Shown: positions 1 to 64,000, counted from the stretch's first letter. The stretch is DNA of 64,000 nt from Armatimonadota bacterium (GCA_043814095.1 JBDRKI010000102.1:1-64000); one strand, 5' to 3'. Numbers and translations: made by a program. The notes: generated by a model from the sequence alone, not told the origin.

Positions 1-607
1 GCTGGGCATTAGCCGGTATTTGTATCTGTGCCTGGTTATTAGCCTGCGGGTTATCGATATTAATTCTTGCTATGGCCTGGTTATTTGCGTTTTTAAGGAA
101 AAGCTCAAGCCTATCAGCAGCCTGTACCGCCTGCGGGTTAACCGAAACGGATACATTAACGGTCTGTCCGGGAGCAAATGTTGAATTGGGAGCGGGAGCA
201 GTTATTCTTGTATCGGCTTGTATCCTGCTAATATTAATAGAAACAATATCTATATGTCCCTTTAATTTTTTCTCACTTGTTACAATTGTATATATTTGAG
301 CTTCGCCGGTGGCGGTGTTAGCGGGAATTTGCAATTGAACCTGATTGTTAATTTGCGGATTGTTTATAACGGTTTCTGCTATTATCTGATTTCCTCTTCT
401 TATTTTAACCTGCAATTGATTGGCAACTTCTGCCGCTTCGGGTTTCATGGTAATTTTAATGGTTACATTATCTCCGGGATGGAACTCAGCGTTCCTCGAC
501 GGATGTGTAACTTGCAGTCCCGCGCTTATGGCGGCAAAACCGGCTTGAACAGTCAAACCCAGCATAACCGCTAAAAGCAGAATCAGGAAAAGTTTGTTTT
601 TTTTCAT
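1..607 (-). CDS. Secreted protein with tandem ~100-aa beta-rich repeats (3' end outside the window)
   Basis: Not in the ORF track. ATG at 607 after GGAGG; translates MKKNKLFLILLLAVMLGLTVQAGFAA (Sec signal) and stays open to the window edge. Repeat cores NNPQINNQVQLQIPAN and DNPQANNQAQIQIPAN. Confidence 0.75.
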   Translation of the reverse strand, partial: MKKNKLFLILLLAVMLGLTVQAGFAAISAGLQVTHPSRNAEFHPGDNVTIKITMKPEAAEVANQLQVKIRRGNQIIAETVINNPQINNQVQLQIPANTATGEAQIYTIVTSEKKLKGHIDIVSINISRIQADTRITAPAPNSTFAPGQTVNVSVSVNPQAVQAADRLELFLKNANNQAIARINIDNPQANNQAQIQIPANAQ

Positions 608-665
608 TGAAGCCTCCTGTAATTATTTCATGGAATTTTAAGATTAGCTATCATAATAGGGAATA

Positions 666-1637
666 TTACATCCATTTTTTCTTTTTGAAAACATACAGCA
701 TAAAAATAGTAGTAATACCCATAATTCCCAAAACAATAAAATAAGCGTATTTTATTTTCAATTCAGGCATATAATCAAAATTCATGCCGTATATGCCGGC
801 AATGAGAGTTAAAGGCATCATTATTGTAGCTATTATGGTTAATACTTTCATGATACTGTTCATTTTATTTGAAACTACCGAAAGGTAAGTATCTATAGCG
901 CTGGTTACGATATCCCTGTATGAATCGGCTATATCGCTGAACCTTAATAAATAATCGTAGACATCCCTGAAATAAATCAACATATCTTTTTCTATTACGG
1001 GTGATGTGGTGCGGCTGAGTTCTAAAAAAACTTCTCTTTGATATGAAGCGGTTCTTTTCAGGCGCATTAATTTTCTTTTTAACCTGAATGTTTTGTTAAG
1101 CGTACTGTCTGTGGGGTTTTCAAAAATTTCATTTTCAATGCCGTCTATCGCCTTGTCCAGTGCTTCAACTACCGGGGTATAGGTTTCAACCATACAGTCC
1201 ATAAGATAATAGAGTATTCTTGAAGGGCCTTCCTCCAGTATAGCGGGATTTTTTTCGATCCTGGACATAGTATTATTAATAAAATCCAAACTTTTATTAT
1301 GGAAAGTAATAAGGAAATTTTTGCTTATAAAAATGTCTACTTCGTTTGTGTTAAAATCCGCGCTTTTGGCAAGAGGCGTTACCCCGTGCACTATTAAAAA
1401 TAAATATTCGCCGTAATTATCCAGTTTAGGATGGTGTGTTGAGCTTATGCAGTCTTCTATTGCCAGGGGGTGAAATTTAAATATATTTCCAAGAATATCT
1501 TCGCTTTCTTTTGATGATGTGCTTTCTATATCAAGCCAGAAGATTGTGTTTTTCTTAAGATAAAGTTCTCTGGCTTTTTCCAGACTGTCTGATTTTGTTA
1601 TTTGTCCGTTTCTGTCTAAGTATAATAAATTTATCAT
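666..1637 (-). CDS. corA: Magnesium/cobalt transporter CorA
   Basis: FHPLAIED and GIYGMNFDYMPEL signatures, two C-terminal TM helices. Start trimmed from 1739 to ATG 1637 (1646 is an alternative). Confidence 0.95.
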   Translation of the reverse strand: MINLLYLDRNGQITKSDSLEKARELYLKKNTIFWLDIESTSSKESEDILGNIFKFHPLAIEDCISSTHHPKLDNYGEYLFLIVHGVTPLAKSADFNTNEVDIFISKNFLITFHNKSLDFINNTMSRIEKNPAILEEGPSRILYYLMDCMVETYTPVVEALDKAIDGIENEIFENPTDSTLNKTFRLKRKLMRLKRTASYQREVFLELSRTTSPVIEKDMLIYFRDVYDYLLRFSDIADSYRDIVTSAIDTYLSVVSNKMNSIMKVLTIIATIMMPLTLIAGIYGMNFDYMPELKIKYAYFIVLGIMGITTIFMLYVFKKKKWM

Positions 1638-1710
1638 TAAATACATAGATTTTACAAATATTATAATATTCCTGCGGATATTTATTTTAATATGTTTTAT
1701 AAGGGAGGGA

Positions 1711-1767
1711 ATGTTAACAATTTTGTAACAATTTGGCAATAATTTGGCAATATAGGTATATTATAAT
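1711..1767 (+). promoter_or_regulatory. Four 11-bp direct repeats followed by a -10 box (response-regulator-type activated promoter)
   Basis: atgttaacaat/tttgtaacaat/ttggcaataat/ttggcaatata, 7 bp, TATAAT at 1762-1767. Near-identical to 53924-53980. Confidence 0.75.
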
Positions 1768-1813
1768 ATATGTATAAATCAAGGTAATTTTTATATTTAC
1801 ATTGGGGGTAGAT

Positions 1814-4447
1814 ATGGAAATCAGGAAAGCTGTTTCAGTCGATGATATGAGTAGTTTATACACTCAATCGTTTAATACTCAAAGCGAAAAAGCACAGAGA
1901 AGTTTTTTAGAACTTAAGGACAGATTTGATTCTATAAAGCTTTTTGCGGCCGGAAATAATAATGATGGAAAAGCACAGGGCATTGGGGACAAAAAAGCCT
2001 CGGAATCATCTAAGATTATCCCGAAAGATTTAAATCCCGAGGCCATTTACAACATAAAAGGACAAAATTCTAAATTATCGTCTCCTGACGGTAGATTTTT
2101 AATCTTCCTTGATGGAGAGTCTAAAAAATACAAAATGTTTGATTTTCAGACTAAAGAATATGTTTGTCAGGAAGTATTAGATAAAATTTTGAAAGAGGAA
2201 TATGAGTTAGTAGATTTTTCAGCAAAAGGCGATTCTTTAATCTGCTTTTCTGGTGGCGAAACAGAGCCTTATATAGAAGTTATAAACGGTAAAAAAGTTG
2301 TTAAAAAAAGGGTCGTAAAAAACGACCGATTATATACTATAGATCTTAAAACCGGCCGTAAGAAAATATTAACCGTAATAAAAATAAATGGTATGATAAG
2401 TTATTCAAGAGAAGAAAACGCGATTTATATTGTGACTTTTGTGCCTAAAAATTCTATAGAAGACAATGTAGGTTCTTATCCGCGGAAAGCCAGCTTGAAA
2501 AGAGTGTATAAAGTAGACTTAAGCGAAGGATCGGATAAAACTCCTCAGATTATTTATGAAAGCAACCGAAGAGACCGTGAAATTACGGATACACGGTTTT
2601 CACACGATGGAAGATATATGGCTTTTGTTAAAATGCCTTTAGACGGAAAAGCTAAAAACGGTGAAGTTTTTATATATGATATAAAAAATAAAAAGGAAGT
2701 AAAAGTAACGGAAAATCTCAGAGTAGAAGATATTGTAGGCTGGACTGCTGATTCAAAACGTCTTATTTTTGAACAGGATGTCAGGGATAATTGCATAAAT
2801 TCTTCTGACGGGTTATGGATGTATGATATTGAGACAGGGAAAAATATTCATCTGGCAGACGGGGAGAAATTTAATATAGAAAAAGTATTGATACCCAGGG
2901 ATCCCGGCGAGAGCTGCATTTATTTTGTTTCGCCTGCCGGTTTTTATAATGAAGTTTATAAGATAGATCTGAGTAAAATTAATTCAAATAATCCGAGATT
3001 GCCCGAACCCGAATTAATATTAAGCAAAAAAGACGGTTTTGTAAGTAATTTTATGCTTTCAGGTAATGGCGATAAACTTTATTTTAGAGCAGATACAAAA
3101 GATGCGCCTAAAGTTTTCATGTCATTAGATACGGCTTCCGGTAAAAAGGAAGAAATTGTAAATTCGAACAAAGATTTTTATAAGCAGTATAAAATGCCTA
3201 CACAGGAAATTAAGAGTTTTAAATATACCGCTGAAGACGGCAGCTCCGTTGAAATAGAATATCAGGTAACATACCCGCCGGGTTATGATAAAAACGACAA
3301 AAAAAAATACCCGCTTATTCTAATGATACACGGCGGGCCTAACAGCAGGTTTGCTGCTGATATTTTTGACGGCGATCAACCGAATCTTATGGCGGCCAGG
3401 GGATATATAGTTTTATGTCCGAATATAAGGGGGAGTGATGGGTACGGCCAAAAGCATCTGGAGGCAATATATTCTGATGATAAGGGCAATAATTTAAGTT
3501 CTAAGGGTTATCATGACCTTATGGCGGCCCTGGATAATCTTGTAACCAGGAATCCGGGTAAAGTTGATACCGATAGATTAGGTGTTTACGGGTTCAGTTA
3601 CGGCGGCAGCACGACAAATTACATTATCAGCCAGAAACATCCAAAATACAGGTTTAAAGCGGCTGTTTCCGGAGCTGGAAGATCAACTTATGTTCCGATT
3701 GACGAAAGAAAGTCTTTTATTGAAACACATTTTCCCGGGGATTTCACTTCGCAGGAAGCCGTAGCAAATAAGGTTTATCCTGCTTCACCCCTGGGGGCTT
3801 TAGGTACCACTGTTAATGAAGACCCCGGCTTTAAAACTCCGCCCCTTCTTATACTTCACGGAACTGATGACGGGACGGTTTGCTTCGGGCATTCCGAGAA
3901 TTTTTATGAAGAGTTAATAAAAAGGAAAATGAATGTAAGGCTTCTACCGTATGAGGGAATAGGGCACAACATTTTAAGCGGCAAAGGTGGTTTTATCAGT
4001 CATTATAATTATCTTGCCAACTGGTTTGATCATTTTTTACAGCCGGAAAAAGAGATATACGATTCCGAGACCTACTCCATATATGCAAATGCCGGCGAAA
4101 AAAGGTTAAACAGGATATATACGGATTCAAGATCGAAACGGATAGGAAATAAAAAATCCGAGAACGGCAAGTTTGCTAAAATCGCCTTTGAAGTCGAGCC
4201 TTTAGTCGGGATGCTGAATCTGGATATGTATAAAGAAAATATAGTGCTGGAAGATGAAGACGGAAAAAAATACAATCCTGTAGGAAAACTGGATAATTTG
4301 GGAGCCGATAAGTTAGAAAATGTAGACGAAAAAAGAATTTATTCAAGTGATGCCGAGAAATTCATATTGGTTTTTGATATTCCTAAAGAAAAGAAAGAAT
4401 ATAAATTAAAAATTAAGGATTTTCCGCCTATAAGAATAACGATATAA
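1814..4447 (+). CDS. S9 family (acylaminoacyl/dipeptidyl) serine peptidase with beta-propeller and C-terminal Ig-like domain
   Basis: [20 protein letters not shown] nucleophile elbow, HGTDD, EGIGH triad; TolB/PD40-like repeats N-terminally. ATG 1814 follows GGGGGT. Confidence 0.9.
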
Positions 4448-4463
4448 CAAAGGAGGTGAGAAC

Positions 4464-4787
4464 ATGATAGTTACAACAACCCCGAGTGTTGAAGGGAAAC
4501 AGGTTGCGGAGTATCTGAATATCGTAACCGGCGAAGCCATACTGGGTGCCAATGCAATTAAGGACATGTGCGCTTCATTTACCGATTTTTTCGGCGGCAG
4601 ATCCGGCTCATATGAGAAAGAGATGGGTAAAGCAAGAGAGATAGCCATTGATGAGATGAAGCAGGCGGCACAGGCACTGGGCGCAGATGCGGTAGTCGGC
4701 GTGGATATTGATTATGAGACTTTGGGCAGAGAAGGAAGCAATATGATGTTCGTAACGGCATCAGGTACCGCGGTTAAGTTCGGTTAG
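4464..4787 (+). CDS. ybjQ: YbjQ/UPF0145 heavy-metal-binding family protein
   Basis: MIVTTT...[10 protein letters not shown]...[13 protein letters not shown]...ASGTAV. Confidence 0.92.
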
Positions 4788-4803
4788 GGAAAAATTTGTT
4801 TCT

Positions 4804-4837
4804 AATAAAGAGGCGGTTTTTAAACCGTCTCTTTATT
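4804..4837. terminator. Bidirectional rho-independent terminator
   Basis: aataaagaggcggttt-tt-aaaccgtctctttatt hairpin between convergent ybjQ and oppC. Confidence 0.8.
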
Positions 4838-5691
4838 TATACCTTCATCTTGGGATCAAGCGCGTCACGCAGCCCGTCTCCTATGAAGTTGAATGCCAGA
4901 ACGGCTATCATTATAAGGAGGCCGGGGAAGATGCTCATCCACGGGGCTGAGAATATATATTCCTGCGCGCTCTGGAGCATATTGCCCCAGGAAGCCATGG
5001 GTTCCTGAACTCCTAATCCTAAAAAGCTTAATACCGATTCCAACAGTATTGTCGCCGCCACGCCTAATGTGCCTGTTACTATTATGGGGGCGCTGGCGTT
5101 CGGGATGAGGTGCTTAAATATTATCCTTGAGTCTGAGGCGCCTATTGCTCTTGCCGCTTCTATAAAAGGTGTTTCTTTTAAAGATAAAATCTGACCCCTT
5201 ACAAGACGTGCCGTGCCTGCCCAAGAGGTTAACCCGATTACAAGTATCACATTCCAGATGGAAGGCTTTACCATGGTCTGTATAATCAATATGAAGAACA
5301 GGGTAGGGAGGCATAATAAAAGGTCTACTATTCGCATAATTACCGCATCAAGTATCCCTCCGTAATAACCCGATAAAGCGCCGAAGAATGTTCCTATCAG
5401 TATAAATATGATTACCGCGCAAATACCGACCAGAAGCGATACTCTGCCCCCGTAAAGCGCGCGTGATAATATATCCCTGCCGAAATTATCCGTTCCTAAA
5501 AGATGTTTTAAAGATGGGGGCTGAGGGATGCCTCTAAAAGATAAGTCCGGCTTATCAGGGCTGTACGGCGCTAAAACAGGCGCAAAAATTGCGCAGAAGG
5601 TTAATATAATAAGGATGATAAGTCCGGTTTTTGCAAGCTTATTCTTTTTAAACCTTCTCCATGATTTTGCTGTCAGTTCATTTTTAACCAT
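4837..5691 (-). CDS. oppC: Oligopeptide ABC transporter permease
   Basis: HLLGTDNFGRD, EAARAIGA loop, FNFIGDGLRDALDP. Confidence 0.93.
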   Translation of the reverse strand: MVKNELTAKSWRRFKKNKLAKTGLIILIILTFCAIFAPVLAPYSPDKPDLSFRGIPQPPSLKHLLGTDNFGRDILSRALYGGRVSLLVGICAVIIFILIGTFFGALSGYYGGILDAVIMRIVDLLLCLPTLFFILIIQTMVKPSIWNVILVIGLTSWAGTARLVRGQILSLKETPFIEAARAIGASDSRIIFKHLIPNASAPIIVTGTLGVAATILLESVLSFLGLGVQEPMASWGNMLQSAQEYIFSAPWMSIFPGLLIMIAVLAFNFIGDGLRDALDPKMKV

Positions 5692-5695
5692 ATAA

Positions 5696-6655
5696 TTAAT
5701 ACCTTATTCTAGGATCCGCCCACGCGTATAATATATCCGCAAGCAGGTTCCCGAGGAGCACTAAGACTGATGTAAGGAGTATATCACCCATAAGTATGGG
5801 GTAATCCCTGTGAAATACAGCATTCATGCCAAGCTGGCCCATCCCGGGCCATCCGAATATATATTCAATTACAAACGCGCCTGCCACTAATATGGGCAGG
5901 CTTAAACCTATTAAAGTTATAACAGGGAGAAGCGCGTTGCGCAGTGCGTGTTTGTATATGACTATGTTCTCGGGAAGCCCCTTTGCCCGGGCTGTCCGTA
6001 TATAATCTTCATTTATAACCTCAAGCATTGATGAACGCAGGTATCTTGTCCAGTCGGCCAGGTTTCTGACCGTTAATACCGCTGCCGGAAGGGCCAGATG
6101 CTTTAAGAAATCAAGAAATTTTGCAAAAAACGGTCCTGAATATATACTGCATATCCCTGATGAAGGGAACCATCCCAGTTTTAAACTGAAAATATATATT
6201 GCCATAAGGGCAAGCCAGAATGAGGGCATGCTTAGCCCTATAAATGCAAGGAATGTAAGTGAATAGTCCCAGATGGAATACTGCCTTACGGCAGATATCA
6301 CACCCAGTGGAATTGATATTAATAAGCTTAAAATGTATGCCCCGCCCATTAAAGCTAAGGTCGCAGGTATTCTTTCAACTATGCTTTTTAATACCGGCCT
6401 TCCGTTAACCATTGAATATCCGAGATCGCCGTGAAGAGCTAAATTTTTAAGCCATATCCCGTACTGTACGATTACAGGTTTGTTTAACCCTAAGTTTTCC
6501 TTCATTAACTGGCGGTCCTGTGGTCTTGTTCTGGGATTAATAAGATAATCGGTAGGGTCTCCCGGCGCCATAACTATAATAAAATAGGAGACAACCGTCA
6601 CTAAAAGTAATGTCGGCAGCATTCCCAGTATGCGTTTTAATATGTATTTCAGCAT
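5696..6655 (-). CDS. oppB: Oligopeptide ABC transporter permease
   Basis: APGDP, GDLGYS, DYIRTARAKGL, KHALRNA, DPRIRY. Confidence 0.93.
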   Translation of the reverse strand: MLKYILKRILGMLPTLLLVTVVSYFIIVMAPGDPTDYLINPRTRPQDRQLMKENLGLNKPVIVQYGIWLKNLALHGDLGYSMVNGRPVLKSIVERIPATLALMGGAYILSLLISIPLGVISAVRQYSIWDYSLTFLAFIGLSMPSFWLALMAIYIFSLKLGWFPSSGICSIYSGPFFAKFLDFLKHLALPAAVLTVRNLADWTRYLRSSMLEVINEDYIRTARAKGLPENIVIYKHALRNALLPVITLIGLSLPILVAGAFVIEYIFGWPGMGQLGMNAVFHRDYPILMGDILLTSVLVLLGNLLADILYAWADPRIRY

Positions 6656-6678
6656 AAGTTTGCCTGTATATTATTTTG

Positions 6679-8271
6679 TTATTTTTTTTCCAGATACAGT
6701 TTCTCGGGATATATGAATATGCCCATGGGGTTTTCTTTACCGTAACCTTTAAGGCGCGTGTTAACTCCGCTTACAGATCTTGGACTCCATAAAAATACAT
6801 AAGCCGCATCTTCTGATACTATCTGCTGGAATTCTATGTATAATTTTTTCCGTTCGCCTCTGTCGTAGGTTGTACGCGCTTGTTCTAAAAGCTTATCTAC
6901 TTTGGGGTTTGAATAGGAAAGATAATTCATGCCGTCATCACCTGATTGAGACGAGTGCCATTCGGTATAGCAATCAGGGTCCGGAGTTTCAAACCAGTCC
7001 CATATAACGGCTTCAAATTTACCGGGATATGATTTATCATACATAACGTTTGTTTCATAAGAACGAAGGCTTGCTTTTATTCCCACGGTATTTAAAAAGG
7101 ATTGTATAAGAACGCCTATTTTATGGAATCTCGGGTTTGTCTGCAGGTACATTATCTCAAATTCAAGCTTTTTGCCGTCTTTTTCATAAATACCGTCACT
7201 GCCTTTTTTATATCCGGATTTTTCCAGCAGTTCTTCCGCTTTTTTCGGATCATAGTTATATATGATTACATTATCGGTATAAGCCCAGGATGCTTTAGGC
7301 ATAGGGCCGTTAATAATATCTCCCATACCGGGAGCCACATTATTCAGTAATTTTTCTTTATCTATGGCGTGGTTAATCGCGCGCCGGACATCGATGTCTT
7401 TAAATACCGGGTTTGTTAAATCAAAAGCCAGGTAATAATAATCAAATTCCGGCGCTTCATATTTTTTAAGAAAGGAGTATTCATTTAATGTTTTTAAATC
7501 CTGCTCATCCAGAGGGCTGTATATGTCAATTTCCTGTCTTTGCAGGGCAATTTTGCCTGCTTCACGCGACGGCATTATTTTATAAACTATCTGCTGTATT
7601 TTCGGGGAGCCGTCAAAGTAATCTTTGTTTGCTTCCAGTATTATTTTGTCTCCCTGGTGCCATGCCTGTAATTTATAGGGGCCTGTTCCTACCGGCGTAT
7701 TGTTAAACTCGCATTTATTTATATCGGCATCCTTAAGAAGATGCTCCGGTACTATACCCAGCATTGTAAGGTATGTTTCAAATGGGGCGAAAACCTCAGG
7801 AAGCGTAAACTGTACTTTATAATCATCTATGACTTTTACGTCAACGGGTTTATTATTGATTATAAACATGCCCCTGTTGAAAGTATTGGTATTTTCATCA
7901 TATAATTTATCAAATGTAAATTTGACGTCACGGGCCGTGAACGGTGTTCCGTCATGCCATCTTACGTCTTTTCTCAGAAAAAAAGTCCATGTTTTTTTGT
8001 CTTTTGATATCTCCCATCCTTCTGCCAAACTGCCTGTTATTTCCATATTTTCGTTAAATTTTACAAGAGGATTGAAAATTAAGTTGCATAAAGCCATGGA
8101 TGTGCCGTCGCTTGCCATAACGGGGTTAATGGTGCGCGGGTTTGATTTTATGGCCAGGTTTAAAACTTGAGTTTTATCTGAGGATGTTTTAAACCAGCCC
8201 TGTTTATATCCCATAAATATAAAAGCAATAAGCAGGATCAGGATAATAATAATTATATTTTTACCTTTCAT
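6679..8271 (-). CDS. oppA: Oligopeptide ABC transporter substrate-binding protein (family 5)
   Basis: N-terminal membrane anchor, LRKDVRWHDGTPFTARDV, PVGTGPY, VRRAINHAID. Confidence 0.92.
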   Translation of the reverse strand: MKGKNIIIIILILLIAFIFMGYKQGWFKTSSDKTQVLNLAIKSNPRTINPVMASDGTSMALCNLIFNPLVKFNENMEITGSLAEGWEISKDKKTWTFFLRKDVRWHDGTPFTARDVKFTFDKLYDENTNTFNRGMFIINNKPVDVKVIDDYKVQFTLPEVFAPFETYLTMLGIVPEHLLKDADINKCEFNNTPVGTGPYKLQAWHQGDKIILEANKDYFDGSPKIQQIVYKIMPSREAGKIALQRQEIDIYSPLDEQDLKTLNEYSFLKKYEAPEFDYYYLAFDLTNPVFKDIDVRRAINHAIDKEKLLNNVAPGMGDIINGPMPKASWAYTDNVIIYNYDPKKAEELLEKSGYKKGSDGIYEKDGKKLEFEIMYLQTNPRFHKIGVLIQSFLNTVGIKASLRSYETNVMYDKSYPGKFEAVIWDWFETPDPDCYTEWHSSQSGDDGMNYLSYSNPKVDKLLEQARTTYDRGERKKLYIEFQQIVSEDAAYVFLWSPRSVSGVNTRLKGYGKENPMGIFIYPEKLYLEKK

Positions 8272-8387
8272 GTAACCTCCATAATTTATATACTATTATT
8301 TTATTCAGCACTTAAATCCTGCAGGTAGATATGATAAAAAATACGGGTGAAAATATGAAAAGAATATATTAAAGAAGAAAGATGATT

Positions 8388-10082
8388 TTATTTTTCCGTA
8401 ATTTCTTTTTTAAATATAATTGTTATGTCATCAAATCCGATTACCTTATCGGCCATATTATCTAACAAGTCTTTAGGTGCTCCTGGATATATAAATCTAC
8501 GCGTACCTATAAATCTCTGGCTGTAATAAGGTGAATCCATAGAAGTAATATTCATCCCGTCCGTAGCAGTTGAATTATGTATGAAATTTCCGTTTCCTAT
8601 ATATATGCCTACATGACCAGGGAGGAAACTCCCGTATTCTATGGGGGATTTATTTCCAAAAAATACCGCATCACCGGGTTGCAGATCTTCTTCTCTAACA
8701 GGTTGACCCACTAAAAACTGCAGGTCTGCATCCATGGGAAGTTTTATCCCCAGATATTTATAGATAAGGTAAACCATATGAGAACAGTTAGTATTCTTCG
8801 GTGTATAATGCCATAGTGTATAGGGTATTCCCAGAAACTTTCTTGCAAGCTCAACCACATCTTTTCCTGTTGGATTCTGTGCAGAATATATGTTTCTTAG
8901 CTCTACGGACTCTTTTTTTACATATCCAGTACGTCTGTCAGGAAGTTTTACGCTGTATCCATTATTTAATATTTCTGTTGTTTGAAGCAGGCTCGTAAAA
9001 GGTGCTTTTATTATTTCTCCGGAGCTTAATTTTATATCAGCCATTTTTTCTTTGACAATCAACCATGTATCATTTTGTTTTGCATTGTATGGATTCAAAA
9101 CAACATCTTCTTTTTTTATGTATCCTATAAATCCCGTAGGTGCTTTTACATGAAACCAATCTCCTTCAGTATTTGTTAATTTATTTAGTATGTGTACCTG
9201 TTCACCCATATAAGCCTGTGTGGTTAAATGTATTGCTGGATGTAAATCGGGTTTTTCTCTTATATCGGCAATGGATATATTTACAATTCCTATATTTTTA
9301 TGATTGAGATTTTGTGGCAGGCATCTTTCTACTTCAATATTAGTATCATCAAACTGGGGCCTGGATGCTGTTACTCTGATTTTTTTAACTTCGGGACCGA
9401 AAAGTTTTTGAGATTCTTTAATAATTGTATCTAACCGTTTACTGTTTCTTATATTTCCCTCTATCGTAATTATATTATCTGAATTTTTATTTTTAAGGAT
9501 ATATTTTTCATGGAATCGTTTGGGAGAAATATGCGGTTCCAGTCTGCTTTTTATATCTTCAATATCATTAAAATCAACTTCAAATTCTAAAAATTTACCG
9601 TAAAGGTCTTCGGTGTATATTCTGATATTTTTTGCCGGTACTTCATATAGTATTCTTAAATATCCTTTTCCCCGTATAAGGTCATAGAAAAGCTCTCTTG
9701 TTTCAGTATCTGTCAGCACCTGCAGTACTTTATCATAAACTTCATCTGATAAAGGATCTATTATTTTTAATCCTGCTTTTTTAATACGGTCTCCAAAGAA
9801 CCTAATAAGGTAGCTTCTGCTAAGTTCTGTCTCCCATTTAATATTTTTATAACAGAGGTATTCACCGAGTTTTTGTTTTAAGTCTTCAATGGAAACATTA
9901 TAAATATCTGTTTCTTTTAATTTATCGTAACGGGATTCCAGTTCTTGTATGGAAAGACTTTTTGCATTTTGATAGTAATTACAGTTAAATTCTTTTGAGT
10001 GTAAATAAGGGGTGTTTAAAGTAAGGATAAGCAGAATAAGGAAAGATTTTACAAAAATTCTTAAAATGCTGCTCTCTTTCAT
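8388..10082 (-). CDS. Secreted SH3b + NlpC/P60 (C40) peptidase with an unknown N-terminal domain
   Basis: Signal peptide from ATG 10082; SH3b-like WFHVKAPTGFIGYI and VKLPDRRTGYV; catalytic NCS...GHVGIY...FIH. Confidence 0.85.
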   Translation of the reverse strand: MKESSILRIFVKSFLILLILTLNTPYLHSKEFNCNYYQNAKSLSIQELESRYDKLKETDIYNVSIEDLKQKLGEYLCYKNIKWETELSRSYLIRFFGDRIKKAGLKIIDPLSDEVYDKVLQVLTDTETRELFYDLIRGKGYLRILYEVPAKNIRIYTEDLYGKFLEFEVDFNDIEDIKSRLEPHISPKRFHEKYILKNKNSDNIITIEGNIRNSKRLDTIIKESQKLFGPEVKKIRVTASRPQFDDTNIEVERCLPQNLNHKNIGIVNISIADIREKPDLHPAIHLTTQAYMGEQVHILNKLTNTEGDWFHVKAPTGFIGYIKKEDVVLNPYNAKQNDTWLIVKEKMADIKLSSGEIIKAPFTSLLQTTEILNNGYSVKLPDRRTGYVKKESVELRNIYSAQNPTGKDVVELARKFLGIPYTLWHYTPKNTNCSHMVYLIYKYLGIKLPMDADLQFLVGQPVREEDLQPGDAVFFGNKSPIEYGSFLPGHVGIYIGNGNFIHNSTATDGMNITSMDSPYYSQRFIGTRRFIYPGAPKDLLDNMADKVIGFDDITIIFKKEITEK

Positions 10083-10089
10083 GAATATA

Positions 10090-10158
10090 ATTATACCTTC
10101 AAAAACAAGAAATGGCAAATCTTAAAAATTTGCCATTTCTTTATCATAGTTGTATAAT
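10090..10158. promoter_or_regulatory. Symmetric back-to-back sigma-70 promoters
   Basis: + strand TTGCCA(10130)-17-TATAAT(10153); - strand TTGCCA(10118)-17-TATAAT(10095). The two -35 boxes lie within a perfect 14-bp inverted repeat at 10107-10141. Confidence 0.75.
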
Positions 10159-10168
10159 TACTAAGATT

Positions 10169-11188
10169 ATGCATATTCAAAGAATATTAAAAATAGCTTT
10201 AGAAAAAGAACGGAAAGCTTACAGGGCGTATATGAAAGCCTCGGGTATAGCTATTGATCCCGTGGATAAGACTTTATTTAAGAATCTGGCGCTGGAAGAG
10301 AAAAAACACGAAAAAATTCTTAAATACCAGATTAAATTAGCCAATCAGTTTCAAAACGACAAAGATATTAAGATAAAGCTGGATACAAAAATGGGCGATG
10401 TAAAGCTGAAAGCCGCCCGCGAGCTTGCGGAAGTTTATTTCCAGGCGAATAAAGAACTGCAGAAGATTAATTTAAAGCTCAGTGAAGAAGAAAAAACCGC
10501 GGCTTTGATACAAAGAAATTTAATTCCCAGAGAATGTCCTCTTATAGACGGTCTGGAGATAAGGGCTGTATCTCATATGGCAAGGAAAATAGGCGGGGAT
10601 TTCTTTGATTTCTGGGAAGACGATAAGGGACTTTCTTTGGTAATAGCGGATATAATGGGGAAGGGGCTTCCTGCTTCTCTGCTTATGACCAGCTTAAGAG
10701 CAACATGGAAAAGCTTTGTTTCTTTAGGGTATAAACCCCATAAAATAGTATCCCTTATAAATAACCTTACCTATAATGATTTTAACGTAAACCAGAGTTT
10801 TTCAACCCTTATAGCCGCGCATTATGAGTACAAAAACAGCAGGATTCATTTCTGCAACGCGGGCAACGAACCCCCGCTGTATTTTAACTATAGAACAAAG
10901 AAAGTCTCATTCTTAAGATCAATGGAAATTTTAATAGGAGTTGACAGGAGTTTTAAATATAAAGGTAGAAACCTAAAGTTAAATTTGGGAGATATTGTGA
11001 TATTTTTCACGGATGGCCTCCCTGAATATTTAAAACTAAAAGATTTAAAGAAAATAGTCCTGCAAAACTTTGAGAGAAGCGCTAAAAATATATTAGATTT
11101 AATAATTGATAAACCGATGGAAAATTTAAAGGATGACACAAGCGTAATTATATTTAAGAAAATACCTAAGAAGATTACATACGTGTAA
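10169..11188 (+). CDS. Ferritin/rubrerythrin-like domain fused to a SpoIIE/RsbU-type PP2C phosphatase
   Basis: N-term ALEKERKAYRAY...FKNLALEEKKHE; PP2C motifs IGGDFFD, IADIMGKG, NAGN, FTDGL, DDTS. Confidence 0.85.
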   Translation: MHIQRILKIALEKERKAYRAYMKASGIAIDPVDKTLFKNLALEEKKHEKILKYQIKLANQFQNDKDIKIKLDTKMGDVKLKAARELAEVYFQANKELQKINLKLSEEEKTAALIQRNLIPRECPLIDGLEIRAVSHMARKIGGDFFDFWEDDKGLSLVIADIMGKGLPASLLMTSLRATWKSFVSLGYKPHKIVSLINNLTYNDFNVNQSFSTLIAAHYEYKNSRIHFCNAGNEPPLYFNYRTKKVSFLRSMEILIGVDRSFKYKGRNLKLNLGDIVIFFTDGLPEYLKLKDLKKIVLQNFERSAKNILDLIIDKPMENLKDDTSVIIFKKIPKKITYV

Positions 11189-11221
11189 TTTCTAAACCAT
11201 AAAGAAAGGCGGTAGTATAAA

Positions 11222-11773
11222 ATGCTCAAAGAAATCAGAATTCACGGAAGAGGGGGACAGGGTGTAGTTACCGCGGCGGAACTTCTTGCCATAGCGGCTT
11301 TTGAAGACGGTAAATATTCTCAGGCTTTCCCGTTTTTCGGGTCGGAAAGAATGGGTTCCCCTGTTACCTCATTCGCGAGGATATCGGACGAACCCATAGC
11401 GATAAAAGCGCAGATTACAAGTCCTGACTATATTATAGTTCAGGACCCTACGGTTATAGGCGTTGTGGATGTGTTCAGCGGTCTTAAAGAAGGCGGCCTT
11501 GTCATAATTAACCATGACGGGGTTCCCGAAGGACTGGATGTCCCTAAAAATGTCACCGTTAAAGCTGTGGATGCCACGAATATAGCTCTTGAGATAATCG
11601 GGCGTCCCATACCGAATACCATTATGCTCGGGGCTTTTGCGGGCGCAACAGGGGAAATAAGTCTTGAAGGCGTCAAAAAGAGCATATATGACAAATTCAA
11701 GGGTGAAATCGCGGAGAAAAATATTAAAGCTTTAGAAAAAGCGTATAACCTGATGAAAGGAGCGAAAGTATGA
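11222..11773 (+). CDS. porC: Pyruvate:ferredoxin oxidoreductase gamma subunit
   Basis: EIRIHGRGGQGVVT, PFFGSERMGSP. Confidence 0.93.
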   Translation: MLKEIRIHGRGGQGVVTAAELLAIAAFEDGKYSQAFPFFGSERMGSPVTSFARISDEPIAIKAQITSPDYIIVQDPTVIGVVDVFSGLKEGGLVIINHDGVPEGLDVPKNVTVKAVDATNIALEIIGRPIPNTIMLGAFAGATGEISLEGVKKSIYDKFKGEIAEKNIKALEKAYNLMKGAKV

Positions 11774-12039
11774 AATTAAATCCGGCAGCGATAGCGGAAC
11801 CGGGAACCAGCATGGAAAACAAGACCGGTTCATGGAGAACTTTTAAACCTGTGTGGAAGCATGATAAATGCACGGGATGCAGATTATGCATAATATACTG
11901 CCCCGAAGGATGTATTACCGGAGAAGGTAAGGGTAAAGATTCAACATTTCAGGGGGATCTTGATTACTGTAAGGGATGCGGGATCTGCGCTGATGAGTGT
12001 CCCGTTAAGGATATTGATATGGTAAAGGAGGTCAAATAA
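11770..12039 (+). CDS. porD: Pyruvate:ferredoxin oxidoreductase delta subunit
   Basis: KTGSWRTFKP, CTGCRLC...CP, YCKGCGICADECP. Confidence 0.93.
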   Translation: MKLNPAAIAEPGTSMENKTGSWRTFKPVWKHDKCTGCRLCIIYCPEGCITGEGKGKDSTFQGDLDYCKGCGICADECPVKDIDMVKEVK

Positions 12040-13226
12040 TGGAAACAGCGTTAAAACAAAAAATGAAAGTAATGGAAGGCTCCATTGCCATAGCGGAAAC
12101 AGTGACTCAGTTAAGACCTCATGTTATTTCCGCGTATCCCATAACACCGCAAACCCATATAGTGGAAGCTTTGTCAAGAATAGTGGCTGACGGAAGGCTC
12201 CATGCCGATTTTATTAAGGTTGATTCCGAACAGTCAGCGGCATCAGCCTGCGTGGGAGCAAGCGCCGCGGGAGCAAGAGCGTATACCGCCACAACTTCAC
12301 AGGGTCTTCTTTTAATGGCCGAAGTGTTATTCTCAATGGCGGGAATGAGACTCCCTGTTCTTCTTACATGTGTCAACAGATCGGTTTCATCACCTTTAAG
12401 CATATGGAATGATCACCAGGATTCAATGACTGTAAGAGATTCCGGATGGATACAGCTTTACGCCGAAGACAACCAGGAAGCCATAGATATGCATGTACAG
12501 GGTTATAAAATAGCGGAAAAAGTAAAACTTCCTTTGATGATCTGTATAGACGGCTTTTTATTAACCCATACCTATGAACCTTTAAGGCTTTATGATCAGG
12601 ATGAAATAGATAAGTTTGTCCCGCCGTATAAGCCTAAATATCATCTTACTCCGAAAGATCCTCATACATTCGGCTGTTTCGCCGAACCCGATAAATATAC
12701 GGAATTCAGGTATATGACGGCTCATGCGAATCTGGATTCCAAAAGCGAAATAGTCGCGGTCGCGAAAGAATTCAAGGAAGTCTTCGGCAGATTTACCGGG
12801 GATCTTCTTGAAAATTATAAATGCGACGATGCCGATACCGTACTGGTAGGCATGGGAACAATAGTTTCCATATTAAAAGCGGTCGCGGACCAGATGAGAG
12901 AAGAAGGCAAGAAAGTAGGCGTGTGCAAGATAAGGACGTTCAGGCCGTTCCCGAAAGAGGAGATAAGAAATTCTCTTAAAGACAAGAAGAACATAGTTAT
13001 ATTTGATAAGAGCTTGTCTATGGGTCTGGGAAGCATAGTCGGTACTGACGTAAAAGACGCTTTATACGGCTTATCCAGTGCGAAGATATCAACCATAATC
13101 GCGGGGCTCGCGGGAAGAGATATTCCCGTTAGTTCCGTAAAAAAGATGGTAGAGAAAGCCGAAAAACAAGTACTTGATAATGAATTTATGGACCTTAAGA
13201 CAGAATTACTGGGAGGTGAGATATAA
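12039..13226 (+). CDS. porA: Pyruvate:ferredoxin oxidoreductase alpha subunit
   Basis: AYPITPQT, TATTSQGL, IWNDHQD. Confidence 0.93.
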   Translation: METALKQKMKVMEGSIAIAETVTQLRPHVISAYPITPQTHIVEALSRIVADGRLHADFIKVDSEQSAASACVGASAAGARAYTATTSQGLLLMAEVLFSMAGMRLPVLLTCVNRSVSSPLSIWNDHQDSMTVRDSGWIQLYAEDNQEAIDMHVQGYKIAEKVKLPLMICIDGFLLTHTYEPLRLYDQDEIDKFVPPYKPKYHLTPKDPHTFGCFAEPDKYTEFRYMTAHANLDSKSEIVAVAKEFKEVFGRFTGDLLENYKCDDADTVLVGMGTIVSILKAVADQMREEGKKVGVCKIRTFRPFPKEEIRNSLKDKKNIVIFDKSLSMGLGSIVGTDVKDALYGLSSAKISTIIAGLAGRDIPVSSVKKMVEKAEKQVLDNEFMDLKTELLGGEI

Positions 13227-14125
13227 TGGCGAACGCACTGTTAGAAAAGAATTTATTCGCGCCGGGACATACAGCTTGTTCGGGATGCGGGGAAGCTTTA
13301 GGAATGAAGCTTTTAATGGAAGCTTTAGGGCCTAATGTGATTATAGCCAACGCGACGGGATGTTCCGAGATATTCACGACCCGTTATCCCCAGAGCGCGT
13401 GGCGCGTGCCGTGGATACATTCATTGTTTGAAAATTCATCAGCCGTGGCGTCCGGGATTGAATCCGCTTTAAAAGCCATGGGCAGGGAAGGCGAAGCAAG
13501 AGTCGTTAACATAGGCGGAGACGGAGCTTTAGCCGATATCGGCATGGGTCCTTTCAGCGGTATGCTTGAAAGAGGCCATGATATTTTAACAATACTGCTT
13601 GATAACGAAGCATACATGAATACCGGTATCCAGAGAAGCTCAATGACTCCTTTAGGAGCAAGCACAACAACATCTCCCAGCGGAAAAGAATCTCTGGGAA
13701 GCGATACAAATAAAAAGGATATGATAGATATCGCCATTGCTCACAGGGCAAAATATGTAGCAACGGCAACCGTCGCATATCCGATGGATTTAAAAAAGAA
13801 AGTCCAGAAAGCCATGGAGATAAAAGGACCCCGATTCATACATTTCCTGGTTCCGTGTCCTCTGGGCTGGAGATTTCCGTCAAACACCACAATAAAGATA
13901 TCCAAGCTTGCCGTGCAGACAGGCATGTTCCCGCTAGTTGAATTTGAGAACGGCAAACTCATAAAAGCGACACCCATAGGGAAAAAAGTGCCCATAGAAG
14001 ATTACCTGAAGCCCCAGGGAAGATTTAAACATCTCTTCAATCAGGAGGGCGGCAAGGTAGATATTGAACGCCTTCAGAGATATGCTGATGCTAATATAGA
14101 GAAGTACGGATTGATAAAGAGTTAG
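13226..14125 (+). CDS. porB: Pyruvate:ferredoxin oxidoreductase beta subunit
   Basis: [16 protein letters not shown]...[16 protein letters not shown] motif, PCPLGW. Confidence 0.93.
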
Positions 14126-14143
14126 CAAAAACAGTAAGAATAG

Positions 14144-14170
14144 AAAAGGCGGGTCAGAACCCGCCTTTTT
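14144..14170 (+). terminator. Rho-independent terminator after porB
   Basis: aaaaggcgggt-caga-acccgccttttt. Confidence 0.8.
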
Positions 14171-14186
14171 GTTAGGGAGGATTATT

Positions 14187-14819
14187 ATGTCTGTAACTTT
14201 ACTTGATCATCCTTTAATACAGCATAAACTTGCCATGTTAAGGGATAAAAACACCGGGTCAAAAGATTTCAGGGAGCTTGTTGAAGAGATAGCCATGCTT
14301 ATGGCCTATGAATCTACAAGGGGTATAACTTTAGAAGAGATAGAAATAGATACTCCTCTTCAGAAGACAAAAGCAAAGGCGATACCCGGCAAGAAACTGG
14401 GACTTATACCCATCCTTAGGGCAGGTTTAGGGATGGTTGACGGTATTCTGCATCTTGTGCCTGCCGCAAGAGTAGGGCATATAGGAATATATAGGGATCA
14501 TGATACATTAGAGCCCGTGGAATATTACTGCAAACTGCCCGAAGATTTAGCTGACAGGGATCTGCTGGTATTAGATCCCATGCTTGCAACAGGCGGATCG
14601 GCTGTTTTTGCGGTGGAATTCTTAAAGAAAAACGGCGCGAAGAGCGAGAATATAAAATACTTATGTCTTTTAGCTTCACCCGAAGGGTTAAAGAAGATGG
14701 AAGATAATGATCCTAAAGTTCATATATTCACAGCTGCCATAGATGAAAAACTAAATGATAAAGGATATATCCTGCCGGGTTTAGGGGATGCGGGCGACAG
14801 GCTGTTCGGTACGAAATAA
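14187..14819 (+). CDS. upp: Uracil phosphoribosyltransferase
   Basis: [42 protein letters not shown] 14187 after GGAGG. Confidence 0.97.
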
Positions 14820-14907
14820 AGGTAATCAATCTTATAAAATATTACTAAGTATAACTAAAGTTTGACAAAGTTATATTAGTGTGTTATCATTAAAGAGGGT
14901 GAATAAT

Positions 14908-15135
14908 ATGCAAAAAATGACATTTGCCATAAAACTAAATCCAGATATTTTGAAAAATTTAAAAGAATTTTGTGCTCAACACGGCATTAAGTATAGCTTT
15001 TTTGTAGAAAAAGCTATTGAAGAAAAATTAGACAAGGAAGAACTTAAAGAAGATATACATGACTTAAAAAGACTTCGCAGCCAGGAAAAAGATGCGATAT
15101 CTTATGAAGAATTTTTAAGGACTTTTGATGTATAA
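14908..15135 (+). CDS. Antitoxin (ribbon-helix-helix-like) of a RelBE-type pair
   Basis: Small protein with acidic C-terminus overlapping a RelE gene; promoter TTGACA(14862)-17-TATCAT(14885) with a flanking inverted repeat. Confidence 0.75.
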   Translation: MQKMTFAIKLNPDILKNLKEFCAQHGIKYSFFVEKAIEEKLDKEELKEDIHDLKRLRSQEKDAISYEEFLRTFDV

Positions 15136-15379
15136 AATATTTATTAATCCTGAAGCCATAAAAGATATAAAAAAAACACCTAAAAATATTTTTAAGCAAA
15201 TTAACAAAAAAATAGAGATACTTAAAGAAAATCCTCGCCCGTCTGATTCCGTAAAACTCACACTTGAAGAAGGATATAGGATTCGGTCTGGTAATTATCG
15301 AATTTTATATAGAATTTCCGATAAAAATAAGATGGTTTTTATTTACCGTATAAAACACAGGAAAGATGTTTATAAATAA
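15128..15379 (+). CDS. relE: RelE/ParE family toxin
   Basis: LKENPRP...YRIRSGNYRILY...IKHRKDVY. Confidence 0.9.
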   Translation: MYKIFINPEAIKDIKKTPKNIFKQINKKIEILKENPRPSDSVKLTLEEGYRIRSGNYRILYRISDKNKMVFIYRIKHRKDVYK

Positions 15380-15414
15380 TTGAGCAACATAACTTGATTT
15401 TTTTTCAACAGCAA

Positions 15415-15590
15415 CTAAGCGGCTTTTTTCTCGTAAATTACTTCACCGTATTTTGTTACTTCATCCAGAAAGCCGCTTTTATCATTTCCGTCTTCTAATA
15501 TTATAGGTTCGATACGATATCGATATCGCTTTGTTCGTTAAAGTTGTTTTTTGCATAAGAACCATATAATATAATCTTTTTAACGTTCAT
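15415..15590 (-). pseudogene. Minimal nucleotidyltransferase (MNT) remnant with an internal deletion
   Basis: NVKKIILYGSYAKNNFNEQSDIDI is joined out of frame to RIEPIILEDGNDKSGFLDEVTKYGEVIYEKKAA*; no start codon region seen. Confidence 0.75.
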
Positions 15591-15939
15591 GTTTTGAGCA
15601 ATCAGATCTGCATATTTCTTTTGTTAATGACCTCATTAATTTTTCTTTATAAGTCGGATATCTTGCCTGTGTATTTAACGGTCCCAGAACATCCAGAAAG
15701 TTTTTTTGATCATCTGTAAATTTATCATAAATACCGGATTCTTTTGCAAGCAGAACCAGGTTATGAGTATACGGAGGGGTAGCTATTTTAGTAAATACAT
15801 AATAACTTTTTATGCTTTTTTCTATCGTTTGATGGCACATAAACCCAACATATAAATACCTGCCTCCGTCAAGCGTAACCTTAGCGCTGTCTAAGTCATA
15901 TTGAGCTAATTCCAGCCAATAACTAACTTTTTAGTCCAT
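15580..15939 (-). pseudogene. HEPN-domain protein with a premature stop at codon 3
   Basis: ATG-GAC-TAA, then in frame KVSYWLELAQYDLDSA...GFMCHQTIEKSIK...PPYTHNL...ARYP. Confidence 0.8.
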
Positions 15940-15983
15940 ATATAATTAAATTTTATTCACTAAAATCCTTTAAGCTGAAATAT

Positions 15984-16012
15984 TAAAAGCCCCCGGGAAA
16001 TCAGGGGCTTTA
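15984..16012 (-). terminator. Rho-independent terminator of the 16038-16598 gene
   Basis: taaaagcccc...ggggcttta hairpin. Confidence 0.7.
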
Positions 16013-16037
16013 TAGTAGATGTAAAATTTAATTGCTT

Positions 16038-16598
16038 TTACAGTTTTTTTGTCCATATTTGATATTCGTCATTTGTTTCTTTTCTGGTTATTTTTTTGCC
16101 TGCAGTCATTCTTATTCCTTCCCATACTACATCGTCATATTTATCCTTAAACTGGCTGATCAATTCTTTCGTTCCGTTTCTATAAATGATGTATTGTTGA
16201 TATAAGCAAGCTCCCGGGCTAATGCCTACATTTGCTGTTTTGAAGTAACATGTTTGGCTTGGGAATCTATTAAATATATCCTGTTTATGCTTTTCGTTCA
16301 TTTCGGGATCAAAGTGATCAACAATTTTTAATGAACCGTCTTTGTTAAATATCGGATATCCTTGTGTGTCCACGCCAAAACTCTCACCGGGTTTTAATTC
16401 TACTTTAAGGAATCCATCTTTAATAAGTTTATCGGGATTATCAAGCCGCAGATCGTTTAATCCGGTAATAGGATTTTTAAGTCCGCATCGTTCTAAATTG
16501 CTTAGTGCATTTTTCGTAACTTGTAATGTAGCTTGTTTAGGTTGAAATTTTCTTGTTTCAGGTATTTTTGGTGCACCAAATCTGATTGGGTCTGTCAT
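16038..16598 (-). CDS. Hypothetical protein (orphan)
   Basis: 186-aa ORF with GGAGGTG RBS and its own terminator; no recognisable motif. Confidence 0.75.
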   Translation of the reverse strand: MTDPIRFGAPKIPETRKFQPKQATLQVTKNALSNLERCGLKNPITGLNDLRLDNPDKLIKDGFLKVELKPGESFGVDTQGYPIFNKDGSLKIVDHFDPEMNEKHKQDIFNRFPSQTCYFKTANVGISPGACLYQQYIIYRNGTKELISQFKDKYDDVVWEGIRMTAGKKITRKETNDEYQIWTKKL

Positions 16599-16699
16599 AA
16601 TCCACCTCCATATTTTTTCTCTAATTTAATTATACATACATACATACAATACTCCAAAAGACCTATTTTTCACATATTTTAGAACCATTTTTTAAAAAC

Positions 16700-16725
16700 A
16701 GGAAAAATCTTTTAAATCGTAGAAT
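16700..16725 (+). promoter_or_regulatory. Sigma-H-like promoter
   Basis: AGGAAAA-N12-GTAGAAT upstream of the dihydropyrimidinase-clpB unit. Confidence 0.6.
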
Positions 16726-16756
16726 TTTAAGTTAAAATCAAAAAGGATATAAATTT

Positions 16757-18112
16757 ATGGATATATTAATTAAAAACGGGCTAGTTGTAACAGAAAAAGG
16801 CATAATTAAAGAAGATATAGCCGTTAAATCAGGAAAAATCTTTAAAACAGGTAAAAATTTAACTTTTAAAGCAGGGAAGATTATTGATGCTAAAGGTAAG
16901 TATGTATTCCCCGGCTTTATTGACGCTCATACTCATATGCATCTGCCTGTGGGGAAGACTTACAGCGCTGATGATTTCCTTTCAGGAAGTTGTGCCGCCG
17001 CCGCAGGCGGTGTAACAACCATAATTGACTTTATAACACCTATCGGTAATACGGATTTTGTAAAATCCATAAAATCACGCATTAAAGAAGCGGATAAAAA
17101 ATCAATAGTTGATTTTAATTTCCGTTTTACCATAACTAATGTAGATAAGAAGACAGAATCTGTTTTAAAGAAGTTATCATCATATAACATAAACAACTTA
17201 AAAGTTTATATGGTGTATAAAGAAGCCGGCCTTATGATGGACACTGATAAGATGTTATCAGCCATGAAGCTGGCTAAAAAATATAATCTTGTATTCGGCG
17301 TACATGCAGAAGATTATGAAACTTTATGTAAGTTAAAAAACAAACTTATAAAGCAGGGAAAAACTTCCGCTTATTATCACGCGTTATCAAGGCCGGATAA
17401 AGTTGAAGCAGATGCAGTTAAATTCTGTGTTGAACTTGCTAAGAAAGCAAAATGCAAACTGTATTTTGTTCATGTAAGCACAAAAGAAGCTGTTGATATT
17501 ATAAGGAAAGCGCAGAAACAGGGCTTAAGTATATATGCGGAAACTTGCCCCCAGTACCTTTTCTTTACCAAAGAGAAATATAAAGGCAGGAACGGCACTT
17601 ATTATATAGCAAGCCCTCCGTTTAGAAGCAAAAAAGATACTACTGCTTTATGGAAAGCGGTAAAAGACGGTACTATATCTGTTGTTGCAACAGACCACTG
17701 CCCGTTTAGTAAAAAACAAAAGAAACAGGGCGGGGGAAGATTCTATAAAACATTAAACGGCCTGCCTGGTGTTGAAACATTAGCTTCATTTTTATACACT
17801 GAAGGTGTTTTAAGGAAACGAATAAGTATAAATAAAATGATGCATGTTCTGTGTTCTAATCCCGCAGGAATATTTAATATATCTTCTTTTAAAGGTAGTT
17901 TGAAAGAAGGGATGGATGCGGATATGGTTGTATTTGATACCGGAATAAGGAAGAAGGTCAGCATTAAAAATATGCATTCTAAAACGGATTTCAATCCCTT
18001 TAACGGGATAACTTTAACCGGTTGGCCTGAATATACGGTATGCAGAGGGAAGATTATATGCCATAAAGATAAGTTTTTAGTAAAACCCGGATACGGGAAA
18101 TTAGTAAGATAA
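16757..18112 (+). CDS. hydA: Dihydropyrimidinase / D-hydantoinase
   Basis: [45 protein letters not shown]. Confidence 0.88.
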
Positions 18113-18134
18113 ACCTGAAATCTTGGAGGATATA

Positions 18135-20711
18135 ATGAGACTTGATAAATTTACGGTAAAAGCGCAGGAATCAATAGCTGAAGCTCAGCATTTAGCTGAT
18201 GAATATAAAAATCAGGAGATTCAGCCCGAACATCTGTTTCTTGCTTTGATTGACCAGGAAGGCGGTGTTGTCCGCTCCATAATTGAAAAACTGGGTTCGA
18301 ACTACGAAGCGGTAAAACCGCTTGTTATTCAGGAGATAAATAAATTTCCTAAAGTCTCTGGTGCGGTATCGCAAACATATATCTCGCCTTCATTTAAGAA
18401 CCTGCTTGATGTCGCGTATAATGAGAGTACAAGGTTAAAAGACGAGTATGTAAGCACAGAGCATCTTTTCATAGCTTTAGCGAAATCTGATACTCCTTCG
18501 GGCAGAATATTAAAAAGCTTAGGCATTACCGCTGATGCTATTTATAAAGTGCTGGTTGATATAAGGGGGTCGCAGCGTGTTACCGACCAGAACCCCGAAG
18601 ATAAATACCAGGCGCTTACTAAGTACGGGAGAGATCTTACCGAACTTGCAAGGAAAGGCAAGCTTGACCCCGTTATAGGAAGGGATGAAGAGATAAGGCG
18701 CACCATCCAGGTTCTCTCGCGCAGGACGAAAAATAATCCCGTTCTTATAGGCGAACCGGGCGTGGGTAAAACCGCGGTGGTTGAGGGGCTTGCCCAGCGC
18801 ATAGTAAAACAGGATGTGCCTGAAGGGCTTAAAAATAAACGCGTTATAGCTCTTGATATAGGGTCGCTTGTCGCAGGGACAAAGTTCAGGGGAGAGTTTG
18901 AAGACAGGTTTAAAGCGGTTTTGAAGGAAATACAAAATTCCGCAGGACAGATAATACTCTTTATTGACGAGCTTCATACACTTGTAGGGGCAGGCGGCGC
19001 GGAAGGCGCGGTGGATGCCGCTAATATGATAAAACCCGCTTTAGCAAGAGGCGAACTGAGGTGCATAGGAGCTACTACCTTAGATGAATACAGGAAACAT
19101 ATTGAGAAAGACGCGGCGTTAGAGAGAAGGTTCCAGCCTATATATATTAAGGAGCCTTCGGTTGAGGATACAATCGCGATATTAAGGGGATTAAAAGAAA
19201 AATATGAGATTCACCACGGTGTTCGCATAAAAGATTCGGCCATAATAGCGGCCGCGGTTTTATCAAACAGGTACATAGCCGACAGATTTCTCCCCGATAA
19301 AGCCATAGACCTTATTGATGAGGCGGCGTCAAAATTAAGGATGGAGATAGACAGCCTGCCTACAGAGATAGATGAAATAGACAGGAAAATCATGCAGTTG
19401 GAAATTGAGAAGCAGGCGGTAAGCAAAGAAAAAGACGCTCAATCCAAGGAGAGGCTGGAGAAGATAAACAAGGAACTGGCCAAGTTAAAAGAAGAAAGCG
19501 ATTCTATGAAATGTAAGTGGCAGAAAGAAAAAGATGGTATTATAAAAATACAGAAGATAAAAGAAGATATGGAATCTGCTAAGCATGAGGAAGAAGAAGC
19601 TGAGAGAAAAGGGGATCTCCAGAAAGTAGCAGAGTTAAGATACGGGAAACTGGCCGAACTTCAGAAGGAACTGGATAAAGAGAATAAAGCCCTTGAGAAG
19701 ATGCAGAAAGAACATAAATTCTTAAAAGAAGAAGTGGATGAAGAAGACGTGGCGGAAGTCGTCTCAAAATGGACAGGGATCCCTGTTTCTAAGATGCTTG
19801 AAAGCGAGATGCAGAAGCTTATACATATGGAAGAAGACTTAAGAAAAAGAGTAGTAGGGCAGGATGAAGCGATCTTTGCGGTGGCAAACGCAATAAGGCG
19901 TTCACGCGCGGGAATATCTGATGAGAACAAGCCCATGGGTTCATTTTTGTTTTTAGGCCCTACGGGTGTAGGCAAGACCGAGCTTACCAAAGCTCTGGCG
20001 GAATTTTTATTCGGTGACGAGAAGGCAATGGTCCGCATAGATATGTCTGAGTACATGGAAAAGCACTCTGTCGCGAGATTGATAGGAGCGCCTCCCGGTT
20101 ATGTAGGTTATGAAGAAGGGGGCCAGCTTACCGAAGCCGTGCGCCGGAGGCCTTACAGCGTTATACTATTAGACGAGATAGAGAAAGCCCATACGGATGT
20201 ATTTAATGTACTGCTCCAGATACTTGATGACGGGAGACTGACCGACGGTCAGGGCAGGACAGTAGATTTCAGAAACACGCTTATCGTAATGACATCCAAT
20301 ATAGGGAGCCAGTATATAAGGGAGTACGGCCAGAGCGAGCCTGAACTTATGAAGAAAAAGGTTACAGAAGAGCTTAACAACCATTTCAGGCCGGAATTTT
20401 TAAACAGGATTGATGAGATCGTCTTCTTTAACCAGTTAACCAAAGAAGATATAGGAAAAATTATTGATCTTCAGATAGCATATTTAGATAAACGGTTAAA
20501 GCTGAGAAAGATAGATGTTGAATTAACCGATAAAGCGAAAGAATACATAGCCAATGTGGGTTTTGATCCTGTTTTCGGAGCAAGGCCCATAAAAAGAGCC
20601 ATACAGAAATATATTCAGGATCCCTTAGCGATGAAAATATTAAGCGGTGACATAAAAGAAGGCTCTAAAGTAAAAATAGACTGCGCCGGAGGCGAGATAG
20701 TTATTAAATAG
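18135..20711 (+). CDS. clpB: ATP-dependent chaperone ClpB
   Basis: MRLDKFT start, GEPGVGKT and GPTGVGKT Walker A motifs, long coiled-coil M domain, GYVGYEEGG. Confidence 0.97.
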
Positions 20712-20716
20712 TGTTT

Positions 20717-22891
20717 TTATATCGGCGCTTTTGAGTCTTTTAAAATTTCGGGGAGTTTATCCGTTATTTTAAGAAAAGCATCAACAACCGCCGGGTCAAA
20801 TTTAATTCCCTTAAGCTTTTTTATTTCTTCCACTGCTTCTTCGGTATCCATGGCTTTTCTGTAAGGCCTGTCGGTAGTTATGGCGTCATAGTAATCAGCC
20901 AGTCCGATAATTTTAGCCCCAAGGGGGATTTCCGCGCCTTTTAGGCGGGCCGGGTAGCCGGATCCGTCTATGTTTTCATGATGCGCCCTTACCAGAGGAG
21001 TGACATTGTCTAAAAAATGTATTTCTTTAAGTATTTCATAACCGCGCGCGGGATGGGACCGCATTATTTCCTGCTCATCTTCCGTTAACGCGCTCTTTTT
21101 CAGGAGAATTTCGTCTCTTATGCCGATTTTGCCTATATCGTGAAGATAACCGGCTATTTCTATCTTGGAAATTTCTTCACTGGGTAAACCCATCTCGCGG
21201 GCGATATATCCCGATATTTTTGACACTCTGTCCGAATGGTACTGGGTATAGGGATCTCTCGCGTCTACCGCTTTTACCAGGGATTTAAGAGTGTCTTTGT
21301 ATGACTGCTTCAGATCCTTATAAAGATCTCCTACTTTTTGCCCCTGCTGGGCGTGTTCCACTCCTATAACAGCCAGAAGCTGAAGGGTTGAGAAAAGCGT
21401 AAGATCTACGTCTGAGCTAATAATTAATTCAGATGCTTTCTGAAACTGTGATATGGCATTATTAAAGTCGCCGCTTCTTGAACTTGCGGCGCCCAGAGCA
21501 AAATAAGCGTGAGCGCTGGAAGGGTTTAATTCCAGTATTTTTTCATAAGATTTTATTGCTTTGTCAAAATCCTGCAGTTTAAAATAAACGGCGCCTAAAT
21601 AATAGTAAGCGTACATATCTATGGGATTTATCTGTATTGTTTTTTGGAGTTCTTCTATAGCCTGAGTAAGCTTGTTTAATTTAAAATATGTCACACCGAG
21701 AAGGTTTCTGGCAAAAGCATCCTTGGGATTAATATTCAAGGTCTTTTTAAATGACTCGGCCGCTTCAGGAAGCTTATTTAAGCGCAGGTAAACCTGGCCC
21801 AGACTGTAATGCGCGTAGCCGTGAGAGGGCACAAGACTTATCACCGTTTTATATTCCTTTACGGCTTCATCTAATTTTCCGAGCTGAGTGTAAACTTCAG
21901 CCGTATAATAACGGACATCATCATCTTCAGGGTAAAGTTCAGTAACTTTCTGGAAGTATTTTAACGCAAGTTCGGCTTTACCGAGATTTTTATAAAGGAG
22001 CGCAAGGTTGAAATTCGCTTCTCTGTAATCGGGTTTTATCCGCAAAGCCAGATGGTATTCTTCAATTGCCTCATCCATTTTAAATTGTTTTTCAAATATT
22101 TTTGCCAGCTCAAAATGAGGTTCGGCAAAATCGGGATCCGTATCGGCAGATTTTTTAATGAAAGAAACAGCGTCATTAAAGTTATTCTGCATTGAATAAA
22201 TAAGCCCCAGGTAGTAATTGGCAAGTATGTGATTAGGTTTGGTTCTTAATATGTGTTCAAGGTTCTTTAAGCTTTCGGCTATTTTTCCTTCTTTATAAAG
22301 GGACGCGCATAATGCGGAGATGACGGGGATGCTGTTCGGTTTTTGTTTTAACTCTTCTTTGAAGTGATCTGAAGCCTGCTTTTTGTCGCCGAGCAATGAG
22401 TAAATAAAGCCCAGGTAATAATTTGCCATTTCAAAATTAGGTGATTTCGCGATAAGCTCCCGGAAAGCGTCTTGGGCTTTCTTGTAATCTTTTAAGAAAA
22501 TAAAAGCCTTGCCCGCGTTGGAACACGTAAAGGGGTGAGTATTCTGGGTATTAAGGTATTTTTCCCATAAATCTATGCATTTTTTTATAATATCCTGTTT
22601 ATTATAATAATTAATCTTATCTATCCGCAAATTACCGTCAGAATCTATGATTTTTTCCCATGAAGATATAGCTTCGCTGAAACGCCCTTTCAGAGTGTAA
22701 ATAAGGCCCAGATTAAACAGAGCTTGATGCAAAAATATGTTGTATTGCAAGGCTTTTTCGTATTCGGTAAGAGCGTCATCTATATCGCCGTTTTCATCTA
22801 AAAGCAGGGCCAGTTCATAGTAAGCTTGCGCGCTATCCGGATTTTGTTCTGATTTTTGTCTTGCTTTTTTTATGAGTATGTCATTTTTCAT
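20717..22891 (-). CDS. TPR-repeat protein with a C-terminal HD-GYP phosphodiesterase
   Basis: About 500 aa of TPRs, then RDPYTQYHS, LHDIGK, HHENIDGSGYP, ADYYDA, RPYR. Confidence 0.92.
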   Translation of the reverse strand: MKNDILIKKARQKSEQNPDSAQAYYELALLLDENGDIDDALTEYEKALQYNIFLHQALFNLGLIYTLKGRFSEAISSWEKIIDSDGNLRIDKINYYNKQDIIKKCIDLWEKYLNTQNTHPFTCSNAGKAFIFLKDYKKAQDAFRELIAKSPNFEMANYYLGFIYSLLGDKKQASDHFKEELKQKPNSIPVISALCASLYKEGKIAESLKNLEHILRTKPNHILANYYLGLIYSMQNNFNDAVSFIKKSADTDPDFAEPHFELAKIFEKQFKMDEAIEEYHLALRIKPDYREANFNLALLYKNLGKAELALKYFQKVTELYPEDDDVRYYTAEVYTQLGKLDEAVKEYKTVISLVPSHGYAHYSLGQVYLRLNKLPEAAESFKKTLNINPKDAFARNLLGVTYFKLNKLTQAIEELQKTIQINPIDMYAYYYLGAVYFKLQDFDKAIKSYEKILELNPSSAHAYFALGAASSRSGDFNNAISQFQKASELIISSDVDLTLFSTLQLLAVIGVEHAQQGQKVGDLYKDLKQSYKDTLKSLVKAVDARDPYTQYHSDRVSKISGYIAREMGLPSEEISKIEIAGYLHDIGKIGIRDEILLKKSALTEDEQEIMRSHPARGYEILKEIHFLDNVTPLVRAHHENIDGSGYPARLKGAEIPLGAKIIGLADYYDAITTDRPYRKAMDTEEAVEEIKKLKGIKFDPAVVDAFLKITDKLPEILKDSKAPI

Positions 22892-22903
22892 AACCCGATT
22901 AAC

Positions 22904-22994
22904 TTTCTATAATCGGGAGAGAATTCCTTTATGCTTAAAATATTTTATGATATTTTTCAATATTTAGAAGGATTTTACATGTACTTAATAGAAA
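22904..22994. promoter_or_regulatory. Divergent sigma-H-like promoters
   Basis: - strand AGGAATT-N11-ATAGAAA (22928-22904); + strand AGGATTT-N12-ATAGAAA (22969-22994). Confidence 0.6.
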
Positions 22995-23054
22995 AAAAGC
23001 TTAACTTTAATATTTAACAAGATAATATATATTTGCAGGAGGTTCGCAGTAAAT

Positions 23055-23777
23055 ATGCCAGCTCAAGAATTAGTAAAATTTAAAGGCACAAGACACGGCT
23101 TATTAATAAGCTTTAACGAAGATGAAAATCTTTCCAGAATTCTGGAAGAATTCAAGGATAAAATAAATGATAACGGATCTTTTTTCAGAAACGCTCCCAT
23201 CAGCCTTGATCTGGGCTGGAGGGAAGTGAATAATGATGATTTTACATCCCTTTATGATTTTTTAAACAACAACGAACTTAAACTTACGGGAATTATAAGT
23301 TCTTCAGCGTATACCAGAGGAATTGCCGAGTCTTACGGCATAAAAGTTATAATAGGCCGGCTCGGGCTGGCCCAGCATGAGGGAAGGATCAAAAAACAAA
23401 AAGAAAAACAGAAGAGTTCATTAGAAGAAAAAGTTAATGACAAGGAAAAATCTATATTAATTAAGAAGACATTAAGGTCAGGTCAGAAAATAAAATATCA
23501 GGGCAATGTCGTGATTGTCGGAGACGTAAACCCCGGAGCCGAGGTTGAAGCAGGCGGGGATATTGTTGTGTGGGGAAGCGTAAGGGGTATTGTACATGCC
23601 GGCGCCTACGGACAAAGAGATGATTCCTGTGTAATCGCGATGAATATTATTCCCGCGCAGATGAGAATAGGGGACGGTTTTGCGTTGATAAGATATGAGA
23701 AGAAACTGGATGATAAATCGTTAAAGGTAGCCAGGCTTAAAGGACCTGAAATACTGGTAAGCAATTATAATAAATAG
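23055..23777 (+). CDS. minC: Septum site-determining protein MinC
   Basis: TLRSGQ...GDVNPGAEVEAGGDIVVWG...HAG. Confidence 0.95.
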   Translation: MPAQELVKFKGTRHGLLISFNEDENLSRILEEFKDKINDNGSFFRNAPISLDLGWREVNNDDFTSLYDFLNNNELKLTGIISSSAYTRGIAESYGIKVIIGRLGLAQHEGRIKKQKEKQKSSLEEKVNDKEKSILIKKTLRSGQKIKYQGNVVIVGDVNPGAEVEAGGDIVVWGSVRGIVHAGAYGQRDDSCVIAMNIIPAQMRIGDGFALIRYEKKLDDKSLKVARLKGPEILVSNYNK

Positions 23778-23789
23778 ACGGGGGAAAAT

Positions 23790-24614
23790 ATGGGAAAAGT
23801 AATAGTAATAACTTCTGGAAAAGGCGGTGTCGGCAAGACGACTGCTACCGCGAATATAGGCAGCGGCCTGGCCAAGCAGGGAAAAAGAGTGGTTATGATT
23901 GATGCCGACATAGGTCTTAGGAATCTTGATCTTGTTATGGGCCTGGAAAACAGAATAGTATTCAATCTGGTTGATGTTGTTGAAGGCAAATGCCGTTCGT
24001 ATAAACAAGCTATTATTAAAGATAAAAGATTCGATAATCTGTTCTTAATGCCGTCAGCCCAGTCCAGAGAGAAAGACGCCGTATCTCCGGAACAGATGAA
24101 AAGCTTATGCGATGAATTAAAACAAGAATTTGATTTTATACTGCTTGATTGTCCCGCAGGCATAGAACAGGGATTTAGAAACGCGGTTGCTGGCGCCGAT
24201 GAAGCGGTTATTGTCACAAATCCGGAGGTTTCATCCATAAGGGACGCCGACAGGATAATAGGGCTTCTGGAAGCGGATGAACTTTCCAGAAATATGCACA
24301 TAATCATTAACAGGATTAAGAGCGATAAAATAAAGCGAGGGGACATGCTCAGCATTAATGATGTTAAAGATATTCTTAATATCGGAATACTGGGTGTTGT
24401 TCCCGAGGACGAGAAGATACTTACGGCTTCAAATAAGGGTGAACCCGTTGTTTTAGATCTTAACTCTAAGGCAGGGGAGGCCTACAGGCATATCGTACAG
24501 AGAATTCTTGATCCGGAAGTAACTCTTTATGTGCCGGGACAGAACGGCGGATGGTTTAATAAATTAAAGAATATTTTCATGGGGAAGAAAGCCGAAGAGA
24601 CCGTAACAAATTAA
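23790..24614 (+). CDS. minD: Septum site-determining ATPase MinD
   Basis: TSGKGGVGKTT, DIGLRNLD, C-terminal amphipathic helix WFNKLKNIF. Confidence 0.97.
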   Translation: MGKVIVITSGKGGVGKTTATANIGSGLAKQGKRVVMIDADIGLRNLDLVMGLENRIVFNLVDVVEGKCRSYKQAIIKDKRFDNLFLMPSAQSREKDAVSPEQMKSLCDELKQEFDFILLDCPAGIEQGFRNAVAGADEAVIVTNPEVSSIRDADRIIGLLEADELSRNMHIIINRIKSDKIKRGDMLSINDVKDILNIGILGVVPEDEKILTASNKGEPVVLDLNSKAGEAYRHIVQRILDPEVTLYVPGQNGGWFNKLKNIFMGKKAEETVTN

Positions 24615-24639
24615 TACAGCAAGTGATAAGGGGGAGTAA

Positions 24640-25131
24640 GTGATAGGATTTTTAAGAAAGTTTACTTTCATACAGAAAATACTGGGTATTGACGGGGAAA
24701 GCGGCAAAGTGGCGAAAGACAGGCTGAAGCTTGTCTTAATACATGACAGATCATCCATCTCTCCGCAGCTTATGGAAAATTTAAAGTATGATCTTATAGG
24801 CATCATATCCAAATATATGGTTATAGATGAAGAATCCATAGAGATGGGCCTGGATAATAAAAACGGCACCGTCGCTCTGGCGGCAAATATCCCAATTTTG
24901 AAAATAAAATCTTTAGACGGTGATTCCGAACAGCTGGAGCTGATTAAAGAGGAACAGAAAGAAGTTAAAAAAGAAGAAAAGCTTGTTAAAGAAGAGGAAA
25001 AGCCTAAAACAACCCCTAAAAGATCGCCTAAAAGGCAGCAGAGTTATTCTTCCATGGTGAAAACCAGAAGAAGATCCTATAAAAATTACAGATCAAAGAA
25101 AAAGGTAAGAAAAGCTTCAATATCAACATAA
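24640..25131 (+). CDS. minE: Cell division topological specificity factor MinE with a long charged C-terminal tail
   Basis: AKDRLKLVLIHDR...ISKY...ALAANIP, followed by ~70 extra residues. Confidence 0.9.
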   Translation: MIGFLRKFTFIQKILGIDGESGKVAKDRLKLVLIHDRSSISPQLMENLKYDLIGIISKYMVIDEESIEMGLDNKNGTVALAANIPILKIKSLDGDSEQLELIKEEQKEVKKEEKLVKEEEKPKTTPKRSPKRQQSYSSMVKTRRRSYKNYRSKKKVRKASIST

Positions 25132-25153
25132 CCGAAAAACATATTAAGGTATT

Positions 25154-25189
25154 AAAGGGTCGAGGTGTCATTTGATACCTTGACCCTTT
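25154..25189. terminator. Stem-loop between minE and rodA
   Basis: aaagggtcgaggtgtca-tt-tgataccttgacccttt; weak U-tract. Confidence 0.5.
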
Positions 25190-25213
25190 GACTATAAGAA
25201 ACGGATAAAACAG

Positions 25214-26296
25214 ATGTATTTCTGGCTTTGGAAAAAATTAGATTATAAACTTCTGGCGGTTACATTATTAATTGTAGCTTACGGTTTTTTAATTTTATAC
25301 AGTGCTTCCGCCTTCAGCCAGGAAGATTCATCCGCCTGGATAAGGCAGCTTATTTACCTGCCGGTTGCCCTTATTTTTCTGGTAATATTTTCTTTGATTG
25401 ATTATGAGTTCTGGGGCAAAAAAATCAATCTCCTTTACGGTTTTAACCTGATACTTCTTATCCTTGTTCTTGTTGCGGGGCATCACGCGATGGGAGCTCA
25501 AAGATGGCTGGGCTTCGGAAATTTTGTTTTTCAACCCTCGGAGCTTGCAAAATTAATTATGATTATTGTTGTTGCGAAATTACTTTCAGATATGCCTGAA
25601 GAGGTAAACTTAAGAACTGTTATAAAGCCGGCTGTCCTTACTTTTATTCCCTTGATTTTGATACTGGTACAACCTGATCTTGGCACCGCGCTGGTTATAG
25701 CATTTATTTTTATGCTTATGCTTTATATGAAAGGCTTCAATGTTTTTTACATACTTGCCGTTAGCATAGCCGGTATAGCGGCTTCCCCGTTTGTTTTAAA
25801 AGATTATCAGAAGGCAAGATTGTTTGTTTTTCTTAATCCGGATAAAGACCCCATGGGCGCAGGGTGGAATCTTATCCAGTCTAAGATAGCCATAGGTTCG
25901 GGGATGCTCTTCGGCAAAGGCCTGTTCGCGAGCACCCAGGGGCACTTAAATTTTGTGCCTGAACACTGCACGGATTTTATCTTTACTGTTTTAGCGGAGG
26001 AGTTTGGTCTCGCGGGCAGTCTTGTTCTTTTAATCCTTTTTGCCTTATTTTTATACAGGTGTATTAAAACAGCGGTAACCGCCAAAGATTCATTCGGCAG
26101 CCTTCTCGCGGTCGGAATAACGGGCATGTTTTTTTTCCATATAATTGTTAATATAGGCATGACCTTGGGAATTATGCCTATTACAGGGATCCCTTTAATA
26201 TTCATGAGTTACGGCGGGAGCTCTTTGCTGACAAATATGATGGCTGTAGGGATACTGTTAAGCATAAGCATGAGAAGGGAAAAATTATTTATTTAA
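25214..26296 (+). CDS. rodA: Rod shape-determining protein RodA (SEDS)
   Basis: GAQRW, FQPSELAK, QPDLGT, QSKIAIGSG, PEHCTDFIF, SYGGSS. Confidence 0.95.
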   Translation: MYFWLWKKLDYKLLAVTLLIVAYGFLILYSASAFSQEDSSAWIRQLIYLPVALIFLVIFSLIDYEFWGKKINLLYGFNLILLILVLVAGHHAMGAQRWLGFGNFVFQPSELAKLIMIIVVAKLLSDMPEEVNLRTVIKPAVLTFIPLILILVQPDLGTALVIAFIFMLMLYMKGFNVFYILAVSIAGIAASPFVLKDYQKARLFVFLNPDKDPMGAGWNLIQSKIAIGSGMLFGKGLFASTQGHLNFVPEHCTDFIFTVLAEEFGLAGSLVLLILFALFLYRCIKTAVTAKDSFGSLLAVGITGMFFFHIIVNIGMTLGIMPITGIPLIFMSYGGSSLLTNMMAVGILLSISMRREKLFI

Positions 26297-26326
26297 AGTA
26301 TAAATAAGAAAACAGGAGGAGGATTT

Positions 26327-26620
26327 ATGGACAATCAGACGCCGGAGTTTAACAAAGAAAGAGAAAAAATAGAAAAGATGGTAAATCTGTATTCAGAAAA
26401 AGCCGGATACAGGCTTAATGATAATCCTGAAATGCTTAATATGGTTATAGACGGATTAACTAATAATAAGATTAAATACGGATTTGCTTACTGCCCATGC
26501 AGGGTGGTTACGGAAGATAAAAAAGAAGACGCCAAAATTATATGTCCGTGTATTTACCATAAAGATGAGATTAAAAACGACGGCCACTGCCACTGCCACC
26601 TGTATTTTAAAAGGAGTTAA
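26327..26620 (+). CDS. Ferredoxin-thioredoxin reductase catalytic subunit
   Basis: YCPCR, ICPC and CHCHLY motifs. Confidence 0.9.
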   Translation: MDNQTPEFNKEREKIEKMVNLYSEKAGYRLNDNPEMLNMVIDGLTNNKIKYGFAYCPCRVVTEDKKEDAKIICPCIYHKDEIKNDGHCHCHLYFKRS

Positions 26621-26623
26621 GAA

Positions 26624-27382
26624 GTGTCTAAATTAACTAAAGTTCAGATGGAAAGATATTCAAGACAGTTAATGATATCAGACATAGGCATTAAAGGCCA
26701 GGCGAAGCTTTTAAACGCGAAGGTGCTGGTTATAGGGGCAGGGGGACTCGGTTCGGTAAATCTTCTGTATTTAACGGCAGCCGGAGTAGGTAATATAGCT
26801 ATAACAGATGATGATAAAGTCCAGCTTAGTAATTTGCAGAGGCAGATATTGTATTCCCGGGATGATATAGGTAAGTATAAAGTTGATGTAGCCCGCAAAA
26901 AACTTGAAAAATTGAATGAAGACGTAAAAATAAAAACTTTTAGAGTAAGGCTGGATGAAACTAACGCCCGGGATATTTTTAAAGATTATGATATTATTGT
27001 AGATTGCACGGATAATATGCCGGCAAGACTGGTAATAAATAAATTTGCATGCAAAATGCGGAAAAAATGGTCTTACGGCGCGATATTTTCTATGGAGGGT
27101 CAGGCTTCAACTATAATACCGGGAAAAACAGTATGCTACAGATGCTTATTTGAAGATACTCCGGATAATGAAAGCATAGTAAATAAAACGGGTCCCGGTG
27201 TTATAGGTGTTATACCGGCGGTTATAGGATCTATACAGGCTACGGAGGTGATCAAGCTGATTATAGGGAAAGGGAAGTTGTTAACCGGCAAACTACTTGT
27301 TTACCAGGCACTGGATATGAGCTTTGATACAATAAATGTAAAGAAACGGAAAAATTGCCCTGTATGCGGGAAGGGGTGCTGA
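26624..27382 (+). CDS. ThiF/MoeB E1-like adenylyltransferase
   Basis: RYSRQ, GAGGLG, SNLQRQ, DCTDN, CYRC and CPVC zinc sites. Confidence 0.92.
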
Positions 27383-27383
27383 C

Positions 27384-27938
27384 ATGATAAAATCTGATAA
27401 CTGGATAAAGGAGATGTCTCTTGAACATGGGATGATAAAACCTTTTGCTCCCGAACAGATAAGGGACGGCAATATTTCATACGGGCTCTCTTCTTACGGT
27501 TATGATATAAGGATATCGGATGAATTTGAGATTTTAGATATTTCTAATAAGATAGAATATTTAGACCCGAAAAATACCGACAAACCGTTATTTAAAAAGA
27601 TAAAAACAAAGGAATTCATTATTCCCGCGAATTCTTTTGTTCTGGCCAGATCCCTGGAATATTTTAAAATTCCGAGAAATGTCATAACGGCTTGTTTCGG
27701 AAAGTCAACTTACGCGAGATCAGGCATCATAGTTAACGTAACTCCTTTTGAACCTCACTGGGAAGGTTTTGCAACCATGTGCATAGCCAACACTGCCCCT
27801 GTGCCCGTAAAAATTTACGCGGGAGAAGGCATCGCTCAGCTCCTCTTTTTTGAAAGCGATGAAAGCTGTATAACCTCATATGCCGATAAAAAGGGTAAAT
27901 ACCAGGCTCAAAAAAACATAACCCATTCTAAAGTATAG
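27384..27938 (+). CDS. dcd: dCTP deaminase
   Basis: [32 protein letters not shown]. Confidence 0.95.
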
Positions 27939-28000
27939 TCAGAATAGGTTATGTTTTTTACTATTTTTCTTTTCTTGTTTTCAGTAGCTTCTTTTATGAA

Positions 28001-28168
28001 TTATTTTGATATAGCGCCGACAGGGCATACATCTACACATGCGCCGCAGTCTGTGCATTTTTCGGCGTCTATATTATATTTGTCTCCTGCTTCGGAGATT
28101 GCGCCTACTTCACACTGTGGTTCACAGGCACCGCACGCGATACACTCGTCATTGATTTTGTGTGCCAT
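28001..28168 (-). CDS. fdx: 2x[4Fe-4S] ferredoxin (55 aa)
   Basis: Not in the ORF track: MAHKINDECIACGACEPQCEVGAI...KCTDCGACVDVCPVGAISK; AAGGAGGA RBS; promoter AGGATAT-N11-ATAGAAT at 28238-28214. Confidence 0.95.
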   Translation of the reverse strand: MAHKINDECIACGACEPQCEVGAISEAGDKYNIDAEKCTDCGACVDVCPVGAISK

Positions 28169-28239
28169 AATATCCTCCTTTATTAAATTTGTTTTTTAAG
28201 TTTCTGCCCAGATATTCTATACCGTGAATAAATATCCTT

Positions 28240-29532
28240 CTAGGTTCTCTTGCTTTCCTGATTTGCCGCAATAGCTTTTATTATGCTTCCCGCCAGCGCC
28301 GTAGGGTTATGACGCAGATAAGTATCTTCTAAAAGTATATTGTCTTCAACTGTCTGTATGTTCATTTTAGCAAGCTGATCATAGTCATTCTGGACGACTT
28401 GTGCTCCCTCTTCTTTATATCTTTCAAGATATTTGCTGGGATGTTTGCTGTTTAAGATTACATAATCAAAGAAATTTTCCCCCGTATATTTATATATGGC
28501 TTTTAAATGGTCGGAAGCCTTAAATCCCGTAGTTTCGCCCTGCTGGGTCATTATGTTGCAGACATATATTTTTACGGCTTTTGAGTTTTTTATCCCTTCA
28601 ATCATGCCGGGTATAAGAAGGTTGCATATGACGCTTGTATAGAGACTCCCCGGTCCCAGTATTATAGCGTCAGCTTCGGTTATGGCACTTAAAACTTCAG
28701 GCAGAGGGGTGCAGGAAGACGGTTTTAAAAAAAGCCGTTTTATGGGGGATGTGCTTTTGGATATATTGGATTCTCCTTCTACTATTTTTCCGTCTTCAAG
28801 TTCCGCACAGAGAACCCCTATATCAAGCGTTGCGGGCAGGACCTTTCCGCATATGGATAAAATTTTACTTGAAAGTTTTATTGCTTCATAGAAATTACCG
28901 GTTATATTGGTCATCGCGGCGAGCAGTATATTGCCGAAATTATGGCCTTTCAGATCGCGCCCGCTGCTGAAACGGTACTGGAATAGTTCGCTCATAAGTG
29001 ATTCTTCGTTTGCAAGCCCTACCAGGCAGTTTCTTATATCTCCCGGAGGCAGAATATTTAATTCCTCTCTTATCCTGCCCGAGGAACCACCGTCATCAGT
29101 TACGGCTACCACGGCTGTGATATTGCTTGTGAAGATTTTAAGGCCCCTTAAAAGGGAAGAGAGCCCCGTTCCTCCGCCCATGGTTATTATTTTATAGCCC
29201 TGCTTAAGATGCCCGCGCTCAAGCAGTACTTCCAGTACTTTCTTGTTTTCATAAGGCACAATCGCGGTATATATGGATTTAAACCACAGCCTTATACCCA
29301 GAACCATAAGGATTAATCCGAGCAAAACAAAAAACATGTCTACCCAGAATGCCGAAATATTCTTATGGAATACGGTTTTAATCCAGGAAAGTATCGTAAG
29401 TTCTATGCTGATGGGTATTTTTATGTTTATCATTAAAATGATGCCTATGCTGAATATTATGAGCCCCGCCCAGAAAACAAACAGCCATCTTTTAACACGC
29501 AGGCCAGGATAAAGCCATTTTATGATATTCAT
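28240..29532 (-). CDS. yvcK: YvcK/GlmR (CofD-like) gluconeogenesis factor with N-terminal TM helices
   Basis: GGGTGLS, DDGGSSG, PPGDIRNCL, GPGSLYTS, QGET, RHNP. Confidence 0.93.
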   Translation of the reverse strand: MNIIKWLYPGLRVKRWLFVFWAGLIIFSIGIILMINIKIPISIELTILSWIKTVFHKNISAFWVDMFFVLLGLILMVLGIRLWFKSIYTAIVPYENKKVLEVLLERGHLKQGYKIITMGGGTGLSSLLRGLKIFTSNITAVVAVTDDGGSSGRIREELNILPPGDIRNCLVGLANEESLMSELFQYRFSSGRDLKGHNFGNILLAAMTNITGNFYEAIKLSSKILSICGKVLPATLDIGVLCAELEDGKIVEGESNISKSTSPIKRLFLKPSSCTPLPEVLSAITEADAIILGPGSLYTSVICNLLIPGMIEGIKNSKAVKIYVCNIMTQQGETTGFKASDHLKAIYKYTGENFFDYVILNSKHPSKYLERYKEEGAQVVQNDYDQLAKMNIQTVEDNILLEDTYLRHNPTALAGSIIKAIAANQESKRT

Positions 29533-29544
29533 ATGTTCCTCTTG

Positions 29545-30402
29545 TTATTTATCTATATCCCTGTGTTCAATAATAATATTATAGCCCTGTTTTTTTAAAT
29601 ACTTACCCAGTTTCTGGGTTATTACCACGGATCTGTGTCTGCCCCCGGTGCATCCTATGGATATTGTAAGGTGGGATTTTCCTTCTTTGATGTAATTCGG
29701 TATAAGGAAATCCCCGATATCATATATTTTTCTTAAGAATTTCTTTACGATGGTTGAACGCAAAACATAATCTTCAACTTTTTTATCTAGCCCCGTTAAT
29801 TTTTGCAGTTTGCCGTCATAAAAAGGATTGGGCATAAATCTTACGTCCAGTACTATGTCCGAATCGATAGGCAGCCCGTATTTAAAACCGAAGCTTACAA
29901 CAGTTATGTTCAGGGTCTTTTTTGTTTCATCCCGGAAATAACTTGCCAGGACTTCCTCTTTTAAAAGATTGGAAGACTTTTTTGAAGTATTTATTATTTT
30001 AGTTGAAATTTTTCTCAGGACTTCAAGTTCTTTGCGCTCTTTTTTTATGCTGTTTAAAACTCTGCCGCCTTTGGCGAGAGGGTGCTTTCTCCTTGTCTCG
30101 CTGAACCTGCTTATTAGAGTAGAATCATCGGCTTCAAGGAAGAGGATCTCGTATTTTATATTAAGCTTTTTCAGTTCCTTAAGATTATCAAACAGTTCTT
30201 TGAAAAATTTCCTTCCCCTTATGTCTATGACTATAGCGGCTTTTTTGACGTTTGACTTTAAGAATATCTGGCCGAAATTATTTATAAGGGCCGGATGGAG
30301 ATTATCTATGCAGAAATAACCCATATCTTCAAAAATATGAAGCGCCAGGCTTTTTCCGGCGCCGGAAAGCCCTGTTATAATAATAAAATTCTTTTTTGAC
30401 AT
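29545..30402 (-). CDS. rapZ: RNase adapter RapZ/YvcJ
   Basis: GLSGAGKS, ETRRKHPL, SFGFKYG, GCTGGRHRSV. Confidence 0.95.
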   Translation of the reverse strand: MSKKNFIIITGLSGAGKSLALHIFEDMGYFCIDNLHPALINNFGQIFLKSNVKKAAIVIDIRGRKFFKELFDNLKELKKLNIKYEILFLEADDSTLISRFSETRRKHPLAKGGRVLNSIKKERKELEVLRKISTKIINTSKKSSNLLKEEVLASYFRDETKKTLNITVVSFGFKYGLPIDSDIVLDVRFMPNPFYDGKLQKLTGLDKKVEDYVLRSTIVKKFLRKIYDIGDFLIPNYIKEGKSHLTISIGCTGGRHRSVVITQKLGKYLKKQGYNIIIEHRDIDK

Positions 30403-30445
30403 TTAAACCTCGCTTATCGGTGTATATAGCTTCTATAACGGAGTT

Positions 30446-32062
30446 TTAATTACCTTTTAACGCGGCTCTTCTTCTTTTTTTATGCAGTTTTAGTGCAAAA
30501 CGGTGAGCTTCATCGCGTATATATCTTACTAAATTCAAGATTTTAGGATATTCAGACAGATCTATTGGATTTTTAAGGTGCGGCGCGTATATTAATTCCT
30601 CCCTCTTAGCTATGGATATTACATCCATATTTGAGATATTAAGTTTATTTATTATTTTAAGAGCAGTGCTTAACTGCCCCTTGCCGCCGTCAATTATTAA
30701 AAGATCGGGACGCCCTGTTTTATCTTTAAGGTTTCTTTCAAGCACTTCTTCAATCATGGCGTAATCATCCGGTGTTGTTTCCCCCTTTATTATATAATGC
30801 CTGTATAGTTTTTTATGCGGTTTTCCGCCTGCAAAACATATAACGGAACCCGCGGCAAATTTACCGGATATATTTGAAATATCAACGGCTTTAATCACGG
30901 CGGGCAGGTTATTTAATACCAGCAATTCTTTTAATTTTACAAGCGCTTCATGTCCGGATTCTGTTTCTTTAACCGATGACAGGATTTTTAATCCGGCATT
31001 TTTCTCCGCCAGAGCTACCAGAGCTTTATTTGTGCCCCTGTTTGCGGTGTATATAAGCAGTTTGTTTTCAAATTCTTCCCTGAAAAGGTTTTTATCTTCT
31101 TCCGTCAGTTTTATAGAAGTATAAATTTTTGCAGGCATAAATTCCGCGTCGGAATACATTTTTCTTATAAAATAAAGGATTGCATCGCTGTTTCTTAATC
31201 CCGGGGGAGGGGAGAATATAAAGTTTTTTTCCGCGATAAGCCTGCCTTCCCTTACCTGCAGTATGCTGACAGATGTCGTGCCTTCCTGTTTTGCCGTACC
31301 GATATAATCGGCATTTATTGTTGATTTAAAAAATACTTTCTGTTTCTCTGTTATATTCATTATGCGGTTTATTATATTCTGTAAGAGGGCGCAGCGTTCA
31401 AAATTAAGATTTTTGCTTTCTTTTTTCACCTCTTTCCGCAGAGCGTTTAAAACAGGGGAGGTGTTGCCGGCTAAAAAATTTACGGCTTTTTCAACATTGT
31501 AATTATAGTCTTTTTCTTTTATAAGGTTGAGGCACGGCGCCGAACATAGTTTAATATTGTTGTATAAACATCCTTTAATTCTTTTAGATGGCAGTTTTTC
31601 TTTACATGTTCTTATTGTAAATATTTTTCTTAATGTGTAGAATACTTTTCTTAATGCGCCTACATTTGTATAAGGGCCGAAATATGCGCTTTTAAGATTT
31701 GTAATGTTCCTGGTTATCCGTATATAAGGAAATCTTACATTTACGGCTATCTCTATGAAAGGGTATTTTTTATCGTCTTTGAGCTTTATATTATACCTTG
31801 GTTTGTGTTTTTTTATAAGATTGTATTCTAATATTAACGCTTCTTTTAAGGAATCTGTGGCGATATAATCAAAAGCTTTTATGTTTTCGGTAAGTTTCTG
31901 TGTTTTTAAGTCTTTCTGATGCTTAAAATAGGATGTTATGCGTTTTTTTAAAGAAGCGGAAGATCCCACATAGATTACTTTACCGCGGACATCCTTAAAT
32001 AAATAAACTCCGCTTAAAGCTGGCAGGTACTTTAATTTTTGCTTGATTTTTTTATTTATCAT
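30446..32062 (-). CDS. uvrC: Excinuclease UvrC lacking the C-terminal HhH2 domain
   Basis: GIY-YIG domain, KPRYN, Cys-rich region, UVR motif, DISN, IDGGKGQL, IRDEAHRFA, then stop. Confidence 0.9.
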   Translation of the reverse strand: MINKKIKQKLKYLPALSGVYLFKDVRGKVIYVGSSASLKKRITSYFKHQKDLKTQKLTENIKAFDYIATDSLKEALILEYNLIKKHKPRYNIKLKDDKKYPFIEIAVNVRFPYIRITRNITNLKSAYFGPYTNVGALRKVFYTLRKIFTIRTCKEKLPSKRIKGCLYNNIKLCSAPCLNLIKEKDYNYNVEKAVNFLAGNTSPVLNALRKEVKKESKNLNFERCALLQNIINRIMNITEKQKVFFKSTINADYIGTAKQEGTTSVSILQVREGRLIAEKNFIFSPPPGLRNSDAILYFIRKMYSDAEFMPAKIYTSIKLTEEDKNLFREEFENKLLIYTANRGTNKALVALAEKNAGLKILSSVKETESGHEALVKLKELLVLNNLPAVIKAVDISNISGKFAAGSVICFAGGKPHKKLYRHYIIKGETTPDDYAMIEEVLERNLKDKTGRPDLLIIDGGKGQLSTALKIINKLNISNMDVISIAKREELIYAPHLKNPIDLSEYPKILNLVRYIRDEAHRFALKLHKKRRRAALKGN

Positions 32063-33436
32063 TTAACCTAGATTGTAATTGTCTATCAAATAATAAACGG
32101 CTTCTATTAACTGGGCGTCATCATCTTTGCCGAGGTTGGTAGGATCCATTTTTACCGATATATTCGGTTTTATGCCTACGGAGTTTATATCTTTGCCGTC
32201 GGGAGTAAAATAATGCGCCACGGTATATTTAATGGCGCTGTTATCCCTGAATTCGTGGATTTGCTGGACAGACGCTTTACCGAAAGACTGCTCGCCGATT
32301 AACATGGCTTTTTTTGTGTCCTGGAGAGCTCCCGCTGTTATTTCCGAAGCGCTTGCGCTGTATTCATTAATAAGAATAACCACCGGAATATTAACACCGT
32401 TCCTGCCGTCTGAATAATAGTTTTCTCTTAAATTAGTGCGTTCGTTTATAACAGACACTACAAGCGAACCTCTCGGCAGGAATTTACTGCATACATCCTT
32501 GGCGGCGGTTATGTATCCTCCGCCGTTATTTCTGAGATCTAATATTAATGCCTGAGCTCCTTTTTCTTTTATTACTTCCAGTGCTTTATTGAATTCGTAA
32601 TCCGTATTCTCGCCGAAATACCGCAGTTTTATATATCCTATCTTTTTATTTATCAGCTTGGCCTGTGCGCTCTTTACGTGAATTTTTTCGCGTATAATAA
32701 CATATTTTTTTATCACGCCCTTGCGATCTACTGTTAAAACAACGGAAGACCCCATTTTTCCCCGTATTTTTTGCGCGGCCACCTCAATATCCATGCCCTT
32801 GGTCGGTTCGTCATTTATTTTCAAAATAATGTCCCCGCTTTTTAATCCGGCTTTATACGCGGGGGTGTTTTCTATGGGTTCAATAACGGTAAGCTGATTG
32901 TTATTTTTTTTGTCTGTCTGTATGTATATTCCGACCCCGCCGAAATTTCCCCCTGACATCTGTTCTTTTAATATTTTAAATTCGCCGGGAGTCATTAATA
33001 ATGTATAAGGATCATCATAAGGTGGCTTGGAAAGGATCTCCAGCATGCTGCTTATACACGCGTAAATAAATTTGGATTTATCAACAGACTCTTTATATTT
33101 ATCAAGCACGCTGTTGATTCTTTCGGAGAATATGTTCATGTTTTCCCGGGTATCATTCTGTTCGTTTAAAAGAGGTATCTCATCATCCTTAAGCTTTAAA
33201 ATCTCTTTAAGATATTTATTGCCTCCGCGTATTGCCTCATTTAAAAACTGATTGACATTGATGTCTTTTATGTAATCCGATTTCAGAAGTTTTACCGTGT
33301 ATAATATATCATTGGAATTTATTGAGCGGGCCTGAGCATGGACTTCATTGTACGCAAAATACGCGACAAACTGGAAAATAAGCAGAATAACCAGTACCAT
33401 GGATAATTTAAAGCTTAAAGAGTTATTTTTACGCAT
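32063..33436 (-). CDS. S41A C-terminal processing protease (PDZ)
   Basis: FGGVG PDZ, DLRNNGGG, SASASEI, FGKASVQ. Confidence 0.92.
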   Translation of the reverse strand: MRKNNSLSFKLSMVLVILLIFQFVAYFAYNEVHAQARSINSNDILYTVKLLKSDYIKDINVNQFLNEAIRGGNKYLKEILKLKDDEIPLLNEQNDTRENMNIFSERINSVLDKYKESVDKSKFIYACISSMLEILSKPPYDDPYTLLMTPGEFKILKEQMSGGNFGGVGIYIQTDKKNNNQLTVIEPIENTPAYKAGLKSGDIILKINDEPTKGMDIEVAAQKIRGKMGSSVVLTVDRKGVIKKYVIIREKIHVKSAQAKLINKKIGYIKLRYFGENTDYEFNKALEVIKEKGAQALILDLRNNGGGYITAAKDVCSKFLPRGSLVVSVINERTNLRENYYSDGRNGVNIPVVILINEYSASASEITAGALQDTKKAMLIGEQSFGKASVQQIHEFRDNSAIKYTVAHYFTPDGKDINSVGIKPNISVKMDPTNLGKDDDAQLIEAVYYLIDNYNLG

Positions 33437-33504
33437 ATTCCCGCTCCTTTTCAACTTTTATATTTAAATACTTTGATAAAGTAACTTAAAGTCCTTGCGG
33501 AACT

Positions 33505-34851
33505 TTATTTATTTTTCAAAGCAACAGGTTCTATCTGCTTTTTTAATATTTTTATGGTTTCTTCAAGCTGGACATCGTGTTCGTTTAATATGTCATCTTC
33601 GGTAAATTTAATAACTATATCGGGTTCAATACCTATTTTATTGATATTTTTGCCTTCCGGAGTGCAGTAATAAGCGGTTGTAAGTTTTATGGCTCCTCCG
33701 TCGGGGCTGGGTATTATTCTCTGAACAGATGCTTTGCCGAATGTTTTTTCGCCGATAAGCGGCACATTTTTGCTTTTTAAGGCGGCTGCTGTTATTTCTG
33801 AGGCGCTAGCACTGTATCTGTTTACCAGAATAGCCATGGGCAGAACTTTTCTGGGATTCGGCATGGATTTATATTCATCCCTGGAAACTTTACGGCCTTC
33901 TATTGATGTAATCAGGGTGTTTGTCGGGAGGAATTTACTGCAGACCGAGACAGCCGTTTCTATATAACCGCCGCCGTTATTCCGCAGATCAAGGATATAT
34001 CCTTTTATATCATTGCTGTCAAAATAATTCAGGGCTTCTTCAAGTTCATAGGAAGTATCTTCCCCGAAAATATCCAGTTTTATATACCCTATGCTATCAT
34101 CAATTATTTTATAGCTTGCGGATTTAATATGAATAAGCGCCCGGGTTAAGGTTGCGTCAAAAGTTTTATCTTCTTTTTTCCTGTAAACGGTTATGTTTAC
34201 CGTAGATCCGACTTTGCCCCGTAAGAGGTTCTGAGCTCCTTCTATTGAGATGCCTTCTATGGATTTTCCGTTAACTTTTGTAATTACATCTCCGGATGCA
34301 AGACCTGCCTTTTCCGCAGGAGTACCTTCAAGCGGCCTTACTACGGTTAAGGCGTTGTTATTATCCGGGTCAAGTTCAATAGCTACGCCTAAACCTCCGA
34401 AATTGCCGCCTTCCATCTGTTCAATAAGCAGTTTGTATTCTTTCGGCGTCATATATTTTGAAAACTGATCGCCTAAAGAATCAACGATACCGCTTATGAC
34501 CACATCCGTTATATCCTGATATTTTAAATCTTTGTTCTCGTTAACTGCCGTATTTATATATTCTTTTAAGATTTTGACCTGAGCTTCACTCCCTGTATTT
34601 TTATCTAAATCTTTTATGTACGAGTAATCTTTCTTATGGAGTGTAAGATATTTCTTAAGGGCGGATATGCCGTTGTTTATAAGTTCCAGCTGGTCTACTT
34701 CCGTAACATAATTATTTTTTACGATTTCTATCGTATAATTGATTGATTTAAAATTTTGATCCTGCGCGGAATATGTTATTCCACCGGAAAAAATTAACGC
34801 GACAAAAATAATTAAAAAGAAGGCGGCTGTTTTAGATGCTGTTTTATACAT
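33505..34851 (-). CDS. S41A C-terminal processing protease (PDZ), paralog
   Basis: FGGLG PDZ, DLRNNGGG, SASASEI, FGKASVQ. Confidence 0.92.
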   Translation of the reverse strand: MYKTASKTAAFFLIIFVALIFSGGITYSAQDQNFKSINYTIEIVKNNYVTEVDQLELINNGISALKKYLTLHKKDYSYIKDLDKNTGSEAQVKILKEYINTAVNENKDLKYQDITDVVISGIVDSLGDQFSKYMTPKEYKLLIEQMEGGNFGGLGVAIELDPDNNNALTVVRPLEGTPAEKAGLASGDVITKVNGKSIEGISIEGAQNLLRGKVGSTVNITVYRKKEDKTFDATLTRALIHIKSASYKIIDDSIGYIKLDIFGEDTSYELEEALNYFDSNDIKGYILDLRNNGGGYIETAVSVCSKFLPTNTLITSIEGRKVSRDEYKSMPNPRKVLPMAILVNRYSASASEITAAALKSKNVPLIGEKTFGKASVQRIIPSPDGGAIKLTTAYYCTPEGKNINKIGIEPDIVIKFTEDDILNEHDVQLEETIKILKKQIEPVALKNK

Positions 34852-35028
34852 AAATTATTCCTCTTTTCTTATTTCCCGACAAAATATTACTAATATATTT
34901 ATTAGTAGTATATTATACTTATTTATTTCCAATTTTATTCTAACATATAAATATAAAGTACAGTATAGTCCTTTAGACCTATTTTGAAGTAACTGAAAAA
35001 TTCTTAAAAATAAGAATTTCATTAAAAA

Positions 35029-36231
35029 TCACAATTTACTTCTCGGGTTAATAGGAGTGCCGTTCTGTCTTATTTCAAAGTGAAGGTGAGGCCCTGTGCT
35101 CTGGCCTGTGCTTCCTATATTAGCGATATGCTGGCCTCTTGCAACCCTCTGCCCGCATTTTTTATATAATGCCGAGCAGTGTCCGTAAAGGGTGGAGTAT
35201 CCGCCTCCGTGATCTATAATCATGGCATATCCGTATCCGCCGTACCAGCCTGAAAATATTACGACCCCGTCGCACGCGGCGTATATCGGAGCGCCGTATC
35301 CCGCCGCTATGTCAATACCCGAGTGAAATCTTACCCTGCCGTAAATTGGATGGGTTCTCCATCCGAAAGGGGATGTGATATATTTTGAGCTTGTGGGCCA
35401 TGAAAATTTCCCCGACGCGGCGTAAGGCGAAGTCACCTTATTCTTAATATTAGCTCTCTGGCGTTCCCTGATCAGCTGTTCAAGCTGGGCTTCCAGCTGT
35501 CTTGTGGAATGTTCAAGCTCTACGACATAATTCTGGACGGACCTTCTTTGCTGGGTTACTTCCCAGAGAAGATTTTTCCGCTGTCTTTCTATGCTTGTTA
35601 ATTCTTTTTCTTTGCTGTAAAGCTCGTGTTTAAGCGCTAATTTTTCTTTTATTACGGCTTCGTATCTTGCTTTTTGTTTGTTTTTCTCTTCCTGGACGTT
35701 CTGTATCCTTTTAAGAATGGCCGCTTCATTATTAATGATATCCCTTAGCTGTTCGGACCGGGTTAAAAAATCATTAAAGCTGGCGGAACCTAAAAGGATG
35801 GAAAGGTAGTCCACATCGCGTGTTTCATAAATATCGCGTATGCGCGTGCTTAATGAGAGCTCTTTCTGGTCTTCGGCCTGCTCAAGGTTTTCCAGCCTTT
35901 GTTTTACCTGTTCTAAAACACGCTTGTTTGCGTCAAGCTGTATTTTAACATGCTCTATATCTTTATTGACCCTGTTTAACCTGTACTGGGCGCTTGCGAG
36001 CTGGTCGGCAAGGAAATCTTCTCTTGAGTTTAATTTGCGCAGCTGCTGGCGTTTAATATCAAGGTATTTTTTCTTTTCTTTTATCTGCTGGTTTTTTTGT
36101 TTTATTTTACTCTCAATCGCGTCTTTCTTGCTCGCGGCGTAACAGAAGCAAAAAAGATTGACAAATATAAATGCTGAAAATATCAGCAAAAGTATGATTA
36201 TTTTTTTGTAATTAAATTTTGAATTCTTCAT
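35029..36231 (-). CDS. Coiled-coil M23 murein endopeptidase (FtsEX-associated)
   Basis: Signal peptide, long coiled coil, intact HSGID and GPHLHFE zinc motifs. Confidence 0.92.
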   Translation of the reverse strand: MKNSKFNYKKIIILLLIFSAFIFVNLFCFCYAASKKDAIESKIKQKNQQIKEKKKYLDIKRQQLRKLNSREDFLADQLASAQYRLNRVNKDIEHVKIQLDANKRVLEQVKQRLENLEQAEDQKELSLSTRIRDIYETRDVDYLSILLGSASFNDFLTRSEQLRDIINNEAAILKRIQNVQEEKNKQKARYEAVIKEKLALKHELYSKEKELTSIERQRKNLLWEVTQQRRSVQNYVVELEHSTRQLEAQLEQLIRERQRANIKNKVTSPYAASGKFSWPTSSKYITSPFGWRTHPIYGRVRFHSGIDIAAGYGAPIYAACDGVVIFSGWYGGYGYAMIIDHGGGYSTLYGHCSALYKKCGQRVARGQHIANIGSTGQSTGPHLHFEIRQNGTPINPRSKL

Positions 36232-36243
36232 AGTTACAATCGT

Positions 36244-37125
36244 TTACAGATGTAAAAATTTATTCACGGAAATAAAGCTGCCGATTGCTCCTACAATTAT
36301 TCCCACACAGGTAAGCACAATGGAAAGCTGTGTAATTATAATAGAGGAATGGATAAGCGGTATAAACGGCAGCTGCTGGTGGAACTGGTGGGCAAGCTCC
36401 GGATATGTCAGGGACATTATGACAATTGCTATAATTGCCCCTATAAATCCCTGGAGAATGCCTTCTATAATAAACGGCCACCTTATAAACCAGTTAGCGG
36501 CGCCTACCAGCTGCATTATCCTTATCTCCCTGCTTCTTGCAAAGACGGTTAATCTTATCGTATTACTTACAACAAGTACGTTAACGATAACAAGAAGCAG
36601 TATAATAAAAGAACCTGCGATCTTTATCGCTTTATCAAGCTTTATTATGTTTTCGGTGAAACCCTCACCGTAGTTAACTTTTTCCGTGCCCTGTATTTTT
36701 TCTATTAATAAAGCGGTATCCTTTATCTTGTCTTTATCCTTTACCTTGATTTTAAAATAGTTCGGCAGGGGATTATATTTTAAACTTACAAGGTTTACTT
36801 TCTGGACCAATCTTTCCTGGAGTTCAGAAAGCGCGTGATCTTTACTCACAAAGGAGATTGACGATATATTAGGGAGCCCTTTAAGTTCATTGCGTATTCT
36901 TGTTATATCCGCGGGGGTTACTTGTTTATCAAGCCTTACGGTTATCTCCAGCTGTTCTAAGACAGTTGTGGTTAAAAGACTGTTTAGATTCCATATGAGG
37001 ATTAAAAACACACCCAGACTTATAAGCAGTATAAGGATATTGGATATACACGCAAGGTTCATAAGGGGGTTTCTCTGCATGTTCAGCTTTACTTCTCTGA
37101 AAAAATAATTTGCTCCGTAACTCAT
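36244..37125 (-). CDS. ftsX: Cell division permease FtsX
   Basis: NPLP, NTIRLTVFARSREIRIMQLVGA, FIRWPFIIEG. Confidence 0.95.
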   Translation of the reverse strand: MSYGANYFFREVKLNMQRNPLMNLACISNILILLISLGVFLILIWNLNSLLTTTVLEQLEITVRLDKQVTPADITRIRNELKGLPNISSISFVSKDHALSELQERLVQKVNLVSLKYNPLPNYFKIKVKDKDKIKDTALLIEKIQGTEKVNYGEGFTENIIKLDKAIKIAGSFIILLLVIVNVLVVSNTIRLTVFARSREIRIMQLVGAANWFIRWPFIIEGILQGFIGAIIAIVIMSLTYPELAHQFHQQLPFIPLIHSSIIITQLSIVLTCVGIIVGAIGSFISVNKFLHL

Positions 37126-37130
37126 AACAC

Positions 37131-37868
37131 CTACTCAAATATTAATTTTAGATTTTCATATTTATTGTTTGCTTTAGGATCAAATCCTTCCGTTGAATAA
37201 GAACTTCTCTCCTGGTCATCGGTAATTCTGCCAGAAGTTATCGTTACTACTCTTTTTTTCATGAAATCAACAATATCACGGTCATGCGTTGCAATTAATA
37301 CAGTTGTTCCTTTTGAGTTTATCCTCTCAAGCAGCATTATAATCTCGCGGGAGGTTACCGGATCAAGATTTCCCGTCGGCTCGTCCGCGATCAGTATAAG
37401 GGGGTGGTTAACAAGCGCCCTTGCTATTGATATGCGCTGGCTCTCCCCTCCGGAAAGCTCGGTAGGGAATGCTTTATGTTTATCACTTAACCCCACAAGG
37501 TCAAGAGTATGCCTTACAGCCTTATCAATCTGGAATTTAGGAGTACCTATAACCTCAAGCGCGTAAGCCACATTCTCATAAACGGTTTTTTGCGGGAGAA
37601 GTTTAAAATCCTGGAATACAACACCTATGCTTCTTCTTAAGTAAGGCACCCTGTTTTTCTTTAAGGTAACTACATCCTGGTTGTTCACATATATATGGCC
37701 TGATGTGGGAAGCATATCCCTGTAGATAAGCTTAAGGATGGATGATTTTCCCGCGGCAGTTGAGCCCACTATAAAAACAAACTCTCCCTTGTCAACGGAG
37801 AAGCTAATGTCTTCAAGCGCTTTTACGCCGTTAGGGTATATAAGGTTTACATTCTCAAAGCGGATCAT
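37131..37868 (-). CDS. ftsE: Cell division ATP-binding protein FtsE
   Basis: VPYLRRSIGVVFQDFKLL, LSGGE, ADEPTGNLDP. Confidence 0.95.
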   Translation of the reverse strand: MIRFENVNLIYPNGVKALEDISFSVDKGEFVFIVGSTAAGKSSILKLIYRDMLPTSGHIYVNNQDVVTLKKNRVPYLRRSIGVVFQDFKLLPQKTVYENVAYALEVIGTPKFQIDKAVRHTLDLVGLSDKHKAFPTELSGGESQRISIARALVNHPLILIADEPTGNLDPVTSREIIMLLERINSKGTTVLIATHDRDIVDFMKKRVVTITSGRITDDQERSSYSTEGFDPKANNKYENLKLIFE

Positions 37869-37897
37869 AATATTTTACCTTTCATTTATATATTATA

Positions 37898-38992
37898 TCA
37901 TTTTAACAAGTCCATAACAATTTCATTGTTTTTACAGGCTTTCTTTTTCAATGAAGATACATTTTCCTTTAAATTTTTCTTAACCTGTTCATTATTCTTC
38001 AATAAGTAATCAAATTTTTCATCCATTAAATTCAGTTCCATTCTCTTTATATCCACACTGGGCAGGTTCATAAGTTCAAAAAAGCTCTTAACCTTGGGAT
38101 CATATATAATTCCCAAAGAAGGGATACTGTTAACCGCACCCATTATTGCCGCATGGAGTCTCATTGCAGCCATATAATTAAAATTAGAAATTAAACTTAA
38201 TAACTGCAAAGTAGATAATTTCTCATTTATCACAATTGCGTCAAAGACAAGTTTTTCTTTAAGTTTTAAGCACTGTTCAAGATCAGTACTTAACTGGAAG
38301 GGCAGTAAGTACTGTTTTATATCCGGATATTTTTTATTGATATTATTCAAAAAAGAAGCAAGTTTATCCAGATAATCAACACCCCAGGGCCTTACGGCTA
38401 TACCCAGGTTAACATTATCTTTATTTATATCATACTTACTTAAAATGTTAGTTATATCTGTTTGTCCTTCAAGCATAAGCACAGGATCCGCGGTAACTTC
38501 TATTAACTTTTCATTTAGTCCCAGGTTTAATAAAAGCTCCTTAGAAGCTTCATCCCTTACCGTGATATAATCAACCCTGTTTAAGGTTTCAGATGTAAGT
38601 TTTTTGCCTTCATCAGTATCAACAGGGCCTATGCCCTGAGCGTATACCATAACTTTTTTCCTGAAAAGCTTGGCAAGATTTATCAGGTTTAAATAATATC
38701 TTATGCTTCTTACGCTTGTTATATCCTGTATTAAGCCCCCGCCTCCGCTTATAAACAATGTTGTAGTAAACATGGCTTTTAATATTGAAAAATAATTCTT
38801 CCTGTTAACAAAATTTACATTATAATCAGATAATTCATCTATCTTACCGTTAGATAATACGGATATACCCGCTTCAGGCATGAGTTTCCTGAATGAAGTT
38901 ACCATACTATATAATATGGCTTCATCACCTGCATTACCGAACCCGTAAAATCCCGATATTAATATATTCTTATTTTTATAAGTATTATCCAT
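37898..38992 (-). CDS. csaB: Polysaccharide pyruvyl transferase CsaB
   Basis: SGFYGFGNAGDEA, GGGGLIQD, QGIGP, TVRD, TADP, MRLH, YDPKV. Confidence 0.92.
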   Translation of the reverse strand: MDNTYKNKNILISGFYGFGNAGDEAILYSMVTSFRKLMPEAGISVLSNGKIDELSDYNVNFVNRKNYFSILKAMFTTTLFISGGGGLIQDITSVRSIRYYLNLINLAKLFRKKVMVYAQGIGPVDTDEGKKLTSETLNRVDYITVRDEASKELLLNLGLNEKLIEVTADPVLMLEGQTDITNILSKYDINKDNVNLGIAVRPWGVDYLDKLASFLNNINKKYPDIKQYLLPFQLSTDLEQCLKLKEKLVFDAIVINEKLSTLQLLSLISNFNYMAAMRLHAAIMGAVNSIPSLGIIYDPKVKSFFELMNLPSVDIKRMELNLMDEKFDYLLKNNEQVKKNLKENVSSLKKKACKNNEIVMDLLK

Positions 38993-39113
38993 AATTTAAG
39001 AGAATTCTATAAAAAACAGAGTTACCCTTCCTTGCCTTGCGGGCTTGACCTTATGACTCATAAATGATACACTAATAGTGGGACATATATGCATCACTAG
39101 GAGGTTTGTAAAT

Positions 39114-39377
39114 ATGGCTGTCAGGAAAAATAGAATTCCCGTAACATTAGAATCTGTATTATATGAATGGATATTAAGTGAAGCCAAGAGACAGGGTATT
39201 TCCATTTCCCAGGCAATTAGAGATGCCGTAAAGCTTGCATATGAATGGTCTGCCACATTTGAAGTGCTTTCAAGCGAAGAACTTACATTACAGCTCCAGC
39301 AGAGCGGCAAAGGTTCTGCAAAACATTATGTGCCTTTTGATGAGGTAAAGCGTGATGTATACCGCCGTTCTAAGTAA
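39114..39377 (+). CDS. Antitoxin (RHH/CopG-like)
   Basis: IPVTLE...AKRQGISISQAIRDAV; overlaps a RelE gene; promoter TTGACC(39045)-17-TACACT with the near-palindrome ttatgactcataa. Confidence 0.75.
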   Translation: MAVRKNRIPVTLESVLYEWILSEAKRQGISISQAIRDAVKLAYEWSATFEVLSSEELTLQLQQSGKGSAKHYVPFDEVKRDVYRRSK

Positions 39378-39612
39378 GCCGTCTGCAAAATATTTGGAAA
39401 ATTTGCCGTTAAAGCAGGCTGAATTAATAATTGATAAGGTTGAAGATCTGCGGAGGGAACCTTTTCAAAATTCAATTTCTCTACAGGGACCCTTAAGAGA
39501 TTTAAGAAGATCAAAAGCTGGAAAATTCAGGATAATATTTGAATTGGTTGAAAGTAAAAAAGAAATAATAATAAAAGCTATCGGACCAAGAGGCGACATA
39601 TATAAAAGATAA
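39355..39612 (+). CDS. relE: RelE/ParE family toxin
   Basis: LSKPSAKYL...RRSKAGKFRIIF...IGPRGDIYK. Confidence 0.88.
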   Translation: MYTAVLSKPSAKYLENLPLKQAELIIDKVEDLRREPFQNSISLQGPLRDLRRSKAGKFRIIFELVESKKEIIIKAIGPRGDIYKR

Positions 39613-39631
39613 ATAATAAATATTGAGGATT

Positions 39632-39669
39632 ATATAGAAACACCCGGATAATTCCGGGTGTTTCTATAT
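39632..39669 (+). terminator. Terminator hairpin after the TA pair
   Basis: atatagaaacacccgga-taat-tccgggtgtttctatat. Confidence 0.75.
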
Positions 39670-39758
39670 TTATTATCATATAAAAGGGAAGAGAAAAGAA
39701 CTATAGAAATATCAGGTAGCAAATGGTAGAATTAATATAAAATATATTTGGAGATGTT

Positions 39759-42056
39759 ATGGATTATTCGAAGCAATTAAATGATAAACAATCAGAAGCC
39801 GTATTATATAAGGATTCCCCTTTGCTTATACTCGCGGGGGCGGGTTCGGGGAAAACAAGGGTATTAACCTATAAAATGGCATACCTTATAAGTGAATGCG
39901 GTTTCTCTCCTGACAGCATATTAGGTGTTACATTTACCAATAAAGCCGCGAACGAGATGAAAGACAGGGTGGCCCGTCTTTTAGGCACAAGACGTCCTTT
40001 GTGGGTAAGCACTTTCCATTCGGCTTGCGTGAGAATACTCAGGCGCGATATTGATAAACTTGAGTTTGGTAAAAACTTCATTATATATGATGAACAGGAT
40101 AAACAGTTAAAGATAAAAGAGATTATAAAAAGACTTAATATAGATGATAAAAGAATTACTCCGGGGAGCGTTATATCAGCCATAAGCCAGGCAAAGAACG
40201 GCAAGATAGACCCCGGCCAGTATGCAAGAAGCGCGGATGATTTTTTTACAAGGTTAATAGCAGAGATCTATACAGAATATGAGAAAGACTTGAAAAAAGA
40301 TAATGCTCTTGATTTTGACGATCTTTTATTAAAAACAGTGGAGCTTTTTGAGAAACATCCTGACGTGTTAGGTGTTTACCAGAATAAATTTAAGTATATC
40401 CTTGTTGATGAATACCAGGATATAAATCATATACAGTACCTGCTCGTGAAGTATCTTTCAGATAAACATAAAAACATATGTGTTGTGGGCGATGATGATC
40501 AGAGCATATACGCTTTCCGCGGGGCCGATGTTTCAATAATACTGCAGTTTGAGAAAGATTTTCCCAGCGCTAAAGTCGTTAAACTTGAACAGAATTACAG
40601 ATCAACTAAAACCATACTGGAGTCCGCAAACAGCCTTGTAAAGTATAACTCCGGAAGAAAGCCGAAAAAACTATGGACCCGGAACGAAGACGGCGACCTT
40701 ATAACCGAATACTGCGCTTTTAACGAATCCGATGAAGCAAGGTATGTGATAAATAAGATTAAGGCTCTCTGCTCGGAGGGGGAGTATTCCCTGCGGGATT
40801 TTGCTGTTCTTTACAGGACAAATGCCCAGTCAAGAGCGCTGGAAGAGTTTCTTCTCTCAAGCGGGCTTGCTTATAAAATTGTGGGCGGGGTAAGGTTTTA
40901 TGAAAGAAGAGAGGTTAAAGACCTTATAGCATATCTAAGGATTTGCTATAACCCCCATGACAGCGTAAGCATAAAAAGGGTTATTAATACTCCTTCCCGG
41001 GGAATAGGCAAAACCACTTTAGAGAAAATTTATAGATATTCGGCTGATAATAATATAAGCAGTTATGATACATTAACACAGATAGATAATGTTAATATAC
41101 AGAACGGCACGAAATTAAAGATAAAAGAATTCCTGAATATAATAAGCAAGATGAGAGAAGAAGTAAAAGGCCTTTCCTTAAGCGATACAGTAAGGACCGT
41201 TCTTTCCGTAAGCGGTTTAAGGATATTTTTCCTCCAGGATAATACCGCTGATTCCATAACGAGAGTTGAAAACCTTGATGAATTTATATCCGTCGCCTGC
41301 GAGAGCGAGAAAAAGATGGAAACTCCTAATTTAGAAAACTTTCTCGCGGAGATAGCCCTTTTTACCGATATTGATAATTACAGCGAAAATGAAGAAGTGA
41401 TAACGCTTATGACCCTTCACTGCTCCAAGGGGCTTGAGTTTCCCGTTGTGTTTATCGTGGGGCTTGAAGAAGGGGTCTTTCCTCATGCAAGGAGCTTATT
41501 CTCCGCATATGAGCTTGAAGAGGAAAGAAGGCTGTGTTATGTGGGTATAACGCGCGCGGGTAAGAGACTCTATCTTACGCACGCGAAAGACAGAACTATT
41601 TTCGGGTCTATGATTTTAAGGGACAGGTCAAGATTCTTGGACGAGATAGATCCTGATTTTATACTGAATGAGACACCTCAGAAAAAACAGGTTGATAAAG
41701 ATATTTACATAGACAGATCCATTTATGATTCTGATGAAGATACCGTAACATATGAGTTCAGGAAAGGACAGACCGTAATGCACCATCTCTGGGGCAAAGG
41801 AAAAGTTACCGATACAGAAGACGAAGAGATAACCGTAGAATTTAAAAAGCTGGGCGTAAAGGTTATTCTTGCCGAGTATCTTAAACCCGTGGATACAGGT
41901 GATGATTCTTTATCCGAAAGCTACACCGATGCCGGCATAGGGGATAAGATTGTATCTGAGGAGTTCGGCAGCGGTGTTGTTTTAAGCAAGGATGATTTAA
42001 AAATAATCGCGACATTTCCCGGGCTGGGAAACAGGGAGATAGCTTTAAAGGATTAG
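39759..42056 (+). CDS. pcrA: ATP-dependent DNA helicase PcrA/UvrD
   Basis: AGAGSGKT, VDEYQD, GDDDQSIY, EQNYRS, LYRTNAQS, EEERRLCYVGITRA. Confidence 0.96.
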   Translation: MDYSKQLNDKQSEAVLYKDSPLLILAGAGSGKTRVLTYKMAYLISECGFSPDSILGVTFTNKAANEMKDRVARLLGTRRPLWVSTFHSACVRILRRDIDKLEFGKNFIIYDEQDKQLKIKEIIKRLNIDDKRITPGSVISAISQAKNGKIDPGQYARSADDFFTRLIAEIYTEYEKDLKKDNALDFDDLLLKTVELFEKHPDVLGVYQNKFKYILVDEYQDINHIQYLLVKYLSDKHKNICVVGDDDQSIYAFRGADVSIILQFEKDFPSAKVVKLEQNYRSTKTILESANSLVKYNSGRKPKKLWTRNEDGDLITEYCAFNESDEARYVINKIKALCSEGEYSLRDFAVLYRTNAQSRALEEFLLSSGLAYKIVGGVRFYERREVKDLIAYLRICYNPHDSVSIKRVINTPSRGIGKTTLEKIYRYSADNNISSYDTLTQIDNVNIQNGTKLKIKEFLNIISKMREEVKGLSLSDTVRTVLSVSGLRIFFLQDNTADSITRVENLDEFISVACESEKKMETPNLENFLAEIALFTDIDNYSENEEVITLMTLHCSKGLEFPVVFIVGLEEGVFPHARSLFSAYELEEERRLCYVGITRAGKRLYLTHAKDRTIFGSMILRDRSRFLDEIDPDFILNETPQKKQVDKDIYIDRSIYDSDEDTVTYEFRKGQTVMHHLWGKGKVTDTEDEEITVEFKKLGVKVILAEYLKPVDTGDDSLSESYTDAGIGDKIVSEEFGSGVVLSKDDLKIIATFPGLGNREIALKD

Positions 42057-44063
<2,007 letters not shown>

Positions 44064-44108
44064 TGGATAAGAACTTGGAAGGGAATAATTTTAATGTAAA
44101 GAATCAAG

Positions 44109-44303
44109 GTGAATATGATTAAAAAAGTTATCAGTATTAATAAAACCAAAGATTTTTCTGAGATAAGATCGAATCTGTCTTTCTGGCTGTCAAAACCATC
44201 AGAAGAGCGTATTTTTGCTGTAGAATTATTAAGGAGACAAATGCATGGATATTCAACAAGACTTCAAAGAACTGCTCGAGTTATTCAACGCAAACAAGGT
44301 TGA
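44109..44303 (+). CDS. Small partner protein of a nucleotidyltransferase (antitoxin-like)
   Basis: FWLSKPSEERIFAVELLRR motif; overlaps the downstream NT gene; own promoter AGGGAAT-N11-AAAGAAT at 44080-44104. Confidence 0.6.
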   Translation: MNMIKKVISINKTKDFSEIRSNLSFWLSKPSEERIFAVELLRRQMHGYSTRLQRTARVIQRKQG

Positions 44304-44694
44304 GTATGTTATTGTCGGCGCTTATGCATTGGCGCTTCACGGAGCACCTCGAAGTACCGGGGATATAGATATTCTTGTGGGGACTGACAAAATCAATGCA
44401 GAACGAATTCTTAAAGCATTAAATGAATTTGGTTTTGGTTCATTAAATTTAAAAGTTGAAGATTTTACAACGCCTGATAATATCATACAGCTTGGAGTGG
44501 CTCCGGTTCGAATTGATATTATAACAACAATTACCGGGGTTTCCACAGAAGATGCGTTTTCTGGACGAATAGCTGATAAATACGGAGATGCACCCGTATA
44601 TTATCTGGGCTTAAATGAATTTATTGAAAACAAAAAAGCTCTTGCAAGAAAGAAAGATCTGGCAGACATTGAAGCCCTTGATAAGCTTGATTGA
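44245..44694 (+). CDS. Nucleotidyltransferase family protein
   Basis: YVIVGAYALALHGAPRSTGDIDI, RIDI, NKKALARKKDLAD. Confidence 0.85.
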   Translation: MDIQQDFKELLELFNANKVEYVIVGAYALALHGAPRSTGDIDILVGTDKINAERILKALNEFGFGSLNLKVEDFTTPDNIIQLGVAPVRIDIITTITGVSTEDAFSGRIADKYGDAPVYYLGLNEFIENKKALARKKDLADIEALDKLD

Positions 44695-44827
44695 TTTTTT
44701 ACGGAAATATATATGAATAAAAAAGTCCAAATAGCAATCCTACTATTAATAACTTAAAAGGAAATATAATAATATTAAAGAATAACCCAGTAAAGGTTAT
44801 TCTTTTTATTATATGGAGGTATTGTAT

Positions 44828-45250
44828 ATGAAAGATGACGGAAAAAAATATTTAAAGGACATGGATAAGATTTTTAACCGGTTTGGCGAAATCCAGAAAA
44901 GATTTAACGCGGGCAGGGATGGCATTAAAGCCATAGTCTCTTTTATAGGCGAGATGTCAAGGAAAAAAACTCCTGCTTTTGCGCTGGATGATCCTATACT
45001 CGTAAGGGGCAGTGAGCTTATGAAGGAAGTTATAGATTCTCTGGATGAACAGCTTAAAGCCGCCAAAAAAGTATCTGCTCCTACCGAGTTTTCAAAGTTC
45101 CATAAGGATCTTCTGGAATCGTTGAAGCTGCAGGTAAGCGGGTATAAAGAGATGACTGATATGTTCGCTGATTATAAGGTTACGCACGCTTTAAAAGGAA
45201 AAGATAAGGTAACTAAAGGCGTAGAACTTATTGAAAAAGCGGTAATATAG
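44828..45250 (+). CDS. Hypothetical all-helical protein
   Basis: GGAGGT RBS; first gene after the promoter AGGAAAT-N11-AAAGAAT at 44759-44783. Confidence 0.75.
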   Translation: MKDDGKKYLKDMDKIFNRFGEIQKRFNAGRDGIKAIVSFIGEMSRKKTPAFALDDPILVRGSELMKEVIDSLDEQLKAAKKVSAPTEFSKFHKDLLESLKLQVSGYKEMTDMFADYKVTHALKGKDKVTKGVELIEKAVI

Positions 45251-45251
45251 T

Positions 45252-46556
45252 GTGAACTGTGAAGTCACTGTAGATAAGATATCATACGGCGGGGAAGGTA
45301 TAGCAAGAACAAACAATATGGTTGTCTTTATACCGGGTGCTGTTCCCGGTGACAAGCTGGAAATTAAGCTTACCGAGCATAAAAAAAACTACGCAAGAGC
45401 TGAAATAGTAAAAATTGTAGAGCCCTCCTCCCGCAGGATTAAACCCAAATGCAAATATTTTAATGTTTGCGGGGGATGCAGTTTCCAGAATATTGATTAT
45501 AAAGAGCAGCTGAACATAAAAAAACAGATAGTTGAGGACTCTTTTTTCAGGTTCGGCAAGGGTCTCTGTGTAAAAGTAAAGGATCTTATCTGTTCGGAAA
45601 AAAAGTTCGGCTTCAGGAGCAAAATCCAGTGGGTGGCTAAAGATAATACTCTGGGTTTATATAAAAAAGGCACTCATAATGTAATTGATATAGATTACTG
45701 TTTTCTTGCAGATAAAAAAGTTAATGATTTAACTTCGTTAATAAAAAGAAAGCTTGCCGGAGCTGATTATAAGGTATTAAAGCATATTATAATCAGGGAA
45801 TCATTATATAAAGATGAATTTCTCGCGGTTTTTGTATTAAATAGCGGAAAAATTGAAGGTTTTAAAAAGATCACAGAAGAGCTTATGAGTGAGTTTCCGG
45901 GTTTGGCAGGTGTTTCGGCTAATATAAATGAAAAAATATCAAATGTGATTTTAGGAGATAAGAATATCCTGCTTGAAGGAGAAGGTTATTTAGAGGAAAA
46001 GGTTGATAATCTTTTCTTTTATTACAGCGGGACGCTGTTTTTCCAGGTTAATACAGGTCAGCTGGAGAAAATAATAAAGATTATAAGGGAAAATGTATTA
46101 TTAACAGGGAATGAAGTTGTTTTAGATTTATACAGCGGGGTAGGGGCACTCTCCCTTCATATGGCAGGGGAATGCAGAAAGGTAATTTTGTCTGAAGAGT
46201 CCCCCGGAGCCGAGGAATTTTTCACAAAATCGGCTAATAGGAATAATATAACCAATGTTGAATTTATAACCGGTAAAGTTGAGGATTTTTTAGATAAGTT
46301 TCATAAAGAAGGCGGTTCTGCGGACTTAGTGATACTTGATCCGCCCCGTAAGGGTTGTTCTGACGAAGTTATAAGATGCCTGGGATTAATAAAAGCGCCT
46401 AAAATAGTATATTTATCGTGCAATCCCGTCACACTGGCAAGGGACTGCAAAAAACTTGCGGGTTATGGCTATAAAGTTAATTTAATACAGCCGGTTGATA
46501 TGTTCCCGCAGACATATCATGTTGAAGTGCTGGCTGTCCTGGAGAATAAGGAGTAG
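45252..46556 (+). CDS. rlmD: 23S rRNA m5U methyltransferase RlmD/RumA
   Basis: TRAM domain, CKYFNVCGGC, FFQVN, LDPPRKG, YLSCNP, DMFPQTYHVE. Confidence 0.95.
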   Translation: MNCEVTVDKISYGGEGIARTNNMVVFIPGAVPGDKLEIKLTEHKKNYARAEIVKIVEPSSRRIKPKCKYFNVCGGCSFQNIDYKEQLNIKKQIVEDSFFRFGKGLCVKVKDLICSEKKFGFRSKIQWVAKDNTLGLYKKGTHNVIDIDYCFLADKKVNDLTSLIKRKLAGADYKVLKHIIIRESLYKDEFLAVFVLNSGKIEGFKKITEELMSEFPGLAGVSANINEKISNVILGDKNILLEGEGYLEEKVDNLFFYYSGTLFFQVNTGQLEKIIKIIRENVLLTGNEVVLDLYSGVGALSLHMAGECRKVILSEESPGAEEFFTKSANRNNITNVEFITGKVEDFLDKFHKEGGSADLVILDPPRKGCSDEVIRCLGLIKAPKIVYLSCNPVTLARDCKKLAGYGYKVNLIQPVDMFPQTYHVEVLAVLENKE

Positions 46557-46559
46557 GTT

Positions 46560-48794
46560 ATGGGACTTTTCCCGAGCGAAGGATTTGAAAAACTAAAACA
46601 AAAAGCGCTGGATATATTAAGGGCAAATAATATATGTTATCTTGGCGTTGAATATATATTTCTGGCATTTCTCTTAATCAATGAGAACCTTTTCAAAAAA
46701 GCCGGTGTGGATATAGAGAAAGTAGTTAAAGATATACTTGAACTGTCAATAAGAGGAGAGACAGCCCCTGAGTCGGTAGGAGTTACTCCCAGATACAAAA
46801 TTATATTCAAAGAAGCGCAAAAGCTGGCTGAAGAAGAAAAATCCGACAGGGTCGAAGTCCCCCATTTTATAAAAGCAATGTTTGAAGACGAAAACAGCCT
46901 GCCTTCTGTTGTGCTTAAATGGAATAATATAGATAAAACGATTGTTACGGCCAATCTTGATAAGGCAAAAGACGTATCCGAAGCTTCCCCTGATAAACAG
47001 GAATCGAAAACTTCTAAAAAAGAAGATAAAAAATCATTTATTGAGAAATTCGGCAAAGACCTTGTTGTTGAAGCTAAAGCAGGCATGATAGATCCGGTAA
47101 TAGGCAGGGAGAAAGAGATAGACAGAATAAAACAGATTCTTTTAAGAAAAACCAAAAGCAATCCTGTCTTAATAGGAGAGGCGGGAGTGGGCAAAACCGC
47201 TGTTGTTATGGGGATTGCAAAAGCAGTGGCGGAAGGAAGGGTGCCGGATCAGCTTAAGGATAAGCGTATAATTGAACTTAACATAGCTTCCGTTCTTGCG
47301 GGGGCAAAATACCAGGGTGAGTTTGAAGAACGCCTGGAGAAAATAATAAAAGAAGTGGAAAAGAGCAAAGATATAATATTATTTATTGATGAGATCCATA
47401 ATATAACGGGGGCAGGCAGGTCAGGTTCCGGTCTTGATGCCGGAAATATTTTAAAACCGGCGCTGGCTAAAGGCTCTTTCCCTGTTATAGGGGCTACCAC
47501 GGTAGATGAACACAGAAAACACATTGAATCAGATCCTGCTCTGGAGAGAAGATTCCAGCCGGTCATAATTAACGAACCTTCTATTGAAGAAGCAATTGAT
47601 ATATTAAAGGGGTTAAAAGAAAGCTTCCAGGTTCATCACGGGGTTGAGTTTGAAGAAGAAGCTTTAATTGAAGCTGTTAAGCTTTCAAACAGGTATCTTA
47701 CAAACAGAAACCTGCCTGATAAAGCCATAGATCTTATTGATGAGGCGGCGGCCAAGGTTAAAATAGAAGAGGTGGATTCTAAGGTTATCACCAAGGATAT
47801 GATAGCTCAGGTTTTATCTTCATGGACAGGGATACCTGTGGGAAAGATGACTTCACAGACTTCACAGGATCTTTTGAAGTTGGCGGATAATCTGCGTGAG
47901 GAAGTTATAGGTCAGGATAAAGCGGTTGATGCTGTATCCCAGACAGTGCAGATGGGCTACTCAGGTCTTGCTAATTACAAAAAACCTCTGGGAGTATTTT
48001 TATTCTTAGGTCCTACGGGTGTGGGTAAGACATATCTTGCCAAGCGCCTGGCAGCCAAATTGTTCAGTTCCGAAAAAGATTTAATACGTCTAGATATGTC
48101 CGAATTTATGGAGAAGCATTCGGTGGCAAAACTTATAGGGGCGCCTCCCGGTTATGTAGGTTACGGGGAGGAAGGCATACTTACAAAATCCGTCAGGACA
48201 AAACCGTATTCCGTGGTGCTGTTAGACGAGATTGAGAAAGCCCATCCTGAGGTTTTTGATATATTCCTCCAGGTATTTGATGAGGGCAGGTTGACTGATT
48301 CCCGCGGCAGGACTATTAATTTCTGCAATACTATTATAGTTATGACTTCAAATATAGGTTCTACGAGCATAGACAAAGACGGCAATGTGATATTGGTTGA
48401 TATGGAAGATAAAACTTCTCAGGAAGATATAATGAAGCTTGTAAGGAAAACATTCAGGGCGGAATTTTTAAACAGGATAGACGAAGTGGTTTTCTTTAAA
48501 TCCTTAACTGAAGCCGAACTGAAAAAAATAGTTAAGTTGAGTTTCAGCGAAGCGGAGAAAAGACTTAAAGAGAAGAATATAAACTGGATTATATCTGATG
48601 AAGTTGTAGATCTGGTATGCAATCAGGGGTATAACCCCGCTTACGGGGCAAGGCCGTTAGAACGGGCCATAGGCACCCTTATACTGAAACCGCTTTCTTC
48701 GGAACTTTTAAAAGAGAATTTCAAGGAAGGCGATATTGTCCAGATTAAACTTAATCCGTCCACAAACAAGATAGAGTTTTTAAGGGAGAAATAA
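46560..48794 (+). CDS. Class I Clp/Hsp100 AAA+ ATPase with no M domain and no IGF loop
   Basis: Clp_N-like N-terminus; GEAGVGKT/FIDEIH and [20 protein letters not shown] pore loop. Confidence 0.93.
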   Translation: MGLFPSEGFEKLKQKALDILRANNICYLGVEYIFLAFLLINENLFKKAGVDIEKVVKDILELSIRGETAPESVGVTPRYKIIFKEAQKLAEEEKSDRVEVPHFIKAMFEDENSLPSVVLKWNNIDKTIVTANLDKAKDVSEASPDKQESKTSKKEDKKSFIEKFGKDLVVEAKAGMIDPVIGREKEIDRIKQILLRKTKSNPVLIGEAGVGKTAVVMGIAKAVAEGRVPDQLKDKRIIELNIASVLAGAKYQGEFEERLEKIIKEVEKSKDIILFIDEIHNITGAGRSGSGLDAGNILKPALAKGSFPVIGATTVDEHRKHIESDPALERRFQPVIINEPSIEEAIDILKGLKESFQVHHGVEFEEEALIEAVKLSNRYLTNRNLPDKAIDLIDEAAAKVKIEEVDSKVITKDMIAQVLSSWTGIPVGKMTSQTSQDLLKLADNLREEVIGQDKAVDAVSQTVQMGYSGLANYKKPLGVFLFLGPTGVGKTYLAKRLAAKLFSSEKDLIRLDMSEFMEKHSVAKLIGAPPGYVGYGEEGILTKSVRTKPYSVVLLDEIEKAHPEVFDIFLQVFDEGRLTDSRGRTINFCNTIIVMTSNIGSTSIDKDGNVILVDMEDKTSQEDIMKLVRKTFRAEFLNRIDEVVFFKSLTEAELKKIVKLSFSEAEKRLKEKNINWIISDEVVDLVCNQGYNPAYGARPLERAIGTLILKPLSSELLKENFKEGDIVQIKLNPSTNKIEFLREK

Positions 48795-48796
48795 TT

Positions 48797-49084
48797 ATGA
48801 TAAAACTGGAGATAATCGGCGGCCCTTATGACGGTAAGGAATATAAATTCAATAAATCAATAAAGATAGGCAGGGATAAATCTGCCGACATATCCATATA
48901 TTTTGACAACTTTGCGTCCCGGATACACACTGGCTTGGAAATTGAAGGTAAAAAGTGTATATTAAAAGATATGAACAGCACTAACGGCACATATATTGGC
49001 AATAATAAAATAAATGAGGTAGAATTAAAGGATAAAGATATATTTAAAGTCGGAAGAACGTTATTTAAAGTGGAGATATATTAA
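48797..49084 (+). CDS. Stand-alone FHA domain protein
   Basis: IGR, ASRIH, DMNSTNGT. Confidence 0.93.
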   Translation: MIKLEIIGGPYDGKEYKFNKSIKIGRDKSADISIYFDNFASRIHTGLEIEGKKCILKDMNSTNGTYIGNNKINEVELKDKDIFKVGRTLFKVEIY

Positions 49085-51244
49085 ATGATAGGACAGATTA
49101 TAGGCAATTATAAAATAGAGGAAAGAATAAAAAGCCAGGAACAGTATGCCATTTACAGGGCTAAGGATACCATATTTAATGTTCCCGTTTATTTAAAGAT
49201 TTTATCTCACAAGATAGTAGACAATCAGGATGTAAAAAAGAATTACTTATCCTGTGCTTCCCAGTATCTTAAGCTGAAGCATCCCAATATCTTAAATCTT
49301 TTAAAAACAGGCGATGAAGGGGGATATACCTACCTTGCTTATGAGAATTTTTCAATTAAGACTCTCTATGAGTATTTAGGTGAAAACCCGGCTCTTACCC
49401 TGCATGAAAAAATGGATATATTTTTTCAGATCTGTAAAGGTCTGAGTTATGCCCATCAGGATTGTATTCTGCACGGTAATTTAACGGCAGGGAATGTATT
49501 TATAGATAATAATAAAAATATAAAAATTGTGGATTTCGGAATTTCGGCTATTGAAATGCTGCAGACAGAAATTCACCAGAACCAGATACTTGAAGGCTTT
49601 TATTATTTCCCGCCCGAGAAGATAAACAAAGAACCCTTAGACGAGAAATCCGATCTGTATTCCCTGGGCGTTCTCTTATTCTACATATTGAGCAGAAAAT
49701 ACCCCTTTGAAGCCGAAGGGCTTAACCAGCTGTTCGGCAGAAAGCTGGAAGGTCACGCGGCAAGCATATCTTCATATGTTAACGATATTCCCCAGAGTAT
49801 ATCCGATGCAATATCCAAGCTTATTAAAAATAATAAACAGGAACGTTATTTAAATATTAAGGAACTTCTAAATGATATTAATAACTCCGGCTTAGATATT
49901 CAATACAATATCCCTTTATCCCCGAAACAGTCAAACTGGTTTGTTAATAAGGCAGGGGAAGCTTACCTTGCCGGAGATATAAATGCTTCTATTGAGAACT
50001 GGACCAAAGCAATTGAATTTGACCCTTATAATCCCGGATTATATACAAACCTTTCTAAAATATACTTGGAACAGGGAGATTACGCAAAAGCGGCTGAAAA
50101 TTACAAAAAAGCCCTTTCGGTGGAGCCTTTTAAAACCAGCTGGCGCGTGGAACTCGCCAACTTACTTAAAAAAAGCAGTCAGTTCGGTTCCGCTCTTTCT
50201 GAATACGAGATTATAAAGAAGCTGGATTCTAAATACCTGCCGTATTATTTTAATGCCGGGAACTGCCTGTATTTCCTTAAAAGATACGGCGAAGCCATTA
50301 CAGTATGGCTTGAAGGATTAAAACGCGATCCCGATAAACTGAGACTTCTGTATAACCTTGGGGTTGCCGAATACGCGATAGGCAAGACGGAAAAAGCACT
50401 TGAGTACTGGAGCAAGGTTCTGGAGATAAATAAAAATTTTGTAAAGGCCTCCTATAACCTGAGTATTGTAGAATTAAACAATAATAATACAGATAAAGCG
50501 TTCCTGTTATGGGAAGAGCTTGATAAAATATCCAATATGCCCGAGATAAAATTAAACCTAGGTAACAGTTATTATAACAAAAAAGACCATGATAAAGCCA
50601 TGGAATACTGGAGTCTAGCCCTGGAATTAAATAAGGACTGCTGGCAGGCATATTTTAACCTCGGGATTTATTATTTCGGTAAAGATATAAATAAATCCAG
50701 AGAAATGTTTGAAAAAGCATCTCAGGCAAAGCCGGATTTATGGCTTGCTTACTGGAATCTGGGCTATGTTGCACAGAAAGACGGAGACCATAAAGCTTCT
50801 TCTGAATATTTTGACAAAGTTCTGCAGCTTAACCCCGGATACTGGCAGGCAAATTACTATCTGGGCGAAAAACTCATAAAAGAAAATAAAATGGATGAAG
50901 CCCAGAAATGTTTTATGAAGATATTTGACACACAGACTGACTTTTCGGAAGATTTCTGTAAAAATATGGGAGCCATCTTCTATAAAAATAGTCAGATTGA
51001 CAAAGCTGTTGACTGCTGGGCAAAAACAGTATCGCATCATAATTTCCAGTGGGATGAAAAAGATGACGGTAAGGATATCCCCGACAGGATATATAAAGCT
51101 GCAAAGATTATGGTGCAAAAAGAACTTAAAGAAAAAGGGGATGGGGCCTCATTCTTTGTTCATGACCAGAAAGTCCACTTTAATATAAAGCCGGAGCTTA
51201 TCCCGGCCGACTGCGGGGATATTATTCCTGTAATTGACTATTAA
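49085..51244 (+). CDS. Hanks-type (pseudo)kinase domain + TPR repeats
   Basis: HPNIL, HGNLTAGN, DFG, FPPE, SDLYSLG; about 400 aa of TPRs. Confidence 0.9.
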   Translation: MIGQIIGNYKIEERIKSQEQYAIYRAKDTIFNVPVYLKILSHKIVDNQDVKKNYLSCASQYLKLKHPNILNLLKTGDEGGYTYLAYENFSIKTLYEYLGENPALTLHEKMDIFFQICKGLSYAHQDCILHGNLTAGNVFIDNNKNIKIVDFGISAIEMLQTEIHQNQILEGFYYFPPEKINKEPLDEKSDLYSLGVLLFYILSRKYPFEAEGLNQLFGRKLEGHAASISSYVNDIPQSISDAISKLIKNNKQERYLNIKELLNDINNSGLDIQYNIPLSPKQSNWFVNKAGEAYLAGDINASIENWTKAIEFDPYNPGLYTNLSKIYLEQGDYAKAAENYKKALSVEPFKTSWRVELANLLKKSSQFGSALSEYEIIKKLDSKYLPYYFNAGNCLYFLKRYGEAITVWLEGLKRDPDKLRLLYNLGVAEYAIGKTEKALEYWSKVLEINKNFVKASYNLSIVELNNNNTDKAFLLWEELDKISNMPEIKLNLGNSYYNKKDHDKAMEYWSLALELNKDCWQAYFNLGIYYFGKDINKSREMFEKASQAKPDLWLAYWNLGYVAQKDGDHKASSEYFDKVLQLNPGYWQANYYLGEKLIKENKMDEAQKCFMKIFDTQTDFSEDFCKNMGAIFYKNSQIDKAVDCWAKTVSHHNFQWDEKDDGKDIPDRIYKAAKIMVQKELKEKGDGASFFVHDQKVHFNIKPELIPADCGDIIPVIDY

Positions 51245-51367
51245 TCTGTAATTTTTCTTCTATTTACCGGGTTTTTACCAAAAATACTCCATTTGACCTA
51301 TATTTTTATTTATATATCCATGTTAAAATAATTATAGGAAAGATATTAATATAATTTGGAGTTGCAT

Positions 51368-51652
51368 ATGGTATGGGAAGGATTAAACAGCGGATTTAAT
51401 GTTCAGGAATATAAACAAAGTCTCAGGGAATCTGTAAAGCTTAAAAATCTGAAAGTAGGTATAGATCTAAATCTGGCTTTAAAAGAAGAAGAACTGCAGA
51501 AGCTTAAAGAAGATGATAATGTTAATGAGATTAAATTAAGAAATATGGAGAAAGATGTTAAAAAGCTAAAAAGAAAAGCCGGAATATTGAAAGAAAAATA
51601 TGAAATAATCGCAGAAAAACTGCAGAATTACGAAAGCCAGTTCTTTACATAA
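51368..51652 (+). CDS. Hypothetical coiled-coil protein
   Basis: Charged helical ORF with a GGAG RBS. Confidence 0.6.
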   Translation: MVWEGLNSGFNVQEYKQSLRESVKLKNLKVGIDLNLALKEEELQKLKEDDNVNEIKLRNMEKDVKKLKRKAGILKEKYEIIAEKLQNYESQFFT

Positions 51653-51658
51653 AAATTT

Positions 51659-52561
51659 TTACTTCCTCGGATGACTCTTCTTGTAAGTCTCTTCTATATG
51701 TTTTAATGAAATATTAGTATATATCTGTGTAGTAGACAGGTTCTCATGGCCTAAAAGCTCTTTTATGCTCATAAGATCAGCTCCGCCTTCAAGCATATGC
51801 GTGGCGAAACTATGCCTAAGCGTATGAGGGGAGGCATCTTTATTTATCCCTGCCGCCTTTTTATACTTATCGAAAATGTATTCTATCATCCTATCTGAGA
51901 TACGAACATTTTTTCTGCTGATGAATAGGGCAGGGGAACTGACTTTCGGCCTTATAGTCAAATAATCTTTTACCGCCTTTTTCGTGGACTCGTTTATAAG
52001 GACAAATCTTTCTTTATTTCCTTTTCCTCTTACTTTTATAAGCATATTCTCAAAATCTATGCTGTCGTGGTTTATGCTGACAAGCTCGCTTATTCTCAGG
52101 CCGGTAGCGTAGAAGAGCTCAAAAATAGCCTTGTCTCTGATAGAATAGGGATCCCGGGACTCTGCTATTGTCTCAAAGAATTTTTCCATCTCTTCCTTAG
52201 TGAGGACATTGGGCAGCTGCTTGCCCAGTTTGGCGCTCTTTATCTTGGTCATGGACGACTTTTTAACAATCCCTTCAGACTCTAAAAACGCAAAATATGC
52301 CTTTAATGTGGCGATTTTTCTATTTAGTCCCTTAGGTGAATACTTCTTATCAAGCTTAAGATAGGTCAAGAACTCCCTTACAGTCCTTTCATCTATATCA
52401 TCAAGAACCATTCCTTTTTTAATCTGGGGGAGGAAGAATGAGAAAAATATTTTTAAATCATGGGAATATTCTTCTATTGTTCTCGGCGCCAGATTTTCCT
52501 CAACGGCCAGATAATTAAGAAAGTCTTTTACCAGAAACTCGCGTTCGCGCTCCTTAAACAT
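51659..52561 (-). CDS. XerC/XerD-family tyrosine recombinase
   Basis: Core-binding N-domain; TGLRISE, GKGNKER, HTLRHSFATH, LLGH, TQIY. ATG 52561 preferred over GTG 52585. Confidence 0.93.
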   Translation of the reverse strand: MFKEREREFLVKDFLNYLAVEENLAPRTIEEYSHDLKIFFSFFLPQIKKGMVLDDIDERTVREFLTYLKLDKKYSPKGLNRKIATLKAYFAFLESEGIVKKSSMTKIKSAKLGKQLPNVLTKEEMEKFFETIAESRDPYSIRDKAIFELFYATGLRISELVSINHDSIDFENMLIKVRGKGNKERFVLINESTKKAVKDYLTIRPKVSSPALFISRKNVRISDRMIEYIFDKYKKAAGINKDASPHTLRHSFATHMLEGGADLMSIKELLGHENLSTTQIYTNISLKHIEETYKKSHPRK

Positions 52562-52562
52562 G

Positions 52563-52586
52563 TTTTCCACAGAACAATTATCCACA
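52563..52586 (+). promoter_or_regulatory. Two DnaA boxes
   Basis: TTTTCCACA (52563-52571) and TTATCCACA (52578-52586). Confidence 0.55.
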
Positions 52587-52661
52587 GATTTTCACCATCC
52601 TTGTTTTTTACTGTTCGATGCTTTAGGGGAGTATTTCTCTGTCCGGCTCCAATCTCCTCTT

Positions 52662-52689
52662 TATTCGTCAAAGATATGTTTGTCGAAAT
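52662..52689. other. Candidate dif site (11-6-11)
   Basis: tattcgtcaaa-gatatg-tttgtcgaaat; arms 8/11 complementary; about 100 bp upstream of the Xer gene. Confidence 0.55.
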
Positions 52690-52918
52690 TGGGGGAGGGG
52701 GATCTGCAGAATAAATAACGGCTTGGAATAATGCTTTTTTAGATAAGGGTCTATGGCCCGGGCTTATATGCCCTTATAATGATATAAATAAATATTTCTA
52801 CATATAATATTACATATAATATAATGATAATTAAGTATCTCTATTCGCCTATTCAAATCTTTAATTAAAATATTTCAGCCCCTTATCTTCCATCCTTAAA
52901 ATACCACTATACCCTCCA

Positions 52919-53530
52919 ATACATATATGTCTAAAGGCAAATTTTAAACCCCTTAAAACGCATTTAAATGCGCCGGATTTTTACGGTATTTTACCCCTGC
53001 CGGTTTTATATGATTTATTAACCCTGTTTCTGTTTTTTTTAATTATTTGATATGTTAACTTATTTTTTGAAAATTAATTTTAATTTGTATTAAATTTATT
53101 TTTATGGATATTTTTTAAAATATATTTTATTGAAGATATAAAAACATACGAATAAATTTTTATGAATATAAACCAGCAGAATGTAAAATAATAAAAATAT
53201 CAATAGGGGAATTTAAAAATTTTCAAACTCCCCTATCTGTTTTTGTGTTTTTTCGTAATGATCTATATTTTCAAATATGACATATCCGGCAAATGCTTGA
53301 TATATATAGCATTAATAGTGATTATCTCTCAGGTTTGATTTTTAATTAAGCGGTATACATATATGCCTAAATCCGGATTTCAACCCCATTAAAAGGCAAA
53401 TAAATGCGTCAGAATTTGGAGCTGATTTCATTTTTCGCCGGCTCGGTTTTTGTCTTAAACTTTTATACAGATAATGCAAAAATAATAATAGGGGAATTTA
53501 TTTTTTTTAAAAAAAACTCCCCTATCTGAA
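52919..53530. repeat. Two degenerate copies of a bipartite non-coding element
   Basis: 62-bp ungapped repeat at 52919-52980 and 53355-53416 (48/62 identical by my count); hairpin ataggggaattt...aaactcccctatctg at ~53203-53239 and ~53488-53528. Confidence 0.75.
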
Positions 53531-53563
53531 TTTGTGTATGTTTATGATTTATTTTTTTGTATT

Positions 53564-53848
53564 TTACATGTTCTTTATTTTTTTTATTAAATTTTCTCTG
53601 CTAATTTTAATTCCAATTAATTTGTTCTGAACGGTTTCGCCTTTTAAAATTATAAGATCGGATTTTCTTATGTCTAATTTTTTTGATAACAGATCTATAA
53701 CAGCCTTGTTTGCTTTTCCTTTTTCAGGCGCAGATGTAACTTTAATATAAAATTTGCTATCCCTTAAATCAATCTCGTTTTTCCTTGATTTAGGATTAAC
53801 CTTAACTTCACAAGTTACATATTCTTTATATATACCTGTTTTTATCAT
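53564..53848 (-). CDS. DUF167/YggU family protein
   Basis: VKVNPKSR...VTSAPEKGKANKAV...ILKGET. Confidence 0.9.
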   Translation of the reverse strand: MIKTGIYKEYVTCEVKVNPKSRKNEIDLRDSKFYIKVTSAPEKGKANKAVIDLLSKKLDIRKSDLIILKGETVQNKLIGIKISRENLIKKIKNM

Positions 53849-53923
53849 TATTTTATCCTTATATCTATATATTTCTTTCTAAGATTAAAAAATCCTTGTT
53901 TTATGCAATTTTTTACCCCTAAA

Positions 53924-53980
53924 ATGTTAACAATTTTGTAACATTTTGGCAATATTTTGGTAACATTACTGGATTATAAT
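53924..53980 (+). promoter_or_regulatory. Four 11-bp direct repeats followed by a -10 box
   Basis: atgttaacaat/tttgtaacatt/ttggcaatatt/ttggtaacatt, 7 bp, TATAAT at 53975. Confidence 0.75.
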
Positions 53981-54019
53981 ATAGATATAGAAAAAAAAAC
54001 AGATCCTGGGGGGTAAAAT

Positions 54020-54472
54020 ATGGGAAGTTTCAATATAATAAATAGTAATATCAGGACAGGTTATACAAGCGCAATGACAAAATTAAGCACCGAGAAAAAG
54101 AAACAAAAGGCGGAAGAAATTTTAAACAAGCTTTCTGATTTAATAAATAAAGGTGTAATAACTACCAAAAATTATGGTTCTCTTAACAGATGTTTAGAAG
54201 ATTATAACTGCAGGTTAAGATTTAAACATACCACAGATAACGATTTGCTTGTCGGTTACAGTTATAAGCTGAAGGACGGCGAAGGATATGTATATTATTC
54301 ATTCAGGAAAAAAAGTTATGAAGTTTGTTATATAAAACAGGATGGGTATTCTTTCCGCAGAGCCGAAGATTGTGAAAAAAGATCTCTTAATTCAAAAATA
54401 GTAGCTACACATTCAAAACTTGAAAAAGAAGGTGTAATGCAAAGGCTGGAACAAATGGCTAAAAAATATTAA
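54020..54472 (+). CDS. Hypothetical protein (orphan)
   Basis: 150-aa ORF with a GGGGGGT RBS and its own promoter; no recognisable motif. Confidence 0.75.
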   Translation: MGSFNIINSNIRTGYTSAMTKLSTEKKKQKAEEILNKLSDLINKGVITTKNYGSLNRCLEDYNCRLRFKHTTDNDLLVGYSYKLKDGEGYVYYSFRKKSYEVCYIKQDGYSFRRAEDCEKRSLNSKIVATHSKLEKEGVMQRLEQMAKKY

Positions 54473-55182
54473 TCAAATTTTTCCAGCGCCTGCTTTGCGG
54501 CAAGCTGCTCCGCTTCTTTTTTGGTACTTGATATGCCTTTTCCCAATTTTTTGTCCCTGTGGTAAACCGCTACTTCAAATGTTTTCTGATGAGCGGGTCC
54601 AGATTCTTTTAAAGTTCTGTATTCCGGAAGTTCTTTGTATTTATCCTGGATTTTTTCCTGCAGTATGCTCTTGTAATCAAAATCCTGTGTCATACTTTCT
54701 TTTATAATATTTTTATAGAAATAAATGACGAATTTATGTGTAATATCTAATCCGGCATCAAGGTATATGGCTCCTATTAAAGCTTCAAAGGCATCTGCAA
54801 GGATAGACTGCCGCTGCCTGCCTCCCCCTGCTTCCTCTCCCCTGCCTAGAAAAAGATAATTTCCCAGTTTTAATTTTTTCGCTATATCAAATAATATACT
54901 GCCGCTTACTATACGTGATTTGCATTTAGAAATATCTCCCACGACAAGTTTTGGGTATTTGTCGTAAAGGTAGCGGGTTATAACAAGGTTAAGGACAGAA
55001 TCACCTAGAAATTCAAGTTTTTCGTAACTTAAATTTTTATTTATCTTGTTTTCATAGCAGTAGGATTCGTGTGTAAGCGCCTGAACATATATATCTTTAT
55101 TGCCGGGCGTAAATCCGAATTTTTTGCTTAAATATTCCAGCAGCTTATCTTCGGATTTTCTTTTTAATTTATTTTTATTCAA
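54469..55182 (-). CDS. rnc: Ribonuclease III
   Basis: ALTHES, EKLEFLGDSVL, ADAFEALIGAIYLD, dsRBD. Confidence 0.97.
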   Translation of the reverse strand: MNKNKLKRKSEDKLLEYLSKKFGFTPGNKDIYVQALTHESYCYENKINKNLSYEKLEFLGDSVLNLVITRYLYDKYPKLVVGDISKCKSRIVSGSILFDIAKKLKLGNYLFLGRGEEAGGGRQRQSILADAFEALIGAIYLDAGLDITHKFVIYFYKNIIKESMTQDFDYKSILQEKIQDKYKELPEYRTLKESGPAHQKTFEVAVYHRDKKLGKGISSTKKEAEQLAAKQALEKFD

Positions 55183-55198
55183 AGCCTATCCTTATATC

Positions 55199-56446
55199 TT
55201 AATTCGTGTATTTTTTAAATATTAATACCGCGTTCTGTCCCCCGAACCCGAACGAGTTATTCATGGCGTATTCCATATCTCTTTCCACTGCTTTGTTAGG
55301 GGTGTAATTAAGATCGCATTCAGGATCGGGAGTATCCAGGTTTATTGTCGGCGGCACTATGCCGTTTTTAATGGCCATTGTACATACTATTGATTCCACG
55401 GCTCCTGCGGCTCCCAGGCAGTGTCCGTGCATTGATTTTGTTGAACTTACAGAGAGCTTGGGTGCGTGATCTTTAAATACCATTTTCAGCGCTTTTGTTT
55501 CCGCGGGATCGCCTACAGGCGTTGCCGTACCGTGTGCGTTTATGTAATCTATTTTATCCGGAGTTATGCCCGCGTTTTTAATGGCGGCATTCATAGCAAG
55601 AGATGCGCCCTTTCCCTCGGGATCAGGCATTGTTATATGATAAGCGTCTTCACTAGCACCGTATCCAACAATTTCTCCGTATATTGTTGCGCCTCTTTTT
55701 TTAGCGTGTTCCAGATCTTCAAGTATTAGTATGCCGGCGCCTTCGCTCATAACAAAGCCGTCCCTGTCTTTATCAAAAGGACGTGAAGCTTCTTGGGGAT
55801 TGTCGTTTTTTGTTGATAATGCTCTTAAAGCACAGAAACCCGCCACGCTCATAGGAGTTATAGCGGCTTCCGTGCCGCCGGCTATCATAACATCTGCTTC
55901 CCCCCTTTTTATAATATGACATGCTTCGCCTATTGAATGAGCGCCTGTCGCGCAGGCTGTCATGATAGATAAATTGGGACCTCTTATACCGAAAAATATG
56001 CCCAGCTGTCCGGAGGCCATATTAGATATCATCATTGGTATAAAGAATGGACTTACTTTGCTGGGTCCTCTTTCAAAGAGTACTCTAAACTGGTTCTCAA
56101 GTGTTTCCATACCGCCTATGCCTGAGCCGACAAGAGCGCCGATTCTGTCGGAGTTTTCTTCATTTATTTCAAGATTTGCGTCAGCAAGAGCTGTTTTTGT
56201 CGCGCCTATGGCATAGTGCAGGAACTTATCCAGTTTACGGATCTCTTTGGGTTGTATATAATCCTGAACATTAAAATCTTTTACCTGCCCCGCAAACTTT
56301 GTCGCAAAGTTAGTTGTATCAAAATATGTTATATCAGATATACCCGACCTTCCGTTAATTAAATTATCCCAGAAAGTATCAATTTTAGAGCCCAGTGATG
56401 AAACAATACCCATTCCTGTTATAACAACTCTTTTGTTGTTCTGCAT
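55199..56446 (-). CDS. fabF: 3-oxoacyl-ACP synthase II
   Basis: RVVITGMG, TACATG, INAHGT, KSMHGH, NSFGFGG. Confidence 0.97.
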   Translation of the reverse strand: MQNNKRVVITGMGIVSSLGSKIDTFWDNLINGRSGISDITYFDTTNFATKFAGQVKDFNVQDYIQPKEIRKLDKFLHYAIGATKTALADANLEINEENSDRIGALVGSGIGGMETLENQFRVLFERGPSKVSPFFIPMMISNMASGQLGIFFGIRGPNLSIMTACATGAHSIGEACHIIKRGEADVMIAGGTEAAITPMSVAGFCALRALSTKNDNPQEASRPFDKDRDGFVMSEGAGILILEDLEHAKKRGATIYGEIVGYGASEDAYHITMPDPEGKGASLAMNAAIKNAGITPDKIDYINAHGTATPVGDPAETKALKMVFKDHAPKLSVSSTKSMHGHCLGAAGAVESIVCTMAIKNGIVPPTINLDTPDPECDLNYTPNKAVERDMEYAMNNSFGFGGQNAVLIFKKYTN

Positions 56447-56574
56447 AATTCACCTCATTGTAATAAACTTCACTTTATCTGCTACAAATCATGTTAGAAG
56501 GATTAATTTTAAGTTTACTTAATTCTATAGGTATACTATACTTCCTTCTAAAGATATAATTTAGGCGGTGTTAC

Positions 56575-57552
56575 ATGAAAAAGTACTTAGTTTTAACTAT
56601 TTTTCTAGTATTTGCCCTTTCTGTTTTTGTTTACGCTAATAATAGCTTATCCGCGGAAGAATATCAAGTCATACCCAATAATAATGAGATCATCCATGAC
56701 TGTAATTCCACAGTATCTATATTGTTTAATAAATCTTTATTAAATAATATAGAAATTAATAATACTAAAATCTTTCTTAATAGTAAAGAGATATCAAAAA
56801 AATGCTTATATAACGGAAATTCTATAACTTATCTGCCTATTATTTCTCTTCCCGCCGGCATAAATCAGGCAGAGGCCTTTATTGTGTATAAAGACGGCGG
56901 AGAAAAATCGGTTAAATGGACATTTAATGTGATATCCAAGGATAATATAACTTCTGTAGAGCATGACGCAGTTGATACATTAATTATAAATGAGGATCTG
57001 AAAGTAACTATCAAAGGCATAGAAGGAGCCCGAGCAAGTTTTGACATAGGAGACAAAATAAAGAATATACCTTTAAAGGAAACATCTCCGGGTATCTATG
57101 AAGGTGTTTACAAAATTAAGCCTATTGATAATTTCGGTTCTGAAGACATAATAGGACACTTAAAATTCAATACAGAACTTGAATCTTCATGCAAAGCCGA
57201 GAAGCAGGCTGATATAAGGGGTGATTTGTTTCTAGTAAAAATTATTTCTCCGAAACCTGAAGACAGGGTCGGCAAATCATTTGAGATAATCGGCAGGACA
57301 AAACCTCATGCCCTTGTAATGATATCTTCTTTAATGTGGCTTAAAAATATACCTATTGTTAATGAATTAAAAGCAACCACAGGCGGATATGAAGCCAAAG
57401 CGGATGAAAACGGTATATTTAAAATGAAATACGGTATACCTTTTGAATTAAAAGATTCCACATATACATTAAAGTTTTTAGGGAAGGATGATAAAGGCAA
57501 TTATTCCATTCCTAATACCGTAACTGTAACTACCCGTGGAGGGAAAGACTAA
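56575..57552 (+). CDS. Secreted protein with Ig-like domains
   Basis: Signal peptide ending VYA; beta-rich body with ETSPGIYEGVY, IIGRTKP and ADENGIF motifs. Confidence 0.75.
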   Translation: MKKYLVLTIFLVFALSVFVYANNSLSAEEYQVIPNNNEIIHDCNSTVSILFNKSLLNNIEINNTKIFLNSKEISKKCLYNGNSITYLPIISLPAGINQAEAFIVYKDGGEKSVKWTFNVISKDNITSVEHDAVDTLIINEDLKVTIKGIEGARASFDIGDKIKNIPLKETSPGIYEGVYKIKPIDNFGSEDIIGHLKFNTELESSCKAEKQADIRGDLFLVKIISPKPEDRVGKSFEIIGRTKPHALVMISSLMWLKNIPIVNELKATTGGYEAKADENGIFKMKYGIPFELKDSTYTLKFLGKDDKGNYSIPNTVTVTTRGGKD

Positions 57553-57590
57553 TCTCCCCTATCAATTGTTTTTTTTTAAAAAAAATAAAT

Positions 57591-57636
57591 TTATTAACAA
57601 TTTGTTAATAATCTGTTAATATAATTATTATATAAT
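57591..57636 (+). promoter_or_regulatory. Three 11-bp repeats followed by a -10 box (third copy of the repeat promoter)
   Basis: ttattaacaat/ttgttaataat/ctgttaatata, 7 bp, TATAAT at 57631. Confidence 0.55.
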
Positions 57637-57666
57637 TAAACCAAGGAAAATTTTTATATTCTCTTA

Positions 57667-57935
57667 TCAGAATATTTTACCGTCTTTTGAAGCTATACAG
57701 GAGAACTCTTTACCTTTTTTGGAATACAGATTAATTATTTCATAGTTTGTATCTTTAGGAGTTATTATTTCCGCTTTATAAATGCCGTTATTAATTCTTC
57801 CCGAATTAATGGGGGATTAAGAAAATACTGGGTAACGCCTTTATCCAGAATCTGGCTCTTATAATCTCCTGTGTTATTTGACACCAGAATTGCTCCGGGT
57901 TTAATTGCGGCAGAATTTACTGGGAAGTTAAGCAT
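57667..57935 (-). pseudogene. Probable frameshifted small gene
   Basis: GGAG RBS, MLNFPVNSAAIKPG...; a second open frame continues past the C5 run (57811-57815) to TGA at 57667. Confidence 0.35.
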
Positions 57936-57965
57936 AATTTATTACTCCGTAAGTATTGGATTATA

Positions 57966-58433
57966 TTAATTTTCTTCTTCTTTAGGTTCTAAAAGCTTTA
58001 CTCCGTCCTGGATGGCTTTTAAAAATTCTTCGTGTTTTTCTGATTTTTCTTTATCGGATATTATGCAGTTCAGACATGTAATAAGTTCTTCTTTTTCTTC
58101 CGCGGTTACCTGTCTGTAGCTTTTCTGTTCATATGTACATACAGAAGCTGGGCCTGTTCTGTTAGCAGTCCCTGTATAAGCGTCTTTACTGAAATAAATG
58201 TCAGGGTTTTTGAATTTTTTGTCTTTTGTCTGTTTGACTATATAATTAAACTTGTCGGATCCCAAAGTAATAGTAAGCTTAACTTCTTTAGTTTTTACGG
58301 CGATATTCTTGGTTATTACTAAAGTGGCTTTTTTATCGCCTTCTAAATCGTAGTTAATCTGTTCTTTTTTCTCTACGCTGGGCCTGCTATAATATGTACT
58401 TGTTGCTCCCTGTGCAATAATAGTATTGTCCAT
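57966..58433 (-). CDS. Hypothetical protein (orphan)
   Basis: AAGGAGG RBS; promoter TTGACT(58494)-17-TAAAAT(58471); two upstream 11-bp gttaac repeats at 58513-58534. Confidence 0.78.
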   Translation of the reverse strand: MDNTIIAQGATSTYYSRPSVEKKEQINYDLEGDKKATLVITKNIAVKTKEVKLTITLGSDKFNYIVKQTKDKKFKNPDIYFSKDAYTGTANRTGPASVCTYEQKSYRQVTAEEKEELITCLNCIISDKEKSEKHEEFLKAIQDGVKLLEPKEEEN

Positions 58434-58586
58434 TTTTCCCCTCCTTAAAATGATAGCATAGGTAAATTTTATTAATTATTGGCAATAAAGTCAATGGAAT
58501 ACAGGCGTGAAAATGTTAACTTTTTGTTAACTTTTCACTCCATTAATAAATTATATTAATACTAATTATGTAAAATAAGGGATTTT

Positions 58587-59606
58587 TTACAATAATGATA
58601 TCTGGCTGTTCTGAGGTACTTCTAATCCCAAGTGTTCATAAGCGGATATCCCCGCGCATCTGCCTCTTGAAGTTTTGTTTATAAAGCCGAGCTGGATAAG
58701 ATACGGTTCGTAAACCTGTTCAATATTTTCAGACTCTTCATTTACGGCATGTGCTAAAGTTTCTATCCCCACAGGGCCGCCGTTAAATTTTTCTATAATA
58801 AAATGCATTATCTTTATATCCAGCTCATCCAACCCCTTAGAATCAATCCCTAATTTATAAAGGGAGTCGTTTGCTATGGTAGAATCAATAATACCTGTTT
58901 CCGCAACCTGAGCAAAATCCCTTACTCTTTTAAGAAGGCGGTTTGCGACCCTTGGCGTTCCCCTTGATCTATGGGCTATTATATAGCCGGCATCTTCTTC
59001 TACTTCAATATCCAGTATTCTGCTTGAACGCATAATAATGTCTTTCAGGTTCTCAGGGGAGTAAAAGTCAAGGTTGAAATTTATGCCAAAACGGTTGCGC
59101 AAGGGGGAAGTCAGCATGCCGGAGCGGGTCGTTGCGCCTATTAAAGTAAATTTAGGAAGCTTTATCTTAGCCGATTTTACGACAGAACTCTGTGATATAA
59201 CTCTGTCAAAGGTAAAATCTTCCATTGCCGAATAAAGTATCTCTTCTGTTGCACGGTTTAAACGGTGTATCTCATCTATGAATAAAACATCATTCTCTTT
59301 TAAGTTTTTTAAAAGCACAAGCAGGTCAATTGGTCTTTCAATCGCGGGACCGGATGTTGCTTTTATATCAACACCTATTTCATTGGCAATTATATTTGAC
59401 AGGGTGGTTTTTCCAAGGCCCGGAGGCCCGCATAATAATACATGATCAAGAGCTTCCTGCCTCATACCTGCGGCTTTTATGAATACCCTTAAATTTTCTT
59501 TGATATTTTCCTGGCCCACGTATTCATCTAATGTCTGAGGCCGCAAGGAGACTTCAAAATTTGCTTCTTCTTCCCCTCTCGCGGGGGATATGATGCGTTC
59601 TTCCAT
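58587..59606 (-). CDS. ruvB: Holliday junction helicase RuvB
   Basis: LRPQTLDEYVGQ, GPPGLGKTT, FIDEIHR, SRGTPR, YEPYL. Confidence 0.97.
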   Translation of the reverse strand: MEERIISPARGEEEANFEVSLRPQTLDEYVGQENIKENLRVFIKAAGMRQEALDHVLLCGPPGLGKTTLSNIIANEIGVDIKATSGPAIERPIDLLVLLKNLKENDVLFIDEIHRLNRATEEILYSAMEDFTFDRVISQSSVVKSAKIKLPKFTLIGATTRSGMLTSPLRNRFGINFNLDFYSPENLKDIIMRSSRILDIEVEEDAGYIIAHRSRGTPRVANRLLKRVRDFAQVAETGIIDSTIANDSLYKLGIDSKGLDELDIKIMHFIIEKFNGGPVGIETLAHAVNEESENIEQVYEPYLIQLGFINKTSRGRCAGISAYEHLGLEVPQNSQISLL

Positions 59607-59608
59607 AA

Positions 59609-60193
59609 TTATTTCCCCATAATTACCAGGCATTTTTCTATAAATTCATCAAAATGCGCTGTTTTTTCAAACTGGGAAGCGGCTTTATCTATAATATCTT
59701 CGGATTCTTTAGAAGAAAGCCCCAAACTCATTAAAACTTCCTTTGCTTCTTCGGTAAAACTTTCTTTTTCCGCTGGATAGTCTTTAGGGATTATCAATCC
59801 TACCTTTTCGGCCAGCTCTACCACAAGTCTCTGAGCCGTCTTTTTTCCCACGCCCGGCACTTTTGTTAAGGAAGCTACATCCTGTTTAAAAATAATTTTG
59901 GCAAGTTTTACTGCATCATAGTTATTTAAAATAGAGAGAGCTGCTTTAGGGCCTATGCCTGAGACGCTTATCATCATAAGAAATAGTTCTTTGTCTATGT
60001 TAGTCTCAAAACCGTAAATAGAGATATCATCTTCTTTTACGCATGTGTGAGCGGATAATTTAACCTCATCATCTAAGTTTAACTTGCCTATCGTTCTTAA
60101 AGGAACATTAACCCCGTACCCTACCCCGTTTACGTCTATAATAACGAGATTTTTACTTATACCGGATATTATTCCCTTTAATTGATGTATCAT
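59609..60193 (-). CDS. ruvA: Holliday junction binding protein RuvA
   Basis: DVNGVGY, VSGIGPK, VPGVGKKTAQR. Confidence 0.96.
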   Translation of the reverse strand: MIHQLKGIISGISKNLVIIDVNGVGYGVNVPLRTIGKLNLDDEVKLSAHTCVKEDDISIYGFETNIDKELFLMMISVSGIGPKAALSILNNYDAVKLAKIIFKQDVASLTKVPGVGKKTAQRLVVELAEKVGLIIPKDYPAEKESFTEEAKEVLMSLGLSSKESEDIIDKAASQFEKTAHFDEFIEKCLVIMGK

Positions 60194-60230
60194 AATTACC
60201 CTCCCCCGTATAATTATGTATGTATATAGA

Positions 60231-60710
60231 TTATATCATCATTTTTTCGCTTGCCAGATGGCATAAAGCTATCGCCACGGCGTCTGCCGCGTCATCAGGA
60301 GTCGGCGGCTTCTCTAAATTAAACTGAAGCTGAACCATCTGCTTCATTTGGTTTTTATCGGCTCTTCCGTAGCCCACAAGCGTGTTTTTCACCTGCAGGG
60401 GGGTATACTCAAAAAGTTTTACGTTTTTTACGGCGCAGGCAAGAAAAATAATTCCTCTTACTTCTCCTATGCTCAAGGCTGTTTTGGTGTTTTTATTAAA
60501 AAACAGCAGTTCTACCGCCAGAATATCAGGATTATATTCATCAATTAGAAGAGTCAATGCTTCATAAATCTGTTTTAGTCTATATTTCTTCTCGGTATCA
60601 GACGATGTTTTTATACACCCGTATTTAATTAAATCAACAACGTCACCCGATGTGTGTATTATTCCGTATCCTGTTGTCGCTGTCCCGGGATCTATGCCCA
60701 GTATTATCAT
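60231..60710 (-). CDS. ruvC: Holliday junction resolvase RuvC
   Basis: ILGIDPG, EYTPLQVK, GRADK, DDAADA. Confidence 0.96.
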   Translation of the reverse strand: MIILGIDPGTATTGYGIIHTSGDVVDLIKYGCIKTSSDTEKKYRLKQIYEALTLLIDEYNPDILAVELLFFNKNTKTALSIGEVRGIIFLACAVKNVKLFEYTPLQVKNTLVGYGRADKNQMKQMVQLQFNLEKPPTPDDAADAVAIALCHLASEKMMI

Positions 60711-60718
60711 ATTTTCTC

Positions 60719-61465
60719 CTAAGCAAGTTCCTGCAGTATCTCTTCAGGTATATCAAAATTGGCATGAACCTGCTGAACATCATCGTGTTCTTCAATAGCT
60801 TCCATTAATTTTAAAATTGACGAGGCTTGATCTTTATTAAGTTCTACCGTATTCTGGGGTATCATAATTATATTTGCCGATTCTAACTTAATTTTATTGT
60901 CTTCCAGAGCGGTTTTTACTTTATGAAAATCCGATATTTCGGTCTCAATTTCATAAGACGATTCCAGAGTTTTAAAATCCGAAGCTCCGGCGTTTATCGC
61001 TACTTCCATTAATTTTTCTTCTTCCGAGGCGGTTTTATCCACGGTAATAAGGCCTTTTTGAGCAAACATCCAGCCCACGCATCCTGTTTCGCCTAAGTTG
61101 CCGCCGTATTTTGAGAATAAGCTTCTTACTTCTCCTGCTGTTCTGTTTCTGTTATCCGTGGCTACTTCTATTATTATAGCTACTCCGTTAGGCCCGTATC
61201 CTTCATAAACTATGGTTTCGTAATTTTCCGCGCCTCCCGCGCCTGTTGCCTTATCAATAGTCCTTTTTATGTTATCAGCCGGCATATTAACTTCTTTAGC
61301 TTTGCCTATGGCTATTTTTAACCTGTAGTTTACCTCGGGATCAGCTCCGCCTTCTTTTACGGCCATAAATATTTCTTTGGCAATCTTGGTGAACATCTTC
61401 CCTCTTTTGGCGTCCATCTTGCCCTTTTTTTCCCTTATATTATGCCATTTTGAATGACCGCTCAT
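60719..61465 (-). CDS. yebC: YebC/PmpR family protein
   Basis: MSGHSKW, YEGYGPNG, TDNRNRT, DDVQ. Confidence 0.97.
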   Translation of the reverse strand: MSGHSKWHNIREKKGKMDAKRGKMFTKIAKEIFMAVKEGGADPEVNYRLKIAIGKAKEVNMPADNIKRTIDKATGAGGAENYETIVYEGYGPNGVAIIIEVATDNRNRTAGEVRSLFSKYGGNLGETGCVGWMFAQKGLITVDKTASEEEKLMEVAINAGASDFKTLESSYEIETEISDFHKVKTALEDNKIKLESANIIMIPQNTVELNKDQASSILKLMEAIEEHDDVQQVHANFDIPEEILQELA

Positions 61466-61475
61466 GAAAATCCTC

Positions 61476-62789
61476 CTAAGGGTAAATCCTGTTTAAAGTT
61501 CTTGCGAAAGGTATGGTCTCCCTTACATGATCAAGCCCGCATATCCATGCGACAGCCCTTTCTATTCCTAATCCGAAGCCTGCGTGAGGCACGGAACCGT
61601 ACCTTCTTAAATCAAGATACCATTTATACGCTTCTTTCGGCAGTTTATGCAGGTCTATCTTCTTCTCAAGTATCTGGAGACTGTCTTCCCTCTGGCCTCC
61701 TCCTATTATCTCTCCGTATCCTTCGGGAGCAAGAAGGTCAGAACTTAATGAAAGTTTGGAGTTATCCGGGTCTTCTTTCATGTAGAAGGCTTTGCATTCA
61801 ACAGGAAAACGGTGTACGAAAAACGGCTTATCGAATTTACTTGCTATAATTGTTTCGTCTCCCCCCCCGAAATCTCCTCCCCACTGGAATTCTACGCCTT
61901 CTTTTTTTAATATCTCAACTGCTTCATCATAGGAAATCCTTGGGAAAGGAGGCGTTACTTTTTTAAGATATGTAAGGTCGCGCTCTAAGACTTCAAGTTC
62001 TTTTTCGCAGTTTTTAATGACTGTCTGCACCAGATACGACACATATTCTTCCTGTATTTTTATATCCTGTTCCAGGTCGCAGTACGCGATCTCCGGCTCT
62101 ATCATCCAGAATTCGTTAAGGTGGCGTCTTGTTTTGGATTTTTCAGCCCGGAAAGTAGGCCCGAAACAGTATACCTTATTAAATGCCATGCAGGCCGCTT
62201 CCATATATAACTGGCCTGACTGGGTAAGATAAGCTTTAGTGTCAAAATAGTCAGTCTCAAAAAGAGTTGTTGTTCCTTCACATGCCGAAGGAGTCATAAT
62301 AGGAGCATCTATCAGAACATAACCGTTAGAGTCAAAATAATCCCTGCTTGATTTTATTATCTGGTGCCTTATCTTCATAATGGCATGCTGGCGTTTTGAT
62401 CTTAGCCATAGATGCCTGTGGTCCATAAGAAATTCCGTGCCGTGCTCTTTCGGGGTGATCGGGTATTCCTGGGCTTGATTTATAACGGTGAGATCTTTTA
62501 CCGATAGTTCAAACCCTATCGGGGAACGTGTGTCTTCTTTAACTTCACCGGTTACAATTATTGATGATTCATAAGGAAGTTTATCTGCCGTATCAAAAAC
62601 TTCGGGGGAAACATCACCTTTGAATACCACGGCCTGTATAATGCCGGTGCCGTCCCTGACCTGCAGGAAATGAAGCTTCCCGCTGGATCTTTTGTTATAA
62701 AGCCAGCCTTTAATCTGCACTGTTTTTCCAGCATATTTTGCTATATCCTGTATTAAAGCAGTTTCCATTGTTATTACCTCTTCTTGCAT
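61476..62789 (-). CDS. asnS: Asparagine--tRNA ligase
   Basis: OB fold, [21 protein letters not shown]...[26 protein letters not shown]. Confidence 0.93.
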
Positions 62790-62926
62790 GATTAGACACC
62801 TCTCCGGTTTAATAATAGTCTCTTTTCTATACCCTATCAGCTATTCCCTCTTATATATTATAATTCCTTTTTATAAAATACAATAAAAATAATGGAAAAA
62901 CAGAATAATATGAAATTATATTATAA

Positions 62927-62960
62927 TAAAAGACACCCCGGTAAAACAGGGTGTCTTTTA
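62927..62960 (-). terminator. Terminator after gdhA
   Basis: taaaagacaccc...gggtgtctttta. Confidence 0.75.
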
Positions 62961-62980
62961 AATGATTTACAAACGACAGT

Positions 62981-64000
62981 TTAGGGCCAGATGTCTCTGA
63001 GTTTGAGAGCGTCTGAGACTCTGCCTACCGCTAATATGTAAGCGGCTGTTCTCATGTCGCAGTTGTATTTTTTATGGATATTCAGCACATCCATGAATGA
63101 TTTGTACATGATATCTCTGAGTTTATTGTTTACTTCGTCTTCGGTCCAGAAGTGGGCCTGTAGATCCTGTACCCATTCAAAGTATGATACTGTAACACCG
63201 CCGGCATTGGCTAAAATGTCAGGTATTACCATTATACCGTTTTTGAAGAGAATATCATCCGCTTCAGGTGTTGTCGGGCCGTTAGCGGCTTCGGCAACTA
63301 TCTTAGCTTTGATATTTGCGGCGTTCTTTGATGTGATTACATTTTCAAGCGCTGCCGGTACGAGTACGTCTACTTCAAGTTCAAGAAGCTGTTCGTTTGT
63401 AATTTCTTTTGTGTCTTTATATCCTTTTACCGAACCTGTTTCCTGCTTGTAGGTTATAACTGATGTTATATCAAGACCTTTTTCCGAGTAGATCCCGCCT
63501 CTTGAATCGCTTACTGCAACTATTTTACAGCCTTCATCGGCAAGAAGTCTCGCAGCTATAGAGCCGGCATTGCCAAAGCCCTGTACTGATACTGTTTTGC
63601 CTTTTAAGTCGCCCCATCCGAGAGCTTCGGCGGCTTTTTGTACTGTGAACATACAGCCTCTTGCCGTAGCTTCGTTTCTGCCGTAGGATCCGCCTACTTC
63701 AATAGGTTTGCCTGTTACAACGCCCGGTACCGAATAGCCCTTTATCATGCTGTAGGTATCCATAATCCAGGACATTGTTTTTGCGTTAGTGTATACGTCC
63801 GGTGCGGGGATATCTTTTTCCGGTCCGATTATAATGGAAATTTCAGAAGTGAATCGTCTTGTTATTCTTTCTAATTCACTCATTGACAGTTCTTTCGGGT
63901 TGCATATGACGCCGCCCTTTGCGCCGCCGTAAGGAATTCCTACAACCGCGCATTTCCATGTCATCCACATGGCAAGAGCTCTTACTTCGTCTACACTGAC
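62981..64000 (-). CDS. gdhA: Glutamate dehydrogenase (5' end outside the window)
   Basis: MTWKCA, GGAKGG, DIPAPD, QGFGNAG, EAANGP, NAGGVTVSYFEW. Confidence 0.96.
   Translation of the reverse strand, partial: VSVDEVRALAMWMTWKCAVVGIPYGGAKGGVICNPKELSMSELERITRRFTSEISIIIGPEKDIPAPDVYTNAKTMSWIMDTYSMIKGYSVPGVVTGKPIEVGGSYGRNEATARGCMFTVQKAAEALGWGDLKGKTVSVQGFGNAGSIAARLLADEGCKIVAVSDSRGGIYSEKGLDITSVITYKQETGSVKGYKDTKEITNEQLLELEVDVLVPAALENVITSKNAANIKAKIVAEAANGPTTPEADDILFKNGIMVIPDILANAGGVTVSYFEWVQDLQAHFWTEDEVNNKLRDIMYKSFMDVLNIHKKYNCDMRTAAYILAVGRVSDALKLRDIWP

Follow-up and report, generated by a model that had tools for sequence, protein, structure and literature searches.

When a gene for a Clp/Hsp100 ATPase is followed, almost without spacing, by genes for a bare FHA domain and for a kinase-like protein with TPRs, the question arises whether protein unfolding is here coupled to phosphorylation, and how. 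The question was approached computationally throughout. The analyzed DNA, referred to as the window, is a stretch of 64,000 nt from an Armatimonadota bacterium (GCA_043814095.1 JBDRKI010000102.1:1-64000), in which the three genes occupy positions 46560-51244. The comparison set comprised 41 genomes of an uncultured phylum, for which matching records are named Eremiobacterota, Vulcanimicrobiota or Xenobia. The three genes are the last of a five-gene unit with the order hyp145, rlmD, Clp, FHA and kinase-TPR:

44777..44805, + strand: terminator-like hairpin with a 12-bp stem and a T-run, just 5' of hyp145
44813..45250, + strand: hyp145, small helical protein that opens the unit, with a conserved Met at residue 6 (44828)
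45252..46556, + strand: rlmD, 23S rRNA (uracil-1939-C5) methyltransferase with TRAM domain (TIGR00479, 355.7 bits, cut-off 183.55)
46560..48794, + strand: two-ring Clp/Hsp100 ATPase of 744 aa, without M domain and without ClpP-docking tripeptide
48797..49084, + strand: bare FHA domain protein of 95 aa (Pfam FHA)
49085..51244, + strand: pseudokinase with about 11 TPRs, 719 aa (Pfam Pkinase and TPR)

The first-pass annotation had described the last three genes as a row behind rlmD with gaps of 2 nt (Clp/FHA) and 0 nt (FHA/kinase-TPR), and the open reading frames reproduce this exactly. Further upstream, the gaps are 1 nt (hyp145/rlmD) and 3 nt (rlmD/Clp), and the terminator-like hairpin closes the preceding NTase-like gene and delimits the unit on its 5' side. 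For hyp145, searches of Pfam and NCBIfam gave no match, and the Atlas structure search returned just helical-bundle look-alikes below the Atlas bar; its orthologs were aligned from six relatives in which they lie 5' of rlmD-Clp, and were also found there in three metagenome loci. An rlmD gene lies immediately 5' of the Clp gene in L025, L032, L034, L044, L049, L052, L053, L055 and L058 as well. The linkage of rlmD and hyp145 to the Clp gene is as tight as that of the FHA gene.

The Clp protein consists of Clp_N (about 1-135), an S/K-rich linker to about 160, D1 (about 160-405) and D2 (about 410-744), with Pfam matches above the cut-offs for Clp_N, AAA, AAA_lid_9, AAA_2 and ClpB_D2-small. It is a class I Clp/Hsp100 protein (two AAA+ rings), with Clp_N, D1, D2, D2-small and Walker A and B motifs in both rings. 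The linker between the N-domain and D1 is long, variable and rich in Ser, Thr and Lys. The Walker motifs and pore loops had been described as intact, which agrees with the family alignment: all 16 sequences share K212, D277/E278, K490/T491 and D556/E557, the sensor and arginine-finger residues and the GYVG loop of D2 are likewise invariant, and the D1 pore loop of the window's copy reads KYQ. The claimed lack of an M domain was confirmed, since residues 402-407 span residues 394-518 of T. thermophilus ClpB, leaving about 120 ClpB residues without a counterpart. The same applies to the missing IGF/IGL. None of the 15 family members carries the tripeptide [LIVMA]-G-[FL] in the D2 loop, where they keep a conserved D-x-x-G-N-x-x-L at the place of the docking loop. 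The tripeptide is present in every ClpA row (IGL in E. coli) and in nearly every ClpC-clade row (IGF or MGF in the phylum's ClpC-like proteins), one Eubacteriales row having FGF, which is outside the pattern used. Because the M domain is absent, the Clp should be unable to use DnaK, and because the docking loop is absent, it should be unable to use ClpP.

In the phylogeny, all 15 rows of the family form a separate clade (SH-aLRT 99-100) outside ClpA, ClpB, ClpC, ClpK and TssH, which together with the two absent elements supports the proposed stand-alone type. An ordinary clpB had been reported elsewhere in the window; its product, encoded at 18123-20711, groups within the ClpB clade. ClpB was rejected as the identity of the module's Clp (TIGR03346 844.9 bits, below the cut-off of 1232.1; no M domain; separate starred clades), as were ClpA (TIGR02639 717.9 bits, below 993.15; D2 loop lacking [LIVMA]-G-[FL]) and ClpC (PF02151, M insertion and tripeptide all absent; excluded from the starred ClpC clade with a support of 98). 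The claimed likeness to ClpV is fragile. The score against TIGR03345 (TssH) is 688.2 bits, below the equivalog cut-off of 884.95, and a weak join to two TssH references (SH-aLRT 84, with a long-branch warning) disappears when two long rows are dropped. The TssH references also align in two pieces, with a middle insertion that the window's Clp lacks. The absence of type VI secretion structural genes, claimed for the window, was borne out at the level of the genome for the two families searched, TssC/VipB (PF05943) and Hcp (PF05638), neither of which has a match in the 98.97%-complete assembly.

The FHA protein (PF00498, 56.9 bits, cut-off 20.7) has intact phospho-threonine ligands in the window's copy (G25 R26, S41, H44, N63). 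Among 18 FHA sequences, G25, R26, S41, N63 and G64 are invariant, and conservation is at least 90% at R42 and H44. The protein would therefore be expected to read phospho-threonine marks. It has neither a second domain that could hold a client nor a phospho-acceptor tail, its best solved relatives include GarA and OdhI (E 4e-12 to 3e-10), and no FHA-Clp fusion was found among the best 120 longer FHA proteins. A family-specific G-x-x-D-G loop at residues 9-13 was not found in other FHA domains of the same genome. A bare FHA homologue with this loop also occurs in families f12 and f17, where it adjoins panC/coaBC, neither partner is nearby, and a Clp_N-bearing member of the module's Clp clade was not found. 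Therefore, the loop may serve another partner.

The third protein (Pkinase 113.9 bits plus TPRs) is predicted to be cytoplasmic and comprises a pseudokinase at 1-270 with a PknB/Stk1-like fold, a TPR superhelix at 280-650, and a helix with a disordered tail at 655-719. The kinase fold is retained, with a TM score of 0.89 (by target length) to S. aureus Stk1/PknB. The window's copy retains the beta-3 Lys, the catalytic Asn and DFG, but does not qualify as an active Hanks-type Ser/Thr kinase (PF00069): the glycine-loop positions carry KSQEQY, Cys replaces the alpha-C Glu, HGN replaces HRD, the Lys of the catalytic loop has become Thr, and the activation-loop Thr, near-invariant in the family, is Ile. 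Its description as a pseudokinase is thus correct for this copy but not for the family. Every canonical catalytic motif is present in 29 of the 31 orthologs, and the decay is limited to the window's genome and its one order-mate. It follows that the ancestral module would have had its own writer of phospho-threonine. The contig also encodes a PASTA kinase about 26 kb downstream, and a PP2C_2 phosphatase was not found in the window's genome.

The module is one that is kept across an uncultured, Eremiobacterota-like phylum. All three genes are adjacent in 13 of the 41 genomes; relatives are non-independent samples in these counts. The Clp and FHA genes are adjacent with the kinase elsewhere in 11 of 41, plus one incomplete genome in which the kinase was not found, and FHA and kinase are adjacent with the Clp elsewhere in 6 of 41, plus one where a contig edge hides the arrangement. 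Of the 30 relatives with the kinase, 17 have a split cluster, and one more is ambiguous at a contig edge. In split clusters the Clp and FHA genes overlap by 4-13 nt, so that start and stop codons overlap, and the flanks of unlinked kinases vary by family (Rho/radical SAM, CysRS/TatC, a K+ channel and others). Adjacency is kept at about 50% identity for the Clp and about 30% for the kinase compared with the window's copy, while other flanks change. Among metagenome contigs found with the kinase, 21 loci extend at least 900 nt upstream of it; FHA directly precedes the kinase in 8 of them, and the Clp is present as well in 7 of these 8. Eight genomes (families f12 and f17) lack both the kinase-TPR ortholog and the Clp_N-bearing Clp. 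Because the middle gene of three necessarily keeps one neighbor when the row breaks once, the evidence from FHA with one partner is weaker than it appears.

A direct contact between the first two products is predicted. A model of Clp residues 1-172 with the FHA protein scored 0.85 (0.85, 0.84 and 0.85 in three runs), compared to 0.01 for the best of three controls. Of 157 solved complexes, 116 attain the mark of the tool, against 2 of 215 mismatched pairs; this calibration is only roughly valid for the present pair because user-made alignments were supplied. The runs have at least 87% of contacts in common, with a partner pLDDT of at least 91. Among the solved relatives of the FHA protein, none is listed with a Clp partner, which makes it unlikely that the model passes by reproducing a known structure. 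The modelled contacts include G29, E31, P77 and R78 of the Clp and D12, G13, D37 and T88 of the FHA protein, all invariant or nearly so in the 16 Clp and 18 FHA sequences. The Clp_N contact motifs, G-x-E-H and T-P-R, are conserved in ClpC as well, so that specificity for the module's Clp is not implied. The phospho-threonine ligands R26, S41, N63 and H44 are not among the confident contacts. The contact stretches 36-37 and 87-89 presumably lie in loops that border the peptide-binding face, and the FHA pocket may for this reason not be free in the complex. Together with the gene order across the phylum, the model lends support to the earlier idea of the FHA protein as an adaptor.

The reading favored here, with slightly less than even confidence, is that the FHA subunit ties a ClpP-independent unfoldase to threonine phosphorylation, most likely as an adaptor that reads phospho-threonine. 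The Clp would form a hexameric two-ring unfoldase using neither DnaK nor ClpP, and the 95-residue FHA protein would be a dedicated subunit seated on its N-domain. The cytoplasmic Ser/Thr kinase would mark proteins held by its long TPR superhelix, or itself, with phospho-threonine, which the FHA protein on the N-domain would recognize. The Clp would then thread the marked protein, unfolding or remodelling it without degradation. The anatomy, the separate Clp clade, the gene linkage and the kinase decay are direct observations and the FHA seat on Clp_N is a model prediction, whereas the reading of marks, the delivery of clients and their fate are inferred. Points against this reading are the FHA homologue of f12/f17, the conservation of the Clp_N contact motifs in ClpC, the lack of an FHA-Clp fusion and of a PP2C_2 match in the searches above, the dead kinase of the window's genome, and the equally tight linkage of rlmD and hyp145. 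In the window's genome and its order-mate, where the catalytic residues are lost and the FHA pocket is kept, the TPR protein could serve solely as a scaffold, and any marks would have to come from another kinase, e.g. the PASTA kinase.

An alternative that seems unlikely is that the FHA protein is a lid on the groove of the Clp N-domain. Phospho-threonine made by the kinase, on the kinase itself, the Clp linker or another protein, would compete for the FHA protein and toggle the unfoldase, much like OdhI/GarA. The seat on the conserved G-x-E-H / T-P-R surface, the contacts adjoining the peptide-binding loops, the Ser/Thr/Lys-rich linker and the lack of a second domain in the FHA protein for holding a client are all consistent with such a switch. 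However, OdhI/GarA owe their switching to a phospho-acceptor tail, which is missing here, the canonical ligands are outside the confident contacts, and the known binders at such a site of Clp N-domains, ClpS and MecA, are adaptors. A precedent is PknG, a TPR-bearing kinase that works in this way with a small FHA protein, according to the accessible part of PMC8546545.

It is rather improbable that there is no direct coupling, with the Clp acting as a general stand-alone disaggregase, the FHA protein and kinase forming a separate signalling pair, and the synteny simply inherited. The frequent splitting of the cluster would suit such an arrangement, as would the unlinked FHA homologue of f12/f17 and the housekeeping genes rlmD and ligA, which are likewise syntenic. 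Clp-type ATPases without M-domain function in ClpP docking, such as ClpK/ClpG, also act alone. Against this stand the complex model on family-invariant residues, the overlapping start and stop codons in split clusters, the adjacency retained at low identity as other flanks change, and the joint absence of kinase and Clp from eight genomes.

A very improbable explanation is that the Clp feeds ClpP or another peptidase by a non-canonical contact, in which case phospho-threonine would be a degradation tag. The genome has one clpP gene, the D-x-x-G-N-x-x-L motif occupies the docking-loop place, and in genome G039 a second M-less Clp, carrying IGF, sits between the FHA and kinase genes. Nevertheless, the hydrophobic-Gly-Phe/Leu tripeptide is missing throughout the family, and the genome's own ClpC-like protein with IGF (contig C23) is available to serve ClpP. 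A type VI-like set, in which the Clp is a ClpV recycling a contractile sheath under PpkA/Fha-type control, is close to refuted despite the TIGR03345 match, the weak TssH join and the requirement of P. aeruginosa Fha1 for focal recruitment of ClpV1 (PMC3953482, as far as accessible), given the sub-threshold score, the instability of that join, the absent insertion, the lack of TssC and Hcp matches, and a cytoplasmic kinase with TPRs beside a bare FHA domain.

Among known systems, McsB/phospho-arginine/ClpC of the Bacillus subtilis class III heat-shock response likewise has a dedicated kinase gene beside a Clp ATPase; in C. difficile, the protein arginine kinase gene is directly 5' of clpC. The ClpC N-domain recognizes phospho-arginine on the face where the conserved Glu of G-x-E-H is located. 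There, the mark is read directly by the N-domain, whereas the module has a separate FHA reader and phospho-threonine is expected. ClpC also has the M domain and ClpP loop that the module's Clp lacks, and its clients are therefore degraded. The PpkA-Fha1-ClpV1 set of the type VI threonine phosphorylation pathway likewise encodes a Ser/Thr kinase, an FHA protein and a Clp-family ATPase together. Fha1 and PpkA are larger proteins with other domain sets, and the module differs in its lack of TssC/Hcp and in a Clp that is not TssH by score or tree. Direct FHA-Clp_N binding is not described for Fha1/ClpV1 in the accessible part of PMC3953482.

The Actinobacterial PknG-GarA/OdhI systems also combine a soluble Ser/Thr kinase with a C-terminal TPR and a small FHA protein, but there the FHA protein, GarA or OdhI, has a phospho-acceptor tail and controls enzymes of the TCA cycle, without a Clp. 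PknG carries an N-terminal rubredoxin-like domain, a family not among the Pfam matches listed for the module's kinase; PknG itself is absent among the listed fold matches. In the MviN (MurJ) pseudokinase-PknB-FhaA system of Mycobacterium tuberculosis, a dead kinase domain is a phosphorylated docking site for an FHA protein. By analogy, it is a possible model for the window's dead copy, although the MviN pseudokinase is fused to a membrane flippase and the window's kinase lacks the near-invariant activation-loop Thr. The adaptors ClpS (ClpA) and MecA (ClpC) are likewise small proteins docking on the N-domain of a two-ring Clp, with genes beside the Clp or products acting on it. Their folds are unrelated to FHA, do not read phosphorylation and serve ClpP-coupled proteases. 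Adaptor docking on Clp sets substrate choice (PMC9663308, in part). ClpI of Actinomycetota, restricted to its lineage and phylogenetically distinct, forms a third class of two-ring Clp; its ATPase motifs are intact, and the LGF motif is missing from one subclass (Jiang and Schmitz 2023, PMC10149685). It belongs to another phylum and keeps an M domain of ClpC-like length, in contrast to the module's Clp, and the accessible part of that article mentions no FHA or kinase partner.

What is new here is the canonical kinase in nearly all orthologs and the modelled docking of the FHA protein on the Clp N-domain through family-invariant residues. The module looks like an undescribed coupling of protein unfolding to phosphorylation. 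In its fullest form, which is put forward tentatively, an FHA ring on the N-domains of a ClpP-independent Clp hexamer would capture proteins marked by the TPR kinase for forced unfolding or complex disassembly, making phospho-threonine an unfoldase tag in bacteria, with the dead kinase of the window's genome rewired as a scaffold. If true, phosphorylation would direct proteins to an AAA+ machine by a third route, next to phospho-arginine/ClpC and the phospho-degrons of eukaryotes, and phospho-threonine-tagged unfolding would be a core trait of this Eremiobacterota-like phylum.

Five packed, co-directional genes run in the order hyp145-rlmD-Clp-FHA-kinase-TPR, separated by gaps of 1, 3, 2 and 0 nt. 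This bears out the three tightly coupled genes behind rlmD (gaps of 2 and 0 nt) that the first-pass annotation had reported, within a row that extends from hyp145 on. Most likely, the FHA protein is a fixed subunit of an unfoldase that depends on neither ClpP nor DnaK, is seated on the N-domain of this machine and links it to threonine phosphorylation by the TPR kinase. The case for such a coupling draws its strength from comparative gene order and a single in-silico complex.

Features of the gene row and its flanks
44245-44694, small nucleotidyltransferase-like gene between ligA and the hairpin (DUF6036 / aminoglycoside-2''-adenylyltransferase-like, weak matches)
44777-44805, hairpin with a 12-bp stem and a T-run, closing the gene that precedes hyp145
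44813-45250, + strand, hyp145, small protein
45252-46556, + strand, rlmD, 434 codons
46560-48794, + strand, Clp/Hsp100 (Pfam/NCBIfam: Clp_N, AAA, AAA_lid_9, AAA_2, ClpB_D2-small)
48797-49084, + strand, FHA, 95 codons (Pfam FHA, 56.9 bits)
49085-51244, + strand, kinase-TPR, 719 codons (Pkinase and many TPR families)
51356-51652, 98-codon ORF after the kinase gene, with weak coiled-coil-type matches only
51659-52585, XerC/D-type recombinase gene, converging on the 98-codon ORF

The hyp145 protein matches no family in Pfam or NCBIfam. It is small, helical and conserved, with 27 invariant columns in seven sequences, and is always encoded ahead of rlmD-Clp; its look-alikes in the Atlas are only four-helix-bundle-like and all under the Atlas bar. 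The Clp gene is preceded by hyp145 and/or rlmD in nine families of the phylum, and the tight linkage to rlmD hints at ribosome biology. At three loci of relatives (L052:2077-4974, L058:7360-9195 and L053:7517-9160), the rlmD frames ahead of Clp are much longer, with 547-965 codons from the first start codon compared to 434 in the window, which may be due to extra domains or to starts that were over-called. Promoter-like sites in the region show no excess (28 versus 24.8 +/- 5.3 expected from shuffles). Four groundwater-metagenome-labelled runs contain small shares of the stretch (0.05-0.07), with exact pieces of 148-287 nt. The pieces in the sole RNA library, X1, fall at 46963-47226, within the Clp gene, and at 50771-50918 and 51017-51167, within that for kinase-TPR; since these are contigs at a depth of 2-3 and the library may contain DNA, they demonstrate neither transcription nor an operon.

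The FHA protein is a bare domain of 94-101 residues, in which G25-R26, S41 and N63-G64-T65 are invariant and R42 and H44 near-invariant. A family-specific G-x-x-D-G loop at residues 9-13 is absent from the other FHA domains of the window genome. This genome has three FHA genes, as two of the four FHA matches (C108:16-165 and C42:6052-6213) share identical protein text at contig ends and are thus halves of one gene. More than 120 database clusters contain the small FHA protein, with Eremiobacteraeota, Vulcanimicrobiota, Xenobia and a few other MAG labels as source names. Among the best 120 longer FHA proteins, which are multi-domain ABC-transporter, MFS, beta-propeller and similar proteins, one has a kinase and none has AAA_2 or ClpB_D2-small, although finding no FHA-Clp fusion is weak evidence.

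Modelling of the Clp N-domain with FHA, which had been suggested as a check, was carried out with Clp residues 1-172 and FHA, each as an ortholog alignment, and scored 0.85, 0.84 and 0.85, while the best of three controls reached 0.01. Of 157 solved complexes, 116 attain the tool's mark, as do 2 of 215 mismatched pairs; with custom alignments, these counts are only roughly valid. The runs have at least 87% of contacts in common, and the partner pLDDT is at least 91. On the Clp side, the predicted contacts are residues 26-27, 29-31, 61-64, 76-79, 81, 112-114, 117 and 121; on the FHA side, they are 5, 7-14, 36-37, 68, 82, 87-89 and 91. Among these contacts are G29, E31, P77 and R78 of Clp and D12, G13, D37 and T88 of FHA, all of them invariant or near-invariant, and the expected error for the pair Clp R78-FHA D12 is one of the lowest. 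The contact motifs of Clp_N are common to ClpC, so the predicted docking may not be specific to the module Clp. No solved relative of the FHA protein is listed with a Clp partner.

Together with the comparative gene order, this complex largely supports the earlier proposal of FHA as an adaptor. The canonical phospho-threonine ligands are outside the contact list, and two neighbouring loops are inside it. An adaptor that reads phospho-threonine is the favoured interpretation, if a tentative one; an FHA protein acting as a lid released by phosphorylation appears unlikely, though it is the strongest of the alternatives.

Linkage was counted in 41 genomes, including that of the window.

Arrangement of the three genes in the phylum (f, family within the phylum)
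Clp, FHA and kinase all adjacent: 13 genomes (f1, f2, f3, f4, f10 x5, f11 x1, f14, f15, f16)
Clp and FHA adjacent, kinase elsewhere: 11 genomes (f5 x7, f7, f9 x2, f13); in seven, adjacency is from coordinates only
Clp and FHA adjacent, kinase not found: 1 genome, 67% complete (f9)
FHA and kinase adjacent, Clp elsewhere: 6 genomes (f8 x2, f11 x4)
FHA and kinase at contig start, Clp side beyond the contig edge: 1 genome (f6)
No kinase-TPR ortholog, only M-less Clp without Clp_N: 8 genomes (f12 x7, f17); Pfam on two Clp copies, which fall outside the Clp clade in the tree
Clp found, FHA and kinase not found: 1 genome, 69% complete (f11)

The neighbourhood search in related genomes proposed earlier thus found all three genes adjacent in 13 of 41, a count in which the relatives are not independent samples. 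Where the cluster is split, Clp and FHA overlap by 4-13 nt, and the flanks of unlinked kinases vary from family to family. On whichever side a row of three genes breaks, a single break leaves the one in the middle next to one of the others. A further sample of 28 metagenome loci, some of them near-duplicates, was retrieved with the kinase alignment; 26 have the ortholog, 21 of these with at least 900 nt upstream. FHA lies directly upstream in 8 of the 21, with Clp present as well in seven of those eight, while one has Clp without FHA and 12 have neither. It is rather improbable that Clp, FHA and kinase are unrelated neighbours. On the metagenome contig L181, a Clp of the module type (2116-3903, 42% identity) precedes a kinase-TPR ortholog (4058-6040) by 155 nt, with no FHA gene detected between them.

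Families f12 and f17 are not without FHA, contrary to a first assumption. Their bare homologue of the FHA protein shares the G-x-x-D-G loop (L157:3980-4273 in G032, G035:C1:1351421-1351702 and G040:C11:365880-366152) and adjoins panC, coaBC, coaX and a methionine gamma-lyase gene, with neither partner beside it; it is present as an ORF in one of the three loci inspected, and the others are known as search matches.

The Clp protein scores under the curated cut-offs for ClpB (844.9 versus 1232.1), ClpA (717.9 versus 993.15) and TssH (688.2 versus 884.95). In comparison with solved structures, its residues 402 and 407 correspond to residues 394 and 518 of T. thermophilus ClpB, so the whole M domain is missing, as had been noted from the sequence. 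The reported lack of the ClpP-docking tripeptide also holds: [LIVMA]-G-[FL] in the D2 loop, the site of this tripeptide in ClpA, ClpC and ClpX, occurs in none of 15 family members, whereas the ClpC-like proteins of the phylum, including the genome's own copy on contig C23, have IGF or MGF and IGL occurs in E. coli ClpA. One clpP gene is present in the genome (2.5 Mb, 98.97% complete), next to three class-I Clp genes, namely the module Clp, the ClpC-like gene on C23 and the ordinary clpB noted earlier elsewhere in the window, which lies at 18123-20711 and belongs to the ClpB clade. A hidden protease link of the Clp is very improbable given the missing tripeptide, even with a clpP gene in the genome.

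Across 16 orthologs, there is no variation in the Walker A/B, arginine-finger or sensor residues or in the G-Y-V-G pore loop of D2. At the D1 pore loop (residues 250-252), at least 90% of these aligned orthologs have His (K-H-R) compared to K-Y-R in ClpA/B/C, and the window Clp has K-Y-Q. Judging from these motifs, threading may depend mainly on the second ring in most family members.

The phylogeny was a quick IQ-TREE of 48 rows, comprising 15 orthologs, two N-domain-less f12 relatives, one extra paralog, ClpB and ClpC of the window genome and three relatives, named ClpA/B/C/K/L/TssH references and 14 named loci. A genome_contigs scan with Clp, whose patterns were generic AAA+ motifs, gave 80 loci that are ClpB/ClpC/ClpA of other phyla and thus uninformative on gene context; a few of them were reused as named tree references. 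The 15 orthologs form one clade (SH-aLRT 99), apart from the ClpB (98) and ClpC (98) clades that each include the window genome's own copy. This clade joins two TssH references at a support of 84 with a long-branch warning; without two long rows (the G039 paralog and ClpL), it is kept at 100, the TssH join is gone and the nearest row is ClpK at 69. The label 'ClpV-like' is therefore unsupported by descent, and the first-pass annotation was probably wrong on ClpV kinship. The search for T6SS genes that it advised found no VipB/TssC and no Hcp in the genome, and a T6SS-type set is the least credible of the alternatives. The G039 paralog (L049:4320-6884) is a second, very divergent M-less Clp of 854 aa with Clp_N and an IGF tripeptide, inserted between FHA and the kinase gene; similar single-piece matches are G016:C19:1548-3212 and G027:C44:22511-24229.

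A kinase-TPR ortholog (residues 1 to about 657, E 1e-87 to 1e-107) is present in 30 of 40 relatives, a set drawn from 17 families of the phylum. Of the 31 copies aligned, 29 carry the complete canonical motif set (GxGxxG, VAIK Lys, alpha-C Glu, HRD, catalytic Asn, DFG). The exceptions are the window copy, with KSQEQY, Lys kept, Glu replaced by Cys, HGN and DFG kept, and that of the single further genome in this order, with KRGPIG, HKD and NFG. The near-invariant activation-loop Thr is Ile in the window kinase. The pseudokinase is thus real but local: the earlier description was right for the degenerate window copy and incomplete for the family, which by its motifs is predicted to be an active cytoplasmic kinase. 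In the window lineage, the kinase is predicted to be dead while the FHA pocket is intact. In the AlphaFold2 model (mean pLDDT 84.9), the kinase fold resembles PknB/Stk1 (TM 0.89 by target length); behind it come about eleven TPRs, arranged as an OGT-like superhelix, and a disordered tail. Many Clp orthologs (e.g. L034, L052, L053, L058, L036) have long Pro/Gly-rich C-terminal tails with acidic-patch ends (D-x-D-E-x-D-F/L-E-D-T and similar), which are absent from the window's Clp. One idea for a Clp-kinase contact is that such acidic tails could sit in TPR clamps, by analogy with Hsp70/Hsp90 co-chaperones.

About 26 kb beyond the module and outside the window, a classical cell-wall signalling row (G000:C102:75612-80767, L155) encodes an FHA protein (144 aa), RodA/FtsW, a PBP transpeptidase and two PASTA proteins, one of them a Ser/Thr kinase and the other PASTA-only. 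With the TPR kinase predicted to be dead in the window lineage, this PASTA kinase could supply the threonine marks. PP2C_2 phosphatase has no match in the window genome.

Clp/Hsp100 machines are classified by the adaptors and partners they use, such as ClpS, MecA, McsB, DnaK and ClpP, and McsB/pArg-ClpC and MviN-FhaA are among the systems compared here. A full-text literature search found no description of a Clp, FHA and kinase combination. Further comparisons were with PpkA-Fha1-ClpV1 (PMC3953482), PknG-OdhI (PMC8546545), ClpI (PMC10149685) and ClpS-ClpA (PMC9663308).

If true, this would add a Clp class minus both the DnaK-coupling and the ClpP-coupling elements, with the first FHA protein as a Clp N-domain subunit, and Hanks-type Ser/Thr kinase signalling would be wired directly to protein unfolding. 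The decay of the kinase beside intact partners would serve as a natural test of which module component depends on catalysis. Since the module is conserved across a widespread, almost uncultured phylum, it probably serves a core process there.
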